DNA from: an uncultured delta proteobacterium
Lineage (GTDB): Bacteria > Desulfobacterota > Desulfobacteria > Desulfobacterales > JAFDCJ01
Length of the DNA: 64,000 nt
Reading direction: 5' to 3'
NCBI GenBank assembly: GCA_963769935.1
Contig: CAVYNY010000011.1
Span: forward strand, 448,001 to 512,000
Shown: piece by piece, positions 1 to 64,000 of the stretch
How the letters are laid out: the number at the start of each line of letters is the position of its first letter
How positions within the stretch are numbered: the stretch's first letter is position 1
Translations under genes and position numbers: made by a program
Notes under the pieces: model-generated
Told to the model about the DNA's origin: nothing
Seen by the model: the letters and a program-made list of their open reading frames with translations, nothing else
The model's database searches: none

Positions 1-2
1 TG

Positions 3-971
3 CGGGAATTTTCCAAGGCCGCCGTTCTGGAAATTGCCAAGGAGCTGCGTTGTCGCGCCTCGGACGGCAAGTTCAGCAGTATCCTGCGGCCGATCAACGG
101 CATCATAAAATCAGCCGAGTTTGAGGCCGTGCTAGACAGCTCAGCGCGGGTCGAACCCCCGCATGTACGCCGGGCGCTGCAGGAACACCTGAGCCTGGAA
201 GGGGGGCTGTCCAAAGAAATCAGCGAACACAAAAAATATCTTAAAAAATATATCAGCTCGATGACCGATTCCATCGGCTACGTCGTCGGCCTGGCCGTGA
301 TCCATGCCAAATCAAGCGGGCAGATGTACGGCCAACCCCTGCCGATTCACTGCCAGATCAACGTCGGCACTGCCGATCTGGTGGTCGCACCCGGCAAAAT
401 CGGTGATATTGCCAAAGCCGCGGCCCAAAACGTCCGGGCCTCCATCAAAAAAGTGCTGACCAACATCGGCGCGCCCTATGTCGGGTATGAAATGTATGTG
501 GAATACATTCAGGCTCATGGCGGCGTGGAGGGAGACAGCGCCTCGGTGGCCATGGACATTGCCCTGGTTTCGGATTACATCAAACAGCCGGTGAATCAAC
601 GGTACGGGATAACCGGCTCGCTGACCGGGGACATTATTCTGGCGGTGGGCGGGGTGACGGAAAAGGTTCGATCCATTATGGATCCATTCCTGGGCATGGA
701 AGGCGCCTGCATACCGTGGCTGAATAAGTACGATGTCGAGCCGCTGCTGATCAACACGGTCAATGAATATATTCAAAAAGATGAAATCCCCGGTCTTCGC
801 ATCTACCGGGACGGCGACAAGCAAAACCCGTTTGATATTTACTTTTGCAAGACCAAATACAATGCTTATAAGATCCTGATGGGATTGGACAAAGCGGAAG
901 TGGAGACCCGTATGGCGCAAAGAAGCAAGCACGATCTGGCTTTTATGCAGAATTTAAGAGGTGCGTCCTGA
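3..971 (+). CDS. Lon protease (S16), C-terminal part, LonB-like; 5' end lies outside the window
   Basis: Frame is open from position 3. Motifs VEGDSAS (catalytic Ser) and AVGGVTEKV (catalytic Lys). Confidence 0.85.
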   Translation, partial: REFSKAAVLEIAKELRCRASDGKFSSILRPINGIIKSAEFEAVLDSSARVEPPHVRRALQEHLSLEGGLSKEISEHKKYLKKYISSMTDSIGYVVGLAVIHAKSSGQMYGQPLPIHCQINVGTADLVVAPGKIGDIAKAAAQNVRASIKKVLTNIGAPYVGYEMYVEYIQAHGGVEGDSASVAMDIALVSDYIKQPVNQRYGITGSLTGDIILAVGGVTEKVRSIMDPFLGMEGACIPWLNKYDVEPLLINTVNEYIQKDEIPGLRIYRDGDKQNPFDIYFCKTKYNAYKILMGLDKAEVETRMAQRSKHDLAFMQNLRGAS

Positions 972-989
972 CGCGGATTGCAACCGATT

Positions 990-1487
990 CTAATACTGCT
1001 GGAGCTCTTCATAGCGGTAATCAAGTTCGACGCCGGCGGCTTCCAACATTTTCTCCGATTCCCGGCCGGCATGATATTTGCGCTCTGAGACAACCCTTTT
1101 GATTCCGCAATTTATAATCAGCATGGCACAAGTCCGGCAGGGGGTCATTCGGGTATAGATAGTCGCCCCGTTGATTGAAATGCCCAATTTGGCGGCCTGG
1201 CAGATTGCATTCTGTTCCGCATGGATCGTGCGCATACAATGCTCGGTGACGGTTCCGTCCTCGTGCGTCACTTTTTTCATCTGGTGGCCGACTTCGTCGC
1301 AATGGGGAAACCCCATCGGGGAGCCCACATACCCGGACACCAGAAGCTGTTTGTCCCGCACGATGACGCAGCCGCTTTTGCCGCGGTCGCAGGTTGCCCT
1401 CTTCGAGACCGCATCGGCCATCTCGATAAAGTATTCATCCCAGGTCGGCCGCTCATCGCCTTGCCCTTGGTTGCGGTCAAACGCCAT
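990..1487 (-). CDS. dCMP deaminase / ComEB family
   Basis: RPTWDEYF N-terminus; HAEQNA and PCRTC zinc motifs. Confidence 0.9.
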   Translation of the reverse strand: MAFDRNQGQGDERPTWDEYFIEMADAVSKRATCDRGKSGCVIVRDKQLLVSGYVGSPMGFPHCDEVGHQMKKVTHEDGTVTEHCMRTIHAEQNAICQAAKLGISINGATIYTRMTPCRTCAMLIINCGIKRVVSERKYHAGRESEKMLEAAGVELDYRYEELQQY

Positions 1488-1625
1488 GCTGATCTCCCTC
1501 TAATCTGATCTGTTGCAAGAATATTAAGTTGAATTGAATACATAAACCCAATTTTCCGGCAGGTCAAGCCATGAAATTCCGGGTGCCGGCAGGTGCCGGT
1601 GAATGGGAGCCGGCCGCTGGACTGA

Positions 1626-2123
1626 CTATCCGACGATATAAGCACCTGTGCCGACGGCAATCAGCACATCATCATCGTTTTTGAGTTCCATGCGGGTGAC
1701 GGCCACCTTTTTGCCCGTGCGCATAACTGTTCCGGAGGAGCAAAACCGGGCACCCCGGCCGGGCCTGAGATAATCCACGCGCATGTCGATGGTTCCGATC
1801 CGGGCAATTCGATTGGAAATTTCGTCAAAGGAAAGCCCGCGCATCCTTTCGGCGGCAGAGGCGGTTGCCGTCATACCGCCGGTCGCATCCAGTACGGCCG
1901 AAATTACACCGCCGTGCAGAATGCCGTGGACCGCATTGCCGATCAGCTCATTTTTCATCTGAAAACCGAATCCGGCTGTATCGAGCCTGATAAAGGCGAC
2001 CTTCAGGCCTAAAAGACGGTTAAAGGGTAAATTTTCATAAACCGTTCGAATGATTTCAAGCAAGGACGTCATCTCTTTTTTCGAGTCGGGCATCGAAGCA
2101 TTCCACTTTTCATAATGGGGCAT
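1626..2123 (-). CDS. Hotdog-fold thioesterase (PaaI/YigI-like)
   Basis: LHGGVISAVLD and GTIDMRVDYLRPG motifs. Confidence 0.85.
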   Translation of the reverse strand: MPHYEKWNASMPDSKKEMTSLLEIIRTVYENLPFNRLLGLKVAFIRLDTAGFGFQMKNELIGNAVHGILHGGVISAVLDATGGMTATASAAERMRGLSFDEISNRIARIGTIDMRVDYLRPGRGARFCSSGTVMRTGKKVAVTRMELKNDDDVLIAVGTGAYIVG

Positions 2124-2272
2124 TTCCTGTGTCTAATACTTCAGCCAGCTTTTCCAATGCATCCCAGGCCGCCGCAAAACCGGCGTAGGCGGCAACCTGA
2201 AAGATCGCTTCAAAACAGAGGCTGGAAACGGACACCCGGCCGAAATTTCATGCAACCGGGGGTGACAGCGTC

Positions 2273-2569
2273 TCATTGACCGCAGCATTTTTTATATTTC
2301 TTTCCGCTGCCGCATGGGCAGGGGTCATTGCGGCCGACTTTTTTTTCGGCAACTATCGTTTTGGGCGGATTCAATAATAGGTCCAGATCGGCAACATCTT
2401 CCGGTTCATCCGGTTCCAATCCAATTGTATATTTCCAACCGTTTTTTTCAAATACCGACGCCACCTCTTTCATTCTCTCTTCGGTCTGTACCCGGACAAC
2501 AGCAGGATTCTTTTCCGTCCCCAATTTACCATTCTTTTTACCGTCAAAAATTTTTTCCATTTTTATCAC
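2273..2569 (-). CDS. SEC-C metal-binding motif protein
   Basis: C-terminal [18 protein letters not shown]. Confidence 0.85.
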
Positions 2570-3087
2570 CCTGTTTTTCTTACCTCTGAAGCATACAACT
2601 TAATCTCGGAAGCATCTGCGGGCCACCTTGCCATGCGTTCGAATCTTAAGCCGAGCTTATCCAGTAATTTAATTGAGCGCTCATTGTCGGAAGAGACAAT
2701 GGCTGCAATTCGGTTCAACCCCAAAGCATCTCTACCATAGGCCATCACGGCAGCGGCCGCCTCGAAGGCATACCCCTGCGACCAGAATTGGGGAAGGAAG
2801 GCGAAGCCGATGTCCACATCGGGCAAACTGTCGCGTTTTAACAGGCCGCAGATCCCGAGGGGGGCTTCGGAATCCTTCAACTCGGCCAAATACAGCCCAA
2901 AGCCGAATTGCTCATAGCTGGCAATGGGTCCTTTCAAAATATAGTCGCGCGCATCGTCGATTGTCCTGACCCCCTTGTCGCCAATAAAGTGCACATATGA
3001 AGGTTCGTTGAGAAGCCCCAGGATGAAGCCCGCATCTTCAGTCGTGAGTCTGCGAAGTTGAAGGCGATTTGTTTCCAGAACCTTCAC
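2566..3087 (-). CDS. GNAT N-acetyltransferase (RimJ/RimL-like)
   Basis: [39 protein letters not shown]; probable GTG start at 3087. Confidence 0.85.
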
Positions 3088-3415
3088 TGGATGCGTTTTC
3101 CTTTTCGGATGCCGATCTTTACCATGACACCATAGGATAGCCATCGGTTTTATTGGAGAGGCGCTAAATCTTGTCATATTCCCCCATCAGGTGTGGCCTG
3201 ATATATAACCGAAGCTCAATCGCCGGGAACCATGAGTGCCCTTCCAACTTTACCATGAATTCTATCATATGCATTCAGGCAGGCAAGATCAATGACCTTA
3301 AGGCCGGTGATTCTCATCTTTTGTCGTTCGATCGCAGCGGGACCGACAAACCGGCGCACGCCGGACCCGACTACAGCCGCTCCGGCGAGGATTGCAAAAA
3401 GCTTGGTTGCGAGTG

Positions 3416-3760
3416 TCAGAGGGTTACTACCAAACCGCCGGCCTTTTCAATCTTATGCATCCACATTTCGCAGAGGATACGCAGCTCCTCCACAGGATCG
3501 GCCTTAGAGTTTTCGTCATGATCCAGTTCGTCGAGGATCTCGAATTCAAAGCACGATTTGCCAAGCGACTTCCACTCACCAAGCAGCTCTGTGTTTCTAT
3601 GACTGCCAAACTTCAGTTCCGTTTTTTGCCTATTTACCCTGGCTTGTAAATCGGTACTGAAACCGACGTATGATTTGCCGTTTCGCGTGTTCAGGATTCT
3701 ATAAACACCCATCGGCCGCTTGGCCTGCTTGTAATCTTTCTTTGCTTTTGATCTGTCCAT
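3416..3760 (-). CDS. GIY-YIG nuclease-like small protein
   Basis: GVYRILNTRNGKSYVG; start taken at ATG 3760. Confidence 0.75.
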   Translation of the reverse strand: MDRSKAKKDYKQAKRPMGVYRILNTRNGKSYVGFSTDLQARVNRQKTELKFGSHRNTELLGEWKSLGKSCFEFEILDELDHDENSKADPVEELRILCEMWMHKIEKAGGLVVTL

Positions 3761-3779
3761 ATCGATTTCCTTATAAATG

Positions 3780-4298
3780 TCAGATGCCGATTGCTGAGTG
3801 TGTCCAGTGCCAGGGTTCATAGATGAAGCCGAATTGGTTGCTCCGAAGATACGCCATAGAGAATCGGAAGGTATGGGCATTTAAGCCTAGCCAGCGAAAC
3901 GCTTCCGTGTGCTCGAACTTTTCAGTCAGCAATTCGCACCCGGGCGTGCCGACATCGACAGCGTGCCCGGTATGGTGTTGGCTGAATCCAGGAGCGGCGT
4001 TGACCGCCAGAATGGCATCTATAGGCAGACCAGCGGCCAGCTTTCTCTCAAAAATCCCGCATTGATATTCGATGCTTCGAAATCCTGACACCAGCAGGAT
4101 CTGAACGTTGTCCGAGCGTGCCGCCTCGACCATTGCGGCCCAGGCTTGCGCCGTATCCGGGGCGAGCATCTGTACCCTGCCCAGATCATCCATGCCGACC
4201 TCAACCAGGTGTTCCGCTTCCAGGAACTGCGGTCGAAACGGACGCCGTCCGTAATCCGGTGGAATCCCGAGCGCCCTATGGATTTCTGCAACAATCAT
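3780..4298 (-). CDS. M15 family D,D-carboxypeptidase (VanY-like)
   Basis: SGFRS, PGFSQHHTGHAVD, YEPWHW motifs. Confidence 0.9.
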   Translation of the reverse strand: MIVAEIHRALGIPPDYGRRPFRPQFLEAEHLVEVGMDDLGRVQMLAPDTAQAWAAMVEAARSDNVQILLVSGFRSIEYQCGIFERKLAAGLPIDAILAVNAAPGFSQHHTGHAVDVGTPGCELLTEKFEHTEAFRWLGLNAHTFRFSMAYLRSNQFGFIYEPWHWTHSAIGI

Positions 4299-4390
4299 GA
4301 GGCAGATACCTTCTTCATACCATTATTGGGCTTGAAATTTTATCTTGACCCACACTTGCACCATTATTAATTATGCCCACCTTCTTCGGC

Positions 4391-4462
4391 ACCCAACGGT
4401 TGAGCTCACTGGTTTTCACGAAGCGCAGCGGAGTGAAAATCCAGTGAAGCGATTTGTTGGGC
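4391..4462 (-). repeat. Integron attC site (canonical), closes the PhzF cassette
   Basis: Minus strand: R'' GCCCAAC, 5 nt, L'' GCTTCACT ... L' AGTGAGC, 6 nt, R' GTTGGGT; extrahelical base in L''. Confidence 0.92.
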
Positions 4463-4511
4463 GGTTGTTACGGATTGAATCCGTATTCGATAGCACAACC
4501 TTCCTTCGACA

Positions 4512-5357
4512 TTACTCTGCCTCAATCGGAACCGCAGTACCCCTTACCACAATTCCTCCTGTAGCAGGTATTTCGACTATCAGTCGACTCGGACGGCCCA
4601 TCGCTTCCCCTTGACGGATGAAAATGGTGGCGGGCACGCCAATGAGTTCAGCTTCTCGGAGATACCCCCCAAGCGCTGCTGCCGCCGCGCCCGTGGCTGG
4701 ATCTTCCACAACCCCACCTACTGGAAATGGGTTGCGAGAGTGAAATACATTCGTACTCTCTCGCCACACCAATTGTAGCGTAGTAAAACCTTCTCGAAGC
4801 ATAAGAGCCTTCAGTCTCTCAAAGTCATAATTTAACTTGGCCAGTCTATGCGGATCATTGATGGCCAATACCAAATGCCATGCCCCGGCGTAAGCTCTGG
4901 CTGGAGGAATTGAGCCATCTACATCACCGGATTGCCAGCCAAGCGCGGAGAGCACTTCGTTGACAAGTACATCGGAAGCACCTGTGTACTTTGGCTCCAC
5001 TGAAGTCAACGAGGCTTCACGTACACCACCTTTGGAAAAAACGGTGACAGGAATCTCCCCAACGGCAGCTGCTAACCTATATGTGCCATCCCCTTCGGTC
5101 TCGCCAAGTACCACCCCCGTTGCAATGGTAGCGTGACCACAAAACGGCACTTCCATCTCAGGACTGTAGTATCGAATCGTTCGAGTCTTTCCGATAGTTG
5201 GAGCCACAAAGGCAGTTTCAGAGTAACCAATTTCGGATGCAATTCGCTGCATAACGTCGACAGGTGGCAATGTCTCACCAACCCAAACTCCGGCGGGATT
5301 ACCGCCCCTGGGGTTGTCCGTAAAAGCTGATCTACGATAGAGTGTTCCCAAGTTCAT
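4512..5357 (-). CDS. PhzF family isomerase/epimerase (gene cassette)
   Basis: GGNPAGV, SETAF, EVPFCGHAT, EDPATGAA motifs. Confidence 0.92.
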   Translation of the reverse strand: MNLGTLYRRSAFTDNPRGGNPAGVWVGETLPPVDVMQRIASEIGYSETAFVAPTIGKTRTIRYYSPEMEVPFCGHATIATGVVLGETEGDGTYRLAAAVGEIPVTVFSKGGVREASLTSVEPKYTGASDVLVNEVLSALGWQSGDVDGSIPPARAYAGAWHLVLAINDPHRLAKLNYDFERLKALMLREGFTTLQLVWRESTNVFHSRNPFPVGGVVEDPATGAAAAALGGYLREAELIGVPATIFIRQGEAMGRPSRLIVEIPATGGIVVRGTAVPIEAE

Positions 5358-5377
5358 TATGCCCTCCTTATTGAGTC

Positions 5378-5500
5378 ACCCAAGGCCGTGTTTTACCCGC
5401 TGCCGAGCCAGCAAGACTAACCCCAATAAGAAATAGGGTTGTTACCGTGTTTCCTCTGGTTTGCAGCTTGGCATTAGGATTAAAAAGACGTATTGACGGT
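5378..5500 (-). repeat. Degenerate attC-like site after RidA
   Basis: Lies between two cassette genes. R' reads CTTGGGT (GTT lost); residual arms tgccgagc/gcttggca. Confidence 0.45.
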
Positions 5501-5504
5501 AGAT

Positions 5505-5891
5505 CTAAGCGTTTGGCTTGTACCCAACCGCATCAATCTCGACCGCAGCTCCACGTGCTAATTCGGCTCCACCAACCGTGATGCGTGCGGGGGGATCACC
5601 GCCCATCAGTTCAAGATAGGCCTGATTCATTTCTGGAAAAGTCTTTATGTCTGCCAGAAAAACACTGACTTTAACAAGATCTGACAGGGAGGCTCCGCAT
5701 TCCTTTAAAATGAGGCCAATATTCTGAAGGGCCTGAGCGGTTTCCGCCCCGGTTCCACCCTCTACAAGCTCCATTGAGTCTGATTTTGTTCCCAATGTAC
5801 CTGAAACATAAATAAAATCCCCCGCAATCACTGCATGGCAAAAGGCAGGGAGACGACCAAGACCAGACACGTTTACTTTTTTTGCCTTCAT
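5505..5891 (-). CDS. RidA/YjgF family protein (gene cassette)
   Basis: IYVSG, VKVSVFLAD, PPARITV, VEIDAV motifs. Confidence 0.9.
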   Translation of the reverse strand: MKAKKVNVSGLGRLPAFCHAVIAGDFIYVSGTLGTKSDSMELVEGGTGAETAQALQNIGLILKECGASLSDLVKVSVFLADIKTFPEMNQAYLELMGGDPPARITVGGAELARGAAVEIDAVGYKPNA

Positions 5892-5952
5892 TTTGATCTC
5901 CTGAGATGATGCTCACGCACCTGTTATCATTGATTACCATCAACTAAGATGA

Positions 5953-6055
5953 GCCCAACCTTTGAAGTGAGCAACGGCCCAAATTCAGACCAAATCTGCA
6001 CGGCTTTTACGATAAACCGCGGTCTTCACGCCGTCTACTCCACTGTTGGTTATCT
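5953..6055 (-). repeat. attC site (103 bp), closes the VapBC cassette
   Basis: R'' AGATAAC ... R' GTTGGGC. Homologous to 12864-12966. R'' context CCAAGATAAC complements the cassette start GTTATCTTGG at 6692. Confidence 0.8.
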
Positions 6056-6063
6056 TGGGATTT

Positions 6064-6432
6064 TTATCTTTTGATACTGTAAGACAGATCTAAACTGTAT
6101 GCCGCATGCTGCAATTTTTTATCGGTAGTCCACAATGGCACCCCGGCCAGTTTCGCTGATGCTAATAAATGTACATCGACAAAACCTATTCCTGTTCCAT
6201 ATAATTGGTTCCGCTCAACAAAATACAGATATTCGTCCAAATTGATGGCTGGAGCTAAAGGAAGGGATCGGAGCAAATTTAGGATCTCGGCGCGGTTACC
6301 AATATTACCGCAAGCAAGCTCCCCAATTATAAAAGAGTGGCAAGCAACCTCCGCATCCATAAGAAGCTTCGCGAGGTGATTCTCTCCACGCCGAAAATGA
6401 TTGACCCAGACTGATGTATCAACGAGCACCAT
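6064..6432 (-). CDS. vapC: VapC PIN-domain toxin
   Basis: VLVDTSVW, IGELACG, DVHLLASA, LWTTDK. Confidence 0.9.
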   Translation of the reverse strand: MVLVDTSVWVNHFRRGENHLAKLLMDAEVACHSFIIGELACGNIGNRAEILNLLRSLPLAPAINLDEYLYFVERNQLYGTGIGFVDVHLLASAKLAGVPLWTTDKKLQHAAYSLDLSYSIKR

Positions 6433-6434
6433 GG

Positions 6435-6632
6435 TTATGATGCCTTTGGTCGTCGGCGCGGAATTGGGCGCAAATTCCTTTCCGAGCTGCCTAATTGGGC
6501 TAACCGCTTGCTGCTTTCCCGTGCAATCAGAGCTTCTAGACCAAGTCGAACAAGGGCCGTCTTTTCATTGATCCCCGTCAATTGGGATGCTTTTTCCAGT
6601 ATTTGGTCATCTATGTTTAATGTCGTTCTCAT
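6435..6632 (-). CDS. vapB: VapB antitoxin
   Basis: MRTTLNIDD ribbon-helix-helix start; directly upstream of vapC. Confidence 0.88.
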   Translation of the reverse strand: MRTTLNIDDQILEKASQLTGINEKTALVRLGLEALIARESSKRLAQLGSSERNLRPIPRRRPKAS

Positions 6633-6692
6633 GTGCATCAATATGCATCATTCATGCATATATGTCAAGGATATTGTTTCCACCAAGATAAC

Positions 6693-7108
6693 GAGTGTGT
6701 AGAATAAGTAATGGCTAAAAACTTCAACCGGCTGATATCTAAAATCAACTATGGAATCGGCAATTTTTTATGATAAAGCCCTTGTATTCATTTCCTATCA
6801 GCACTGTAAAAGATCGATCTGTGCGTTATAATCGCATCTGCCCCTTACCGAAGCCTCATTTATGTATATCCTGTTCCAAATCGGTGAATCTTTAGCAGGT
6901 TGTGAACAATACTAAACAGTTTCCACTGAATGTTCACTTTCTGGTCTCCTCTTAAATTGAAGCGATTCAGTCAGATTGCGTGCCTCAAGTTGGCAAAGAC
7001 CGGCTCTATGGTTCCAATCCGTTTACTATAAATCAGCCTGCCACGTTCCGAGTCGATTTTCTGTTTCATTTTCTGGGTGTAGCTTTGCTGCTTCTTGTCG
7101 GAGCGACC
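6693..7108 (-). mobile_element. IS1182-family remnant (3' end of transposase plus element end)
   Basis: Own translation of 7108->6860: KMKQKIDSERGRLIYSKRIGTIEPVFANLRHAI*LNRFNLRGDQKVNIQWKLFSIVHNLLKI, with an internal stop at 6971. The putative end abuts the cassette GTT at 6692. Confidence 0.75.
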
Positions 7109-7204
7109 CAATATCAAATGAAGAAAATATAGGGTCACCCATTAAAGGGCTTGTCAAGAGAAAAAACACCCCCTTGATCAAAAAAAATCAGTTTTTGATT
7201 GACA

Positions 7205-7315
7205 TTGATGGATTCCTAAAAAGCCCGTGCTCCTGGGTTAGCTTTTGAACGCAGGCGATGGTTTGTGCTGCTGATGGTCTTAAGATAAAGATCAGGCTTT
7301 TTAGGAATCCATCAA
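7205..7315. mobile_element. MITE-like element inside the IS110 end region
   Basis: Perfect 21-bp inverted repeats TTGATGGATTCCTAAAAAGCC (7205-7225 / 7295-7315); no ORF. Confidence 0.7.
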
Positions 7316-7319
7316 GTTT

Positions 7320-7865
7320 ATAGCGCTCCTCAGCCCAGTGTCGCCTTTTCTCCTTTTCGCGCCCGCTATTTCTTTCTTATTGGCTTACGGTTAGTATTTT
7401 CTGATCCGCATCAGTCACCCATCAGGCTCAAGGCATTTGTGTTTTAAGCTCAAGGCTTGAAAACACCGCCCCTGGTCCGCTTGGGACCCCAGAAATTCTT
7501 CGGTTCCATACCGTGTTCAATTGGATGTGTTACAAATCTTGTGGTTATTAGCCAACCCCTTATGGACTCACGGCATAGGCGAATCGAGATCTAAAGCGAT
7601 CGCTGTCTGGTTATTATTGGCGAGTGCAGCAGCTGCCAATCACATCTAATGGTTTAGTGCCAACCCCTATACCGGCTCACTGCCGCACTCCAACTCTTAT
7701 CGCATACGCACCTGCCTTTTTAGTCGCTCAAATATTGGTGTCTTTTAAGGCCGATCGATGTATCATCGGCAATCAACTTTGATCGATTAGCTGGGTGCGG
7801 CAGCTGCCAATCAAAGCTGGTGGTTGAATACCAACCCCTTATCCGGTTGACTGCCGCACCCAAAC
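7320..7865 (-). ncRNA. Putative IS110 bridge/seek RNA with three target-type loops and a donor-matching segment
   Basis: Stem-enclosed units at 7793-7861, 7622-7690 and 7506-7579 share GGGGUUGG-N5-AACCA. Segment 7415-7424 matches the IS end. RNA ends are not known. Confidence 0.7.
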
Positions 7866-7868
7866 CGA

Positions 7869-8885
7869 TTAACTAAATAGCTTGTCCTCATCGAAGGCAA
7901 CCTGATCGCGCATGATGTAGTAAGAGGCCCGAGACAGCTTGTTGCTCAATGCCTTGATTGCTACCACATTCTTGCTTCTCGCCTTTTTGCTCTGATAAAA
8001 ACTGTGTGCCTTGGGACAATATCTTTTGGCAAAGTTGGCCGCCTCCACATAGGCCCAGGCCAGGTACTTGTTGCCATTTTTCTTGTTGTTCTCACCTTTT
8101 TTCTTGCCATTGGATATTCTCTTACTTTGCACACATCGACAGTAGGAAGAATAGTCACCAACTGTAGCAAAACGTCCAATATCCCCGACTTCCAGCATGA
8201 TGGTCAGCGCTAAAATCTTGCCTATCCCCGGAATCGTAAGCAACTTTGCAAATTCCTTGCGCAGCTTGGCCTGTGACATGACACGCTTTTCAATGCCTCT
8301 AATAATGTGCTTCAAAAATTCAATCGTCGCCCAACTGTTGGTGGCCATCAATACTAAATCCGGACAATCGAACAGATCTGCAACATCTATGGCGCTCAGT
8401 TTCTTGATTTCATTGTTGGATATCTTAAAACCCAGATTTCTGCTGACCATACTCTGCAGACTCAAGATCTGCGCCGTTCGCTGTCGCACAAATAAAAGCC
8501 TGCGGCGTAACAAATCCCTTACCGCTCGATTCTCCTTGGGGTAGATGTATCCTTCAGCCAGCAGGTTCAAGCGGTACATGTGCGCCAACCAAAATGCATC
8601 CCAGGGATCATCGGTATGCTTCAGTCCCTCGTATTGTTTGATTGCCGAGGGATTAGCCAAATGAACCTCGTAGCCATTGTCCTGCAGGCCGTCGACCATC
8701 CAATACCAATTGAACGTGGATTCGATTACCACCGCCTTAAGGTTTTCCTTAAACGGTTCCAGCGCCTTCAAGACTTCCTCCAGCCGGTTGCAATGCCGCT
8801 TGCCATAAAGCCTCTTATCGTTGCCGTCGATGATTCCAATAAAATTATTACTTGAATGCAAATCAATTCCAGCGTATGTTTCCAT
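7869..8885 (-). CDS. IS110 family transposase/recombinase
   Basis: GIDLHS and IEST (DEDD RuvC-like domain), KHTDDPWDA, LTIPGIG, SNGK; RBS AGGAGG. Confidence 0.95.
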   Translation of the reverse strand: METYAGIDLHSSNNFIGIIDGNDKRLYGKRHCNRLEEVLKALEPFKENLKAVVIESTFNWYWMVDGLQDNGYEVHLANPSAIKQYEGLKHTDDPWDAFWLAHMYRLNLLAEGYIYPKENRAVRDLLRRRLLFVRQRTAQILSLQSMVSRNLGFKISNNEIKKLSAIDVADLFDCPDLVLMATNSWATIEFLKHIIRGIEKRVMSQAKLRKEFAKLLTIPGIGKILALTIMLEVGDIGRFATVGDYSSYCRCVQSKRISNGKKKGENNKKNGNKYLAWAYVEAANFAKRYCPKAHSFYQSKKARSKNVVAIKALSNKLSRASYYIMRDQVAFDEDKLFS

Positions 8886-9118
8886 GGGACACCTCCTAAA
8901 TCCTATAAAATTAATGTTAGACCCTTGTCTACTGGTTCCATAGCATATTTTGCTATGGATAGGGAGGTGTCCTTTCTCAAGCTCGGCAGGCTGTAGTGAG
9001 ATTTATCGCCAGCGGTCCGTAAGAAAATCTCACGCTTGACGAGCAATAACAGCTGAATGCAGGAAAAAAAGCAGTATCTATGATTTCCTGCCCTGTTGCT
9101 CTTTATATGTATATCAAA

Positions 9119-9185
9119 GCTTGAATTGTGAATAATAATCAAAATTGTTCTACTATAATTCACTATTCAAGCCCCTTATTTTTCT
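9119..9185. repeat. REP-like GACCCC-type hairpin, the IS110 target (other part at 7122-7137)
   Basis: Inverted repeat GCTTGAAT(T/A)GTGAAT at 9119-9133 / 9158-9172; outer arms AGAAAATA..AGGG / CCCTTATTTTTCT. Confidence 0.7.
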
Positions 9186-9206
9186 CATTGGTTTTTATTG
9201 GCGGAC

Positions 9207-9887
9207 CTATTCTATTCTCTGCGGAGAATGGTCATAACCGGGTTTAAATGTAATAAAAGGTATCTTTATTTCCCCTCCAGACTCTTCAAGACCATGAATA
9301 ACCAAGTAAAAAACATCGTCTTCTGACGGGGGAGGGGTATCAAAAAATAGATCAACGCATTTGCTAAACTTGCCTCCTGGATAAGAATCGTCAATTGAAA
9401 TAGTATCGGGTAAAGGTGCTGCAATTGATCTATAGTATTCAGCAAAATTGAAATGATCTAGACTGAAGTCTTTTGTTTTCTTAACATATTTAATTTTTTG
9501 TAAATATTCGTGGAGTTCTACAGAACCACATTTCATAGGTTTAGCAAGAAATCTGCTTCCATCAGGAAATTCCACGTAAATCTTTGATGGCGAGATGGTT
9601 AAAAAATTTGATTCTGAGGTTACAAAAACCAATAATATAATGAATGCGCCTTTTGCCCCTTCCCCGTTGTCGACTTCAATTCGTATCTTAACATCTGGAC
9701 CTTTAATAATATCTACTAACGGATAACATCCTTCATAGCCACATTCTTCTGTTAATTTCCATATGGCACTTTCGGAAATACTCGGTTTGCTGAATATTAT
9801 AGGTGTATTCGTAAACGAGCATCCAGCAAAAATAATCACGGAAAGAGATAAATTTAGATATACGTAGTAATTGGTCCTGTTATTCAT
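9207..9887 (-). CDS. Hypothetical low-GC lipoprotein
   Basis: Start at ATG 9887; lipobox-like IFAGC; follows attC 10064-10124. Confidence 0.7.
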   Translation of the reverse strand: MNNRTNYYVYLNLSLSVIIFAGCSFTNTPIIFSKPSISESAIWKLTEECGYEGCYPLVDIIKGPDVKIRIEVDNGEGAKGAFIILLVFVTSESNFLTISPSKIYVEFPDGSRFLAKPMKCGSVELHEYLQKIKYVKKTKDFSLDHFNFAEYYRSIAAPLPDTISIDDSYPGGKFSKCVDLFFDTPPPSEDDVFYLVIHGLEESGGEIKIPFITFKPGYDHSPQRIE

Positions 9888-9900
9888 TCCTTTGCACTTA

Positions 9901-10056
9901 GGGTTCACGAAAAAATTAGTTCACAGTTTTAGGCGTTGAGGCGCCCGTCCGGCAAGGCGCGAAAACGCAGGAATATCTGGATATTCTGAGCTTTCGCAAC
10001 GCAGTCGGGCGGGATGCAGCGGCGTATAAAATGTGAAGTTATTTTTGAGTGAGCCC
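9901..10056. mobile_element. 156-bp MITE, copy 1
   Basis: Imperfect TIRs GGGTTCACGAAAAAAT / ATTTTTGAGTGAGCCC; TTA on both flanks; inverted homologue at 19400-19555. Confidence 0.88.
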
Positions 10057-10063
10057 TTAATCA

Positions 10064-10124
10064 ATACAACGGGCTCTTCAGCGGGCGCGGTTTTCTGCGC
10101 TCCGCTGCAGGAGCGGTGTTAAGG
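10064..10124 (-). repeat. attC site, closes the methyltransferase cassette
   Basis: R'' CCTTAAC contains the gene's stop codon; R' GTTGTAT; internal hairpin. Confidence 0.85.
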
Positions 10125-10775
10125 CCTCTTTGTTACTATTGGCTTCTTCGCAAATACGTATGCCCTTCGGCTTTGATACTCCACCTCAGGGTATGGCTCT
10201 CTTTCGATTATCTCTATGCTTTCAAACCGAGCATCTTTTATCAAAACAGAAATGAAGTCCGTTTTAAAGAACATGAAATCTATGTCCACATCTTTGCCAA
10301 GAAACGCATCCAGGTGAATTTCCCCATCACCGATGTGGTAGGTGAACAGGAATACGCCGCCAGGTTGCAATACGCGGAATATTTCACTGAACGCCTTTGC
10401 GACCTGCTCATGTGAAAAATGTACGATAGCGTAAAAAGCAACAATGCCGGCTATCAACTCGTTTTCAAATTCGAGGTCAAGAATATTGCCCTTGCGGAAG
10501 GTTATACCCGGGTGAATCACTTTAGCTTGCTCTATGAGCTTTTCAGAGATATCGAGCCCAGAAATCTCAACACCAAGGTTTCTTAGATATTCAGTAGTTT
10601 GTCCGGGACCGCAGCCAAAATCCCAGACCGGCTTTTTTCCCACAACCTCTTGAGAGAATCTGTAAAGAATTTCACGATCCTGCGGCTTTTTCTCGTGCTC
10701 ACTACAGAATTCCTCTGCATATTCCTTGGCTACTGTATCGTACGCTTCTGCTACTTTATTTGAGTTTTGTCCCAT
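10119..10775 (-). CDS. Class I SAM-dependent methyltransferase (gene cassette)
   Basis: WDFGCGPG, GLDISE, VLQPGG; true start ATG 10775 just after GTTAAGG. Confidence 0.9.
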   Translation of the reverse strand: MGQNSNKVAEAYDTVAKEYAEEFCSEHEKKPQDREILYRFSQEVVGKKPVWDFGCGPGQTTEYLRNLGVEISGLDISEKLIEQAKVIHPGITFRKGNILDLEFENELIAGIVAFYAIVHFSHEQVAKAFSEIFRVLQPGGVFLFTYHIGDGEIHLDAFLGKDVDIDFMFFKTDFISVLIKDARFESIEIIEREPYPEVEYQSRRAYVFAKKPIVTKRP

Positions 10776-10777
10776 AG

Positions 10778-10838
10778 CCTTAACGTTGCTAAGCAGCCGC
10801 GCGGTTTTTAGTGTCGGCTGAATTAGCATAGGTTATTG
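10778..10838 (-). repeat. attC site, closes the SDR cassette
   Basis: R'' CAATAAC ... CAGCCG/CGGCTG stem ... R' GTTAAGG. Confidence 0.85.
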
Positions 10839-10891
10839 ATTCGATTATTTTACATGCAACTTCATACAGTTTATTGTTTTAAAGCGCCATT

Positions 10892-11590
10892 CTACCACCT
10901 AACAGGCTTACCAAAACGATCTAGATATCGAAGGCCAATTTTTCCTTCTTGACCCACAATAGTATCAACAATATCGCCGATCACTTCTTCAACGGAAAAT
11001 TTCGCTTCTTGGCCGCCCAAGTCTGTTTTAATCCAGCCAGGGGCCAAGAGTAGAAGTGCGCGATCTTTTCCATTTCGAACCGCAAAACTTCTCATAATCA
11101 TGTTTAGTGCTGCTTTACTTGCTCGATAAACGTCGTTACCACCATTTTCGTTATTAGCAATGCTTCCTTGTCCCGACGACATAACGCCAATAATTCCACC
11201 TTGACGAACATTCTCGGTGAGTTGTTCAAGCACTCGCATTGGGGAAAGCGTATTCGTCACCATCACTCGAACGAACTCTTCAGTTGAAATCTCACCGATG
11301 GTTTCTTTCATACCCTTGTCGTTGGCGACACCCGCACTAACAAAAAGAAGGTCTAATGATTCTCCAATAAAATTAGATTTAAGGCGTTCAATTTGAGCTG
11401 GGATTGTCATATCGAGATATTGTATCTGAAGTTTACCTTTCCATTTTTCAGACAGATCATGGAGCTTGGTTCTCTTACCCTCTCGTACAGTTCCAATTAC
11501 ATTCCAATTACGCTTTAATAACTCTTCTGCAATAGCTAACCCAAGTCCTCTTGAAGACCCAACTATGAGAGCGGTCTTAATTTTCGACAT
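10892..11590 (-). CDS. Short-chain dehydrogenase/reductase (gene cassette)
   Basis: GSSRGLG, YRASK, PGWIKTD. Confidence 0.92.
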   Translation of the reverse strand: MSKIKTALIVGSSRGLGLAIAEELLKRNWNVIGTVREGKRTKLHDLSEKWKGKLQIQYLDMTIPAQIERLKSNFIGESLDLLFVSAGVANDKGMKETIGEISTEEFVRVMVTNTLSPMRVLEQLTENVRQGGIIGVMSSGQGSIANNENGGNDVYRASKAALNMIMRSFAVRNGKDRALLLLAPGWIKTDLGGQEAKFSVEEVIGDIVDTIVGQEGKIGLRYLDRFGKPVRW

Positions 11591-11673
11591 ATTTTCTCCT
11601 TCTTTTATCTTTTCGACGAATTTTAATCGCTACAACGAATTTTATTTTCCATATTCAACGCTTTAGCGCGCAG

Positions 11674-11734
11674 CGTTAACCTAACCAACCGGAGCCTCGC
11701 AGTTTGCGGCTTCCGGTGGAATAACTGGTTATGC
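11674..11734 (-). repeat. attC site, partly degenerate
   Basis: R'' GCATAAC, L'' ATTCCACC, stem CCGGAAGC/GCTCCGG; irregular R' side. Confidence 0.7.
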
Positions 11735-11755
11735 TCAGCGTCGGTGGATGCAGCG

Positions 11756-12826
11756 CTACTGTGTGGTCCTGAATACATCAGTGATAAGGTAGTCGTCGTT
11801 GACACCGCCTCCTGCGGCGTTTGGCTGTTGGGCCCCTGCTTTGGCCAATCCATACATGGCCTCAAGTGTACGAAGGATGTTGACGTGCGTAATGCCTTTA
11901 CCTTCAGGGTAATTACCGCGTTTGATGTGGGCTCCCGCAAAGATGGTAACTATACGATTCTTAAGGTCCATACAGTACTCCTTATCTCGACCATTGCCAA
12001 CGCAGGATTGCACGTCGACCAAGGGATTTGTTAGTCCCTGGTAGCGCCGTTTGTCATTGTTTTCATCGAATGTGAGAATGAGAAGGCTGTTGTGACCATT
12101 TGCCCATTGATAATAGGAATCGATGTTCTCCTGCAGCCAAAGGTCACCTGCCGGAATGCTTTTGGTGATGGGACCATTGTGCATGTCGTTATCCAAATTG
12201 GGAATTACAAAGGCAATGGTTGGCAATGTGTGGTACTGGGTTGAATCTGACGGAAAGTCCTCAAACCTGAGATTCGACGATTCGGCGACTGTTGTGCCGT
12301 TGGGTACGTTGGCAAAACTTATCCAGGGGACATGTTTTCGCGCATAAAGGCCTGTCGAATCCTTCTCGCCCCTGAAGCCGATATAAGGCAGGCCCTCTGA
12401 GTAGCTTTTGAAGGAAAGTCCTTTATTAATCAGTTGCTTACTCAGATTCGCCTTCTTGAATGGATAGTTGAAATGATTCTCCTCAGATGGTACTTGGTCG
12501 ATAAATCCGACCGTCTGATTGTCTCCTGAGAACATCCAGAAGTAGTTGCCCTGGCTGAAGTGTTCCTCACCATACATCTGGGTGAAATTGGCTCCTTATT
12601 TCTTGAGCACCTTGTTGATGTAAGGCGCGCTAACGTTACCGATGCTCTCTTCGTAATCCTTGTTTTCCTCTACGACAATTACCACGTGATCATAGACGGG
12701 CAGACCGGCAGGCCAGGCGAGACGAGGGGTCTCTGGAGCCGGTTTTCTCACAGAATCCAGATGGACACTAGTCGTGCAGGAAACGAGCGCAAAAAGAAGG
12801 GCTAAAATCGACGCGAGTCTTATCAT
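11756..12826 (-). pseudogene. Phosphoesterase/acid phosphatase lipoprotein with an in-frame stop
   Basis: Both ORFs share one frame, split by TAA at 12596-12598. DHVVIVVEENK, HFSQGNY, DMHNG, LTFDE motifs. Confidence 0.8.
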
Positions 12827-12863
12827 GAAACATGCTCCTTCTCGTGATGTTATTTGTTCTCTG

Positions 12864-12966
12864 GCAGAACGAGAAAGTGAGCAGCGGCCGATTTCAGTGT
12901 CAAGATAGCACGGTCTTTACGAAAAACCGCTATCTACACGCCGTCTGCTCAACTGGTTGGTTGGCC
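12864..12966 (-). repeat. attC site (103 bp), closes the HepT/MntA cassette
   Basis: R'' GGCCAAC ... R' GTTCTGC; homologous to 5953-6055. Confidence 0.8.
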
Positions 12967-13308
12967 TTTTTCTATTGCTTCAAGCAGAGTTTGAAGTTTC
13001 ATGCGAAGGTCTGAAAGTTTGGTTGTTGCAACATCCCAGACTATTGTGTAATCAACTCCAAAATAATCATGGATAAGCCTATCTCGCATTCCAGTGATTT
13101 TTCGCCACTCGATGTCCGGTTGCATCACCCTAACATCCTCCGGCAGTTTTTGGGAGGCTTCACCGATGATCTCGAGACTTCGAACGAAGGCCCTCTTAAC
13201 AGTTGGATTCCTGACAAATGACTCATAATCCATATCAGATATCTGATTTAAGATGAAGTCGATCTCGTCAAGGATATGATGGATATATTCAAGCGGCGAT
13301 AGGGACAC
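12949..13308 (-). CDS. HEPN/DUF86 (HepT-like) RNase toxin
   Basis: LEIIGEA and RDRLIHDY (Rx4H) motifs. Confidence 0.9.
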   Translation of the reverse strand: MSLSPLEYIHHILDEIDFILNQISDMDYESFVRNPTVKRAFVRSLEIIGEASQKLPEDVRVMQPDIEWRKITGMRDRLIHDYFGVDYTIVWDVATTKLSDLRMKLQTLLEAIEKGQPTS

Positions 13309-13606
13309 GCTCTACCTCCCTTAAAATATGTGGTCCGATGTGTGGACTGAGAGCCTCTGGCGTAATCAACTCGACTTTGCGTCCCAGAATTTCTTCCAAC
13401 AGAAATGCAACTTCCATAAAATTGTCGAAAGTGTGCTTTTCAGGCGTGAATTCCGCGAGGATATCTATGTCGCTCAAAGGTGTCTGGTCACCTCGGACAA
13501 AAGAGCCGAATAGTCCAATATTTTTGACGCCATAGAATGCAAGTTGTTTTTTTTCGGCTAAAATGCGCTTAAATATTAACTCTTTAGCGTTAGTCTTTTC
13601 ATTCAT
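13289..13606 (-). CDS. Minimal nucleotidyltransferase (MntA-like) antitoxin
   Basis: LFGSFVRGDQTPLSDIDI. Confidence 0.9.
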   Translation of the reverse strand: MNEKTNAKELIFKRILAEKKQLAFYGVKNIGLFGSFVRGDQTPLSDIDILAEFTPEKHTFDNFMEVAFLLEEILGRKVELITPEALSPHIGPHILREVERVPIAA

Positions 13607-13655
13607 GGGGTATCCTCCTAAATGCCTTTAACCAAACCAGAATACATTAAAATTT

Positions 13656-13721
13656 AGGGGGACATGGGGGTCGCATCTCAAAAAGGGGGACATGGGGGTC
13701 GCATCTCAAATATTAAGTATT
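13656..13721 (+). repeat. Tandem 27-bp repeat (period 28) forming the left terminal repeat of the RAYT-like element
   Basis: AGGGGGACATGGGGGTCGCATCTCAAA at 13656-13682 and 13684-13710. Confidence 0.9.
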
Positions 13722-14678
13722 TTCCTTCTGATTCGATCCTCCCGCCCCTTAAGCTTGCGATCCGTCTCAAGTTTTTTCGCGATCCGGTCATGCCGAGCCG
13801 CGATTCCAGCTCCGGAGATGTCGAACCGCCTGCCCAGGACGACACTGGTTTCTCCCGTCATTTCCCTGCAAAGATAAATCGCCACATCCCGGGCTAAATT
13901 CCTCTTTTTCCCTTTTTGTAGGATGCTTTCTATCCCGCAACCGAATTCGTCGGAAACCGCTTGAATAAGATCATCGGGCGTTGGGCGGGGTTTCAGGATT
14001 TTCAGTTGGGGGATCTCCTGGCTGTTCGATTCCTTGCTTAAAAATGTCTTCTTCACCCAGTTTACGAAATCGACTCGCCCCAAAACAACACCGCCTACGA
14101 CGTCATCGGACGGATTCTCAATCTTTATGTTTTCGACCGACTCGACAAATTCACGGTATCTTTTTTTCGCGATGTCTCCTGTCCTCTCCGAACAGCGACA
14201 ATAACCAGTCCGTCTCCAGCCATTCCGGAGACTCAACATAGCCGCTTAAAGCCCGGTAGCTGCTCCATGGATAGTCTCTGCAATGTTCAACCATCCCCGC
14301 CCGCACCGGATTCAGATGGATATATCGCGACAGGTGCTTTAAATATTCATCCGCGTCCACCAGCACGGCTTTGAAGCGCCCTTGGAACAGATGACCGAAG
14401 CGTCTTCGTTTGCGATTGAAATACACCGAATAACCGACGTTGATCCATTTGATCGCCTGACTCAGGTTCGCATGGGGAGTTTCTATCAAAAAGTGATAAT
14501 GCGTGCTCATCAGGCAAAAGGTATGCACCTTGATTCCGTATCGTTTCACCGCCTCGCCGACATATTCCAAGAACTTTTCCCGGTCCCGCTCGCTCCTATA
14601 TATATTCATTCCCGTGTTTCCGCGATTCATCACGTGATAGAAAGCACCCGGGAATTCTATTCTTAACGGCCGCGCCAT
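13706..14678 (-). CDS. HUH/Y1 transposase (RAYT/IS200-like) with C-terminal DnaA_C-like HTH; one frameshift near 14200
   Basis: YHVMNRG, MSTHYH (HuH), GHLFQGRF, YIHLNPVRAG, WSSY; second ORF ends RDVAIYLCREMTGETSVVLGRRF. Confidence 0.85.
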
Positions 14679-14728
14679 TCAAAAATACCTTTTTGTTTCG
14701 CTAAAAAGCATCTTCTTTTGTTTTTCGC

Positions 14729-14757
14729 ACGCTATCTTAACGGCATGGCCTTGTCAA
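14729..14757 (-). promoter_or_regulatory. Putative sigma70 promoter of the RAYT-like gene
   Basis: TTGACA-17 nt-TAGCGT. Confidence 0.5.
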
Positions 14758-14763
14758 TACTTT

Positions 14764-17022
14764 GTAGAGTAGAACATCGGTGCAGTGGCTGCAGGCGTCG
14801 GCGGCATCTCTGCCGATTTCCCGGCAGACCTCAGTCCGACTACCATACCTTCCTTCCCTTAGTCCCCTCGTCGAACCGGACGTCGGGTTTTCCCCGGTAC
14901 GGCTCACCGACGACCTTCCCCATGTGTTTATCAGTAACCGTTGCCGTTGAATTACAGTGACTAACCGAACTGGTATAATCCCAGTCGAACAACTAAATTG
15001 TTGTGGACTCTCCAAGTGCCCCTCGATCGATCACTGTACTTCCGCTTCAGGAATATTCGCAGCCGTTCGCGGACAAAGGCATTGAGCTTGCGAAGCCGTT
15101 TGAGCACCGGTCTTGTCGCTTTGTGATAATTGTTCCAACCCCGTATTACCGGTGTCAGCTCTTTTATCAACTCCTCCAGCGATAGACTATAGCGTCGCCC
15201 AATGACTTCCTTCACTCGTTGCCTGATGCGGCCCATCGAACGCTCTGAAGGCCATATTGCGCAGAACTGCTTTGATTTCGAGTTCTTCTTGCGCACCGGA
15301 CACAGACGCAAATGCACGCCGAGAAAATCAAACCCGTCTTTCGCTTTAACCATACGCGTTTTATCCGGGTGCAGCTTCAAGCCAAGACGTCCCAGCATCT
15401 GCTCCACCTGCTTTTTAACCTGCTTTCCGTTACGCCACAGCAAGATAACAAAATCATCCGCATATCTTACCAGTGTTCCTGGAATTCCCGACATCTGGAA
15501 CATTTTGTCAAACGAGTGTAGATAGATATTGCTCAGCAACGGTGAAATTACACCACCTTGCGGAGTTCCCAGCCCGTTCGTTTCGATATATTTGCCCTCT
15601 TCCATGACCCCGGCTTCCAACCACATGCGAATTAACTTTAAAACACGCGCATCAGCGATGCGGCGTTCAACCAGTTCCAGTAGAATATCCTGGCGAATAT
15701 TGTCGAAAAATCCCGTTATATCGGCGTCAAAAACGATGCGCTGACCTTTGAAGGTAATCCTGCGTTCTATTATACGGATCGCGTCATGGGCGCTTCGCCC
15801 CGGACGAAATCCGTGAGAACAATCCAAAAAATTGGCCTCAAATATCGGCTCGATTACCAGTTTGGTCGCCATCTGGCAAACGCGGTCAAAAATAACCGGA
15901 ACCCCAAGCGGCCTTTTCTCAGGTTTGCCCGGTTTGTCGATATAGCACCGCAGCACTGGCTGCGGCCGGTACCGCTTGCTTTTTAATTGCTCGCGGACTT
16001 CCGCCAGAAATTGATCCACACCAATTACATCCTCGATGTATTCAAAATCCTGCCGATCGACTCCAGGTGCACCCTTGTTGGCCTTGACGCGCTTCCAGGC
16101 CTCCAAAACAACATCTTCACGATAGATCTTATCGTAAAGAGCCCCGAATCTCCTATCCAGCGACTGCTTCGCTGCATGGGACAGTTTAGACTGCAAGTCA
16201 GAAACTTTGTTCCGCACGTTCATAGCTCCTTGAGCACTCATGCCTTCTTACTGTTAACAGATAGAAATGCAACTGGTGTTTAAACCGATGATGATTCGGG
16301 ACAGTTCGAGTTCTTGGCCCGGTGGTCGCACCGTTCCCCAACGACTGCCGGTTGGGTTTTGTTAAAGCGGGGTCCCCGTAAACCCGCACCTTATCCTCAC
16401 CCTCAAATCTATCCACTGTTCCGCATTTCAACTCACACCCTAAACGCGGTCGAAGTATGGCCCCACGCTCAGGACAGGTTATGTTGTCCTGCCCGTCGTC
16501 ACTTCCAGGCCACTCCGACTTCCCTACGCCCATCACCTCCATCTTGCCGGTTTCACCCGACTTGATACAGGCTTACCGCAGGCGGAGACCTGCGGAGACG
16601 CTGGGATCTCAGGTCTTTCCTCCATTATCTGTCACCGCATGCCGTTGGCCTTACCCCGGGTCCCTACCAGGTGCGCATACCCTTTGCTTCCCTGGTAGCT
16701 CTGGCCTTCTCCCAAATTATAGAGGATCGGCGGGTATCCCTGCGATGCAGGGTTTATCCCTCAATCGGACTCTCCCAGCTATAGCCGTCCGATCACATCT
16801 TACGAGGCTGCACCATTCGCGTCATGCTACGGCCTGCGGTTTTGGCCGGCACCCCTGACTGGGTAAAACCCGCATATCCTGCGAGCCGTCTCGGTACCGT
16901 GTCGGGGCAAGTTCAGCCCGCGTGTTACCACGCGAACCCGCCCTCTGCCTTCATATCCATAAGGGCAACTGATATGATAACCTCCTTTCAGGTTACTAGA
17001 TAATGGTCTCGCGACCTCGTAC
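14764..17022 (-). mobile_element. Group II intron, full length (~2.26 kb)
   Basis: 5' end GTACG; domain V GAGCCGTACCGGGGAAAACCCGACGTCCGGTTC; 3' end CTACTCTAC; EBS1 at 16714-16720 pairs with the 5' exon. Confidence 0.9.
14961..16241 (-). CDS. ltrA: Group II intron reverse transcriptase/maturase, no endonuclease domain
   Basis: NKGAPGVD, RPLGVP, SHGFRPGRS, GTPQGGVISPLLSN, RYADD, FDFLG, IRGWNNY. Confidence 0.95.
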   Translation of the reverse strand: MSAQGAMNVRNKVSDLQSKLSHAAKQSLDRRFGALYDKIYREDVVLEAWKRVKANKGAPGVDRQDFEYIEDVIGVDQFLAEVREQLKSKRYRPQPVLRCYIDKPGKPEKRPLGVPVIFDRVCQMATKLVIEPIFEANFLDCSHGFRPGRSAHDAIRIIERRITFKGQRIVFDADITGFFDNIRQDILLELVERRIADARVLKLIRMWLEAGVMEEGKYIETNGLGTPQGGVISPLLSNIYLHSFDKMFQMSGIPGTLVRYADDFVILLWRNGKQVKKQVEQMLGRLGLKLHPDKTRMVKAKDGFDFLGVHLRLCPVRKKNSKSKQFCAIWPSERSMGRIRQRVKEVIGRRYSLSLEELIKELTPVIRGWNNYHKATRPVLKRLRKLNAFVRERLRIFLKRKYSDRSRGTWRVHNNLVVRLGLYQFG

Positions 17023-17434
17023 ATAATTTAGATGCGACCCTGGAGACCTTCATCAAGCAGGATATTCAATATCGCCGGCAGGCCGGCAATCATTGAACCC
17101 GGCGCTTGCCGGACCGGGACGTTTATCATTCGGCCGGTTTCATTTTTTTCCGATTTTAAGAGTGGTTGACCGTCAATCGCTCCAATAGGCGATTTTCAAT
17201 CGACGCCGGCGAGTGTTTCAATCCCCAGAAACCCGAACTCCCTGTTTTGCCCGGGCGCCTTTCCCCAACCATTTGCTGTCAATTAACCGTGCCCCACATT
17301 TCAACCTTGCCCAAAAAAAATCAATCTGGTTATCGGAAATGACCAAGTCAGAGGGGTGACGTCCATTTTCTCCCCCGCCCTCGGTTCCTCCCGCCAGGCA
17401 AGGGAAGCAATATTACCCCGCGCTTGGGCTTTGC

Positions 17435-17495
17435 AGATAACCGGGAAGATAAATGTTGACAATAAAACCCGCTTTCGTTATCCGGATAGTTATGC
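17435..17495 (-). repeat. attC-like site after the DUF4926 gene
   Basis: GCATAAC (holds the stop codon) ... GATAA/TTATC ... GTTATCT; weak central pairing. Confidence 0.5.
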
Positions 17496-17719
17496 CGCCT
17501 GTAGTTTCCTAGCATGCAGGATTTCTTTATCTTGCATTATACGAACATCTTCAGATTTTAGGTTACGACAGCAAGAGTGCCGCCACGTCCAGTTATAAAT
17601 TCTGTTTCAAAAGCTTTGTTGTCTTTGTAAGAATGTACAACAGCACCAATATCTCCTTCTTTGAGACCGTACTCAGGCAGATCCTTGGTCAAAACAACTG
17701 TGTCCAGTTCTTTTATTAT
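17490..17719 (-). pseudogene. DUF4926 family small protein, frameshifted
   Basis: Own translation: IKELDTVVLTKDLPEYGLKEGDIGAVVH..FETEF..TLAVVT / LKSEDVR..EILHARKLQAA*. Confidence 0.75.
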
Positions 17720-17746
17720 TTCTCTCTCCTTTCAAACACCAACTTT

Positions 17747-17970
17747 TCAAATAGGATATGCCGTCACAAATCGCGGACAGGCATCTTGAGGATCAATTAC
17801 CCAAACGGTACGCAACTGTACAGATGTTCCCTTAGGTGTAACAAGTTCTCCATCTATAACATACTTTGTCCCGAAATCGGCGGCGATTTCTTGGAAAACG
17901 GCGTCAGATCGGGCAATCATTACCAACGAATCTGCCAAGCCATCAGTATTTTCTGCTTTATAACCAATAG
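17747..17970 (-). pseudogene. 5'-truncated DUF6883-like protein (usual partner of DUF4926)
   Basis: FGTKYVIDGELVTPKG..LRTVWVID..PRFVTAYP; N-terminus missing. Confidence 0.65.
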
Positions 17971-17977
17971 TTCTGCC

Positions 17978-18298
17978 TTAAAGCGCGAGTTGGGTGGCAA
18001 TTGCTTTGCCGATACCTTCCATCTCGGTGGAAGATATCGAGCCTGCCGAATTGATAAGCCGTTTTTTGCTTACCGTGGTGAGCTGATCTGCCATCGCCTT
18101 AGCCTTTTTACCACGAAACGTCACATAGGCTTCACTTGGGAAAAGTTTATCAACACTGCTTGTTAAGGGCACAACTTGAACTCTGTTCAAATAATGATTG
18201 GCAGCATCATTGCTTACGATGACGGCTGGTCTCTGTTTGCGGATCTCACCTCCGATGGAAGGATCGAAATTAACCCACCATACTTCACCTCTCTTCAT
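17978..18298 (-). CDS. mazF: MazF/PemK toxin
   Basis: MKRGEVWWVNFDPSIGGEIRKQRPAVIVSND, VVPLTS. Confidence 0.92.
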   Translation of the reverse strand: MKRGEVWWVNFDPSIGGEIRKQRPAVIVSNDAANHYLNRVQVVPLTSSVDKLFPSEAYVTFRGKKAKAMADQLTTVSKKRLINSAGSISSTEMEGIGKAIATQLAL

Positions 18299-18515
18299 CG
18301 CCAAAATCTCCAGTCGTACCTTCGGCCCACTCAAGGGCTTCAGACTCTCTTATTTGATCAGCAGCCATCTCTTCATACGCAGCATACATATCTTTTTTTA
18401 CAACATGCGGGCGTACTAAGTCCTCAATAAAGCGGCTGATTTTTCGTGGTCCGATGACGGTTCGCAAACCTTCATAAACCTCTTCGTCGATGGTTACTGT
18501 AAGTTTCTTTTGCAT
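18285..18515 (-). CDS. Antitoxin of the MazF module
   Basis: MQKKLTVTIDEEVYEGL; overlaps the toxin start. Confidence 0.8.
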   Translation of the reverse strand: MQKKLTVTIDEEVYEGLRTVIGPRKISRFIEDLVRPHVVKKDMYAAYEEMAADQIRESEALEWAEGTTGDFGDEER

Positions 18516-18595
18516 TACGAGCACCTCCTTAAATATTACACGTATAATAACACGTGCAATTTGCGGGGTCAAGAGGTCAGAAATATCCTTACGAT

Positions 18596-18677
18596 GCAGA
18601 ATCGCTGCGGATCAGCAGCAATCCCGCAGGCAAGCTTGCTTGCCGGTGGGATTGACTGCTGAATCCGCTGGTTGTGA
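18596..18677 (-). repeat. attC site with mutated R' (ATTCTGC)
   Basis: R'' TCACAAC, L'' GATTCAGC / L' GCTGATC, long stem; R' complements GCAGAAC just after the mazF stop. Confidence 0.75.
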
Positions 18678-19399
18678 GGCGCAGCGCGCCGAGCAGCCTG
18701 CGGATGATCATCCGCAGCGATTGTCGAGGACGCGCAGCGTCCTCGACAACCAGTGATTGAGTAGTTTCCGTTTATCATCCAGCAACAAAATAAACCCATT
18801 GTTTAAGCGCTAAAAAAGTGACAAAAATGCTATTTTTTAACAGGTTTCCAACTGTTTAACATGCATTAGGTCATAATATGCGGAGGCCGGTTAAATACAC
18901 ATCAAAGCCTGTCTGCTGATTTAGCTCTGAGTTTCAAAGTTTTATTGGTTCCCAAAGATATACCAAAAGGAAATCAACCTCATTATTGAACCGGACGGCT
19001 TTTAAATTCTCCACAAAAAATCCCGCTATCTTTTTGAGAAGCGGGATTTTTGATTGCGCTGCATCATTTATTCTCCTATGTCGGGCTAAAGAATGAATGC
19101 AGAAGCCGGATGAAGAGCTCCGAGCTCCGGAAGCGATGACGCCATCGTATCGAAAAAAATCAAAAAAATCAATGTTGACAATAAAACCCCCTTTCGTTAT
19201 CCGGATAGAAATAGTGATTTGGCTCGTATAATTCGCGCTTCTAAATGTCGGGCTGCCTTGTCCCGGCGTAGCTCGACCTGTCGGGTCGTAGCTGAAAGCG
19301 AAGCCCAAAGAGCGAAGTCGGAAGCTGAAGCCGGTGCATAATTATCAAGGTAAGCACCGGAAAGGCAATTTTTTGTCGTGTAGCTTTAACCTGAACTAA

Positions 19400-19555
19400 G
19401 GGCTCACTCAAAAATAACTTCACATTTTATACGCCGCTGCATCCCGCCTGGCTGCGTGGCGAAAGCTCGGCATATCCAGATATTCCTGCGTTTTCGCGCC
19501 TTGCCAGCCGGGCGCCGCAACGACTAAAATTGTGAACTTATTTTTTCGTGAACCC
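19400..19555. mobile_element. 156-bp MITE, copy 2 (inverted)
   Basis: Reverse-complement homologue of 9901-10056; TAA on both flanks. Confidence 0.88.
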
Positions 19556-19585
19556 TAAGCGATTTCCAAGTACTTGCACGCTGTC

Positions 19586-19656
19586 CGGACGGGTGTAAAG
19601 CCCGCCCCTACGATACGTTGCTTAACCTGCCAGGCAGGGGCGAGGTTTATCCGCCT
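19586..19656. repeat. GTAG-type REP pair
   Basis: GTAGGGGCGGGCTTTACACCCGTCC on the minus strand; GCAGGGGCGAGGTTTATCCGCC on the plus strand. Confidence 0.55.
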
Positions 19657-19828
19657 CAGGAGGATTTATCCTCACCTTCACAAAACCAGGCCATCGTTCT
19701 AATCTTGGCGTTGTTAGGTTTATGATTGATCGGGAACCAAATGGCAAAGCATAAATCGGTTACCATCCGGCGCAGTCTGCTGAAATCTGAACGCCCGGGA
19801 GCAGGCCTGCCGGGTCTATGGAGCGAAC

Positions 19829-20047
19829 ATGCCGCCTTTGGGCGCATTTGAAGACGTGACGATCATTCTGCCCGAACCGATTGCGATGACACCCGGCGAT
19901 ATTTTCGCCGCCCTATCAGACGGTCTGATCGAGGCGGTCGATCCGGCCGGCAACCTATTCGGCAAGGAGCGTATCATGGGGGTTCTCAAGGCCTGCCGCA
20001 TGGCTGCGGCCGAAGACATTCTGCCGGACCGGGTGTGGCCCGGTTAA
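19829..20047 (+). pseudogene. SpoIIE/PP2C phosphatase C-terminal fragment
   Basis: PPLG..PGDIFAALSDGLIEA..GNLFGKER. Confidence 0.65.
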
Positions 20048-20307
20048 TCGCCATCCGGCACCTGCTCGCTGGCGGGTATTTTTTCACCCGGCGCCCAAGT
20101 GTCAAAAGAGCTGGGCCTTATAGTTTCGCCTTTGCGGACCAGGTTTTTCACCCATACGACCCGGGTGCGGCATTCCCAGACTCTTCTGCCCAACCGTTTT
20201 TGCCTTTCCTTCAGGGCTTTCTCGGCGGTCTTTCTGCTCTTGTGAACCGAGATAACCTCTTTTTCACGAATTGACGGATCGAATTCGTCATAAATTAAGG
20301 CATACAT
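20044..20307 (-). CDS. Hypothetical protein
   Basis: GAGG RBS; last gene of the operon, overlapping the kinase stop. Confidence 0.7.
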   Translation of the reverse strand: MYALIYDEFDPSIREKEVISVHKSRKTAEKALKERQKRLGRRVWECRTRVVWVKNLVRKGETIRPSSFDTWAPGEKIPASEQVPDGD

Positions 20308-21466
20308 GACGATACCTCCTTTTCTTTCGTCATTTTGGCGGATTCGGGCAGCTTCCTGGGTATTTTTACACTGAACAAAGAGCCCTGACCCAGGGTGGAC
20401 TTGACCTCGATCCTTCCGCCGTGCTGCTCGACAATTTTATTGGCAATAAAAAGCCCCAGCCCCGTTCCCTTGTTCCCTTTTGAGGAAAAAAGCGGCGTAA
20501 ACAGTTTGGCCAGCGTCTGATCATCCATGCCGATGCCGGTATCGTGCACATCGAAGCGGATATAATCTTTGTGATACCGGATCGTAAATGCAATTTTGTG
20601 GGACGCCTTTGAGGGGTCCCGCAGGCAGGCATCGATCGCATTTTCAAAAATGTTGATCAGGGCCGCATGGACATAGCTCGTATCGATCTCGAACTGTCCC
20701 GCTTTGGCGTCGAAATCCGTGACAAATTCTATGTCGTGCGCTTTTATTTTGTGTTCAACTACCCGGGCGACTTCGTCTGCAAAACTCAGGGCATCGATGC
20801 GTTCCCAATTTAAATCTCTTTCCTTGGCGTAAAAAAGAATGTCGGTCACCATCTTGCGAATGCGTTCCACCATCGATTTGGTGACTTCCCAGCCTTCGTC
20901 GATCCGCTGCCGATCATTTTTGGCAAAGCCGGAGTCCAGCAGATACATGCCGGCATCCAGGCCGGTCAGCAGCCCCTTGATACCGTGGGATATGGATCCG
21001 ATCATCAATCCCAACGTCGACAGGTGGCTTTGCAGTTCGGTCTTTTCTTTGATCAGAGTTTCAAGGCTTTCGGTATATTCTCTTAATTTTTGGCGGGTCA
21101 GAATGCGCTCTTTCAGCCCGCTGCAGCGCAATTTCCATCACATCTACGTTGATGGGTTTGACAATGAAATCCGTTGCTGCATACTTTAAGCTGCGGATGG
21201 CCAGGTCCATGTCGCCATGACCGGTAATCATGATGACCTCGGTTTCCGGATTTTCGTGTTTTACTTTTTGCAACAGCGCGATACCGTCCATGACGGGCAT
21301 CTTTATGTCGGTCATCACGATCCAGGGCTGCACATCCCTGAAGATGCGCAAGGCCTGGTCGCCATTTTCGGCCTCATAGACGTGATACCCCATGTCGCCA
21401 AGCGACAAGCTGAGAACCTCCCGAATATCGGGTTCATCATCGACGAGCAGTACTGATTATTTCCAT
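20295..21466 (-). CDS. Receiver-histidine kinase hybrid, frameshifted near 21455 and 21125
   Basis: REC domain (TDIKMP, MITGHG, KP); H-box SISHGIKG; ENAIDA, DTGIG, GTGLGL. Confidence 0.85.
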
Positions 21467-23755
21467 TGTTCTTTTCCCGACACCGGAAAGGTTATAATAA
21501 AACATGCACCCTCGGGCTTATGGGGGGCAACCCGAATCGCTCCGCCGCAGTCTTTGACGATTCCATAGCTGATGGAAAGGCCCAGGCCCGTGCCCTTGCC
21601 GACTTCTTTGGTCGTAAAAAAAGGTTCAAAAATTTTGTTGACCAGCGCCGGGGGGACCCCCGTGCCGGTATCACAGACTTCACAGACAATAAAGGAGCCC
21701 TCGCGTCTGGTTTTAAGGATAATTTTTTTATCCGCATCGGCGGTTTCCTGCGGACCCCAATGTTCTTCAATCGCATCCCTGGCATTGATCAGAAGGTTGA
21801 TAAAAACCTGTTCCAATCGGGCGGGATCCGCATTAATTTTTGGCAGGCTTTTTTCTATTTCCCAAACCACACGGATGCCTCTTAATTTCAGTTGTTGACT
21901 GAAAATTTCAAAGGCTTTTTCCAGCACTTCGTTAACCTGAACCTTCTCGAAATCCATTTCGGACTTCCGTGCAAATTGCCGCATATGATTAATTATTTTG
22001 CTGGCCCGATCTACATTGCTGTCAATTTTGCGGACCATTTTACTAAGGATCTCATCTTCGAGCGGCTCCTCTTTGTCCATTTTTTTAATAAAGAAGCTGC
22101 TGGCGGTTTTAATCACCGAAAGGGGCTGGTTGAGCTCGTGGGCGATGCCGGTGGCCATCTCTCCTAAGGTCGCCATTTTGCTGGCCTGGATTAACTGCTG
22201 CTCGGCTTCTAGTCGTTTGGTTATATCGCTGGTGGTGACCAGAAGTACTTTTCTGCCCGGGTACTCGGCCGGCGAAATTCGTATGTTCACAAAAAGAAGC
22301 AACCCCTTATGATTTAATTGCTTTGCCTGGGTAATCTCCGTCGACTGTCTTCATCATGTCCGCATAATGCTTGCGCTCCTCTTCCGGAAACAAATCCATA
22401 AATGAGGTGTTGATGATATTGTGTTTGGTAAAACCGTAAACGACTTCGACACTATCGTTGCAGTCGATAATATCAAACGTATCCATATCCAGGACAAACA
22501 CCGGGTTCGGAATGTTATTGAAGATTTCATGGTATTTTTTCTCGGATTTCTCCAACTGGTCTTCAAGCTGTTTGCGCTGCGTGATATCCAAGCTCATCTC
22601 AATGGCCGCTACGATATCCCCCTTGGCATTTTTTATCGGAGACGTTCTCAGCATCCAGTGGACCGGGGTTCCATCCCTGTTCACCCCCGTCTCCTCACCA
22701 TAATGGGTATGGCCATCTTCAAAGGTGCGTTCAACCGGGCAGTTGGGACATTTGTCTGTGAGTCCCTTATAGGCATGATAGCAATAATCACCGGGCCGGG
22801 GATCAAACCGTTTGGCGAATTCGTAGTTATAGCGCAATAAATTAAAGTTCCTGTCCTGAACGGTAATCAGGCAAGGGGCCCGTTCGAACAGGGTTTGATA
22901 CTCATCCCGCTGTTCATTCAACTCTGCCTGTTTTTCGGCAATTTTTTCACTCATCTGGTTGATGGCAGCCGCAAGTTCTCCCATTTCATCGACCTGGTCA
23001 ATATCCACCCTGCTGGGATACACTCCCTTGGCGATGCTGCGGGTTCCATCGATTAGTTTCCGGATCGGTTGATTGACAAACCGCAATTGGAAAAGAAAAA
23101 TGATGGCGGATGTCACCAGGAATATTGCACCGGCCAGACCAACCGCTGCTTTTTCAGTCAAAAAGATCTCCTTATCCGGTTCTTCCAGCGAGACCACGAC
23201 ATCAAGTGCGCCCAGAATTTTCTTGCCTGCCGGATGAATATGACAGGCATCGGTGGCACACCCCGGCTCATTGCAGATCGGACTGATAATTCCAAGCAAC
23301 CGGTATCCTTTGGGGGAGTTAAATATCCGAGTTCTTTCCCCCAGGCTGAGGGTCGACAGCGGTGGTTCCGACCGGTGACAGATATAGCAGGCTTCAGCTT
23401 TTATATTGGTGGTGGTATCAATTTCCGTCGACCGGTTGGAATATTTGATTTCTCCCTCTTTATTATAGATGCGGATGCTTGCGATCTCTTTCTGTCTGCC
23501 GATATTATTGATGATCTGGTTGATGTCATCCCGGGAGTTCAACATCATGGCATAATGAGTGCCGAGTTTGATGGTGTTGGTCAGCCGGTCGGTTCCCACT
23601 ACGATATTTTCCAACAGCTTTTTTTCTTGATAATTGATGTTAAAGTAAGCCCAGGTGGAAATGGTAACCAGCAAGGTCAGGCCGACGGCTAAAATGATCT
23701 TGGAAACCAAACTGCGGCGAATATTTTGAATTGGTTTGAATGCCATTGTCTTCAC
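21457..23755 (-). CDS. Membrane HAMP/PAS sensor histidine kinase, frameshifted near 22320
   Basis: Two TM segments, periplasmic CYICH, HAMP, two PAS domains, [14 protein letters not shown]. Confidence 0.85.
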
Positions 23756-23857
23756 ACGAATGAATATCTATAAAGCAATTTATAGGTGCCCCGCTAACCC
23801 GGGATTTCCAACGCGTGCCGTCCCGCTTGTCCAGATCAGGTCAATTTATGCTGTAAA

Positions 23858-24733
23858 TTACAATTTAGCGGCAAGCTTCTCGCGAAAGCTATCGGTAATG
23901 GACAGGTTCAAATCAAACCGCAGATCCTTCTCGGACAATCCCAGGGCAAGTCCGATAAGCTGGGGAAGATAAAGAACCGTCATGCGCAGATCTTCGTTCT
24001 GCATGCAGCTGATCTTATGCTGGTAGGCCTCCAGGTTCATCTGGCACATGGGGCAAACGGTGACGATCGCGTCAGCCCCTTTAGCCCCTTGCAAGATGGC
24101 AGCCACGAGCTCCCGGCCCACAGCCATCTCCGTATTCATGTGGGAAGCTCCACAACACTTTCCGCCCATGTTCCAGGGATGCACTTCGGCACCGGCAGTT
24201 TCGATCAAGGGTTCCATTGAGCGCGGGTCTTCAGGATCATCAAAAACCACATAAGGCCGCAGGCACTGACAGCCATAATACGGTGCAATCCGAAAGCCCG
24301 TCAGCGCTCTTTTTAGATTATTGCGAATGGTTTCCGGACCCACATCGTTGACGATGACATCAAGAAGATGCCGCACGTGAAGCCGGCCGCTGATTTGTAA
24401 CTGATCTTCATTTAAAATGGAGTTTAGTTTTTTTAAAATTGCAGGTTCACTTCTTATCTTTGCCTCTACTCTTTTTAAATTTAGATAACAGGCACTGCAC
24501 GGGACCAGTATGTCCCTCACTTCATCCGTTTTTTCCGCAATGGCTATATTTCGTGCCGGAAGCGCCAGGGATAAAAGATCGCTAATAGAATCGGCCGCAC
24601 TGGCCCCGCAACACGTCCAGTCTTCGATTTCCAGTAATTCCACGCCCAACGACGCCATCAGCGCCCGGGTGGATTGGTTGTATTCCAGTGCCGTTCCCTC
24701 CAGTGAGCAGCCGGGATAGTACTGATATTTCAT
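23858..24733 (-). CDS. hdrB: Heterodisulfide reductase subunit B
   Basis: YYPGC, TCCGA, CSACY, YYGCQ, CCGA, CPMCQ (two CCG domains). Confidence 0.92.
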   Translation of the reverse strand: MKYQYYPGCSLEGTALEYNQSTRALMASLGVELLEIEDWTCCGASAADSISDLLSLALPARNIAIAEKTDEVRDILVPCSACYLNLKRVEAKIRSEPAILKKLNSILNEDQLQISGRLHVRHLLDVIVNDVGPETIRNNLKRALTGFRIAPYYGCQCLRPYVVFDDPEDPRSMEPLIETAGAEVHPWNMGGKCCGASHMNTEMAVGRELVAAILQGAKGADAIVTVCPMCQMNLEAYQHKISCMQNEDLRMTVLYLPQLIGLALGLSEKDLRFDLNLSITDSFREKLAAKL

Positions 24734-25302
24734 AACCTTTCCTCCAGTTCCGCGACTTTACGGAAAATCGATTCCAGAGGACGCTCCCGCCTTATAGACG
24801 GCAGCATTGAAACCTTGCCTTTAAGCATAAGCTTGATCCCCAACGGGGCAAATCGCAGGGGAATCAAGGGATTTTTCAAAGCAGCAAAATACATTGCCAT
24901 AAACTCGGTCTCATTAACCCGCCCGTGCTGCCGCACGCTTCGGATAAAACTTTTGTAAAACTGAACACTGTGCTTGTATCGGGGAAGATTATGTCTAGCC
25001 GCGATTTGTTTGAGGGCCTCCATGGCCCCGGTAAGAGGCAGCCCCCTGGGACACCGCAGCGTGCAACAATAGCAGGCCGAACACAGCGCAAATGTTTTAC
25101 TCTGAAAGATCTCTGCAGTTTGATCCATCAATACCATGCGCCACAAATGCCGCGGTGTATAGTCCATGGCGAATTCATTGGGGCAGGAGCCGGTGCAGGT
25201 GCCGCATTGGATGCAGGCCCGGACCATTTCCTGAACAGGAGCCAAATTAACGGAAGCTTGAACTGTTTCGTTACTTCTTTTGAAATTTATTGCTATATTC
25301 AT
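24730..25302 (-). CDS. hdrC: Heterodisulfide reductase subunit C
   Basis: CIQCGTCTGSCP and CSACYCCTLRCP. Confidence 0.9.
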   Translation of the reverse strand: MNIAINFKRSNETVQASVNLAPVQEMVRACIQCGTCTGSCPNEFAMDYTPRHLWRMVLMDQTAEIFQSKTFALCSACYCCTLRCPRGLPLTGAMEALKQIAARHNLPRYKHSVQFYKSFIRSVRQHGRVNETEFMAMYFAALKNPLIPLRFAPLGIKLMLKGKVSMLPSIRRERPLESIFRKVAELEERL

Positions 25303-25321
25303 AGAAAAGTCCTTTAAGCAA

Positions 25322-28300
25322 TTAACGCATAGCCCAACCTATGGCGGCATCAATCATTTCAAACATCTGCTGTTCTTGAAAACCATCCAGGATTGAAGCG
25401 CTATTGGGGCATACCGCGGAACAGGAACCGCACCCCTGGCACATAACCGGATTAACCAGCACCTTTTCATGGTCGTAATCAATGGAGCGGGCCTCATAAG
25501 GGCATGCATCGATACATCTTTCACACAAACTACAAAGGCTATGGCGAACTTTTGCCACCACCTTTCCCGCCGGCAAGCGTTCACGAGAAAGAATTCTCAA
25601 AGCCCTCTGTGCTGCAGCTTCTGCAGTAGTAATCGATTCAGCAATATTTCGAGGAGAATGAGCCAACCCGCATGCAAAAACACCCTCTTTTAGCGAGTCA
25701 ACCGGCCGCCACTTGGATTCAGCCTCCTGGAAAAAACCGTCGCGGTCAAGTGTCGCACCAAAGGCTTCGGCCAGGTCCTGCGGCAGAATGGGAACCACGC
25801 CCGTGGCTAAAACCACAAGATCCGCCTGAATCTGGAGCTGTTGGCCGATGATCGGCTCCAAAACCGTCACGCTCAGGCCTGCTGGGTCAATTCGGACCCG
25901 AGGTTTTTCGTCAACTGAATACTGGATAAAGATTACACCGGCTTTGCGGGCCCGTGTGTAATAGGCTTCGGTAAACCCATAAGCCATCATGTCCCGATAG
26001 AGAATATATACGGCAAGCTCGGGATTTTTTTCCTTGAAATCCAGGGCATGTTTTAGGGAATTGGCGCAACACAGCCGGCTGCAATAATTGCGCGGTTCCT
26101 CGCGGGAGTCCACACATTGGATCATCACCACCGACGCCAATGCCGCCGGATCGATTTTATCGTCAACCAGCTTTTGTTCTAATTCTTTCTGGGTGATGAT
26201 GGATGGATTGGTACCATATCCATAAGAAGAGGTTACCGCCTCCGTCCCGCCCGTGGCCAAAATAGTCACACCATGCGCCAAGGTTTGTGCCGAATGTTGC
26301 GGGCCCTCCAAGGTGGTCAAAAAATTTCCTACCTGACCGATAGAACTGATAACCTGTGACTGGACATGAACATCAATCCTGGGATGCCTCTCAACCAGGA
26401 GACAAGTGTCCTCCATTAGTTTCGGGATTGAATGCCCTTCCAGGGTGCGCTTTAGCCAATTAAGATTTCCGCCCAACTGCTCTGCCTTTTCTACCAGATC
26501 CACCTCAAAGCCGTGATCGGCGATGGCCAGCGCTGCCGTCATGCCGGCTATCCCTCCACCGATAACCAACGCTTTTTGATTGATTGCAATGGTGGGAGCA
26601 GGCTCCGGTTCAACCCACTTCAGTTTGGCAACACCCATTTGCAGGGCCGACAGAAGATCAGCGGTTTTCGAATCCGTGCTTTTAAATTCCGCATTCCCTC
26701 CGGGGCGCAGGCCTATACGGGCCGGAGGCCGCATTCCCTCCGGGGCGTCGGCCCCTACTAAGGGCCGGAGGCCGCATTGCACATTCGTATCCACCACTTC
26801 CATCAGCGCCGGATCCAATCCCGCCTGTTGGGCCAGTTCATGAAGTTTGCGTTTATAAGCATAGGGCAGGCACGCGCCAATCAGGAGCCGGTTCGGCTTG
26901 TTTGTTTGCACCAGTTCCACCAGCTGCTCCCACCCGGCGGCCGTACAGGTTTGTTCCAGAAATTCAACCTGCTTTACCAGAGGGTTGGTTTTAAGGCGTC
27001 GCACAATTTCTGTCGGGTCATCAAATCCTGAAAGTTTGCCCCCGCAGGTACATATGACAGCCAGAATCCTGGGAATTTCACGCACCGCACCGGATATGGG
27101 TGGAGCCGGTTGCGGCTCCAACGCCAGACTGCCGCCGTTGGCATGAATCACCCGGGAGGCCGATAAGGCCGCAGCCGAGGCCTGGGTCACCGAGTCACTG
27201 ATGTCTTTAAGACCCGCGAATGAACCACCCAGCAAAATCCCGCTGCGGCTGGTTCGAGTCAGGGAAAGGGGAATGGTGTTCCCAAATCCCCATGGATTCA
27301 GCTCCAGACCCAACATTTCGGCCAACTCAGAAGTACCCTTGGCCGGACGCTGTCCGACGGCAAGCACCGCCATGTCGAAGTGTGACTCAATGGATTTTCC
27401 GGCAATGTCCACGCTGCGGATGATCATATCGCCGCTGGCAACATCTTGTACTATGGAGTGAACCCGAGCCCTTTCGAACCGCACATCATGAACGGTTTCG
27501 GCTTGTTCGCGGTAGCGTTGAAAGGCTTTGCCGTATGTTCGCATATCCATATAAAATATGGTCGTTGCCAGATCCGGGCTGATTTTTTCTTTCGCCAGGA
27601 CCGCTTCTTTGATGGACGCCATACAGCAGATGTTTGAGCAAAAATCGGCATTCGTCTGCAAATCCCGCGAGCCCACACATTGGATCCAGGCGATCCTGCG
27701 AAGCGGCTTTCCATCCAACGGCCGCACCGGCCTTCCCTGCAAGGGCCCGGTGCCGCTTAATAGGCGCTCAAACTCCAGGCTGGTGACAACATTGGGATAC
27801 CAGCCATAGCCGAATGGGTTCTTCGCGCCGGCCGGATCGTAAAAGGCCACGCCGCCGCAGAGCACCACAGCTCCGACGTCTATCTCACGACCTTCAGGCG
27901 CCACCAGATCCTGGTAAATTCGCAGGATCATGGGAATCAGGGTTGCGGGATCAAACGGCTTTACCAGATAATCCAGGGCACCGATTTTCATGGCTTCAAC
28001 CGCGGTTTCAACGGTTGCATAAGCGGTCATCATAATCACATTGATATCCGCAAATTGCTCCCTGGCCTTTTGCAGGACTTCTACCCCGTCCATGCCCGGC
28101 ATCTTTATATCCAGCAGCATCAATTGATATGCCTGCTTGGCCAGTTGATCCAAGGCCTCCGCACCGGAGCCGGCCATGTCTACGGCAAAACCTTCCTCTT
28201 CCAACCACTCCTTGAGGGAATCGCGCACGATGAGTTCGTCATCGACAACCAGAATGCGAAAGCCCTCTTTTTTCTTATCAGGCAGGCGAACGGCACTGCG

Positions 28301-28829
28301 TGGACAAGCCTCCATACAGGCCCTGCAGTGGGTACAGGCTGACCGAATCTATCATGTAGGGATTGGGAATGGCATGCGGCACCGGAAGGTAGATGGCTTT
28401 GCGCTTTGCCAGGCCGGCATTGAATTCGTCGGGGACCTCCACGGGGCAAACATGGGTGCACGCGCCGCAGCCGGTGCACAGATCGGGATTGACCCAATTC
28501 GGATGCTCCTTCAACCGGACCTGGAAACGGCCGGGCTCGCCGTCGATTGAAACCAGCTCGGTGCCAAGCAGTATGTCGATATTTTCATGGAATAGTCCCT
28601 TGCGCAGGCAAAATTGCGAGCCTGCATCCCGATCGACTAAAGGCAGCATTTTACACATACCGCAGCGGTCGGTGGGAAACTGATAGTCGAGCTGACTCAA
28701 GATACCGCCGATATGGGGGGACCGGTCTATCAGGGTGACGCCATACCCATATTCAGCCAGATCCAGCGCCGCCCGAATGCCGCTGATGCCTGCTCCCACG
28801 ACCAGCGCTTTGCCAATTTTGCGGTTCAT
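25322..28829 (-). CDS. hdrA: HdrA-like flavoprotein with an internal receiver domain; frameshift near 28340
   Basis: GAGISG, ferredoxin motifs, REC domain, QCVGSRD, CSNICC, GGGIAG, QCVDSR, CSRLCC, C-terminal 2x[4Fe-4S]. Confidence 0.85.
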
Positions 28830-29068
28830 GAATGCCTCCGGATTTCCATGTTTCTTATTTAACCGTGCTTGAAAGAAATGAAATTGGTTTTGGCTATAAA
28901 TCCTAAAATTTCTAAAATTAAGATGTTAATTATCTTATGCTTTCCAATACGCAATCAATTCATTCCGAATTCCAATACTTCCCCTCTCACAATCCGAATT
29001 CTGTCCTCTATCTTCTGTCCTCTGTCCTCTGTCTTCTGTCCTCTCACTTCCCCATTCCGCCTTCCACT

Positions 29069-30209
29069 TCAATCGATTCCCACCACCTCGGAATTCGTCC
29101 TCACGAAACATGGACAGCGGCGGTTGTTGATCAAGGCTTTTGCCGGCTTCGTAGTCAAAGGCCTGCTGAGTTGCCTGTGCGATGGTTCGAAACAACTCCA
29201 TAACCGGAATATCATTCGGACAGGCATTGGAACATTGGCCGCAGCCCACACAGGCCGTACTCATATGGGCCAGACGGGTAAGATGGTAAAAAAGCGTATC
29301 CGTCGGCATTTTAATGATGCCTTTGCGGTTGGCCCACCGCAGATACTGGGACGGATCGTGGTTGAACACATCCGTCACAAAAACACACTCCTTACAGTAG
29401 CATACCGGACAAGCCACCCGACAGTTGTAGCAGTTGACGCAGGTGGCAAAGTACGTGGATAGCTTTTCCAAATTTTCGGTGGCCGCCCGTGTCGTGGCAA
29501 ACATGTCATCCCGGCACTTGGTACGTTGGGCAATCAAGGCATTAACGGCATCCTGACGGGCGCGGGGCTCATCGGCAGCCGCCAGATGCATCAGCTGCAG
29601 GATTTGATCGCCGGCTTCGGTTTGAGACTTAACCAGCAGAGATTGGTCGATATCCATACCGTATAAGCCGATCTGAATATCGGCATTTTCAGCCACGGGA
29701 TATTCACAGGCCCGGCAGGCCGGCGCCGGCTCAAGGCCTCCCTCCTGCGGGCTTTTGCCGCGCAGCACGCTTTGATAGAATGCGACCGTCGATTCGGCGC
29801 TGTTCTCGGCCACCAGCTTAAAATAGTCTTTGTTTTGGAAGGCGCCCAGGCAGTCCACCCCAATCAAAATCACTTCGTCCGTGCGGGCCTGCTTAAGCTT
29901 CACGAGCTCGACAAAGGCCCGCATCTCGCAGGGCCGCAATACCGCCGCGACCTTGGCGCCCATCGGTTTGCGGGTGAGTCGTGAAACAATCCGGGCGGCG
30001 TTCAGCGGAAAGGCCGGTGCCAGCGGATCAACCCCATCCAGATGATTCGGGTCCGTCACCAGGGTCGGCATGACCATATTTTTCATCGGAAGATGCTGGG
30101 GCACCAGAATGGCTTTGATTTCCTCAATTTCAAGAATGTTCTTAAAAAATCCCTGCAAAGCGCCCAGAACGTTTTTTTCCTGCACCTCAATTTTAGCCGT
30201 AATCGCCAT
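29069..30209 (-). CDS. FdhB/FrhB-like 4Fe-4S protein; true stop probably 29069 after a terminal frameshift
   Basis: RPCE, GVDC, CRAC, CVNCYNCRVACPVCYCKEC, CVGCGQCSNACP. Confidence 0.8.
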
Positions 30210-30685
30210 GAGTGCCTCCGGCAGTGGTTTTCGGTTATTAGTTATTCGTTATTGGTTGTTGGTTGTTGGTTATTTGGCATCGCGGTCAGTTCAACTCCCG
30301 ATCTTGCTTTGAAACTTTATTAATCTCAATAAAGAGAAAAATGCCTAAATTGCCTAAAATGCACTAAAATGCCTAAAATTGGATACTGATCATTTTAAAA
30401 TTTCCAATTCGCAATCCCTGGCCCAGACCAAATTTACAGCTTCGTTTATTCTACAGACTTGTGACATATCTGGCCTACATTTTAACCAATACGGTCGCAC
30501 CAGGGGCCGAAATCGAACATCCCACGCATCCAAAACCTTTCTAAACTTAACGCTATGCCCTATGTTCAATACCCCATACCTTTCTTTCATCGCCGTGCGC
30601 CGTTTGCCGTGCGCCGTTTGCCCTTGCATTTTTGCTTCATTCTATCAACTATCAGCTATGAGCTATGAGCTGCGCGCAGCGCCCC

Positions 30686-31108
30686 TCAAATCACCATCTT
30701 CAACTTGGCCTGACTGGGTCCCAGCGCTTTGATCTGGGCCACCATATCGCGCATGATCTCGGCAAACTGGATGCCGTCGCTGGCCCCGATCCAGGTTAGC
30801 CGGAGCCGCTGCTGATCGAAACCGAATTGCGGCAGAATCTCCTTGAGCAGCTTTATCCGCCGGCGGGCCTTAAAGTTCCCGTTGATATAATGGCAGTCAC
30901 CCGGATGGCAGCCGCTGACCAAAACGCCGTCGGCGCCTTCCAAAAAAGCCTTGATGATATACTGGGGATCCACCATGCCGGTGCACATTACCCGGATTAA
31001 GCGTACATTTTTGGGATAGGCTAATCGCGAGGTTCCGGCCAGATCCGCGGCTGTATAGGTACACCAGTTACAGACAAAGGCGATGATCGTCGGTTCAAAG
31101 TCTTCCAT
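30686..31108 (-). CDS. mvhD: MvhD-like [2Fe-2S] subunit
   Basis: FVCNWCTY, RVMCTG, GCHPGDCHY. Confidence 0.92.
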   Translation of the reverse strand: MEDFEPTIIAFVCNWCTYTAADLAGTSRLAYPKNVRLIRVMCTGMVDPQYIIKAFLEGADGVLVSGCHPGDCHYINGNFKARRRIKLLKEILPQFGFDQQRLRLTWIGASDGIQFAEIMRDMVAQIKALGPSQAKLKMVI

Positions 31109-31167
31109 GCAATCCTCCGCAAAGTTCTATGCTTCTTTAATTCCGCATTGTACATTCCAAATTCTTT

Positions 31168-34100
31168 TCACATTCCCACAGCTGACAACGCGTCTATAAT
31201 CCCTTCAAACTCGGCAAATATCTGTTTTTGGTTAAAATGTCTAACCTGAGCGGCCCCGCTGGGACAAAACCCGGCACAACTGCCGCATCCCTTGCATAGC
31301 GCTTCATTAACTACCGATACAGCACGGCGTTCATCAAACTCAATGGCGCTGTATGGACAAAGTCCGATGCAGGTCTGACAACCGGCACAAATATCCGGAT
31401 CAATCCAGGAAATGGTTGAAGGCACCTCTACTCTGCCGCGAGTGACCAGGGATAGGGCCTTAGCTGCCGCCCCGGAGGCCTGGGCAACCGTATCCGGAAT
31501 ATCCTTGGGCGACTGGCAGGTTCCGGCCAGAAAGACACCGTCGGTGGCCGTATTCAGTGGTCCCAGTTTGGGATGCTCCTCCAGGAAAAACCCGTCGGCC
31601 CCCAAATTGACACCAAAAATTCTGCCGACCTCAACGGCATTCTGACGAGCCTCCATTGCGACGCACAAGATTACCATATCCACCGGCAGGCGCAATTTCA
31701 CGCCTAAAAGCGTATCCTCCGCAATGGCGATAAGTTTACCGGCCTCTTTAGGATCGTTGGCTTGATCCGTAATTTCAGCCACTTTGCCTCTGATAAAGTT
31801 GGTGCCCTCCTCCTGGCAGCGACGATAAAACTCTTCGTAGCCCTTGCCGAAGCAGCGCTGGTCAATATAGAAGTCGTATATTTTTGTATCGTGCCCCACC
31901 TTTTCTTTGATTAGATGCGTGTACTTCAAGGCATACATGCAGCAGACGCGCGAGCAGTATTCGTGATAGTTTACATCCCGGCTGCCGACGCAGTGGAGGA
32001 TGGCGACACTCTCCGGAAGCCGGGTGAATTCACCCTTTTCATCTCGGATAAGGATTTTACCGCCGGTCGGGCCGGTGGCATTACTGAGGCGCTCAAATTC
32101 AAGGCTGGTGAAGACATTGGCATATTTTCCATAGCCATACTGCTTTATCGGGGAGGGATCGAAGGTGTCATAGCCGGTCGCCAGAATAATGCTGCCGACC
32201 TTCACCTCAATTTCCTCGGGCTTCATGGTATGATCGATGGCTTTGGGCTCGCAAACCCTCACACATTCCATACATTCGCTGCAAATTCCGCAGTTTAAGC
32301 ACCGCTGGCTTTCCTTTTGGGCTTCGGCTTCTGAGAAGTTCAAGTCAACTTCCTCGAAAGACCCAATTCTTTCCTGGATGTCCCGATGCTGAGACCTAAC
32401 CCTCGCCTGCGGGGCAATATCTTCCGGGATCTCCTGCCAGCTCCGCCCCGGTGGCGCCTGTGCGGCTACCTCCTCAGCGTAACGCGATAGCTCTTCTTTA
32501 TCGATGAAGCGTTGAATAGCTTCGACGGCTTTATGGCCGGCTGCGACAGCTTCTATAACCGATGCCGGACCGGTAACGGCATCTCCCGCAGCAAACACAT
32601 GGGGGATGCTGGTCTGCATGGTATGGGGACTGACTTGAATTGTATCCCATTTGGTTAGCAGCAAATCCGGTTCTTTCTCCACCCACGATTTATCGATTTG
32701 CTGGCCGATGGCCGGAATAACGACATCACAATCGATGACAAACTCTGAGCCCTTCACCGGCAGAGGCCGTCTTCGCCCGCTGTCATCCGCAGGGCCTAAC
32801 TTGGTTTCGAGGCATTCAAATCCCGTAACTTTGCCTTTCTCGGCAAGTATTCGATTCGGGGCTGTGAGGAATAAAAAATCGATACCTTCCTCTTTTGCAC
32901 CTGCTATTTCTTCGGCATAGGCCGGCATCTCTTTTTCCGACCGACGGTAGACCACCGCGACGGTTCGAGCCCCGAGACGTTTGACCACCCGTGCCGTATC
33001 TATTGCTACGTTACCCCCGCCGATAACCACCACTTTTTTCCCGGGTGACGTTTTTTTACCCAGATTAATCTCCCTTAAAAAACGTACGGCATCGATAGCG
33101 CCGGCGGTATCCTGTTCTCCGGGTATTCTCAAATTAATTGATTTATGAGCCCCAAGCCCAAGAAACACAGCCGAAAAGCCCTCTTCTTTCATATCATGAA
33201 GTGTAAAATCGGTTCCGAACCGAACCCTGGTGCGGGTTTCCACACCCAAGCGCAGAATATGATTGATTTCTTTGTCCAGTATGTTCGGCGGTAGGCGGTA
33301 ATCCGGAATACCCACCCGGAGCATGCCGCCCAATTCAGCGAGGGCCTCAAAAATCGTCACCTGAAAACCTTTCAGCCGCAGATAGTATGCCACTGTCAGA
33401 CCGGCGGGGCCGGAACCGACGACTGCAACCTTCTCCGGCCGATCTTTTATTTCCGGCTCCGGCAGGTCATCCAGGTTCACCTGGTCGGCTGCAAAGCGCT
33501 TCAGATTTCTGATGGCAATCGGCTTATCGACCTCTGCTCTGCGGCAATCGCTTTCACAAGGATGGGGGCAAACCCGCCCCAATACACCCGGCAGGGGGAG
33601 TCGCTCCATAATAAGTTGAATCGCCTCCTGATACTTACCCTGGCCAATGAGCTGTATATATCCCTGGACATTGATACCGGCCGGACAGGTGACAACGCAT
33701 GGCGCACGATCTTTTTTATCGATGCAAAATGTTATCGGAACAGCCTGGGGAAATGATCTATAAATCGCTTTTCTGGCTGCGAGTTTTTCATCCCATTGAC
33801 TCGGAACCGACACCGGGCAAACGTTGACACATTCCCCGCACCCGGTGCAGATCCCTTCTTTCACATAGCGGGGTTTGCGCTGGATTTGAACCGTAAAATT
33901 GCCGATGTATCCCGACACCCCTTTGACTTCGCTGTAAGACAACAATTGGATATTTGAATTCTGGGCGACTTCAACCATCTTGGGAGTGCCGATGCAGGCT
34001 GCACAGTCAAGCGTTGGGAACGTCTTGTCAAATTGCAGCATATGTCCGCCGATGGTGGTGCCCTTTTCCACCAGATAGACTTTATGATCCGAATTGCCGA

Positions 34101-34579
34101 TGTCTAAAGCCGCCTGCATTCCCGCAATACCACCTCCCACCACCAGGGTATCCGGGTGGACGGATACTTGCCGGGTTTGCAATTCATGATGGTGGCTAAC
34201 CCGGTTTATAGCAGCAGATGCCAGGGTTTTGGCTTTGCGTGTGGCATCATCTTCATCAGTCGTCACCCAGGAAACCTGTTCCCGGACCGAGGCCATCTGG
34301 AACATGTACGGATTCGAGTCCGGCTCGCTGGCAGGCTCCCTGAAAGGTCTTTTCGTGAAGCCGCGGCGAGCAGGATGCCACCACCACCCGGTTCAGAGCT
34401 AATTCCTTAATGTCTTTTTCAATCATTTCCTGGCCCGGATCCGAGCACATAAACTTATAATCCCGTGCCACGACCACATTGGGCAGCTGCCGGGCAAAGT
34501 CCGCCACCTCTTGCACCCGGACCTTATAGGCAATGTTGATTCCGCAGTGACAGATATAGAATCCTATTCGAATTGACAT
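31168..34579 (-). CDS. hdrA: Large HdrA with GltD-like NAD(P)H-binding insert (HdrL-type); frameshift near 34320
   Basis: [46 protein letters not shown]. Confidence 0.88.
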
Positions 34580-34609
34580 CTGGTTACCTTCTCCATTCGC
34601 TGAAAAAAA

Positions 34610-35050
34610 TCACCCATCATCACCATCAAAAGGGCAGTCATCGGTTTTCGTCAATGTGCGGACCAACTCGATGAGTTCCTCGGCCTCCAGGGGTTTCTCC
34701 AAAAAGGCGCCCGGATACGGAAAGTCTTTATGCCGGGGGGTTCTCTGAAATTTCTGATAAAAAGAAAAAGTTTTTTTATCGATGGCTGACACCATAATCA
34801 CCGGAACATTCTTGAGGTCTTCATGCTCCTTGAGCTCTCGATACATTTGAATGCCGCTTTCCTTGGGCATTGTTACATCAAGGATGATCAGAGCCGGCTT
34901 CTCTCTGACGGCCATCTGCATCCCTTTGTCTTTATCGCCTGCATCGATGGGTTCGTAACCACAGTTACCCAGCAAATTGCACAGAAAAATCCGCAAATCC
35001 AATTCATCATCAACGATGAGTATTTTTTTTCTTTCAATTCCCGAGTACAA
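34610..35050 (-). CDS. Single-domain response regulator
   Basis: ILIVDDE, ILDVTMP, EKP. Confidence 0.88.
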   Translation of the reverse strand: MYSGIERKKILIVDDELDLRIFLCNLLGNCGYEPIDAGDKDKGMQMAVREKPALIILDVTMPKESGIQMYRELKEHEDLKNVPVIMVSAIDKKTFSFYQKFQRTPRHKDFPYPGAFLEKPLEAEELIELVRTLTKTDDCPFDGDDG

Positions 35051-35128
35051 AGAGCCCTCCGATATGGAATGTTTGCCTTGATTCGAAAAAATTGGCTACT
35101 TTTCATAATCCTTTGATCCAGCTTAAAC

Positions 35129-35144
35129 AGCATAGACTGTGCCA
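35129..35144 (-). promoter_or_regulatory. Sigma54 (-24/-12) promoter of the RR-hdr operon
   Basis: TGGCACAGTCTATGCT; TGCAACA-type palindromes 100-200 bp upstream; adjacent sigma54 activator gene. Confidence 0.75.
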
Positions 35145-35609
35145 TTCATTCAAATTAATCAGTATCTATCTGTAATTATAACAAATATTAAAAAAACCAC
35201 CGCAATCTCGAAGCCCTTATCAAGCTATAATCCATAACGTGTGCAACATATTTTCGCGGAATATGGTAAATTAATCTTTAAAATTTAGACTGTTAAAGAA
35301 CTATCATATGTTGCGCAACATTTATTAAAACATTATTGCAACGTTGCACCTCCATCACGAATCCATCCCATCTTGGCGCCGAAACGTTCGACCCAAAGTT
35401 GAAATAATTCTTTTTTTATGAATGATTTATGGGTTGCAGGATCATTTCGCTTTGAGCGCCAAACCGATTAATTCGGCAACACCATGAAGTGAAATTGGAA
35501 GGATTTTGAGTATTAATCAATTAGATTCAGGGGTTTATAATTCCGTAGCCAATAACAACACCTTCTGTCGTCATTGTTAACAAATAAAGCTGCATCGCCC
35601 AATTGCAAT

Positions 35610-37349
35610 TCATCTCAAAAGGCGGTATTTTTTCATCTTACGCCAAAGCGTGGTTCGATCCATTCCGAGGGCCCGGGCGGCTTTCCGGCGATGCCAGCTG
35701 AATTGTTCAAGCGCCGCAAGAAGCTCAGCGTGTTCTTTGTTCTCTGATGGAAAACCGGACTCGGCAGCATCCGCTGCTTTGCCTTTGCGAACGGCCGGCC
35801 GTACTCGAAGATATTCAGGTAAATGTGTATGCTGGATCGAATTCTCCTGGCAGATAATCAGCGCATGTTCGAGAATATTTTCGAGTTCTCTGACATTGCC
35901 CGGATAGTGATAGTTCAGCAAAATTTCCATCACTTTTTCAGAGACTTCCGGCAGCCGGCTGCCCCGGGCCGCGCTCAGCCGTCTCAAAATATGCCCGATG
36001 AGAATCGGAAGATCCACCCGGCGGTCTCTGAGCTCCGGCAGTTCAATGCGAAAGACGTTCAGGCGATAATACAGATCCTCTCTGAAAAGCCGTTTGGCAA
36101 CGAGGTTCTCCAAATTGCGATTCGAGGCGGAGACAATGCGGACGTTGACTTTCACCGTATGGCGACTTCCCAGGCGATAAAATTCCTTGTCCTCCAGGAC
36201 CCGCAGTAGCTTGGCCTGCAACGCAAGCGGCAGATCGCCGATTTCATCCAAAAAAATGGTGCCGCCATCTGCTTCCTGAAACCGGCCGGTTTTATCTCTT
36301 TCGGCGCCGGTAAACGCACCCTTCACGTAGCCAAACATTTCCGATTCCAGCAGATTATCCGGGATTGCCGCACAGTTGACTTTCACAAACGGCTTGTCGA
36401 TTCTGCGGCTGGCGGAATGGATCACTTTCGCCAACAGGTCTTTCCCCGTTCCGGTCGCCCCCTCAATCAAAATGGTGGCATCCGTGGCGGCCACCACATT
36501 GATCATCTCGAAAATTTTCAACATGGCCGGGCTTCGGCCGATCATATCGTGAAAGGTGTAGCGATCCCGCATGGCCTGCTTGAGTTGCTGCACCAAAGTG
36601 AGATCATGGAAGGTCGTCAACCCGCCGACGATCGTTCCTTTTTCATTGCGCAGCGACATGTAGTTGGCCCGGATGGGAATGGGCACGCCGTCCCGCGTCA
36701 TCATTTTGCCCTCGCGACTGCTGCGGGATTGGCCGTTGACGATGGTATCCTGCATTGAACAGACTTCCCGGGCTTCGGTGCCGCCAAAAATTACCGAACA
36801 CGGTTCGCCTAAAATTTCGCGCCGCTTAAAACCGGAAATCTTTTCGGCCGCCGTGTTGAAAAATGTGATGCGCCCCCCCTTATCGATCGTGAAAATCCCG
36901 ATATCCAAGTTATCCAGGATTATCTTTAAGCTGCGTTCTTCGTAATGAATTCGGTCGATGAGATCGGCAATGGGGGAATGATCCTGCAGGATCGTCATAC
37001 ATCCGACAATGTGGTGATCGGCTCCGAAAACGGAAGAGGCCATCCGTGTTACCAGATGGGTCGTTTGGTCTTCATCCGTAAGCTGGATGGCCGGCTCATC
37101 CGTACTCGCATGCCCGCGGCCTTTGAAGGGGCAATTTGCCAGGCAAGGAACGCCGACAAAGACTTCCCGGCAGTCCCTCCCGATGGTCTCGGCCTCTTTC
37201 AGGCCGACTAAGGCCTGGGCGCTGAAATTCATGGCCGACACTTGTCGATTCACATCAACCGTGAAGGCGCCGATATTTAATTCATCCAGGATGTGCAGCC
37301 ACTGTTCGCACGAAATATTGCGGCCGGGTTGTGCAATGTTAGCTTCCAT
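35610..37349 (-). CDS. PAS-domain sigma54-dependent activator
   Basis: GATGTGK, ESEMFG, GAFTGA, FLDEIG, Fis-type HTH. Confidence 0.95.
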   Translation of the reverse strand: MEANIAQPGRNISCEQWLHILDELNIGAFTVDVNRQVSAMNFSAQALVGLKEAETIGRDCREVFVGVPCLANCPFKGRGHASTDEPAIQLTDEDQTTHLVTRMASSVFGADHHIVGCMTILQDHSPIADLIDRIHYEERSLKIILDNLDIGIFTIDKGGRITFFNTAAEKISGFKRREILGEPCSVIFGGTEAREVCSMQDTIVNGQSRSSREGKMMTRDGVPIPIRANYMSLRNEKGTIVGGLTTFHDLTLVQQLKQAMRDRYTFHDMIGRSPAMLKIFEMINVVAATDATILIEGATGTGKDLLAKVIHSASRRIDKPFVKVNCAAIPDNLLESEMFGYVKGAFTGAERDKTGRFQEADGGTIFLDEIGDLPLALQAKLLRVLEDKEFYRLGSRHTVKVNVRIVSASNRNLENLVAKRLFREDLYYRLNVFRIELPELRDRRVDLPILIGHILRRLSAARGSRLPEVSEKVMEILLNYHYPGNVRELENILEHALIICQENSIQHTHLPEYLRVRPAVRKGKAADAAESGFPSENKEHAELLAALEQFSWHRRKAARALGMDRTTLWRKMKKYRLLR

Positions 37350-37586
37350 GATTTAGGATCGCAACCAGGATCGATAAAACGGTAATAATAAAGATTTCTC
37401 AATTTTTCAAATGCTTCGGCTCGGACCTATTGGAGTGATGGAGTAATGGAGTATTGGAGTGTTGCATAAAAAGAGGTTAATCCTCTGTCCAGTACTCCAA
37501 CACTCCATCACTCCGGTACTCCATCACTCTGATTCCAGGAAATCAAATAAAGTTGGGCGCTTATATCCAACCAGCTACGGGTCGTA

Positions 37587-39173
37587 TTAAGCTGCCAACC
37601 CCGGCAGCTCAATCATAAAGGCCGCCCCCTTGCCGGGTTCGCTTTCGACCGTAATGCGGCCCTTGTGCCGCTCTATGATGCCGTAAACAGTGGAAAGACC
37701 GAGACCCACCCCGTAGCCTTCATTTTTGGTGGTGAAAAACGGCTCGAAGATGCGCGGAAGATCCTGCGGGGAAATTCCGCCACCCGCGTCTTTCACCCTG
37801 ACAATCACCGCACCGCGGTCTTTATCATAGCGGCTGTCTAGTGTGAGCGTTCCGCCGTCCGGCATGGCATCGATCGCGTTAAAGATCAGGTTGATGATGC
37901 ATTGCTGAAGCTGATTGAAATCTCCCACTATCGGCGGTAAATTCGGCGGGAGGCTGGATTCAAGGCGGATATTGCTCAACTCCAATTTATGCCGGCTCAA
38001 AAGGATACAGCGTTCAAGAAGCTCTTCGATTCGGACCCGGCCGAAAGCGGGAGGGGAAACCCGCGAAAAGCCGAGCAGGCTGGAGACGATCTGCGTGCAT
38101 CGATTGGTTTCGTTTTCCACCAGATCCAAATACCGTTGGAACTTTTCCCTGCGATCTTCGGCCAGCGGACCTTTTCGTAAGATTCGATTCATCAGCCGCA
38201 GATAATTTAAAATACCGGACAGCGGATTGTTGATTTCATGGATTACGCTGGCGGCCAGGCGGCCCAGCGACATCATCTTGTCCTGGTGCAGGATAGTCGA
38301 CTGATCGGAAATTTCGCGCTCCAGCTTGCGAATTTCGCGCAGATCCCTAGAAAAGCAAACCAGACCGTTGGTACGACCCTGATCAACCAGCAGCACCGCT
38401 GAAACCTGAACCGGTATTTCATGTCCGGATTTCCCCCGCAGACGCGTTTCATAAAGAACCAAGCGGTCTTCGCCGCCGTACATTTCATGGGACAATTCTT
38501 TTTGGAAGCGCTCATATTCACCGGGTGCAAAAAATTGCTCTAGGGTCATGGCATGCAGCGCCTCTGCTTTGGCATAACCGAGCATCTTTTCCATGCTCCG
38601 GTTGAAGGTTACAATGCTGCGGTTTTCATCGCAGGCCAGAATGCCATCCATCGAGCTTTCGATAAGGTTGCGTTGAAAGGCAATGTTACTGATAAGCTGC
38701 TGGCTGGTTTCAGCCTTCTCCTTTTCCAGCAGCGCGGTGTAGTCCTGAAGTTGTTTTCTGGAGGTAAATCGATCTTGGGCCCGCTTGAGGGCAAGATGGA
38801 GGGCCTCGTCACTGATCGGTTTGGTAATAAAGTCGGAGGCATCGAGCTGCAGGGCCCGGATGGCAAGGTCCATTTCGCCAAAGGCGGTGGCGACGACCAC
38901 CTCAATATCCGGGTCAATCTGTTTGACGGCGGCCAATACCTGAAGTCCGTCCAGGCCCGGCATGCGGATATCGGTAATTACAATTTGCGGTGCAAATTCC
39001 CGGCAGAGTTGAATCCCCGCGCCGCCGTCGGGTGCAGTCTTTACCTTGAAGCCGGCATCCTGCAAAGACACCGACAGTACCTCCCGGATATCCTCTTCAT
39101 CATCGATTAAGACAATTTTCCATGCGGAAAACGCTGCCATAATTCGACCCAATTTGGTAATCCCGGCAATCAA
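37587..39173 (-). CDS. REC-PAS-histidine kinase hybrid
   Basis: IDDEED, TDIRMP, HEINNPL, GVGLGL; start may be ATG 39140. Confidence 0.9.
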   Translation of the reverse strand: MIAGITKLGRIMAAFSAWKIVLIDDEEDIREVLSVSLQDAGFKVKTAPDGGAGIQLCREFAPQIVITDIRMPGLDGLQVLAAVKQIDPDIEVVVATAFGEMDLAIRALQLDASDFITKPISDEALHLALKRAQDRFTSRKQLQDYTALLEKEKAETSQQLISNIAFQRNLIESSMDGILACDENRSIVTFNRSMEKMLGYAKAEALHAMTLEQFFAPGEYERFQKELSHEMYGGEDRLVLYETRLRGKSGHEIPVQVSAVLLVDQGRTNGLVCFSRDLREIRKLEREISDQSTILHQDKMMSLGRLAASVIHEINNPLSGILNYLRLMNRILRKGPLAEDRREKFQRYLDLVENETNRCTQIVSSLLGFSRVSPPAFGRVRIEELLERCILLSRHKLELSNIRLESSLPPNLPPIVGDFNQLQQCIINLIFNAIDAMPDGGTLTLDSRYDKDRGAVIVRVKDAGGGISPQDLPRIFEPFFTTKNEGYGVGLGLSTVYGIIERHKGRITVESEPGKGAAFMIELPGLAA

Positions 39174-39377
39174 GTTTAGAATCCCGACCCGTCTTCCGGC
39201 CTATCGGGAAGACCAGGTTTTCAAATTTGCAAACACCTTGGACTCTTTATACTAAGAATCGGCAATCCGCGCAAATGATTTATATTTGCATTTTTTTGAT
39301 TTCTGTTGTACGAGATATAGAACATCTCACGGCCGCAATCCAAGCTGCCAAATAAGATCAGATGGAAAGACAAGCCC

Positions 39378-40851
39378 ATGAAAGTTTTACTACTGTACCC
39401 CTCCTTTCCCGACACATTCTGGAGCTTCCGCCACTCCCTCAAATTTATCCACAAAAAATCCGCGTTTCCGCCGCTGGGACTGCTGACGGTCGGTGCGATG
39501 CTCCCGCCGGAATGGTCCAAACGACTGGTTGATTTAAACGTAACCAAACTCACCGACGAGGATCTGGCCTGGGCGGATTGCGCGTTTATCGGCGCCATGG
39601 TTGTCCAGCGAAAATCGGCGCAGCAAACCATCGCCCGCTGCAAGCAGGCCGGGCTCAGGGTAGTGGCGGGCGGTCCGCTTTTCACCAGCGAATACGAGCG
39701 GTTCGATGAAGTCGATCATTTTGTGCTCAACGAAGCCGAGCTGACCCTGCCCGGATTTGTGCAGGACTTTAATCGCGGCTGCGCCAAGCGCATCTATACG
39801 ACCCGCGAATTTGCCGATATCCAGAAAACCCCCATCCCCTATGTGGGAACTGATCAATCTGAAGCGGCTACGCGTCGATGAGCATTCAGTTTTCCCGCGG
39901 CTGCCCGTTTAACTGCGATTTTTGCAACGTCACGGCGCTTTTCGGACACCGGCCGCGCATTAAGACCTCCGACCAGATTATTGCCGAACTGGACAGTTTG
40001 TATCATGCTCGGATGGCGCGGGCAGGTTTTTTTTGTCGACGACAATTTTATCGGCAACAAAAAATATCTCATGACCGAACTGCTGCCGTCGTTGATCGAA
40101 TGGCAGAAGGGCAAAAAAGGCTTCTTGTTCAATACGGAGGCTTCCATCAACCTGGCCGACAACGAGGATCTGATGCGCATGATGGTGGAAGCCGGATTTG
40201 ATACCGTCTTTGTCGGCATCGAAACACCCGATGAAGATAGTCTGGCGGAGTGCAACAAAAAACAAAATAAAGGCCGCGACCTGATCGAAAGCGTCAAAAG
40301 CATCCAACGCACCGGGCTGCAGGTGCAGGGAGGATTCATCGTCGGCTTCGACTCCGACGGCCCGTCAATATTTCAAAGACAAATCGACTTTATTCAAAAC
40401 AGCGGCATCGTCACCGCCATGGTGGGACTGCTGCAGGCACCGCCCGGCACCAAACTCTATGAACGCTTGAAAAAAGAAGGGCGGCTCAGCGGCCTGCTCT
40501 CCGGCGACAATGTCGACGGTACCACCAACATCATACCGAAGATGGACATGCGCCAGTTATTGAACGGGTATGAAAAGATTTTAAACAGCATCTACCGCCC
40601 CCGGCCCTATTATAAGCGGATCAAGACCTTTTTGCGGGAATATAAGGCGCCCAAGAATTTCCATTAAACTGGACTTCCAGCGTTTTCTGGCCTTTTTCCG
40701 CACCTCGATCAGGATCGGAATTTTCGGCAGGGAACGCTTCCAGTATTGGAACCTGCTGGCATGGACCCTTTGCCGCTGTCCGAAACTTTTGCCGTTGGCA
40801 ATCACCCTGGCAATCCACGGCCACCATTTCCGCAAAGTGTGCAAACTATAA
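39378..40851 (+). CDS. B12-binding radical SAM protein (DUF4070-type), several frameshifts
   Basis: [35 protein letters not shown]. Confidence 0.85.
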
Positions 40852-40947
40852 TTAATCCGCCCGGCAAACCGTCATATGCAGATTTAAACCTGGGTCCTAA
40901 GAAACAGAATAAACTTATTTGATCGAAGCGCAGGCGGATTAATTATC

Positions 40948-42735
40948 TTAGTAGCTAAGGATATCTTCTTTAATGATCGCAAAATTGACGTCATCGGGGT
41001 GGTTGTTGTAAAGCGTTATGTGCTTTTGGATGACACCCAATTGATTTTCCAAGCCTAATTTGAAATTTCCCGCCAGGCCCGGACTTTTAAAAATATGATC
41101 AAACTCGCGCGCAATGGTATCTTGAGGAAAATCATGACTTTTCGCAATACTGTCCAGGTAAGCGTGCACAAAATAATCAACGGTCGCGTTGCAGGAGCGG
41201 ATTTGTTCCGCCTGCTCGGCTAAATTCACTTTTAACGAGTCCATCTCCGTTTCCGGCAGGGGCTGTGTTTTCAGCAACTTGAGCTCATCAAACTCTTTTT
41301 GCAGCTGTTGACATCGCGTGTAAAATTTATGGATCGACTCTACCGCGAACAGCGCTTTCCAGATGACGGCCTCAAAGGTTTCCGCTTTCTGTTCAGCAAT
41401 CTGAGTATTTTCTTTTTGCAGATGCTCTTTAATTAAAAATAGATTCTTCTGCTCGACGTCATCCTTGGCCGAAAGGATCAACCGCTCGATTTCGCTCAGC
41501 AGGTCCCGGCCGGGATCTATTGCCAGAGGGGAATTCGCCTGACTGGCCGGTCCGGCAATTTCGGCCCACTGCTGCTTGAGCGCCTCGTTTCTCCCATGCG
41601 GATTGACGATGCCCGATAGTACGACCCGGAAGCCCAAATCCGTGCTGCGAAACGCGCCGTCTTTGAGAAAATAAGGCATTTCTTCGCGACGTCCCGGCAT
41701 GATTTCGGAAAGATCCTTGCGGTAACTGCCGCCTTTAACGACGAAACCGCCCGCAGCACCCTGCAAGTGGAAGTCGATGGAGAAGCGAAAGGGGTCCAGC
41801 AGCATCTCGGCGGCATTGCCGGCAGTGTCGAATAGTCCCAACGGATTGGCGCACCGGCTTCCGATCCAGGCCAGCTTTTCCGTTGGTTTGGCTGCATCCG
41901 CGCCGGTGTATACGGCATAATCGGAATAGGTGCGATTTTTCAAAGGAAAAAAATCTTCCTGATTTATTTCGGATTCGGTTACCTGATGCCCACCCCGGGC
42001 AGCATATTCCCATTCCGTTTCGGTAGGCAACCGGATATAGCCGGTGCGCCCGGCACCGAGGCTGGGCAGCGCATCCGGCCTGTTTTTGAGCAGCCACTCG
42101 GTGTAGCGTCGGGTGAACTCAACGGCCTCGAACCATGAAATGTCCGTTATCGGCCGGGGGTCGTCGGATGTAAACCGCACGTCCCATCCCGGGCATTCGG
42201 TATTCATGATGGCCTTCCACTGAAATGTCGCGACCTCATATTTACCGATAAAGTAATAATATGCCCCGGAACTTTGTTCATCCGGACCGGGACAACGGCC
42301 GTCGCCTTGACGGGCGAGACCACGCAATTTGACCTGCCAGGGTTCGGGTAAATCCTCTAAAGTAAATGCGCCGGCGATGGTTTCCAGGTGTTTGCCTTCC
42401 ATGAAACCCTGATCCGGCCGTCCGCAATTTACACAACCAAGACTGAGCTGCTCATCACTCAAATAGTTTCTGGCGGGAACACATACATGCCGCAGAATCA
42501 TTTTCCCGCCGCAGGGCATGGGCAGTTCAAAATCGCTGTCGGAAGGCGTCGGATTCACCATGTCTCTTATAATGGGCGTCAGGGAAAGACGCTTGGTCTC
42601 CGGCGCCGGACATTCCTGGGCCAATGCAGTTGGGGCTGACCCCAGCGGCGCCAAACCGGCGATCAGCACCGCTGCCAGAAATAACAACTGCTTGAGCACC
42701 CTGGTTCCGGGCAGGCGCGGCAGTTCAGCCGGCAT
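40948..42735 (-). CDS. Exported FGE-sulfatase-domain protein (TagR-like)
   Basis: Signal peptide; LPMPCGG, RLPTETEWEYAARGG, NPLGLFDTAGN, GFRV. Confidence 0.85.
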   Translation of the reverse strand: MPAELPRLPGTRVLKQLLFLAAVLIAGLAPLGSAPTALAQECPAPETKRLSLTPIIRDMVNPTPSDSDFELPMPCGGKMILRHVCVPARNYLSDEQLSLGCVNCGRPDQGFMEGKHLETIAGAFTLEDLPEPWQVKLRGLARQGDGRCPGPDEQSSGAYYYFIGKYEVATFQWKAIMNTECPGWDVRFTSDDPRPITDISWFEAVEFTRRYTEWLLKNRPDALPSLGAGRTGYIRLPTETEWEYAARGGHQVTESEINQEDFFPLKNRTYSDYAVYTGADAAKPTEKLAWIGSRCANPLGLFDTAGNAAEMLLDPFRFSIDFHLQGAAGGFVVKGGSYRKDLSEIMPGRREEMPYFLKDGAFRSTDLGFRVVLSGIVNPHGRNEALKQQWAEIAGPASQANSPLAIDPGRDLLSEIERLILSAKDDVEQKNLFLIKEHLQKENTQIAEQKAETFEAVIWKALFAVESIHKFYTRCQQLQKEFDELKLLKTQPLPETEMDSLKVNLAEQAEQIRSCNATVDYFVHAYLDSIAKSHDFPQDTIAREFDHIFKSPGLAGNFKLGLENQLGVIQKHITLYNNHPDDVNFAIIKEDILSY

Positions 42736-42782
42736 GAAAATCTTGAAGGTCGAATCGCTGCGAAACTTGAATTTTACTGGGC

Positions 42783-44000
42783 TCAGACATCACGGATGAC
42801 CTTTGAGGGTTCAATTTTCGCTACCCGAAACGCGGCATAGCCCGAGGCGAGAATCGATAGGAAAATCGTCAATAGCAGGGCAATCATCAGGTGAGCCGGG
42901 GATAATTTGCAAACGTATTCCCCCTCTGCCAGGTACCGGGCAAACAGGCTGTTGATGGTGATCTGTGAAATCAGATACAGCAAGGCGGCCAAGGCGGTGC
43001 CCAGAACGGCCGTGGTGACGGACTGGACCACCGGATACCACATAATGCTGCGCGTTGAAAAGCCGATCAGGCGCGTTATTCCAAGGTGGCGGCTTTTGCG
43101 GTTCACATTGGCCAGAATGTTGCTGGCCATTGAGGCAAAATAGCCGCAGATGGCGACAACGGCGATCAACCGAAAGATTAGGCTGAAAGAGCGGTCCAGG
43201 CTTTGAATGACTTCAATTGCCTCCACCCGGGTATAGATCTCCAAATCCTGGCCGGTCAACCAGTCACGCAGCGGGGCAACGTCGTAGATGGAGCGGGCAT
43301 AGAGCCGAAAGCTCGGATATACCCGCGGCCGCTCCGGCCGTGATTGGCCCGGCCAGCCAAAGAGCGCGGAGCCGAAGCCGTCGCGGTAGTCTTCGGTGGC
43401 CTCCAGCAAAGCCAGCCTGACAAACGCTGCATCCCGCGGATACGCTTCAAGGGGCAAAACGGCGATGACCTTCAGGTCGAGGGCAACCTGTTCTTTGCGT
43501 CCCTGCACGGATCGGCCGACCCGGCCCTCGATTGCCTGTCCGGCTGCGACTTGCAGCTTGCGGGCCGTCGAGGCGGAGAGCACAACGGCATTATTCTCCT
43601 TGGGAACTTTGCCCCATTTTTCAATCAACGGATCGCCCGTGTCCGTCGGGATGAGATCGACCGCCAGGGTTCGCGGTTTGTCATCACTTTTGCGATACAG
43701 TATCATGTTGGCGGCAATCGATCGGGTCTGGGGTATAACGAAGGCGGTCCCCGGCCGTTGGGCCAGGCTTGCCAGCCACTGTTGATCGTAGTGGCCGCTG
43801 CCCACCGGCGAAATCTCAAGATTTCTGGGATCCTGGACCAGGCGATCCACCATGGTATTGATAATCCCGCTCTTGACGCCGAATAGTACCAGCAATGGTG
43901 CCAGGACCGCGGCCAATCCCAGAATCGTGCACACCGAAAGCAGCCGTTCATGGGAGTAGTCGCGCAGCGACAAACGAACGATGGTTTTTAGACCGTGCAT
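42783..44000 (-). CDS. FtsX-type ABC permease (TagS-like)
   Basis: AVLAPLLVLFGVK; MacB/LolE-like TM topology. Confidence 0.85.
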   Translation of the reverse strand: MHGLKTIVRLSLRDYSHERLLSVCTILGLAAVLAPLLVLFGVKSGIINTMVDRLVQDPRNLEISPVGSGHYDQQWLASLAQRPGTAFVIPQTRSIAANMILYRKSDDKPRTLAVDLIPTDTGDPLIEKWGKVPKENNAVVLSASTARKLQVAAGQAIEGRVGRSVQGRKEQVALDLKVIAVLPLEAYPRDAAFVRLALLEATEDYRDGFGSALFGWPGQSRPERPRVYPSFRLYARSIYDVAPLRDWLTGQDLEIYTRVEAIEVIQSLDRSFSLIFRLIAVVAICGYFASMASNILANVNRKSRHLGITRLIGFSTRSIMWYPVVQSVTTAVLGTALAALLYLISQITINSLFARYLAEGEYVCKLSPAHLMIALLLTIFLSILASGYAAFRVAKIEPSKVIRDV

Positions 44001-44117
44001 ATGATACCTATTGAATATTGAAAATTGAATATTGAATATTTTCGGAATTCTGTCTTATTTTTAAAATCGATCTGCCGAAGGCAGCCCACAAATATTCAAT
44101 ATTCAATATTCATTCAT

Positions 44118-44915
44118 CTAACCCGACACCCTGGCGCTCACCGCGCCTTTGGTTTTGTCCTTTTTAATATCGAATTTTACCTGACGGTATCCCAGTTCCT
44201 GCACGCGATCCCACTCATGCGTCGCCACAATCAGGGTGACGCCTTTTTCCTCGGCCAGACGCGTGAATAGGCCCATAATTTCTTCGGCATTAATCGGATC
44301 GAGGGAGGCGGTGGGTTCGTCGGCGATAACCACCGACGGTTCGTGGGCCATGGCTCTGGCGATCGACACTCTCTGTCTTTCCCCAACCGACAGCTGGGAT
44401 GGAAACTTTTCCAGGTGACGTTCAATCCCGAGCTTTTCGGCAACCGCTTTAACGGCGTCCTGCTCCGGCAGCCCCAGGCCGTTGCGGCTCAAGGCGATGT
44501 TGTCATGGACGGAAAGGAAGGGCAGCAATCCCCCGGTCTGAAGGACATAGCCGATATAGCGCATCCGGGCGCGGGCCAGACCGTCCAGATTTTTGCGCTG
44601 CCAGGTACCGGCCACATCCAGACATTGGTCTCCGGCTGTAAAAAATGAAAACTCGGCGGCCCCGTCCGGCCGCAGAATCATGGCCAGCAGATCCAGCAGG
44701 GTGCTCTTGCCGCACCCGCTAAATCCCACCAGCGCCACTTTTTCACCCTGGCGGATAGTCAGCTCCGGCACGGTTAACTCAAAACCATGTTCGCCGGACC
44801 AATTTTTGGTGACGTTGTGCAAATGAAAGACGACGCGTGCCTCATCTTTATCGCCGCCCGACGCTTTTTTTTCTTCGGCTTTTGCAGCCGGATTTTCTGG
44901 GGGACCTGACAACAA
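44118..44915 (-). CDS. ABC ATPase (TagT/LolD-like)
   Basis: GFSGCGKS, LSVGERQR, DEPTASLD. Confidence 0.9.
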   Translation of the reverse strand: MLSGPPENPAAKAEEKKASGGDKDEARVVFHLHNVTKNWSGEHGFELTVPELTIRQGEKVALVGFSGCGKSTLLDLLAMILRPDGAAEFSFFTAGDQCLDVAGTWQRKNLDGLARARMRYIGYVLQTGGLLPFLSVHDNIALSRNGLGLPEQDAVKAVAEKLGIERHLEKFPSQLSVGERQRVSIARAMAHEPSVVIADEPTASLDPINAEEIMGLFTRLAEEKGVTLIVATHEWDRVQELGYRQVKFDIKKDKTKGAVSARVSG

Positions 44916-45226
44916 CGACTCCTCTGGAAGCCTGTTTATTTGTCTTGTTTATAATGAATTGTGTAAGTTAACTAATGGTTGAGTCCATTCAATGAAAAAA
45001 TTACAAGCACCAAAAAACAAATCACAAATAATATTCAAATTCCAATTTCCTAAAAATCCCCCTGGCCCCCTTTAGGAAAGGGGGAAAATGTTTGGAATTT
45101 GATTCATTGGATTTTGAGATTTGTTTGTAATTTGGGATTTGTAATTTGGGATTTACAAATTAATTTCCAAAAAATAATAATTATTTTATTGATTCGAGTT
45201 TGTTAAATTACTCGCAAGTCAGCCCA

Positions 45227-47221
45227 CTATGGCATCATGCTCAGCGGCACCCGGTAGACGCTGTCTCCCGGCGCTGTGGCGCCGAAGCTGACCCAATTGG
45301 ATACATCGTCATTATACTGCTGATACCGCCTGATTTTGGACTTTATGTCGTCAACGAGCGCCTGCTGCTCGCCGACGCTCATCCGATACCAGTCTTCTTC
45401 CGTCAGGCGCATAATACTGCTGCGATAGGGAAGATCATCCAGAAATTCGCCCAGCAAACCCAGTTGTCCCAGATTCTGGTTCGGTTTCAGACTGAATTGA
45501 GTGGGGTCCCGTGAAATTTGAGCAGCCGCCGATAAGATGCCCTCAAAAAAGTCGCGCGCTCCGGTGCGTTTGGTCCGCTGGGCCTCGTCCAGGATGACCT
45601 TCAGGCGTTGATACAGATCGCTGAGTTGATTTTTGGTGAGCAGCACGGTTACCTTGAAAGCGGGCGTATCCGGCCGCACCAGATCCATATCCGAAACCCA
45701 GGACGTAACCACGTGGGGGGCCTTGACTTTTTCGCGCCGCCCCAGGTACTCGAGTTGCATGGCATAACCCAGAATGGCGGCCTTACGCTCGGCCTCGGCT
45801 ACTACGCCGCCGGAAGCGGCGGCCGGCTGTTCCGGCATCTGCAAGCGTTCGCCGGTGCTGGTGGCCTTGACCAGGTGCACCATCTGGGCCGCTACGCCCT
45901 CAACCACCCGGCCGAAAGTCTGCACACCGGCCTGGGTATCGCTCGCATCGATGGGTATGTACAGATCACCGAGGGCGGAGTCGGATTGTCCGGTCAGGGC
46001 CCGGTATTTGGCCTCGGCATAGGCAATGTTGTGAACCCGCTTGGCCAGGGGCGTTCTGAGATGGAGCACAAAGGTTCTGACACCCTTGGCCGCGGCCATA
46101 TCGGCAATCTCAGGTTCGTTCATCCCGGTCGTGGAATAGGGATCATCGTTGCGGATGGGGCCGGCATCGGTAATGAGGAGCATGACGCGCGACTGGTAAG
46201 GGCCCCAATTCATTTGATCGAGAGCCGTTTTAAGACCGGCAAAAGCATCTTCGTTGAACGAATGCGAGGAAACCTTGGCCTCCTCGGCGCCTGCCAGGGC
46301 ATTTTCGAACTCAACGCGCTGATGGCCATCCCGCAAATCGGACAGGACCTTGCTCACATAGCCGAGCGCCGGCGTCTTTTCAATGCTGCTGCGAAAAGCC
46401 ACCAGGCCAAACGCCACTTTATCAGCCAGTCCCGCCGCATCTATGGCATCGAAAATTTTTCGCACCGCCTCCCGCGTGCGGTCGATATAGGGCTTCATGG
46501 AGATTGTGGTATCGATAACGAAGACAATGCTGGTTCGCAAATCCGAATCTTCCGGCAGTTGCCAGTCGCCCGGATCAATGGAGGCAACCTCAAGAAATTT
46601 AACGCCTTCAAAAAGCTCCACCGTCTGGAAAATCGGCACAAGGTAGAATCGTTTGCGCGAAACCGCCTGCTCCGGAGGTTCAATCGCCCGCAGTGGAAAG
46701 TCGGCCGGCGGGGAGATGCCCGCCTGCTTAATAGATTTGAATTGGGACACCAGCCCGACGGCTTCCTTGCTGGGGGACGCCGATCCGGCAACCTGATCAA
46801 GGGATTCCAGATCCTTGAAAAACAGAACCGGCTGGCGGCCCTCACGCTCGGTGAAAACCAGGGTCAAGGCCTGGCGCCAATCGGAAATTTTGTCTTCCTT
46901 AACCCAGCCGCTGATCTCACAGCTGCTCGAAGGGCCCACCTTCAGCCACTCGATATCATCCGCCGAGGTGCGGTCATAAACATAAAAGACGGTGAAGGGC
47001 TCGATCCGCGCTTCCGCGATCGGCGCCGATTTGCCGGCCGAAGTGTAGAGAATTGCCCCGGGATGCGTAATCACCTGTTGATACAGGGAGCGTTTGCCGG
47101 GAATGAGCAGCGGCCTGCACTGCTGCGCCGACGCTGCCTCAACCCCGACCAGCGTCAGGCAGATCAACGCAATCATTCCCATACGAATTGCTTTAACAAG
47201 GAATAATTTGTGAGTCGGCAT
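45227..47221 (-). CDS. Exported vWA-domain protein resembling the PpkA C-terminal region
   Basis: Signal peptide; MIDAS motif DTTIS; LITDAG; VLLTKNQLSDL. Confidence 0.8.
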   Translation of the reverse strand: MPTHKLFLVKAIRMGMIALICLTLVGVEAASAQQCRPLLIPGKRSLYQQVITHPGAILYTSAGKSAPIAEARIEPFTVFYVYDRTSADDIEWLKVGPSSSCEISGWVKEDKISDWRQALTLVFTEREGRQPVLFFKDLESLDQVAGSASPSKEAVGLVSQFKSIKQAGISPPADFPLRAIEPPEQAVSRKRFYLVPIFQTVELFEGVKFLEVASIDPGDWQLPEDSDLRTSIVFVIDTTISMKPYIDRTREAVRKIFDAIDAAGLADKVAFGLVAFRSSIEKTPALGYVSKVLSDLRDGHQRVEFENALAGAEEAKVSSHSFNEDAFAGLKTALDQMNWGPYQSRVMLLITDAGPIRNDDPYSTTGMNEPEIADMAAAKGVRTFVLHLRTPLAKRVHNIAYAEAKYRALTGQSDSALGDLYIPIDASDTQAGVQTFGRVVEGVAAQMVHLVKATSTGERLQMPEQPAAASGGVVAEAERKAAILGYAMQLEYLGRREKVKAPHVVTSWVSDMDLVRPDTPAFKVTVLLTKNQLSDLYQRLKVILDEAQRTKRTGARDFFEGILSAAAQISRDPTQFSLKPNQNLGQLGLLGEFLDDLPYRSSIMRLTEEDWYRMSVGEQQALVDDIKSKIRRYQQYNDDVSNWVSFGATAPGDSVYRVPLSMMP

Positions 47222-47246
47222 GGACTATCCTTTCGGCGTTAATGGT

Positions 47247-47843
47247 TCAACGCCAGTTTTTTAATAATTCGCGCGCTTCGTGGTCGCCCCCATCTGCTTG
47301 GGCCGCCACCCAGGAACGAAGCTGAGCCAGATTGTTCTTGGCTTTTTCCTGCCCACCTGCCAAGGCTTCCCGATACCAGTTATAGGCGGTTTCAGGGTTT
47401 TTGCGGATGGTGCCGCTGGGCTCTTTAGCGGTCGGATCATAATAGCGCGCCACAGCCAGGGCCGCCTCGGCGTTGCCGCTGTCCGCCGCATACTCCAATA
47501 ACAGAAATGCCGCATCTGCCCGTTCGGGACTGTCCGGCAGGGATCCGGCCAGAGCCAGTGCTTCTGCGGGGCTTATCCCGTCTCTCAAGGCTTTGCGTGC
47601 CTGTTCCAGCAGCGGCGCCTCAGGGGTATAAGACGGCGGCGGCGGGGGCGGGATGGCTTCTTTTTTAGGCGGTAGATTGGCCATGCGGGGAAGCTCGGAT
47701 TTCTGCGTCTCCTTTGGCCCGGGTTTCTCAACCTGGAAGGACTTCCAGACCAGATAGCCGGCGACGACCAGAACCACTAGTCCGATGATACCACCAATAA
47801 CCAAGATCCACAAACGTTCCCTGGATTTAATATTGAATTCCAC
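47247..47843 (-). CDS. Membrane-anchored Sel1-like repeat protein
   Basis: N-terminal TM, Pro-rich linker, AADSGNAEA..AYNWYREA. Confidence 0.75.
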   Translation of the reverse strand: MEFNIKSRERLWILVIGGIIGLVVLVVAGYLVWKSFQVEKPGPKETQKSELPRMANLPPKKEAIPPPPPPSYTPEAPLLEQARKALRDGISPAEALALAGSLPDSPERADAAFLLLEYAADSGNAEAALAVARYYDPTAKEPSGTIRKNPETAYNWYREALAGGQEKAKNNLAQLRSWVAAQADGGDHEARELLKNWR

Positions 47844-48274
47844 CGTTTTTCCTTTGTCAATCTAAAATCCGGCCGACATTCGTTGCTTCGTCCGGCAGAG
47901 GCGTATAATTAGAAATCCTTAATCCTTGTGCTGCGAGGGAGCAATTCTTGTCAAGTTATTCAAAATACGGACGTACGCCTGTTAGCCGGCAAAATAAAGC
48001 TGAGGAGCTGTTTCCGGTTAGATTATTTTTATAGGTAAACTATATGATAGAATAGACTTGCGGAAATTTCAAACCCTAAATCTTGGCAATACGTTATCCC
48101 AACATTCCCCCCAGTCTGGAACGCAGCGGGCCTATTTATCTTACAATCCAACAGTATAGAAAATTAAAGTGAGTGTCAAATAATTAATCCGCCGGGCCTT
48201 CTGACCAGCTACTCGCTTTGGTTGTCAAGGAACAATTCACAACCTTGGCAGAGTTATTTGTCAGGGCGGATTAA

Positions 48275-49570
48275 TTATAGTCTCACCTTCAGGGAGTTCA
48301 CATGGGCATTCAGGCCTTCAACTTCCGCCAGACGCATCACATCGGCGGCCTCCTGCTTTAGAGCACTCTGCGCATAGTGAATAATACTGGTCTTTTTGGT
48401 GAAGTGGTCCACCGACAGGGCCGACGCGAACCGGGCCGTGCCGGCGGTGGGAAGCACGTGATTGGGCCCGGCCGCATAATCTCCGATGGGCTCCGGGGTG
48501 TAATGCCCCAGAAAAACTGCGCCGGCATGACGAATTTTTCCGACATATTCAAACGGGTCATTGATTTGAAGCTCAAGATGCTCGGGTGCGATTCGATTAG
48601 CCAGATTTACGGCCGCCTCAAGATCCTGCACCACGAATATGGCACCAAAACCGGACAGAGAAGCGGCGGCTATTTCCTGGCGGGGCAATGCCGCCAGCTG
48701 TTTAACCAGTTCAGCGGTCACGGCGGCGGCGATCCCGGCTGAATCGGTCACCAGTATGGCGGAACTCAGGGCATCATGCTCGGCCTGGGCCAGCAGATCG
48801 GCGGCGGCGAAGGACGGGTTGGCGGAATCATCGGCGATCACAAGGACTTCGCTGGGTCCGGCGATCATATCGATACCGACGGTTCCGGAGACGATCTTTT
48901 TCGCCAGGGTAACATAAATATTGCCGGGACCGGCGATAACATCAACTCTGGGGATAGTGGCGGTACCGTATGCCAGGGCGGCGATCGCCCAGGCGCTGCC
49001 GATTTTAAAAATCTGTTTTATTCCCACTTTGCCGGCCGCTGCCAGAAGATGGGGATTGATGCCGCCGTCTCTGGTCGACGGGGTCACCATCACGATGTTC
49101 TTGACGCCGGCGATTTTAGCCGGAATAGCCGTCATCAGAACGGTGGACACCAGCGGCGTCTCACCGCCCCTGGCACCGGGCACATAGATACCGGCGGCAT
49201 CAACGGGGTTGACCATCTGCCCCAGCAGAACGCCCGGCCGCCGGGTGTCGATCCAGGATTGACGAACCTGCTGCCGGTGAAAGGCCTCTATCTGGGCAGC
49301 GGCTCGATTCATAGCCCGGACGAATGCACGATCGACTTTCTTTGAAGCAGCCCCCATTTCCTGGACGCCGACCTTCAGCGAGTCGAGGCTCAGATCGGGC
49401 GCATCAAAACGCCGGGCGTATTTAAGGACGGCGGCGTCGCCGTTGCGGCGGACATCCTCCAGGATGCGTGAGACCGTCTGATAATCCTTTTTTCTAAAAA
49501 AAAGGCCGCGGTTGATAATGGCAGATACTTTACGCTCGGCCTTTTCTGAAGGGTATTGATAGGTTTTCAT
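48275..49570 (-). CDS. hisD: Histidinol dehydrogenase
   Basis: GPGNIYV, IDMIAGPSE, QAEHD, APEHL, GPNHVLPT. Confidence 0.97.
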   Translation of the reverse strand: MKTYQYPSEKAERKVSAIINRGLFFRKKDYQTVSRILEDVRRNGDAAVLKYARRFDAPDLSLDSLKVGVQEMGAASKKVDRAFVRAMNRAAAQIEAFHRQQVRQSWIDTRRPGVLLGQMVNPVDAAGIYVPGARGGETPLVSTVLMTAIPAKIAGVKNIVMVTPSTRDGGINPHLLAAAGKVGIKQIFKIGSAWAIAALAYGTATIPRVDVIAGPGNIYVTLAKKIVSGTVGIDMIAGPSEVLVIADDSANPSFAAADLLAQAEHDALSSAILVTDSAGIAAAVTAELVKQLAALPRQEIAAASLSGFGAIFVVQDLEAAVNLANRIAPEHLELQINDPFEYVGKIRHAGAVFLGHYTPEPIGDYAAGPNHVLPTAGTARFASALSVDHFTKKTSIIHYAQSALKQEAADVMRLAEVEGLNAHVNSLKVRL

Positions 49571-50087
49571 AGCATTCGATTCAGCGTATCATGACAGTTA
49601 TTAGGTCAGTTCTCAGGGTTGCCGCAAATCAAAATCACAAATAACAAATCCCTGGCCCAGACCGATTCAACGCCTTAATTATTAATTGCATCTACGCCCA
49701 AGCCGGAAACGGATAAAAGTTTAAGCCGAGCAAGTTGCACCCAGGCGGGCCCAAATAAATTACAATGACCAAAATACAAAATTCCAAACGGAACTCAATC
49801 TGTTTTAATCATCGCTTAAATTAAACGCATTCATTTATCACGAAAGCAGAAAAGTTCTAAACTAGTTGTGCCATTCTTTAAAGTGAAACGGAACCCGTTG
49901 TCAACAGGTTAAACGAAAGTGGAATAAACACTATCTCAAAATTCAATTTGACATCCTGGAACGGATCTGTACTAGTAAACGTCCGATCCCGAAGGCATCG
50001 CTGCCGGATCACCTCGGAAGGATGCGGCTGCCCGGTCGGGACAGGTGAAATCCATTTCAATGAACCCATTCGGAGCGGAGGGAAAAT

Positions 50088-51176
50088 ATGAGCGCCAAAA
50101 GAATCCACAACTTTAATCCGGGACCGGCCGCCCTGCCCCTTGTCGTGTTGGAAGAGATCCAGGAAAATTTTCTGGATTTCAGCGGATCCGGCATGTCCAT
50201 TACCGAAATCAGCCACAGATCCAAACAATTCGAGGACATCCTCAACGATGCCGTTGCCCGAACCAGACGCCTGTTGAACCTGGACAACGATTTTCAGGTG
50301 CTTTTCCTGCAGGGCGGCGCCAGCATGCAGTTTGCCATGATTCCCATGAATTTCCTTACCCCCAATAACGCCGCCGACTATGTCGACACCGGCACCTGGT
50401 CCGCCAAAGCTATCAAAGAGGCTGAAATCCAGGGCAAATCGGTCAACGTGGTCGCATCCTCTGCGGATCGGAATTATGCCTGCATCCCCCGGAATATAGC
50501 CTTTAACAAAGATGCCGCGTACGTTCATATCACATCCAACAACACCATCAAAGGCACCCAGTGGGCTCATTTTCCGGATACACGCGACGTGCCGATTATT
50601 TGCGACATGTCGTCGGACATCATGAGCCGACCGCTGGATGCGCAAAAGTTCGGGATGATTTATGCCGGCGCGCAAAAGAATGCCGGGCCGGCCGGCGTCT
50701 GTCTGGTAATTATCCGCAAGGATATGCTGGCGTTGGTACCGGATAATTTGCCGACCATGTTGAAGTATACGACCTACGCCGCGAAAAACTCCCTGTACAA
50801 CACACCGCCGTGTTTTGCTGTTTACACCGTTGACCTGGTTTTGAAATGGTTGGAAGAAACCATCGGCGGCCTTGACAAAATGGCGGTGCTGAACGGCCAA
50901 AAAGCCGCACTGCTCTATGATTATCTGGACGCCGGCGGTTTTTACCGCGCCACGGCGGAACCGGACAGCCGGTCCCTGATGAACGTCACCTTCCGTCTAC
51001 CGAATGAAGTTCTGGAAAAACAGTTCGTTCAACAGGCCCAGGAAAATTCTCTGGGCGGTCTCAAAGGCCACCGGTCGGTGGGCGGCTGCCGGGCTTCGCT
51101 TTACAATGCCGTGACGGTTGAATCCGTTGCAGCGCTGGTGGATTTCATGAAAGCTTTTGAAAAGGAAAACGGTTAG
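50088..51176 (+). CDS. serC: Phosphoserine aminotransferase
   Basis: NFNPGP, SHRS, DMSS, AQKN, GHRSVGG. Confidence 0.97.
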   Translation: MSAKRIHNFNPGPAALPLVVLEEIQENFLDFSGSGMSITEISHRSKQFEDILNDAVARTRRLLNLDNDFQVLFLQGGASMQFAMIPMNFLTPNNAADYVDTGTWSAKAIKEAEIQGKSVNVVASSADRNYACIPRNIAFNKDAAYVHITSNNTIKGTQWAHFPDTRDVPIICDMSSDIMSRPLDAQKFGMIYAGAQKNAGPAGVCLVIIRKDMLALVPDNLPTMLKYTTYAAKNSLYNTPPCFAVYTVDLVLKWLEETIGGLDKMAVLNGQKAALLYDYLDAGGFYRATAEPDSRSLMNVTFRLPNEVLEKQFVQQAQENSLGGLKGHRSVGGCRASLYNAVTVESVAALVDFMKAFEKENG

Positions 51177-51525
51177 CCGGTTTGCCCGTCGGCCGGTTGG
51201 CCGGTTAGCCGGTCGGCTGGTTACCGTTGGCTCGTCGGCCCGTTGATCCGTTGGCCGGTCGGCCCCTTTGCCTCTTTTCCCCTTTACCCCTTTGCCGGTT
51301 AGCCTATTGGCCCGTTGGCTCGATATTGCAACGGGTTAACGGGTAGGCGAGACAACCGGCCAACCGATTTTTCTGTCATTTTGGGTTTTACTTGACATTA
51401 CGAGTAAACACGAATAATGACAGTTGTTGAAAGATTTTGAAAAAAGGCCTATTATACAAATCAAACAAGCTTCACCGGTAATTTATTGAAGGCATTAACA
51501 ACCCTCATGCCAAAAGGAGGTAGTT

Positions 51526-53268
51526 ATGGACAAAATTTTAAGGATTAACATGGGTGCCGACGGCGGCCCGGTCGCCAGGACTGAACCCCTGGGGGACTAT
51601 GCCGGTTTGGGCGGCCGCGCGATGACGTCGACGATTGTCGCCAAGGAAGTTCCCCCGCTGTGTCATCCGCTCGGTGAAGACAACAAACTGGTCATCTCCC
51701 CGGGCATACTCAGCGGGTCGGCAGCCGCCATGTCGGGCAGAATATCGGTTGGCTGCAAAAGCCCTCTCACGGGTGGTATCAAAGAAGCCAATGCCGGCGG
51801 CCAACCCTCACAAATGCTCGCCCGCCTGGGCTATGCCGCCATCGTCTTGGAAGGCAAACCCAAGGGCAACAAACTCTACAAAATATTCGTCAACAAAGAC
51901 GGCGTGGACATCAAGGAAGCCAACAGTTTGTGCATGCTGGGCAACTATGACGTGGTAGACAAAATGAAAGCCGAATACGGTGATAAAATCAGCTGCATCT
52001 CCATCGGTCAGGTCGGGGAGATGAAACTGGCCAGTGCTTCGATTGCCTTTTCGGACATGGAACTACGGCCGACCCGTCATGCGGGCCGCGGCGGCGTAGG
52101 CGCTGTGATGGGTGCCAAAGGGGTCAAGGTTATTGTAGTGGACGATACCGGCTGCACCATGCGTCAACCGGCCGATCCGGAAAAATTCAAAGAAGCCAAT
52201 AAGGAATTTGTGGCCGGTCTGCGCAAACATCCGGTAACCGGAGAAGGGTTGCCGACATACGGTACGAATGTATTGACGAACGTCCTCAACCAGGCCGGTG
52301 CCTATCCGACGAAAAACTTTATGTGGGGCAATTTTGATGGTTGCGAAAAAATCAGCGGTGAAACCCAGGCGGAGACCGAAAACGCCCGTGGTGGAGAAGG
52401 ATCGGCCACCCATGGCTGCCACCGGGGATGTGTCATTCGGTGTTCCGGAACCTATTATGATAAAGACGGCCACTATTTAACCAAACAGCCGGAGTACGAA
52501 ACGGTTTGGGCCCACGGCGGCAACTGCGGTATCAGCGACCTGGATGCGATCGCTCAAATTGACAGGCTGGACGATGATTTCGGGGTGGACACTATCGAAC
52601 TGGGCGCCACCATTGCCGTTGCCATGGAAGCCGGCGTGGCTAAATTTGGCGATGCCGAAGCCGCCATCAAACTGGTCAAAGAGGTCGGCGCCGGAACCCC
52701 GCTGGGGAAAATTCTCGGCAGCGGCGCCGCCGTCACCGGTAAAGTTTTCGGCATCGAACGGATTCCGGTGGTTAAAGGCCAGGCCATGCCGGCCTACGAT
52801 CCGCGGGGGGTGCAGGGCCAGGGTGTGACTTACGCCACTACCACTATGGGAGCAGATCATACTGCGGGGTATGCCGTCACCGCAAACATATTGGGCGTCG
52901 GCGGCAATGTCGACCCGCTAAAGCCTGAAGGCCAGATTGAATTGTCGCGCAACCTCCAGGTGGCAACGGCCGCCATCGACTCAACCGGCATGTGCCTATT
53001 TATTGCGTTCGCGATATTGGACCAACCGGAGACATTTCAGGCCTTGCTGGATCTGCTTGGCTCATTTACCGGACAGCCGATGACAGCCGACGATGTCACC
53101 GCCTTCGGCAGGCAGATACTCAAACGCGAACGGGAATTCAATTTCAACGCCGGCTTTACCAAAGCCGACGATCGTTTGCCGGAGTACTTTAAAAAAGAAA
53201 AACTCCCGCCGCATAATGTAACGTTCGCGGTGACGGACGCCGAACTGGATGAAGTATTTAACTTTTAA
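51526..53268 (+). CDS. aor: Aldehyde:ferredoxin oxidoreductase
   Basis: KSPLTGGIKE, GRGGVGAVMG, CHRGCVIRC, EYET, YDPR. Confidence 0.93.
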   Translation: MDKILRINMGADGGPVARTEPLGDYAGLGGRAMTSTIVAKEVPPLCHPLGEDNKLVISPGILSGSAAAMSGRISVGCKSPLTGGIKEANAGGQPSQMLARLGYAAIVLEGKPKGNKLYKIFVNKDGVDIKEANSLCMLGNYDVVDKMKAEYGDKISCISIGQVGEMKLASASIAFSDMELRPTRHAGRGGVGAVMGAKGVKVIVVDDTGCTMRQPADPEKFKEANKEFVAGLRKHPVTGEGLPTYGTNVLTNVLNQAGAYPTKNFMWGNFDGCEKISGETQAETENARGGEGSATHGCHRGCVIRCSGTYYDKDGHYLTKQPEYETVWAHGGNCGISDLDAIAQIDRLDDDFGVDTIELGATIAVAMEAGVAKFGDAEAAIKLVKEVGAGTPLGKILGSGAAVTGKVFGIERIPVVKGQAMPAYDPRGVQGQGVTYATTTMGADHTAGYAVTANILGVGGNVDPLKPEGQIELSRNLQVATAAIDSTGMCLFIAFAILDQPETFQALLDLLGSFTGQPMTADDVTAFGRQILKREREFNFNAGFTKADDRLPEYFKKEKLPPHNVTFAVTDAELDEVFNF

Positions 53269-53293
53269 GACGCCGGTTTTGGATGAAACGAAA

Positions 53294-53328
53294 TGGGGGA
53301 GGCTGGTTGTCGGCCTCCCCTCTTTATT
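53294..53328 (+). terminator. Intrinsic terminator after aor
   Basis: GGGGAGGC..GCCTCCCC stem followed by TCTTTATT. Confidence 0.7.
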
Positions 53329-53504
53329 CCAACATCGAAAACCTGATCCTCTGGGCTAGGCCAGAGAAGATTGGCTTAGCCGCAAATGATTACTAGGGAG
53401 TACTGGAATAATGGAGTATTGGAGTGATGGTTAAAAAGTCACCCATCGCCCAGCCAATACTTCAGCACTCCGTTGCTCCGATACTCCAAAACAGGGAAGA
53501 GATC

Positions 53505-54113
53505 ATGAACACTGCCATCGACGCGACTGCTGATCAGAGCAACGGTACGCATTGCCTGCATTTAGCGATCAAGGTTTCCGAATCTTTTATACCCTCTTTT
53601 TTTGGACTTCTTCGAAGCGGATTTACCATCCAGGTCATGGTGGGCTGCAACCTGCAGGACATGTTAAGCCGTCAACTGGGTATCGATGAAAACTACCTGC
53701 AGAATCGGGTTCAGACGATTTTTTTAAACAACAGTCCGGTTGACGATACCGTTGCAGCGATCATCGCGGATGGGGCCACCATATCGCTGTCTGCCGCCAT
53801 GCCGGGACTAAATGGGGCCGTGATGCGCCGGGGCGGTTTACTGGCTTCCCTGCGCCACTCCATTTCTCACCACCCAGACAATGTCTGCATCGAGCCGCGG
53901 CGAGGAAAAATTAAACTAAAGCTGTTTAATTTAATCGCCAAAGAAGTTGGACCTGATTTTTTAGCCAGAGGCATCGTTGTAGAAGGAGAGGCGCTGGCTG
54001 GTGTTTTCGCATTACAGACTCCGCGATTCTGGCAGAGTGTAAAATATGTTGAAATCGACAGCGCGCGCCAGGCAGCCGAGCAGCTGCGACGCCTTCGATT
54101 TGTCGACTCATAA
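53505..54113 (+). CDS. Conserved hypothetical protein with a ubiquitin-like stretch
   Basis: VQTIFLNNSPVDD..LSAAMPG; start ATG 53505 after the repeat tract. Confidence 0.65.
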   Translation: MNTAIDATADQSNGTHCLHLAIKVSESFIPSFFGLLRSGFTIQVMVGCNLQDMLSRQLGIDENYLQNRVQTIFLNNSPVDDTVAAIIADGATISLSAAMPGLNGAVMRRGGLLASLRHSISHHPDNVCIEPRRGKIKLKLFNLIAKEVGPDFLARGIVVEGEALAGVFALQTPRFWQSVKYVEIDSARQAAEQLRRLRFVDS

Positions 54114-54254
54114 TGTCTTCCTTCAGGTCCGTCCCGACCAATAGCGCGACCACCCCGGCTGGCTGAACAAGTATTGCCGGTACTCGATAAAATCAAACCG
54201 GGTCGATCGCGACGTCACGGCCCGATCCGCCGCGCAAGGTCCGTATTCAGCCCG

Positions 54255-55178
54255 CTAACTCTGGGGAAACTGCTTGGGCCCGAACAGTTTGATTTTTTCA
54301 TCCGGGGCCGTCTTTACATCCGGTTCGGCCGGCGGGGTTTGGGTAGCGGGTTCAGATTCGGCGGCCGCTGATTCGGATGCCGGCAGGGGCTGCCGGTTTT
54401 TGAGCAGATTTTCGGGAACATAAACTTCATCACCCCCCTTGAGCTGATCGGGATTGAGATCCGGATTGGCGTTGGCCAACGCCTTTCGATTGGCCGGATT
54501 GCCTGTATACCACCGGGCGATGTCCGCCAATTTTTCGTTGTCCTGTTTGACCGTGTAGGCGAAGTAGTCCGAGGTGTGCTTCGCGGCGACTTTCTGCGGC
54601 AAACACACGCGGGTCTTCAGCAAAGACGGCGGTATATAGATAATATCGCCGCTTTTGATCCGATTTGGATCAAGACGCGGATTGGCGGCGGCCACTTTGC
54701 GCCAATTTCGGTATGAGCCGGTGTACCATGAAGCAATCAAAGAAAGCGATTCACCGGGCCAATGCACGGTGTGCTTATAAAAATTCTGGCGATCTTGGCC
54801 GCTGAAATTTTTCGGCAGCGGTTCCCGGGTCTTCAGTAAATCGACAGGAATACGGATTTCACTGCCGACGGCAATTTTTCGGGGATTCACATCCGGATTT
54901 ATTGCGGCCAGATTTTTTTCGTTTTTCGCATCTCCGGTATACCATTCCGCCACGTAAGCCAGCGTTTCCCAGGACCAGCGGCAGTTATGGATAAAATATT
55001 CATCCTGTCGATCCCGGTTGGATTCATCCGCTTCCGATTTTTCAAAGTTCAACTTTTCGCGGATGACAGACTGCCAATCATCGAATTTTTGTTCGACACC
55101 GGCACATCCCCAGCACATGCCGACAACAATCAATCCAATAAAACTGATGGTGGTTGAAGTTCGCGACCTGGTTTTCAT
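54255..55178 (-). CDS. Lipoprotein with three LysM-like repeats
   Basis: Three copies of E-L--IA-WYTG---N---A--NP--P--I--G--I-IP--LLK. Confidence 0.8.
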   Translation of the reverse strand: MKTRSRTSTTISFIGLIVVGMCWGCAGVEQKFDDWQSVIREKLNFEKSEADESNRDRQDEYFIHNCRWSWETLAYVAEWYTGDAKNEKNLAAINPDVNPRKIAVGSEIRIPVDLLKTREPLPKNFSGQDRQNFYKHTVHWPGESLSLIASWYTGSYRNWRKVAAANPRLDPNRIKSGDIIYIPPSLLKTRVCLPQKVAAKHTSDYFAYTVKQDNEKLADIARWYTGNPANRKALANANPDLNPDQLKGGDEVYVPENLLKNRQPLPASESAAAESEPATQTPPAEPDVKTAPDEKIKLFGPKQFPQS

Positions 55179-57103
55179 CCCTTTGCTCCTGTTTTCTTTT
55201 TCACTCGGTTCAGGTACCTTTTGGCGGATTCATTGCGTGGGTTCAAGGAGACCGCCTGCTCCAGATTTTTAATGCATTGTTTATGTTCGCCCAGCTTTTC
55301 ATTTATGACGGCAAGATTGAACAGCGCTTCATCCGTGAAGGCGGGCTCCAGTTCCACTACCCGACGATACATCTGCTTGGCCTGCTGATAGTTTTCGGTA
55401 ACGGCATACACGTACCCGAGATTAAAAAATGTATCCGGCAGGTGAGGCGCCAGATCACCCACTTTAAGATAGGTTTCGATTGCCTTGGAATAATTTTTAC
55501 GGGTCATATAAACATAGCCAAGATTGGAAAGCACTGAAATATTAGCAGGATCAATCTCCAGGGCCTTCAACAATAGATTCCCGGCCTTCTCCGCATCGGT
55601 CTTGATAAGGTCAGCCGCCTGCCCCTGCAGCGCCTTGACATAAACCTCCGAAACGGAATCTATCATGGACGGGTTGCCGGCCATGATTTCTTCCAGCAAG
55701 GTCGCGGCCAGGGTATAGTGTTTGGCAGCCAGGGCTGTTTGAGCAGCCGTCAGTTTGCTGGTCTCAACAGCTTCCGCCGGGGCGGACGACGATGGGGTGA
55801 CGGTCGATGTCTCGGGCTGGGAGCGGGAAAACGAAATTTGCTTTATCCCTAAAGCCACCACCACCAGAAAAGCAAGAACCACCAGAGCCGGCATCAATAC
55901 GGCCGACTTGATGTGCCGCCGTCCAGGTTTGCCGGGCGGGTTGCTTTTTGGGGCGGGATTCCGTTTACCCGGCCGCAGCATTTTGGCCAACTGCCGCCAG
56001 ATGCCCTTGAACAAGGTCTGCTTGAATTGCTCCAGTTTTTCGTTCAGAAACGCTTTCGTCAAAACAATGGTGTGCTCATAGGTTTCTTCTTTGGCCGGCG
56101 GCCGATTTTCTGCTTCATTCTCACCGGCTTCAAATATCTTGGATTTGGCCCAGAGTGCCAGTTCTTCTTCGACAAATTCCTCCTCAAAGAGCTCCTTCAG
56201 GTACTGGGCAAAATTTCTGGCGTTCGGCCGCAGGGAAAGTCCAAACGCACACTCTTCCACATCGGCCAGCATATCTCCGGCGGTTTGGTACCTTTTTTCG
56301 GGATCTTTGGCCAAGGCCTTTCGCAAAATGTCATTGAGCTTGGCGGGAAGATCGGGGATCACCTCCTCCGGCGGATCATATTGAGCCTCGCGCACCAAGG
56401 ATAAGACATGCATGGTTTCGCCTTCAAACATTCGCCGGACCGCCAGCAGTTCATATAAAATGATGCCGCTTGAAAAAATATCCGAACGATGGTCGATTTG
56501 CTGGCCGTTGGCCTGTTCAGGGGACATGTAAGCCAATTTGCCTTTGATCAGATTTTCTCGGGTTTTGGTGTTGTGATTGGCGGCTTTGGCAATGCCGAAG
56601 TCGATGATTTTTACCTGCCCTTCATAGGTGGCAAATATATTTTGGGGATTAATGTCCCGATGAATAATGTTCAGCGGTTTTCCCTGCAGGTCTTTTAAAT
56701 TGTGCGAGTAATCCAATCCCGCACAGATGCGGGCAACAATGTAGAGAATATTCTCCATTCCCAACGGCATGTCCCTCTTTTTGGCGGTTTGCCGGATGGT
56801 GCGCAGATCTTTGCCGAAAAGGTATTCCATAGCGATAAAATATTGGTCATCCATACTGCCGAAATCATAAATCTGGACGATATTTTCGTGATGCAGCAGC
56901 GCGGCCAATTTGGCCTCGTCGATGAAGGCCGTTTTCAGATTCTCTTCCTCGGAAAGATTCGGCAGAATTTTTTTGATGGCAATCAGCTTCTCAAAGCCCT
57001 GAACGCCGGTTAACTTGGCACGGTACAGCTCGGCCATACCGCCCACGGCGATTTTGTCTAAAAGCTGATATTTGCCGAATTGTGTGGGTTGAAATACCGT
57101 CAT
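55175..57103 (-). CDS. Membrane Ser/Thr protein kinase with C-terminal TPRs
   Basis: GGMAELY, AIKK, HRDINPQN, DFGIA, YMSPEQ; TM segment; TPRs. Confidence 0.93.
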   Translation of the reverse strand: MTVFQPTQFGKYQLLDKIAVGGMAELYRAKLTGVQGFEKLIAIKKILPNLSEEENLKTAFIDEAKLAALLHHENIVQIYDFGSMDDQYFIAMEYLFGKDLRTIRQTAKKRDMPLGMENILYIVARICAGLDYSHNLKDLQGKPLNIIHRDINPQNIFATYEGQVKIIDFGIAKAANHNTKTRENLIKGKLAYMSPEQANGQQIDHRSDIFSSGIILYELLAVRRMFEGETMHVLSLVREAQYDPPEEVIPDLPAKLNDILRKALAKDPEKRYQTAGDMLADVEECAFGLSLRPNARNFAQYLKELFEEEFVEEELALWAKSKIFEAGENEAENRPPAKEETYEHTIVLTKAFLNEKLEQFKQTLFKGIWRQLAKMLRPGKRNPAPKSNPPGKPGRRHIKSAVLMPALVVLAFLVVVALGIKQISFSRSQPETSTVTPSSSAPAEAVETSKLTAAQTALAAKHYTLAATLLEEIMAGNPSMIDSVSEVYVKALQGQAADLIKTDAEKAGNLLLKALEIDPANISVLSNLGYVYMTRKNYSKAIETYLKVGDLAPHLPDTFFNLGYVYAVTENYQQAKQMYRRVVELEPAFTDEALFNLAVINEKLGEHKQCIKNLEQAVSLNPRNESAKRYLNRVKKKTGAKG

Positions 57104-57666
57104 AAAATCACAGCGGGGCTGCCGGTGCCTCTGAAATTTCGCCTGCGCGATAGCGGCCTGCAAAAAATAATCGAATATTGTTCCAGTTTTCTGATATTGG
57201 AAAAAAATTTCCAATTCAGGCGGCATGGACCCGCCGCCTTGCCCTCGGTTGCACGACCGGAATGGATCGTATTCATGACATGTATCGGCCCTTTCAGGTA
57301 GAACTTAAGATCAATTTGGGGGCAGAGCGCCAGCGGCGCCAGTTCATAGCTGATAGCTCATAGTTGATAGGATAAAGGCGAAAAGCGTGCGGCAGACGGC
57401 AATAAAAAAAGGTATAGAATATAGGGTATAGGGGCAAGGCAAACAAAAAGGTTGGAGGTTGGAGGTTGGAGGCGGGAGGGGATGGGCGCAAGGTGCACGG
57501 CGCACGGCTTACGGCGCAACGGTTGATAGCCCCGGTTAAATTCGCTGCGCTCGATATCTTCGATATATTTAACAGGGTAAAGGTTGATCAGGTTGGCGCT
57601 CACGAACATACGAACTTAAAAGCTCGCGAGCTTATCAGCTTACCAGCTTACCAGCTTCTCACCTTC

Positions 57667-59067
57667 TTAGCTTCTCAGCTTCTCAGCTTCTGTTTTCTCT
57701 TCTCTGTCCTCTATTTTTTCCGTTGACGTCCCAATGGTATGGGCAGGTAGTTCTATCCAGCCGGTATCCTCTTTGAACTGCTCCTCCCGGATGCGGTTGA
57801 ATTCATCCTTCAGCTGCTCAAACACCTCCACGACCCGGGGGTCGAAATGGGAACCGTTGAGGCTGAGAATAATTTGTCTGGATTTATCATGGGTATAAGC
57901 GCGTTTGTAAAATCGCTCTGAGGTCAAAGCATCGTAAACATCAGCCAGGGCTACAATCCGGGCGGACAGCGGAATATTCTCACCCTTGAGCCCCACGGGA
58001 TAGCCGCTGCCGTCCCATTTTTCGTGATGGCTATAGGCGATCTCTTTTCCCATTTTCAAGAATGATTTTCCTTCAATCTGTGATTCGATCGCCCGGATGA
58101 CTTCACCGCCCAGCAACGTATGACGCTTGATAATTTCAAACTCCTGCGCGGTAAGTTTATCAGGTTTTAAAAGAATGGCATCGGGAATGCCGACTTTACC
58201 GATGTCGTGCAAAATGGAGGACTGATAAATATCATCAATATAATCAGGAGTGATTATGCTGCGGAAGGCAGGATTTTGCGCCAGTTCTTCAGTGAGAATT
58301 TTGGCATACTCGCGGATTCTTTCCAGGTGAGTCCCAGTGCCTTCATCACGGTATTCGGCGAGTTTGGCAAGCCCCAGGATGGTTGCCATCCTGGCATTCT
58401 GCAGTTTGCGGTAGGAATCCAGCAAATCCATCTCGAGTTTTTTCTTTTCGGTGCGGTCCCGCACCAAACCCCGATAGCCGCAGGCGGCATCGTTGGTGTC
58501 CTTTAAAAGCGATACGGAAGCCTCGATAAACAGGGTCAACCCGTCAACGTTGAATTCACAATCAAAGGCTTTAACAGGCTTCCCGCTTCGGCGGCAGTGT
58601 TCAAAGGTTTCCAGAACCAGCCTGGCATTTTGATCATCCAGGAATTGCCGGTAATTCGTCCGCACCATTTTTTCCTTGGCATAACCGAATATATTGCCCA
58701 TCGAGTCGTTGACGAATTTGAAGTTGCTGTCAAAATCCACCTCGTAATAGCCTTCCTCAATGCTTTCCAGTATGGTACGATATTTTTCTTCACTCTCTTT
58801 TAAAGCCTGCTCGGCTTCTTTGCGCTTGTTGATGGTATATTGCACGTGCGATCCAAATATCATAAACAGACATAAGACGATAAGCCGCAGCCACATTTCG
58901 CTGACATTGGGTCCGAATATATCGCGATAGAAATTTACCTCTTCCGGCGAAAATAAATTTATAAACGATTCCAATCCCCAGTACAGGAAGGCCAGAAAAA
59001 TGCCGACCAGCACCGTCTGATCGGCCAGGTTCAAAGGTTTTTTTATCTTTTTTTTCAATTTATTCAT
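57667..59067 (-). CDS. PAS + HD-GYP phosphodiesterase
   Basis: Two TM segments, PAS, LHDIGK, HHEKWDGSGYP, DVYDAL. Confidence 0.93.
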   Translation of the reverse strand: MNKLKKKIKKPLNLADQTVLVGIFLAFLYWGLESFINLFSPEEVNFYRDIFGPNVSEMWLRLIVLCLFMIFGSHVQYTINKRKEAEQALKESEEKYRTILESIEEGYYEVDFDSNFKFVNDSMGNIFGYAKEKMVRTNYRQFLDDQNARLVLETFEHCRRSGKPVKAFDCEFNVDGLTLFIEASVSLLKDTNDAACGYRGLVRDRTEKKKLEMDLLDSYRKLQNARMATILGLAKLAEYRDEGTGTHLERIREYAKILTEELAQNPAFRSIITPDYIDDIYQSSILHDIGKVGIPDAILLKPDKLTAQEFEIIKRHTLLGGEVIRAIESQIEGKSFLKMGKEIAYSHHEKWDGSGYPVGLKGENIPLSARIVALADVYDALTSERFYKRAYTHDKSRQIILSLNGSHFDPRVVEVFEQLKDEFNRIREEQFKEDTGWIELPAHTIGTSTEKIEDREEKTEAEKLRS

Positions 59068-59373
59068 TTCTGGATGTGGTTTTATTCATTTCTGGATGTG
59101 GTATTTTTCGGGTCGGATTAATTAGTTTACTCTATTTACGGTTTCAAGACCAGCGTAATTTGGCTTGGTTGCCGGATTGCTTCGCCGCCGCTCCACCGGC
59201 AGACCCTATCCCCCCTTGATAAAAGCCTGGATAGTCTCAAGCTAATAACCCATTATCCACCCCGTTGTTATTGACCTGATTCAGCGAGCCTGCTAAAATA
59301 TAAAGGTAAAGGGCACCGGTACGATCCATTCAATCAGCAACGATGCCGAAATCGGGGTTAAAGGATCGCCAAA

Positions 59374-59661
59374 ATGATACAGAGACTCAAACAATACGCT
59401 ATCATTGCCGCAGCTGTATTTGCGCTCTGGGGCATACTGGACAATCATTTCATTTTCGAAGGGTATCATGTTCACCTGTTAAAAAAAGCGGAGCTCAATC
59501 TGCATGACACTTTTATCAGCCTGCACAACAAAAGGCCGGAATTTATTTTAAAAAACGACCGGCTGCGGGAAGCAGGCATTGGGGATCTGATGGTGGAGAT
59601 CGGAATGATAACCGAGGATGAAAAAAGCCGGTTGGAGGACAAATACCGGTATGGTGAATAG
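59374..59661 (+). CDS. Hypothetical small membrane/exported protein
   Basis: N-terminal hydrophobic helix; plausible RBS. Confidence 0.65.
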   Translation: MIQRLKQYAIIAAAVFALWGILDNHFIFEGYHVHLLKKAELNLHDTFISLHNKRPEFILKNDRLREAGIGDLMVEIGMITEDEKSRLEDKYRYGE

Positions 59662-59878
59662 GAGCACCATCACGGAAGGGCATAAGTTTCCGAAAAAATC
59701 GTTGTCCGTAAGATACACGGCGGTTTTTTGCGGACCTAATGGTCGGCAAACACCCGATGCAGCGCAGGGTCGCTGGGAAATATTCTCAGTATACTTTTAA
59801 ACTCATCGGTGGAGTCGAGGGTGATGGAACCATCGACGATGTGTTCGGCAATACTGATTTGCTGGTTGATATTACTTC

Positions 59879-61982
59879 TCACTCGCTATTTCGTCCCAGT
59901 GCATTGAGCTCAAGGGTAATCGGCCGTTCTTCCTCGCCTTTGCCGATGAACCGGATAGGACCGGGGTGACGGTAATGATCATCGCCCGGTTCAGCCGCCA
60001 GCCATTTTTCCCGATAGGCTTTGACGACCTGAAATGCAATCGAATTCACATCCACGATACTTTTTTCGATCACCAGGGCCAATTTGCCTTTGCGCTCTTC
60101 GAGGTGCATCAGCGGTGCAATCGGAATGCCGATCGGCTCCCACCTGGAAAAATCCTGATCCAGATTTTTGATGGCCGCCATCTGCCCGGTGACCCCGTTG
60201 GCAATCAGGCTGAACACGGTGAGCCCCAGGTTATAGGTATAAATGCAGTCAAAACGAGTGGGATCATTTCCCCGGCCGTCGTAGCCGTAAAAGTGAATCT
60301 GGGTTTTGAAACTCGGGATGGATTTTTTAAATATCTTCTCAACGGCCGCCGGAACTTTCTCCTCGGCCTTCAGCAATTCTTTTTTTTGCAAGGCCTGATG
60401 AAGGGTTTTGACAGAAATAATCGCAGAATTTACCAGCAAATATTGGGCGGCGCCGAAATTTTTAAAAAGCACCGGTCCATAGCGTTCCGGGTCGAGCCCT
60501 TCTTTTTGCAGGATTTTTCGAAAATAATCTTGTTGAATGCCTATTTTATAAACGCCTTCTTCCTTTAGTATATTCAAATAATCCTGGACCAGACCCAGCA
60601 GGACTTTTTCAGTTTCGACCTGAGAAAAGGGGAAGTTGCCGTGGCTGTCTCTCTCCATCAGCAGCCCTTCCTGGAAAAAGGCCGGGATATCACTGAAAAG
60701 ATCTTCGTCCCGGGTATTCCAGAGTTTGAAAGCGGCATCTTCGCGGGAACGCTGGGCCAGCCGCCGCAGATATTCCAGCTTTTCTTCGAGACGCGGAAAA
60801 GACGAGTGGAAATCCCTGTCATGGGTTTGGTTGTAATCTGCAATAATCGTATTCAGTTTGATGATATAAACCTGAATTTCATTGATAAATTCCAGGACGC
60901 CTTCCGGAATGACGATGACGCCGTAATTTTTCCCGCTGGCGGCGCGTCTGACAATGCCGTCGCAAATAACCCGGGAAAGGTGGCGCAGCGTCATACCGAA
61001 AGCAGTGTAGTCGGTTGTGCCTTCCTGCTGCGCTTTTTTCAGTCTTTCTTTATCCGTGTAATTGGCGAGATCTTCGCCGATCAGGGTCAGGTTGGCGTGG
61101 GTCTGCAACGCAACTTCCAAAGCCAGATGGCTGGCAACCCGTCCCATGACTTTACAGACATGCCAGTATTTAATATCCGAGCTGCTGTCGGTGCACAGAT
61201 TGCTGATGGAGCCGGCAAAGGCACGGGCGGCGGTATGAAATCCGAACGACATGGCGCACAGTACGTTGCCATCCGCATCACCTGACCTGAATATCGCCGT
61301 CGATGGTCTTGGGGACGCCGATCACCTGAACGCCGTCGGCCAGCATCTCTTGAGCCAGAAAAGCGGCATTGGTGTTGGAATCGTCTCCGCCGATGACCAC
61401 CAGGGCATCCAGCTGCAGATTCTGGCAGGTCGCGCGGGAGAGCCTCATCTTCTGGGGGGTGTCAATTTTGGTGCGGCCGGTTTTAATCATGCTGAATCCG
61501 CCCAGGTTCCGGTATTTATTCACCAGTTCATCGCCGAGTTCGACGGCTTCATTCTCGATGATGCCGTCCGGTCCTACCAGAAAACCGTAGACTTTGGTAT
61601 CCGGATTGGCCTTTTTGGCCGCATCATACAGACCGGCAATCACATTGTGCCCGCCCGGCGCCGGACCGCCTGAAAAGACAATCCCGATATTGCGTTTTTT
61701 ACCGTATTGCCGGGCAACCGCATCATCCACCGAATCAAGGCCCCTGATCAGCTGCACTTTGTTGCTGATGATATCGGGCAGCTGCTTTTCGGCTTCCTTG
61801 TCAAGCTCAAACCGATACCGGTCGGTTTCCTGCAAAACCGTATACTGATGCGAAAACACCTCGCAGCTGGGAGGCGAATAGTTCCTTCTTTCGAGCAGTT
61901 CGGCGTTAGTGTCTCCGGTGACTTTTTCAACTTGGGGATGGTTTAATAGTTCTTCCAAATTGAGGGTACTGTGATCGGGCAT
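59879..61982 (-). CDS. pfp: Pyrophosphate-dependent phosphofructokinase, frameshift near 61280
   Basis: SGGPAPGG, GGDDSNT, PKTIDGD, MGRVASH, GYDGR. Confidence 0.88.
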
Positions 61983-62361
61983 GGCAACCTCCCATGAAAT
62001 TGAATATGGTTGATTTAATATCTACAATAGCCGACAGTTGATGGATAATAGTCAACAATCAAAAATAAATCTTCATTCTTCAATTCTCAATTCATACCCG
62101 CCCCTTGCATACAAAGTCAAGATGATTCCTCCTGATAGGACCGGGAGCGGTTCATGTCCGCAAGACCGTGGCGGGCTAATCGCCGACAGCCAAAAGAATG
62201 CTTTACAACAATTATTTTATAAGATACAAGAAAATGTCCGATTGACATTCAAAGGTTAAATATGTTTTATTTATTTGGGCAGCAATTGTGAATCGGTTGA
62301 TCGACCCGCTACGGTCATCAGTTTGCCAAATCCCATCAAACAAAATCAAAGGAGGTTATCT

Positions 62362-63189
62362 ATGAAAAAAGGATTGGTATCAGGTCTTGCTGTATTGGCT
62401 TTAATCGGATTTCTATTGGCGACCTCCGCCATCGGTGCGGATATCGATCTGGCCAAGAAATCCACCCTTGAAAAAATCCTGCAAAACAAAGAACTGCGCG
62501 TCGGTTTCGAGTCCGGCTACGTCCCGTTTGAAATGACCAATAAAAAGGGCGAATATATCGGCTTTGACATGGATTACGGCCGCAGGATGGCCAAAGACAT
62601 GGGCGTAAAATTCGTCCCGATCAACACGGCCTGGGACGGCATCATTCCGGCCCTCATGACGGACAAATTCGATATCATCATGGGCGGTATGACCATCACC
62701 CAGGAAAGAAATCTCAAGGTCAATTTTGCGGACCCGTACATTATCGTGGGGCAGGCCATTCTCTTGAACAAAAAGCTCAAAGACAAGGTTTTATCCTACA
62801 AGGATCTTAATAACCCCAAATATATCGTGACCTCCCGCATGGGCACCACCGGTGAGCAGGCCATTAAAAGATATATTCCCAAAGCCACCTACAAAGGTTT
62901 TGAATCAGAAGCCGAAGCCGGCCTCGAGGTGATAAACGGCAAGGCGGATGCGTTGGTTTATGATTTGCCCTTCTGCGGATATCTTTACAGCAGCCAGGGA
63001 CAAGGCAAAACCATATTCCTGAGCGACCCCTTCACCTATGAGCCGCTGGCCTGGGCCGTCAAAAAGGGCGATCCGGATTTTCTGAACTTTCTAAACAACT
63101 TTCTGCGCCAGACCAAAGGCGACGGCTTCTACGACAGAATGTACAAAAAATGGATTACCGGCAGCAAGTGGAAAGAAGAACTCGAGTAA
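62362..63189 (+). CDS. Polar amino-acid ABC transporter substrate-binding protein
   Basis: GGAGG RBS, signal peptide, GFDMD, MTITQER. Confidence 0.92.
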   Translation: MKKGLVSGLAVLALIGFLLATSAIGADIDLAKKSTLEKILQNKELRVGFESGYVPFEMTNKKGEYIGFDMDYGRRMAKDMGVKFVPINTAWDGIIPALMTDKFDIIMGGMTITQERNLKVNFADPYIIVGQAILLNKKLKDKVLSYKDLNNPKYIVTSRMGTTGEQAIKRYIPKATYKGFESEAEAGLEVINGKADALVYDLPFCGYLYSSQGQGKTIFLSDPFTYEPLAWAVKKGDPDFLNFLNNFLRQTKGDGFYDRMYKKWITGSKWKEELE

Positions 63190-63354
63190 TCCGCCGCTGC
63201 AGTTCGCATCCGATGCGAATGGTTGAACCGGCCGGTCATGCCGGCAAACGGCATGGCCGGTTTGTTGCCTAATGGCAAAGAAAGCCGTGGGAACCTGGAT
63301 CGTCCCGCGCCAAAACCGCTTCCCACGTAAACAAGCCCAAGGTGGAAAAATGCT

Positions 63355-64000
63355 ATGACAAAACGAATGAATCGGCAGCATGACGCCAAGCCTGCTTCAT
63401 ACTATGGCTGGGTGGGTGTCTTCGTTGTCTTTGTTTTGGTGCTGGCCGGCCTGTTTTATTATGCCACCCAAAAAATCGCGTATGTATGGCGCTGGAACCG
63501 GGTTCCCATTTATTTTGTATATGAAGATCAAATTGATGTCGTCACCGATATCGACGGTGATGTGGAATCCGTTCAAAAAAAGGACAAGCAAACCGTAATC
63601 ACCATCAAAGGACTGGACGAAACGGAATCCTACAACGTACCGGCCGGCAGTTCGAGGGTTGATAAAGGCTATTATGTCTACCTCGGCGAGACCATCGCCA
63701 GCTACAAGAAATGGAAACCCGGCCTGCTGGTCATCGGCCTCTGGATCACCCTGAAACTGAGCGTGATCGCGACCATTCTGGGTGTTATCATCGGTGTCAT
63801 CGGCGGACTTACCCGCATCTCGTCCAATCCCGCCTTGAAATGGATTACCATCGGATATGTGGAATTGATCCGGGGCTCACCCTTGATGGTGCAAATCCTC
63901 CTCTGGTATTTTGTCATCGGAACAGTCGTCAATGATATGCTGGCAGCTTTTGGGATGAGACGGATCCCGGCCTTCTGGTACGGCGTGGCTTCGTTGGCCT
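63355..64000 (+). CDS. Amino-acid ABC permease, truncated by the window end
   Basis: GLWITLKLS, YVELIRGSPLMVQ. Confidence 0.9.
   Translation, partial: MTKRMNRQHDAKPASYYGWVGVFVVFVLVLAGLFYYATQKIAYVWRWNRVPIYFVYEDQIDVVTDIDGDVESVQKKDKQTVITIKGLDETESYNVPAGSSRVDKGYYVYLGETIASYKKWKPGLLVIGLWITLKLSVIATILGVIIGVIGGLTRISSNPALKWITIGYVELIRGSPLMVQILLWYFVIGTVVNDMLAAFGMRRIPAFWYGVASLA

Follow-up and report, generated by a model that had tools for sequence, protein, structure and literature searches.

Bridge recombinases are used for genome editing. Characterised bridge and seek RNAs hold one address per element. As described in the available text on IS621 and IS622/ISCro4 (PMC11208160; PMC11208158; 10.1101/2025.05.14.653916), one target loop and one donor loop are located 5' of the gene for a DEDD and serine recombinase, with the target loop upstream of the donor loop, a 2-nt core (CT), a 5-nt arm, handshake dinucleotides (AU in the target loop) and loops that are separable. 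In IS621 the right target guide pairs with the core and positions 10-14; the next two bases, A81/U82 in the wild-type target loop, are handshake bases and pair with the incoming strand (PMC13626964; PMC11208158). The target and donor loops of IS621 come from different RNA molecules and work separately (PMC11208158), and split loops work in IS622 (10.1101/2025.05.14.653916). Elements of the IS1111 group have a long non-coding region 3' of the transposase (PMC11208160), and the top-strand match lies 5' of the bottom-strand match in their guide RNA (PMC11187229). ISEc11, ISPa11 and ISKpn4, seekRNA elements of this group, are presented in the text of that study with one seekRNA per element, a target module of 70-100 nt, targets in repeats and natural re-aiming among relatives (PMC11187229). 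A target-loop-only RNA was the main bound species in ISEc11, as a short seekRNA (PMC11187229), and in CazIS110-1, which has a single target loop and where this RNA is ~77 nt long (10.1101/2025.10.25.684509).

We describe here an intact IS110 element of the IS1111 type with an array of loop units in its 3' end, located in a 64,000-nucleotide stretch of DNA (the window) from an uncultured delta proteobacterium. The element shares with ISEc11, ISPa11 and ISKpn4 all of the traits named above except the number of guides, since two modules of different spelling are present here, along with a third loop and a donor loop. With IS621 and IS622/ISCro4 it shares the recombinase type, the 2-nt core, the 5-nt arm, the handshakes and the order of target and donor loops, and predicted loop separability, but the core is TG (YG in targets), the array lies 3' of the gene on the flipped strand, and there are four modules. 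Instead of exactly one target and one donor loop, two target loops and a third loop were thus found. We put the probability at roughly 0.72 that loops 1 and 2, duplicated but spelled differently, are alternative guides to the target, ahead of a conserved third loop and a predicted donor loop in the array, and that the mechanism proposed below applies. Sequence comparison established the four-module layout, the boundaries, three copies in two target families, covariation between guides and flanks, and a conserved fold. In the text of the studies compared on bridge RNAs, seekRNAs and TIGR systems, PMC13604230 and 10.64898/2026.10.21.760802 included, we found no natural element in which two target loops are programmed differently; bridge RNA folds of diverse kinds, perhaps with multi-loop ones among them, are shown in Fig. 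S12 of 10.64898/2026.10.21.760802. A bridge system of the IS1111 type with two guides, whose two targets can be read out in nature, is likely to be new.

Other repeated systems resemble the array in part. TIGR-Tas arrays, as described in the available text (PMC12045711), likewise consist of tandem stem-enclosed units with two short guides, have CCR and UGG bounds that by eye resemble box C/D, and involve a related Nop-like RNA-binding domain. TIGR arrays are long, serve Tas proteins and have no donor loop, whereas here at most two intact tandem loops serve an IS110 recombinase, and no long dual-spacer array beside a Tas protein without a transposition role was found. The same source sets bridge RNAs, as single two-stem units, against TIGR arrays (PMC12045711). 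Expanded IS110 loci with tandem non-coding repeats (10.64898/2026.08.14.744561) also show duplication of a non-coding unit beside an IS110 transposase, and cargo capture; their repeats are defined as at least 95% identical and no re-programmed guides are described in the available text, while here the repeats are ~76-79% identical and the guides differ. The logic of the array had been called CRISPR-like, which was an overstatement: there are at most two intact tandem loops, duplication and point change are the apparent origin, and spacer acquisition was not evident. A CRISPR array would have direct repeats, acquired foreign spacers and cas genes; the guides here are point variants of one 5-7 nt word family. 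No Rfam family matched at a meaningful score.

The recombinase gene encodes a 338-aa protein in which a Pfam search found both PF01548 and PF02371, corresponding to a DEDD RuvC-like domain and a Tnp domain with the catalytic serine, and which scored 183 bits against NF033542 (cutoff 140). Residues E55, D93, D96 and S258 aligned with the catalytic residues of IS621 in structure 8WT6, and D8 was read from a GID motif. The protein is identical in all three genomic copies. These copies have a TG core at both ends and the empty repeats have a single YG, which indicates insertion around a short common core without target duplication, as in other IS110 elements; the core is thus TG (YG in targets) and not GA. 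Non-coding DNA extends over 736 nt to the right of the recombinase gene and ~230 nt to the left, in agreement with the long 3' region of the IS1111 group. Guide A, the complement of the right flank, stands before guide B, a copy of the left flank, which is the IS1111 order. The subterminal inverted repeat is imperfect (7/9 here and 8/9 in many relatives) and its extensions are only roughly 7/3, compared with the IS1111 rule of 11-13 bp and 7/3-bp extensions.

Features of the element and of its targets in the window (strand as read; a point marks a feature given without strand)
Feature	Position	Strand	Basis or remark
IS110-family recombinase, 338 aa, intact	7869..8885	-	Pfam DEDD_Tnp_IS110 and Transposase_20; NF033542; alignment to 8WT6; same protein in three copies
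Left target flank CAAGCTT	9117..9123	-	Arm of inverted-pair repeat 9119-9137 / 9154-9172; read by unit 1; four empty repeat copies in genome
Left end: TG core 9116-9115, then AT (donor handshake bases); imperfect subterminal inverted repeat	9098..9116	-	Boundary common to three copies
Target loop 1: 12-bp stem; guide A 7842-7834; guide B CCAGCUU 7820-7814; core UG; predicted handshake AU 7811-7810	7793..7861	-	Matches flanks of C11 and C39 copies
Target loop 2: scaffold as loop 1; guide A 7671-7663; guide B UUAGAUG 7649-7643; core UG; predicted handshake AU 7640-7639	7622..7690	-	Matches C15 flank and RAYT-like terminal repeats
Unit 3: conserved third loop adjoining donor loop; guide-like CAAGAUU-UG, then UA, no handshake	7506..7579	-	Entropy, handshake, fold
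Predicted donor-binding loop with long internal hairpins; weak guide for left end at 7500-7492; GAUGGG-UG guide plus handshake AC for right end at 7424-7414	7400..7505	-	TG-AC in 82/82 distinct donor loops
Perfect 21-bp inverted repeat in variable part of right end	7205..7315	.	Missing from several relatives
Right end: TTGACA -35-like hexamer 7157-7152; subterminal repeat; core TG 7137-7136	7136..7157	-	Kept in relatives
Right target flank, ACCC side	7127..7135	-	Copy comparison
Empty unit-2 target: right terminal repeat of RAYT-like Y1 transposase element	17028..17040	+	Pattern and domain search
Two more empty unit-2 targets, other end of that RAYT-like element	13668..13706	-	Pattern search

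The TTGACA hexamer of the right end is a good candidate -35, joining of the circle junction gives only a weak -10, and a promoter scan found no minus-strand promoter in the linear element. In metatranscriptome runs X16-X19 the element was represented by small shares and scattered contig fragments, which speak neither for nor against its expression. A contig from a DNA run of another sample (X2) joined window position 7137 to 9124 and represents an IS-free allele. This allele is 7 bases shorter than the predicted empty site, with seven left-target bases missing, and was thus not taken as confirmation of that site; it may reflect either a strain variant or imprecise excision. The 21-bp inverted repeat of the right end encloses 69 nt and may be a small insertion or a terminator; two weak Rfam hits of plant miRNAs on this hairpin were taken as chance.

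The three stem-enclosed units and the donor match proposed from the sequence alone were all recovered at their positions on the minus strand. Guide B of unit 1 matched the left flank plus core at 9/10 positions, guide B of unit 2 matched 17028-17037 at 9/10, and the segment at 7415-7424 matched the right end of the element at 9/10, each as had been claimed. Guide A is indeed complementary to the ACCC side, but the true right flank fits at just 7/9 positions here and the conserved part is GGGGU alone, so guide A hardly distinguishes targets. By analogy with IS621, loops 1 and 2, read on the strand opposite to the transposase, appear to have the layout of five arm bases, UG and AU. Units 1 and 2 form a 71-nt direct repeat with 79% identity, and a 31-nt loop core is present three times, in units 1, 2 and 3. 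The 741-nt region folded better than 20/20 shuffled sequences (z -4.2). Stems covaried among relatives, with 14/19 pairs changed on both sides, a level reached in 0/500 shuffles, and stem pairing reached 91% compared with 20-45% in slid controls. With a covariance model of the unit, just 7 intact units of the loop-1/2 type were detected in the 8-Mb genome; the three copies account for six of them and a related remnant for the seventh. The handshake AU followed the core in 149/152 distinct loop-1/2 units among relatives, the metagenome loci being the best 80 of 255. It matches the left ends, all 110 of which begin TG-AT, while AC follows the core in 103/103 right flanks found and matches the AC of the donor loop.

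Three copies that are >99.7% identical were located on contigs C11 (the window), C39 and C15, and remnants of related elements on C10, C12 and C13. At C11 and C39 the copy is preceded by CAAGCTT, a word that agrees with unit 1 at 6/7 positions and with unit 2 at 3/7; the C15 copy follows TAAGATG, which unit 2 matches at 6/7 and unit 1 at 3/7. The AGCTT family, an inverted-pair repeat, has four empty sites in the genome and the AGATG family has twelve by a strict pattern. Six listed AGATG-type sites, including the occupied C15 site, lie within 4 kb of a Y1 transposase hit, and three of these are ends of the RAYT-like element at ~13670-17040 of the window. The three unit-2 copies are the only intact AGATG guides in the assembly. 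Because near-identical copies sit in two repeat families, each of which matches one loop, we regard this element as a probable multi-guide form of the bridge recombinases that arose in nature, and the proposal that it stores more than one differently programmed target loop is upheld. An independent relative (L077, 89% aa identity) has the same pair of guides in the last five bases and is located in a unit-2 site. In another genome (G001), identical two-loop elements occupy two site types (L010/L049 vs L011/L012), the second of which is closer to loop 2.

The core itself differs between the two junctions. The right junction has a CG core in 19/103 loci (for example the C15 copy, L012, L030 and L038), and the left junction in 0/110. 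This right-only pattern fits one-sided inheritance of the target core and is a clue to the transferred strand; the one-strand transfer described in the available text on CazIS110-1 (10.1101/2025.10.25.684509) would fit the asymmetry. Among empty sites, CG was found in 8/12 of the AGATG family vs 0/4 of the AGCTT family.

Several further observations concern these repeats. Near position 73855 of C18 in the same genome (G000), an AGCTT arm adjoins no more of the left end than its first 7 bases, beyond which the DNA is unrelated, possibly a scar of a partial event. AGCTA before YGACCC is 14.6-fold enriched genome-wide (30 sites) and represents a repeat family without a matching guide here. A group II intron at 14717-17016 (RT ORF 14961-16241) ends ~12 nt from the RAYT-like terminal repeat spelled by loop 2. 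The left flank of the C15 copy adjoins such an intron end; three kinds of mobile element are nested at one repeat. The RAYT-like Y1 transposase at 13706-14678 consists of two overlapping ORFs (Y1_Tnp at 14151-14678 and a DnaA-type HTH at 13706-14239) and is probably frameshifted. Among relatives, the AGACT target family (left flanks of L002-L005, L013, L019, L024 and L035) often forms a short palindrome, GGGTCAA ... TTGACCC, a REP-like hairpin.

Homologues were collected from genomes (76 loci), from metagenomes (the best 80 of 255 hits) and from this genome (four loci), with L195 added; the remaining loci of L157-L214, mostly duplicates, fragments or elements of 33% identity, were kept outside the statistics. 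Units shorter than 55 nt or below 25 bits, including a degenerate first unit in Scalindua, were not counted as guides. As had been anticipated, guides vary across homologues and covary with the insertion flanks. In one-loop loci (n=47) the guide matched the flank at 4.28 of 5 positions vs 3.05 after shuffling (0/5000). Covariation is limited to the five core-adjacent bases, where positions -5, -3, -2 and -1 of guide B were well above the null and -4 is nearly fixed; positions -7 and -6 were at the null level, and guide A, with its near-fixed GGGGU, showed no clear covariation with the right flank. Wobble types (guide U against target C, guide G against target A) made up 30/45 mismatches.

Both loops were assessed in two-loop elements. 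Among 28 collapsed cases, loop 1 fitted the flank in 16 and either loop in 24, leaving 4 flanks that fitted neither. Where loop 1 failed, loop 2 fitted in 8/12 cases with wobble allowed (null 2.9, p = 0.0007) and exactly in 6/17 (null 2.2, p = 0.012), p values that ignore kinship although kin are not independent; under a different null the rescue was 9/13 and 7/19. Taken alone across two-loop elements, loop 2 was barely above shuffled values (3.51 vs 3.35, 342/5000). Loop 1 is used more, with 16 exact fits vs 7 for loop 2 in 35 cases, and loop 2 fitted while loop 1 and unit 3 both failed in only 3/35 (C15, L077 and L015).

The donor-loop assignment made from the sequence alone also held among relatives: GAUGGG-UG-AC was found in 82/82 distinct donor loops, with metagenome loci again the best 80 of 255. 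The predicted donor loop is complementary to the circle junction and includes a handshake guide, as in IS621-type bridge RNA. Its second guide, at 7492-7500 here, is weak, with 6-8/9 positions matched and only loose covariation.

Taken as a working mechanism, transcription of the circular form would start at the circle junction and run past the transposase gene into the array. Every loop of 70-75 nt would then likely be released, or else bound on its own, by one recombinase dimer, and the donor loop would be held by a second dimer. Guide A would read the GGGT side and guide B the 2-nt core plus 5 bases; the AU after the core would pair with the incoming donor, and the AC of the donor loop with the incoming target. 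The predicted destinations are AGCTT-YG-ACCC repeat doublets for loop 1 and, for loop 2, the AGATG-YG-ACCC sites at the ends of RAYT-like elements; G-T and U-G wobble would broaden both ranges. The element may benefit from a greater number of harmless landing sites in repeats, and would be a case of mobile DNA that tracks the ends of other mobile repeats as safe places to land. Loops would likely originate by duplication, be re-aimed by point change or loop-loop recombination, and be lost by deletion. Addresses appear stacked in this element, with two in use across three copies. If confirmed, multiplexing would need nothing engineered beyond a compact 75-nt module, the ~150 natural loop variants with their landing sites would yield readable targeting rules (5-base arm, wobble, handshake), and the role of the third loop in such elements would be directly testable. 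It would also bear on how guide arrays such as TIGR might arise from, or collapse into, bridge RNAs.

The third unit separates the two-guide explanation from readings that give it a larger part. The sequence-only reading had counted three programmed guides, of which two behave as such. Unit 3 is nearly invariant, with a guide entropy of 0.9 bits vs 2.9 and 2.5 for loops 1 and 2; AT follows its core in 1/74 units vs the 149/152 given above; and it rescued 2/13 unexplained flanks against a null expectation of 2.2. Sites with its word, AGATT, number 5 in the genome vs 7.6 expected, so they are not an enriched target. On entropy, the missing handshake, rescue no better than chance and this target census, unit 3 was rejected as an independent programmed guide. 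It occurs in one-loop relatives too, is enclosed with the donor loop in one stem system, and probably serves as a scaffold or a loose accessory loop rather than in guiding insertion. That all three units are working insertion guides, with unit 3 as a generalist for AGAYY, the core of the target family, would accord with its retained scaffold and UG core, with AGATT being the best average match to all observed flanks, and with a flank match of 3.89 vs 3.19 shuffled in one-loop elements. Where loop 1 and unit 3 disagree, flanks follow unit 3 at 11/37 positions but the upstream loop at 24/37, and none of 135 loci (metagenome part the best 80 of 255) has unit 3 as its sole target-like loop, which, with the results above, makes this reading quite unlikely. 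Unit 3 does loosely track the target family, which leaves room for a generalist or excision role. The latter is developed in a tentative proposal, well short of an even chance, that unit 3 and the donor loop form a standing bridge RNA for excision and circle formation from any family site, while loops 1 and 2 are free, seekRNA-like insertion guides. The stem link to the donor loop, a word central among target words and the missing pro-insertion handshake are consistent with such a division of steps, as are the available reports that handshake pairing tunes direction in IS621 (PMC13626964) and that target-loop-only RNAs dominate in CazIS110-1 (10.1101/2025.10.25.684509); elements that lack unit 3 and all target loops have nevertheless moved in trans. 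We rank this proposal as a refinement of the two-guide explanation more than as an opponent.

A more restrictive view holds that loop 1 alone works, loop 2 being a neutral or decaying duplicate, and that the RNA of a different element brought copies into loop-2 sites in trans. Delivery in trans does happen in the family: four copies in one genome (L003-L005 and L067) are missing every target loop as well as the first half of the donor loop, and the transposase of three of them has a stop, yet they are multi-copy. One of these, L004, was likely delivered in this way, its site being a 7/7 match to loop 2 of an intact relative in the same genome (L017). The C10 remnant keeps half a unit with an AGATG guide, loop 1 fits most insertions, and the second loop is deleted or degenerate in some relatives; in L085, L089 and L125 it is internally deleted, and is thus dispensable. 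This view is nonetheless unlikely, given that the sole intact AGATG guides in the assembly are the loop-2 copies, that the stem of loop 2 is kept by compensatory change and its handshake is retained, that the two guides of a pair differ in the five core-adjacent bases in 39/40 distinct pairs with loop-2 variants that are real target words, and that loop-2 rescue was above both nulls. An assembly chimera or flank swap at C15 would make the two-target pattern an artefact; the genome is metagenome-assembled with 5.4% contamination, and misjoins are common for multi-copy IS elements. We regard an artefact as most improbable because the C15 copy is marked by a substitution of its own and by a right core, CG, that typifies the AGATG family and is absent in the AGCTT family, both of its flanks come from one repeat type, and L077 repeats the pattern independently.

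Loop number varies among the relatives. Of 135 loci read to unit 3 or to the right end, 63 have two loops, 66 have one loop plus unit 3, 4 have no loop and 2 have one loop but no detected unit 3, with copies not merged and the metagenome part limited to the best 80 of 255. The model detected no more than two intact tandem loops in any of 64 loci. Single units were present in 6/150 further genomes of the phylum; a protein search found no relatives in viral contigs, where all 15 pattern hits failed the unit model. On a protein tree made by a quick method, the one-/two-loop state changes 14 times, 5 of them forced by starred branches, with gain and loss not told apart. Loops are gained, fused and deleted among relatives: the single loop of L020 and of L035 joins a 5' arm of the first-loop type to a 3' arm of the second-loop type, and L115 (1024-2252) and L118 (798-2000) have an extra target loop and, between loops, a 222-aa coiled-coil ORF ahead of the array. 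This ORF, which matched no Pfam family above cutoff, is cargo captured inside the guide array. The two-guide explanation might be extended to an evolving natural guide array, in which loops released singly share one recombinase and one donor loop, duplicate, sometimes with cargo, are re-aimed by mutation and loop-to-loop recombination, and are accompanied by a handshake-less third loop for excision. We hold this extension tentatively, at a little under even odds; if true, the element would represent an extant intermediate that links one-guide bridge RNAs to TIGR-type arrays, and multiplexed insertion would have a ready-made scaffold. In Scalindua-type elements (L039-L044 and L072-L074), the first 85 nt past the stop codon contain a stem-enclosed first unit that is A-rich, has no UG core and is kept across copies.

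Follow-up and report, generated by a model that had tools for sequence, protein, structure and literature searches.

A group II intron clade and an IS1111-type clade that likely share the terminal inverted repeats of TIRYT elements through one variable heptamer

We consider it likely that a clade of group II introns without an endonuclease (En) and a clade of IS1111-type elements share the terminal inverted repeats (TIRs) of TIRYT elements as targets by means of the same variable heptamer, and that the target loop of the insertion sequence (IS) has been duplicated for a second repeat subfamily. Both elements were found in the window, the whole stretch of 64,000 nucleotides from an uncultured delta proteobacterium that was analysed. 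The initial annotation proposed that two unrelated RNA-guided elements converge on one repeat. This was borne out for the repeat family, and in two cases (contig C15 and the metagenome locus L115) both elements were located in the same repeat copy. A ribozyme retroelement and a bridge recombinase, which are chemically unrelated, would reach the same seven-base guide by reading the same DNA, and the parallel guides recur over several repeat subfamilies.

The intron and its target repeat

The intron interrupts the left TIR of a TIRYT element. The features of both elements in the window are as follows.

14764..17022, minus strand: group II intron (2259 nt) with 5' GUACG and 3' CUCUAC, of the EBS1+EBS2 type, without endonuclease
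14961..16241, minus strand: intron-encoded RT/maturase (IEP, 426 aa) with an intact YADD; TIGR04416, 387.9 bits (cutoff 300)
14873..14905, minus strand: domain V with an AGC triad and a 5-nt terminal loop; a long domain VI is next to it
16714-16720, minus strand: EBS1, AUAAUUU, in the loop of a short hairpin at the Id3 position
16794-16800, minus strand: EBS2, AGAUGUG, in an unpaired junction between two stems
17023..17040, minus strand: outer part of the left TIR, the 5' exon of the intron (IBS1 17023-17029, IBS2 17030-17036)
14756..14763, minus strand: inner part of the left TIR, the 3' exon of the intron, AAAGTATT
13706..14678, minus strand: TIRYT gene with Y1_Tnp and Bac_DnaA_C, frameshifted by a single additional base near 14176
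13695-13720, plus strand: unoccupied right TIR of the TIRYT element; together with a partial tandem copy at 13667 it spans 13667..13720

The intron splits the repeat exactly between GGGTCGCATCTAAATTAT and AAAGTATT, as had been claimed, and the joined intron-less allele is present in contigs of runs X4 and X6. The intron ends (GUACG and AC) agree with those of group II introns (5' GUGYG-like, 3' AY). The IEP consists of RVT_1 and GIIM only; no endonuclease match was obtained in its 426 residues up to E=5, in agreement with the initial annotation. An Rfam scan of the window at gathering thresholds gave no match, and the intron is visible only in the E-value mode, where RF00029 matches 14764-14907 with 32 bits (E 0.00083). 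This score is below the gathering score of 40 because of the long domain VI insert.

Single-sequence folds of domain I and of domains V-VI (z −0.66 for the latter) were indecisive, and an alignment fold was therefore used. In the consensus fold of domain I, which was built from 37 sequences and has 42 of 111 pairs compensated, both EBS1, in a hairpin loop, and EBS2, in a junction, belong to the unpaired parts of domain Id. Both were confirmed at the positions first assigned to them, as was the pairing of EBS2 with CGCATCT through one G-U. EBS2 comprises 7 nt, because the eighth base of the sequence originally taken as its context starts the next stem in the consensus fold. Assignment to class C (IIC) was rejected, since EBS2 covaries with the exon and 26 of 28 empty sites have no hairpin signal; in the available part of PMC3753933, class IIC introns are described as lacking EBS2. 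By the features listed there (5-nt domain V loop, En-minus IEP, and, for class F, a long domain VI), the intron resembles classes E/F and is provisionally F-like. Searches of the PDB and of plasmids did not settle the class; the best plasmid matches have 45-48% identity.

The two halves of the frameshifted TIRYT gene are matched by PF01797 and PF08299, which correspond to a Y1 HUH core and a Bac_DnaA_C tail. The extra base is absent in the C9 TIRYT copy and in contigs of all four sequencing runs. The gene is bracketed by inverted copies of the repeat at 13695 (plus strand) and 17040 (minus strand). TIRtrons/TIRYT (TnpA-Y1 subclass 2.1.2) are described, in the accessible text of PMC3733652 and bioRxiv 279083, as having a Y1 HUH transposase with Bac_DnaA_C between TIRs of the GGGGWSAS type, with solo and dimeric TIRs; the window has all of these in common with them. 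The GGGGTCAC variant fits the GGGGWSAS motif, and GGGGTCGC, the subfamily of the window, is one base off the consensus. By its sequence, the repeat matches a terminal inverted repeat of such an element. A classical RAYT-REP (REPtron) with GTAG-tagged hairpin REPs was rejected, since NF047646 scores 73 bits, below its cutoff of 80, and single repeats do not fold. The repeat had originally been called the end of a RAYT-like element. It is a TIRYT terminal inverted repeat and not a classical RAYT REP hairpin. Twelve GGGTCGCATCT and six GGGTCACATCT sites were counted in the genome, of which three have no AT-rich tail and are apparently due to chance. Sister TIR subfamilies differ mainly in the heptamer after GGGGT. 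The word TIRYT is scarcely used in the literature searched.

The claim that the intron uses this repeat agreed with the flanks of its other copies: all five copies in the genome start at the same fixed TIR position, and none is at an unrelated site. Four of them differ mutually by 3-5 nt in 1185, and the five copies, together with the empty alleles, imply recent mobility of the intron. Joint duplication of the intron and the TIRYT element (window and C17 copies) is disfavoured; the introns differ at 4 of 1185 nt, like all other recent pairs, and the adjoining 538 nt differ at 9.

Intron relatives were collected at 105 loci, of which 62 are distinct and have a readable 5' junction. EBS1 pairs with the exon at 312 of 350 positions (50 loci, 25 distinct EBS1; 188 ± 10 and at most 223 in 2000 shuffles) and EBS2 at 349 of 406 positions (58 loci, 24 distinct EBS2; shuffles 240 ± 8, at most 265), where the best of three spacers was scored for both and the shuffle ignores the relatedness of the loci. 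Both sequences covary with their exons across about 50 relatives, and the pairing exceeds chance. The TIR motif GGGG-W-C-R (6/7 or better, at fixed offsets) was found at 29 of the 41 loci with an IEP at least 78% identical, which is a lower bound because the offsets missed the subclade L078, L115, and L117; these introns are inserted 5 nt deeper in the same repeat family and were scored as non-TIR. The motif occurs at 1 of 11 more distant loci, and its background is 1.6%. All 30 TIR-labelled rows of the tree are on one side of a branch (a 42-row group, support 98/96, with a midpoint root only). Inside this clade, the introns at L103, L110-L113, and L145 are at non-TIR sites. These sites and the deeper insertion of the subclade weaken the case for a fixed protein contact on the G-run.

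A survey of the genome for EBS sites yielded 50 within two substitutions of the perfect complement. Among the 24 that pair 13-14 of the 14 EBS bases, 5 of 8 in a TIR context (judged by eye) and 0 of 16 elsewhere are occupied (Fisher p=0.0013, or 0.004 when four insertions are counted). Since no non-TIR site of equal pairing is occupied, EBS pairing alone is insufficient.

The IS1111-type element and its guide loops

The features of the IS in the window are as follows.

7135..9116, minus strand: IS1111-type element of the IS110 family, both TGA cores included, in a sister TIR of the AGCTT subfamily
7869..8885, minus strand: DEDD recombinase (338 aa); NF033542, 183 bits (cutoff 140), PF01548, and PF02371
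7790..7866, minus strand: target loop 1, with left guide AGCUUUGA at 7811-7818; fits the window and C39 sites
7619..7695, minus strand: target loop 2, with left guide AGAUGUGA at 7640-7647; fits the C15 site and is identical to the intron EBS2 over 7 nt
7505..7590, minus strand: third loop, more conserved, with guide-like AGAUUUGU at 7532-7539
7412..7423, minus strand: donor-loop segment AUGGGUGA, identical to the right end of the IS

The acidic residues of the DEDD recombinase were read by eye as 8, 55, 93, and 96. The gene is flanked by noncoding regions of 737 nt (3') and 229 nt (5'), and the 3' region contains three guide-like units, with GGGGUU before each left guide. The 3' position of the guides and their order, with the top-strand match 5' of the bottom-strand match, agree with the description of IS1111 in the available sections of PMC11187229. 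An imperfect inverted match of 9-10 nt near both ends of the IS was read by eye. The right donor guide was sought by eye, and none was identified. In the consensus fold of the loop units, some bases of the right guide are paired, which was counted against the model.

The copy in the window is inserted in a sister repeat, AGGGTCA^AAGCTTGAATTGTGAAT, which matches loop 1 and not loop 2; it is thus outside the repeat subfamily of the intron, which was also counted against the model. A contig of run X1 skips the IS at this site. The window and C39 copies are at AGCTTTGA-CCC sites, the subfamily of loop 1, and the C15 copy is at AGATGTGA-CCCC, a loop-2 site. Therefore, the initial placing of guide 2 on the intron's repeat holds for C15 but not for the window copy. 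Similarly, the two guides had been said to fit one repeat variant perfectly: the IS guide fits TCACATCT and EBS2 fits CACATCT, but the fit does not extend to the whole of GGGTCACATCT. All three full IS copies in the genome are in GGGTCA-type TIRs. Candidate IS target variants are AGCTTTGA, AGATGTGA, and AGATTTGA, each before CCCC.

IS relatives comprised 76 related loci, mostly in Desulfobacterales MAGs, and the three own copies. The RNA run X19 gave contigs of relatives only. In the available text of PMC11187229 and bioRxiv 2024.01.24.577089, seekRNAs and bridge RNAs are described with one target and one donor loop. In contrast, among 57 complete 3' regions, 35 have two guide units, 16 have three, and 6 have one (four of these six are deletion remnants), as counted with an nhmmer profile that gave 0 matches on shuffled regions. 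A canonical bridge RNA with exactly one target and one donor loop was accordingly rejected for this clade, the IS of the window having three guide-like units and 51 of the 57 regions two or three. The left target is exactly one of the element's own guides in 17 of 33 relatives (shuffles 5.6 ± 1.8, at most 12 in 5000). The other 16 have no exact match to any own guide, which was counted against the model, and 14 of them are one mismatch off. Right flanks start with CCC in 39 of 50 cases.

Sharing of the repeat and alternative explanations

At C15, a near-identical IS copy is in the same repeat copy as an intron. Over 1185 nt, this intron has 21-24 differences from the other four, and the IS is 99.7% identical to its siblings; therefore, the intron insertion probably preceded that of the IS. 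At L115, the left end and the gene start of a related IS were found in a repeat of the AGCTT type, into which a related intron is inserted as well. The EBS sequences of this intron differ from those in the window, and a TIRYT ORF lies 43 bp downstream; the triple nesting recurs here with other guides. Among 23 genomes of the family and 401 of the phylum, this genome alone yielded the IS-TIR-intron junction pattern, and co-occupancy of one repeat copy is uncommon. With five query proteins, a TIRYT-like ORF was detected beside only 7 of the 42 IS loci and 3 of the 34 intron loci. The scarcity of neighbouring TIRYT ORFs suggests that most targets are solo or miniature copies.

If the bases of the repeat GGGGTCACATCTTAATTAT are counted from 1 to 19, IS recombination takes place at the TCA core (5-7), and the insertion point of the intron follows base 19. 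Both clades appear to sit at fixed positions in GGGG(T/A)C-type TIRYT TIRs, and each likely locates the repeat through a guide RNA; both RNAs would pair with one variable heptamer, and with the same strand of it. EBS1 is predicted to pair with 13-19 and EBS2 with 6-12, which the covariation supports. For the IS, the target matches suggest pairing of the left guide with 5-12, and of the GGGGUU right guide with 1-6 on the opposite strand. Pairing with one and the same strand would explain the likeness of EBS2 and the IS left guide, and the four heptamers listed below, each found both as an EBS2 and as an IS guide, are in favour of this reading. Since the heptamer that each element reads is left intact by insertion of the other, one repeat copy can accommodate both. 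Some additional cue is probably required by the intron, most likely recognition of the G-rich distal exon by its IEP. The intron probably primes its cDNA from a passing replication fork by analogy with other endonuclease-less introns, for which this route is established according to the accessible text of PMC4424553 and PMC4615759. The benefit to both elements is probably a dispersed, intergenic, and non-essential target that is replenished by a third element, and use of the repeat as a "safe harbour" is a reasonable inference.

The duplicated target loop of the IS is likely programmed for a second repeat subfamily, which would broaden its target range. The sites at C15 and L015 fit loop 2 without mismatch, whereas they have two true mismatches to loop 1. 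In a run X1 contig of the IS (1 difference in 1585 nt), the left end enters a CATCTT repeat, and the flank is new. Among 20 elements with three loops, 19 have different guides in loops 1 and 2, and loop 2 is the better fit in 8 of 13 cases. The stem is retained in both loops, with compensation at 10 of its 17 pairs across 34 units, and the two commonest TIR core classes counted in the genome correspond to loop 2 (RCAT, 8 of 20) and loop 1 (AAAG, 4 of 20). Statistical support for the use of loop 2 is marginal: targets exact to the later loop only number 4 of 16 (1.44 expected, p about 0.02), and the loop-2 test gave 3 of 5 when wobble was allowed (0.99 expected, p about 0.04) and 2 of 5 with exact matches (p about 0.054). 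With G-U wobble, several targets fit more than one loop. We regard it as rather unlikely that, within a real convergence, the IS has a single functional target loop of relaxed specificity, with loop 2 passive and the AGATGTGA sites reached by wobble or by RNA supplied in trans. The 14 of 33 targets that are one mismatch from the best guide are in favour of this reading, as is the C10 relic, whose loop is also AGATGTGA and which might function in trans. Supply in trans is also suggested by four copies without complete target loops at TIR-type sites of one genome (L003-L005 and L067). However, the mismatches at C15 and L015, the stem retained in both loops, the differing guides, and the core classes argue for two programmed loops. 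The third, terminal loop, with AGATTTGT in 27 of 51, alone explains just 1 of 22 two-unit cases, which also suits a single functional loop; its conservation together with this low count suggests that it may have another role.

The identity of the two guides could also reflect descent or capture from the other element or from the repeat, instead of convergence by point mutation, which we consider highly improbable. Seven bases are identical, and four heptamers (AGATGTG, AGATTTG, AGCTTTG, and AGACGTG) each occur across relatives both as an intron EBS2 and as an IS guide; at C15 and L115 the two elements are neighbours. However, both guides pair with the strand GGGGTCACATCT, so that identity is expected and does not provide separate evidence of common descent. 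A blastn search of the intron and the IS against all loci gave no cross-match of the scaffolds, only the L115 neighbour and one weak match in the RT ORF, and within each clade the guides vary by single substitutions. Targeting driven by structure, in which single-stranded DNA at the repeats (from hairpins or TIRYT HUH activity) draws both elements and replaces the intron endonuclease, is improbable as well. The IEP without En, the palindromes from paired TIRs at C13 and L109, and the targeting of terminator and attC motifs by class C introns (as given in the accessible text of PMC4424553) are in its favour, and the 16 unfilled non-TIR sites indicate that something beyond EBS pairing matters. 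However, for 26 of the 28 empty sites that were reconstructed, folding is no better than that of shuffles. The suggestion that the intron exploits single-stranded DNA at the repeats was not upheld, since better folding was obtained for just one of the 3 own empty sites and one of the 25 related ones (z below −2), both of them the paired-TIR palindromes, and the site of the window has z +0.87. Moreover, the intron has full EBS1 and EBS2, unlike the hairpin-seeking IIC introns, and no TIRYT ORF was detected in the vicinity of most targets. GC skew gave no signal of a preference for one replication strand in this weakly skewed draft genome: for whole sequences, it is positive on the sense strand of the intron at 4 of 5 intron sites and 4 of 9 empty repeats, and at fourfold sites it is within about 1.3 standard errors of zero at all five intron sites.

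Relation to known systems

IS4321 and IS5075 of the IS1111 family reportedly target the TIRs of the Tn21 family, and IS621 and ISPpu9 are said to target REPs. Like the present IS, these members of the IS110 family have the ends or repeats of other elements as targets; the IS described here differs in its TIRYT TIR target and in its two or three guide-like loops with a donor segment. In the attC system, group IIC-attC introns and IS1111-attC elements (ISPa21 and ISPst6) have attC sites in common, so that a group II intron lineage and an IS1111 lineage likewise meet on the recombination repeat of a third mobile system, according to the available text of PMC3001079. In contrast to that system, the present intron has EBS1 and EBS2, the target is a mostly non-folding TIRYT TIR, and the guides are identical over 7 nt. 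RmInt2, an En-minus intron of class D with EBS1/EBS2, similarly sits in the inverted repeats of another element, ISRm17; its IEP reads the distal exon and it has a lagging-strand bias (PMC4615759, in the part available). That case, as presented there, is one intron in one IS repeat of one strain, whereas here a clade with many EBS variants is found in several TIR subfamilies, which are also targets of an IS1111-type element.

Events of this kind are thus already on record for attC sites, RmInt2, and Tn21 TIRs. The shared TIRYT target and the differently programmed duplicate loops were not found in the literature searched. No report of introns or IS110s in TIRYT ends was found in that literature, which was mainly open-access, and a term search of PMC3733652 and bioRxiv 279083, within their accessible text, gave no TIR-inserted intron, whereas one is present here. 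Duplicated target loops were likewise not reported in the searched literature; the supplements on bridge RNA structure could hold cases. The poorly known TIRYT ends gain a role as a common landing pad, in parallel to the attC sites of integrons.

The IS1111 clade may represent a natural multiplexed guide in the form of a small TIGR-like array, in which a single recombinase is served by target loops programmed independently of each other, and, together with the intron clade, may chase a TIRYT heptamer that diversifies to escape, in a three-way arms race; we hold this extension only tentatively and favour it less than its absence. The differently programmed duplicate loops bear on multiplexing by bridge recombinases and on the proposed links between bridge RNAs and TIGR arrays. 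The IS RNA resembles the described seekRNA and bridge RNA systems in its 3' noncoding region, the top-strand match first, the DEDD recombinase, and the donor segment that matches the end (PMC11187229 and bioRxiv 2024.01.24.577089, as far as their text was available). In the accessible part of PMC12045711, the IS110 bridge RNA is presented as a single two-stem unit, and TIGR arrays have, as here, tandem stem-loops with two spacers each and flanking CCA and UG motifs. Unlike those arrays, the present one has only 2-3 units and is tied to a transposing DEDD recombinase with a donor segment.

Target variation and intactness of the intron

Among the related loci from other genomes and metagenomes, the introns of L078, L115, and L117 form a subclade that still targets this TIR family but is inserted 5 nt further into the repeat, and both EBS1 and EBS2 are re-registered. 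The introns of another subclade (L110-L113), with an IEP that is 91% identical, have moved away from the TIRs to a GATATCTCARGTTT-type target, which is matched by their EBS2. In the source genome (G000), the intron copies in the window and on contig C13 are intact. The second copy on C11 (G000:C11:191808) is truncated within domain V, and the ORF of the C17 copy is shortened to 351 aa. A genome-wide search with a loose TIR pattern also retrieved another repeat, starting with GGGTCGTAGCTCGAAGAGCG, in approximately 25 near-identical copies (e.g., G000:C8:56137), none of which showed the intron or the IS at the corresponding position.

Ends and target loops of the IS

At the predicted circle junction of the IS (window 7138-7160 joined to 9113), TATACA occurs 17 nt after TTGACA, an arrangement resembling a junction promoter. 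The right end (window about 7175-7400) contains a long, hairpin-forming insert; in this region, ~230 nt are skipped in contigs of relatives.

Four IS copies (L003, L004, L005, and L067), all from one Desulfobacteraceae MAG, lack complete target loops, the sequence between the first loop and the donor region being deleted. They occupy TIR-type sites with differing right flanks, and another element of this MAG, L017, possesses three loops; these observations suggest that target RNA is provided to the loop-deficient copies in trans.

TIRYT and its neighborhood

At G000:C15:144363-145436 and G000:C17:223260-223300, the TIRs belong to another TIRYT subfamily, the second one (GGGGACGGGTATTGAT), and adjoin the truncation points of an intron ORF (C15) and a TIRYT ORF (C17). 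Because TIRs lie at these cut-off points and three TIRYT copies with 97.5-98% identity are found at different sites, there is a hint that the elements are mobile or produce adjacent deletions. However, bioRxiv 279083 describes class 2 mobility as being without evidence.

Toxin-antitoxin pairs are located on each side of the TIRYT-intron block:
Window 12949-13606, toxin-antitoxin pair
Window 17978-18572, toxin-antitoxin pair

The types represented are nucleotidyltransferase-HepT and PemK/MazF-like with a small upstream ORF. Both pairs sit among a series of short unrelated genes and repeats. By eye, the intergenic segments at about 9900-10060 and 19390-19560 are alike and inverted relative to each other.
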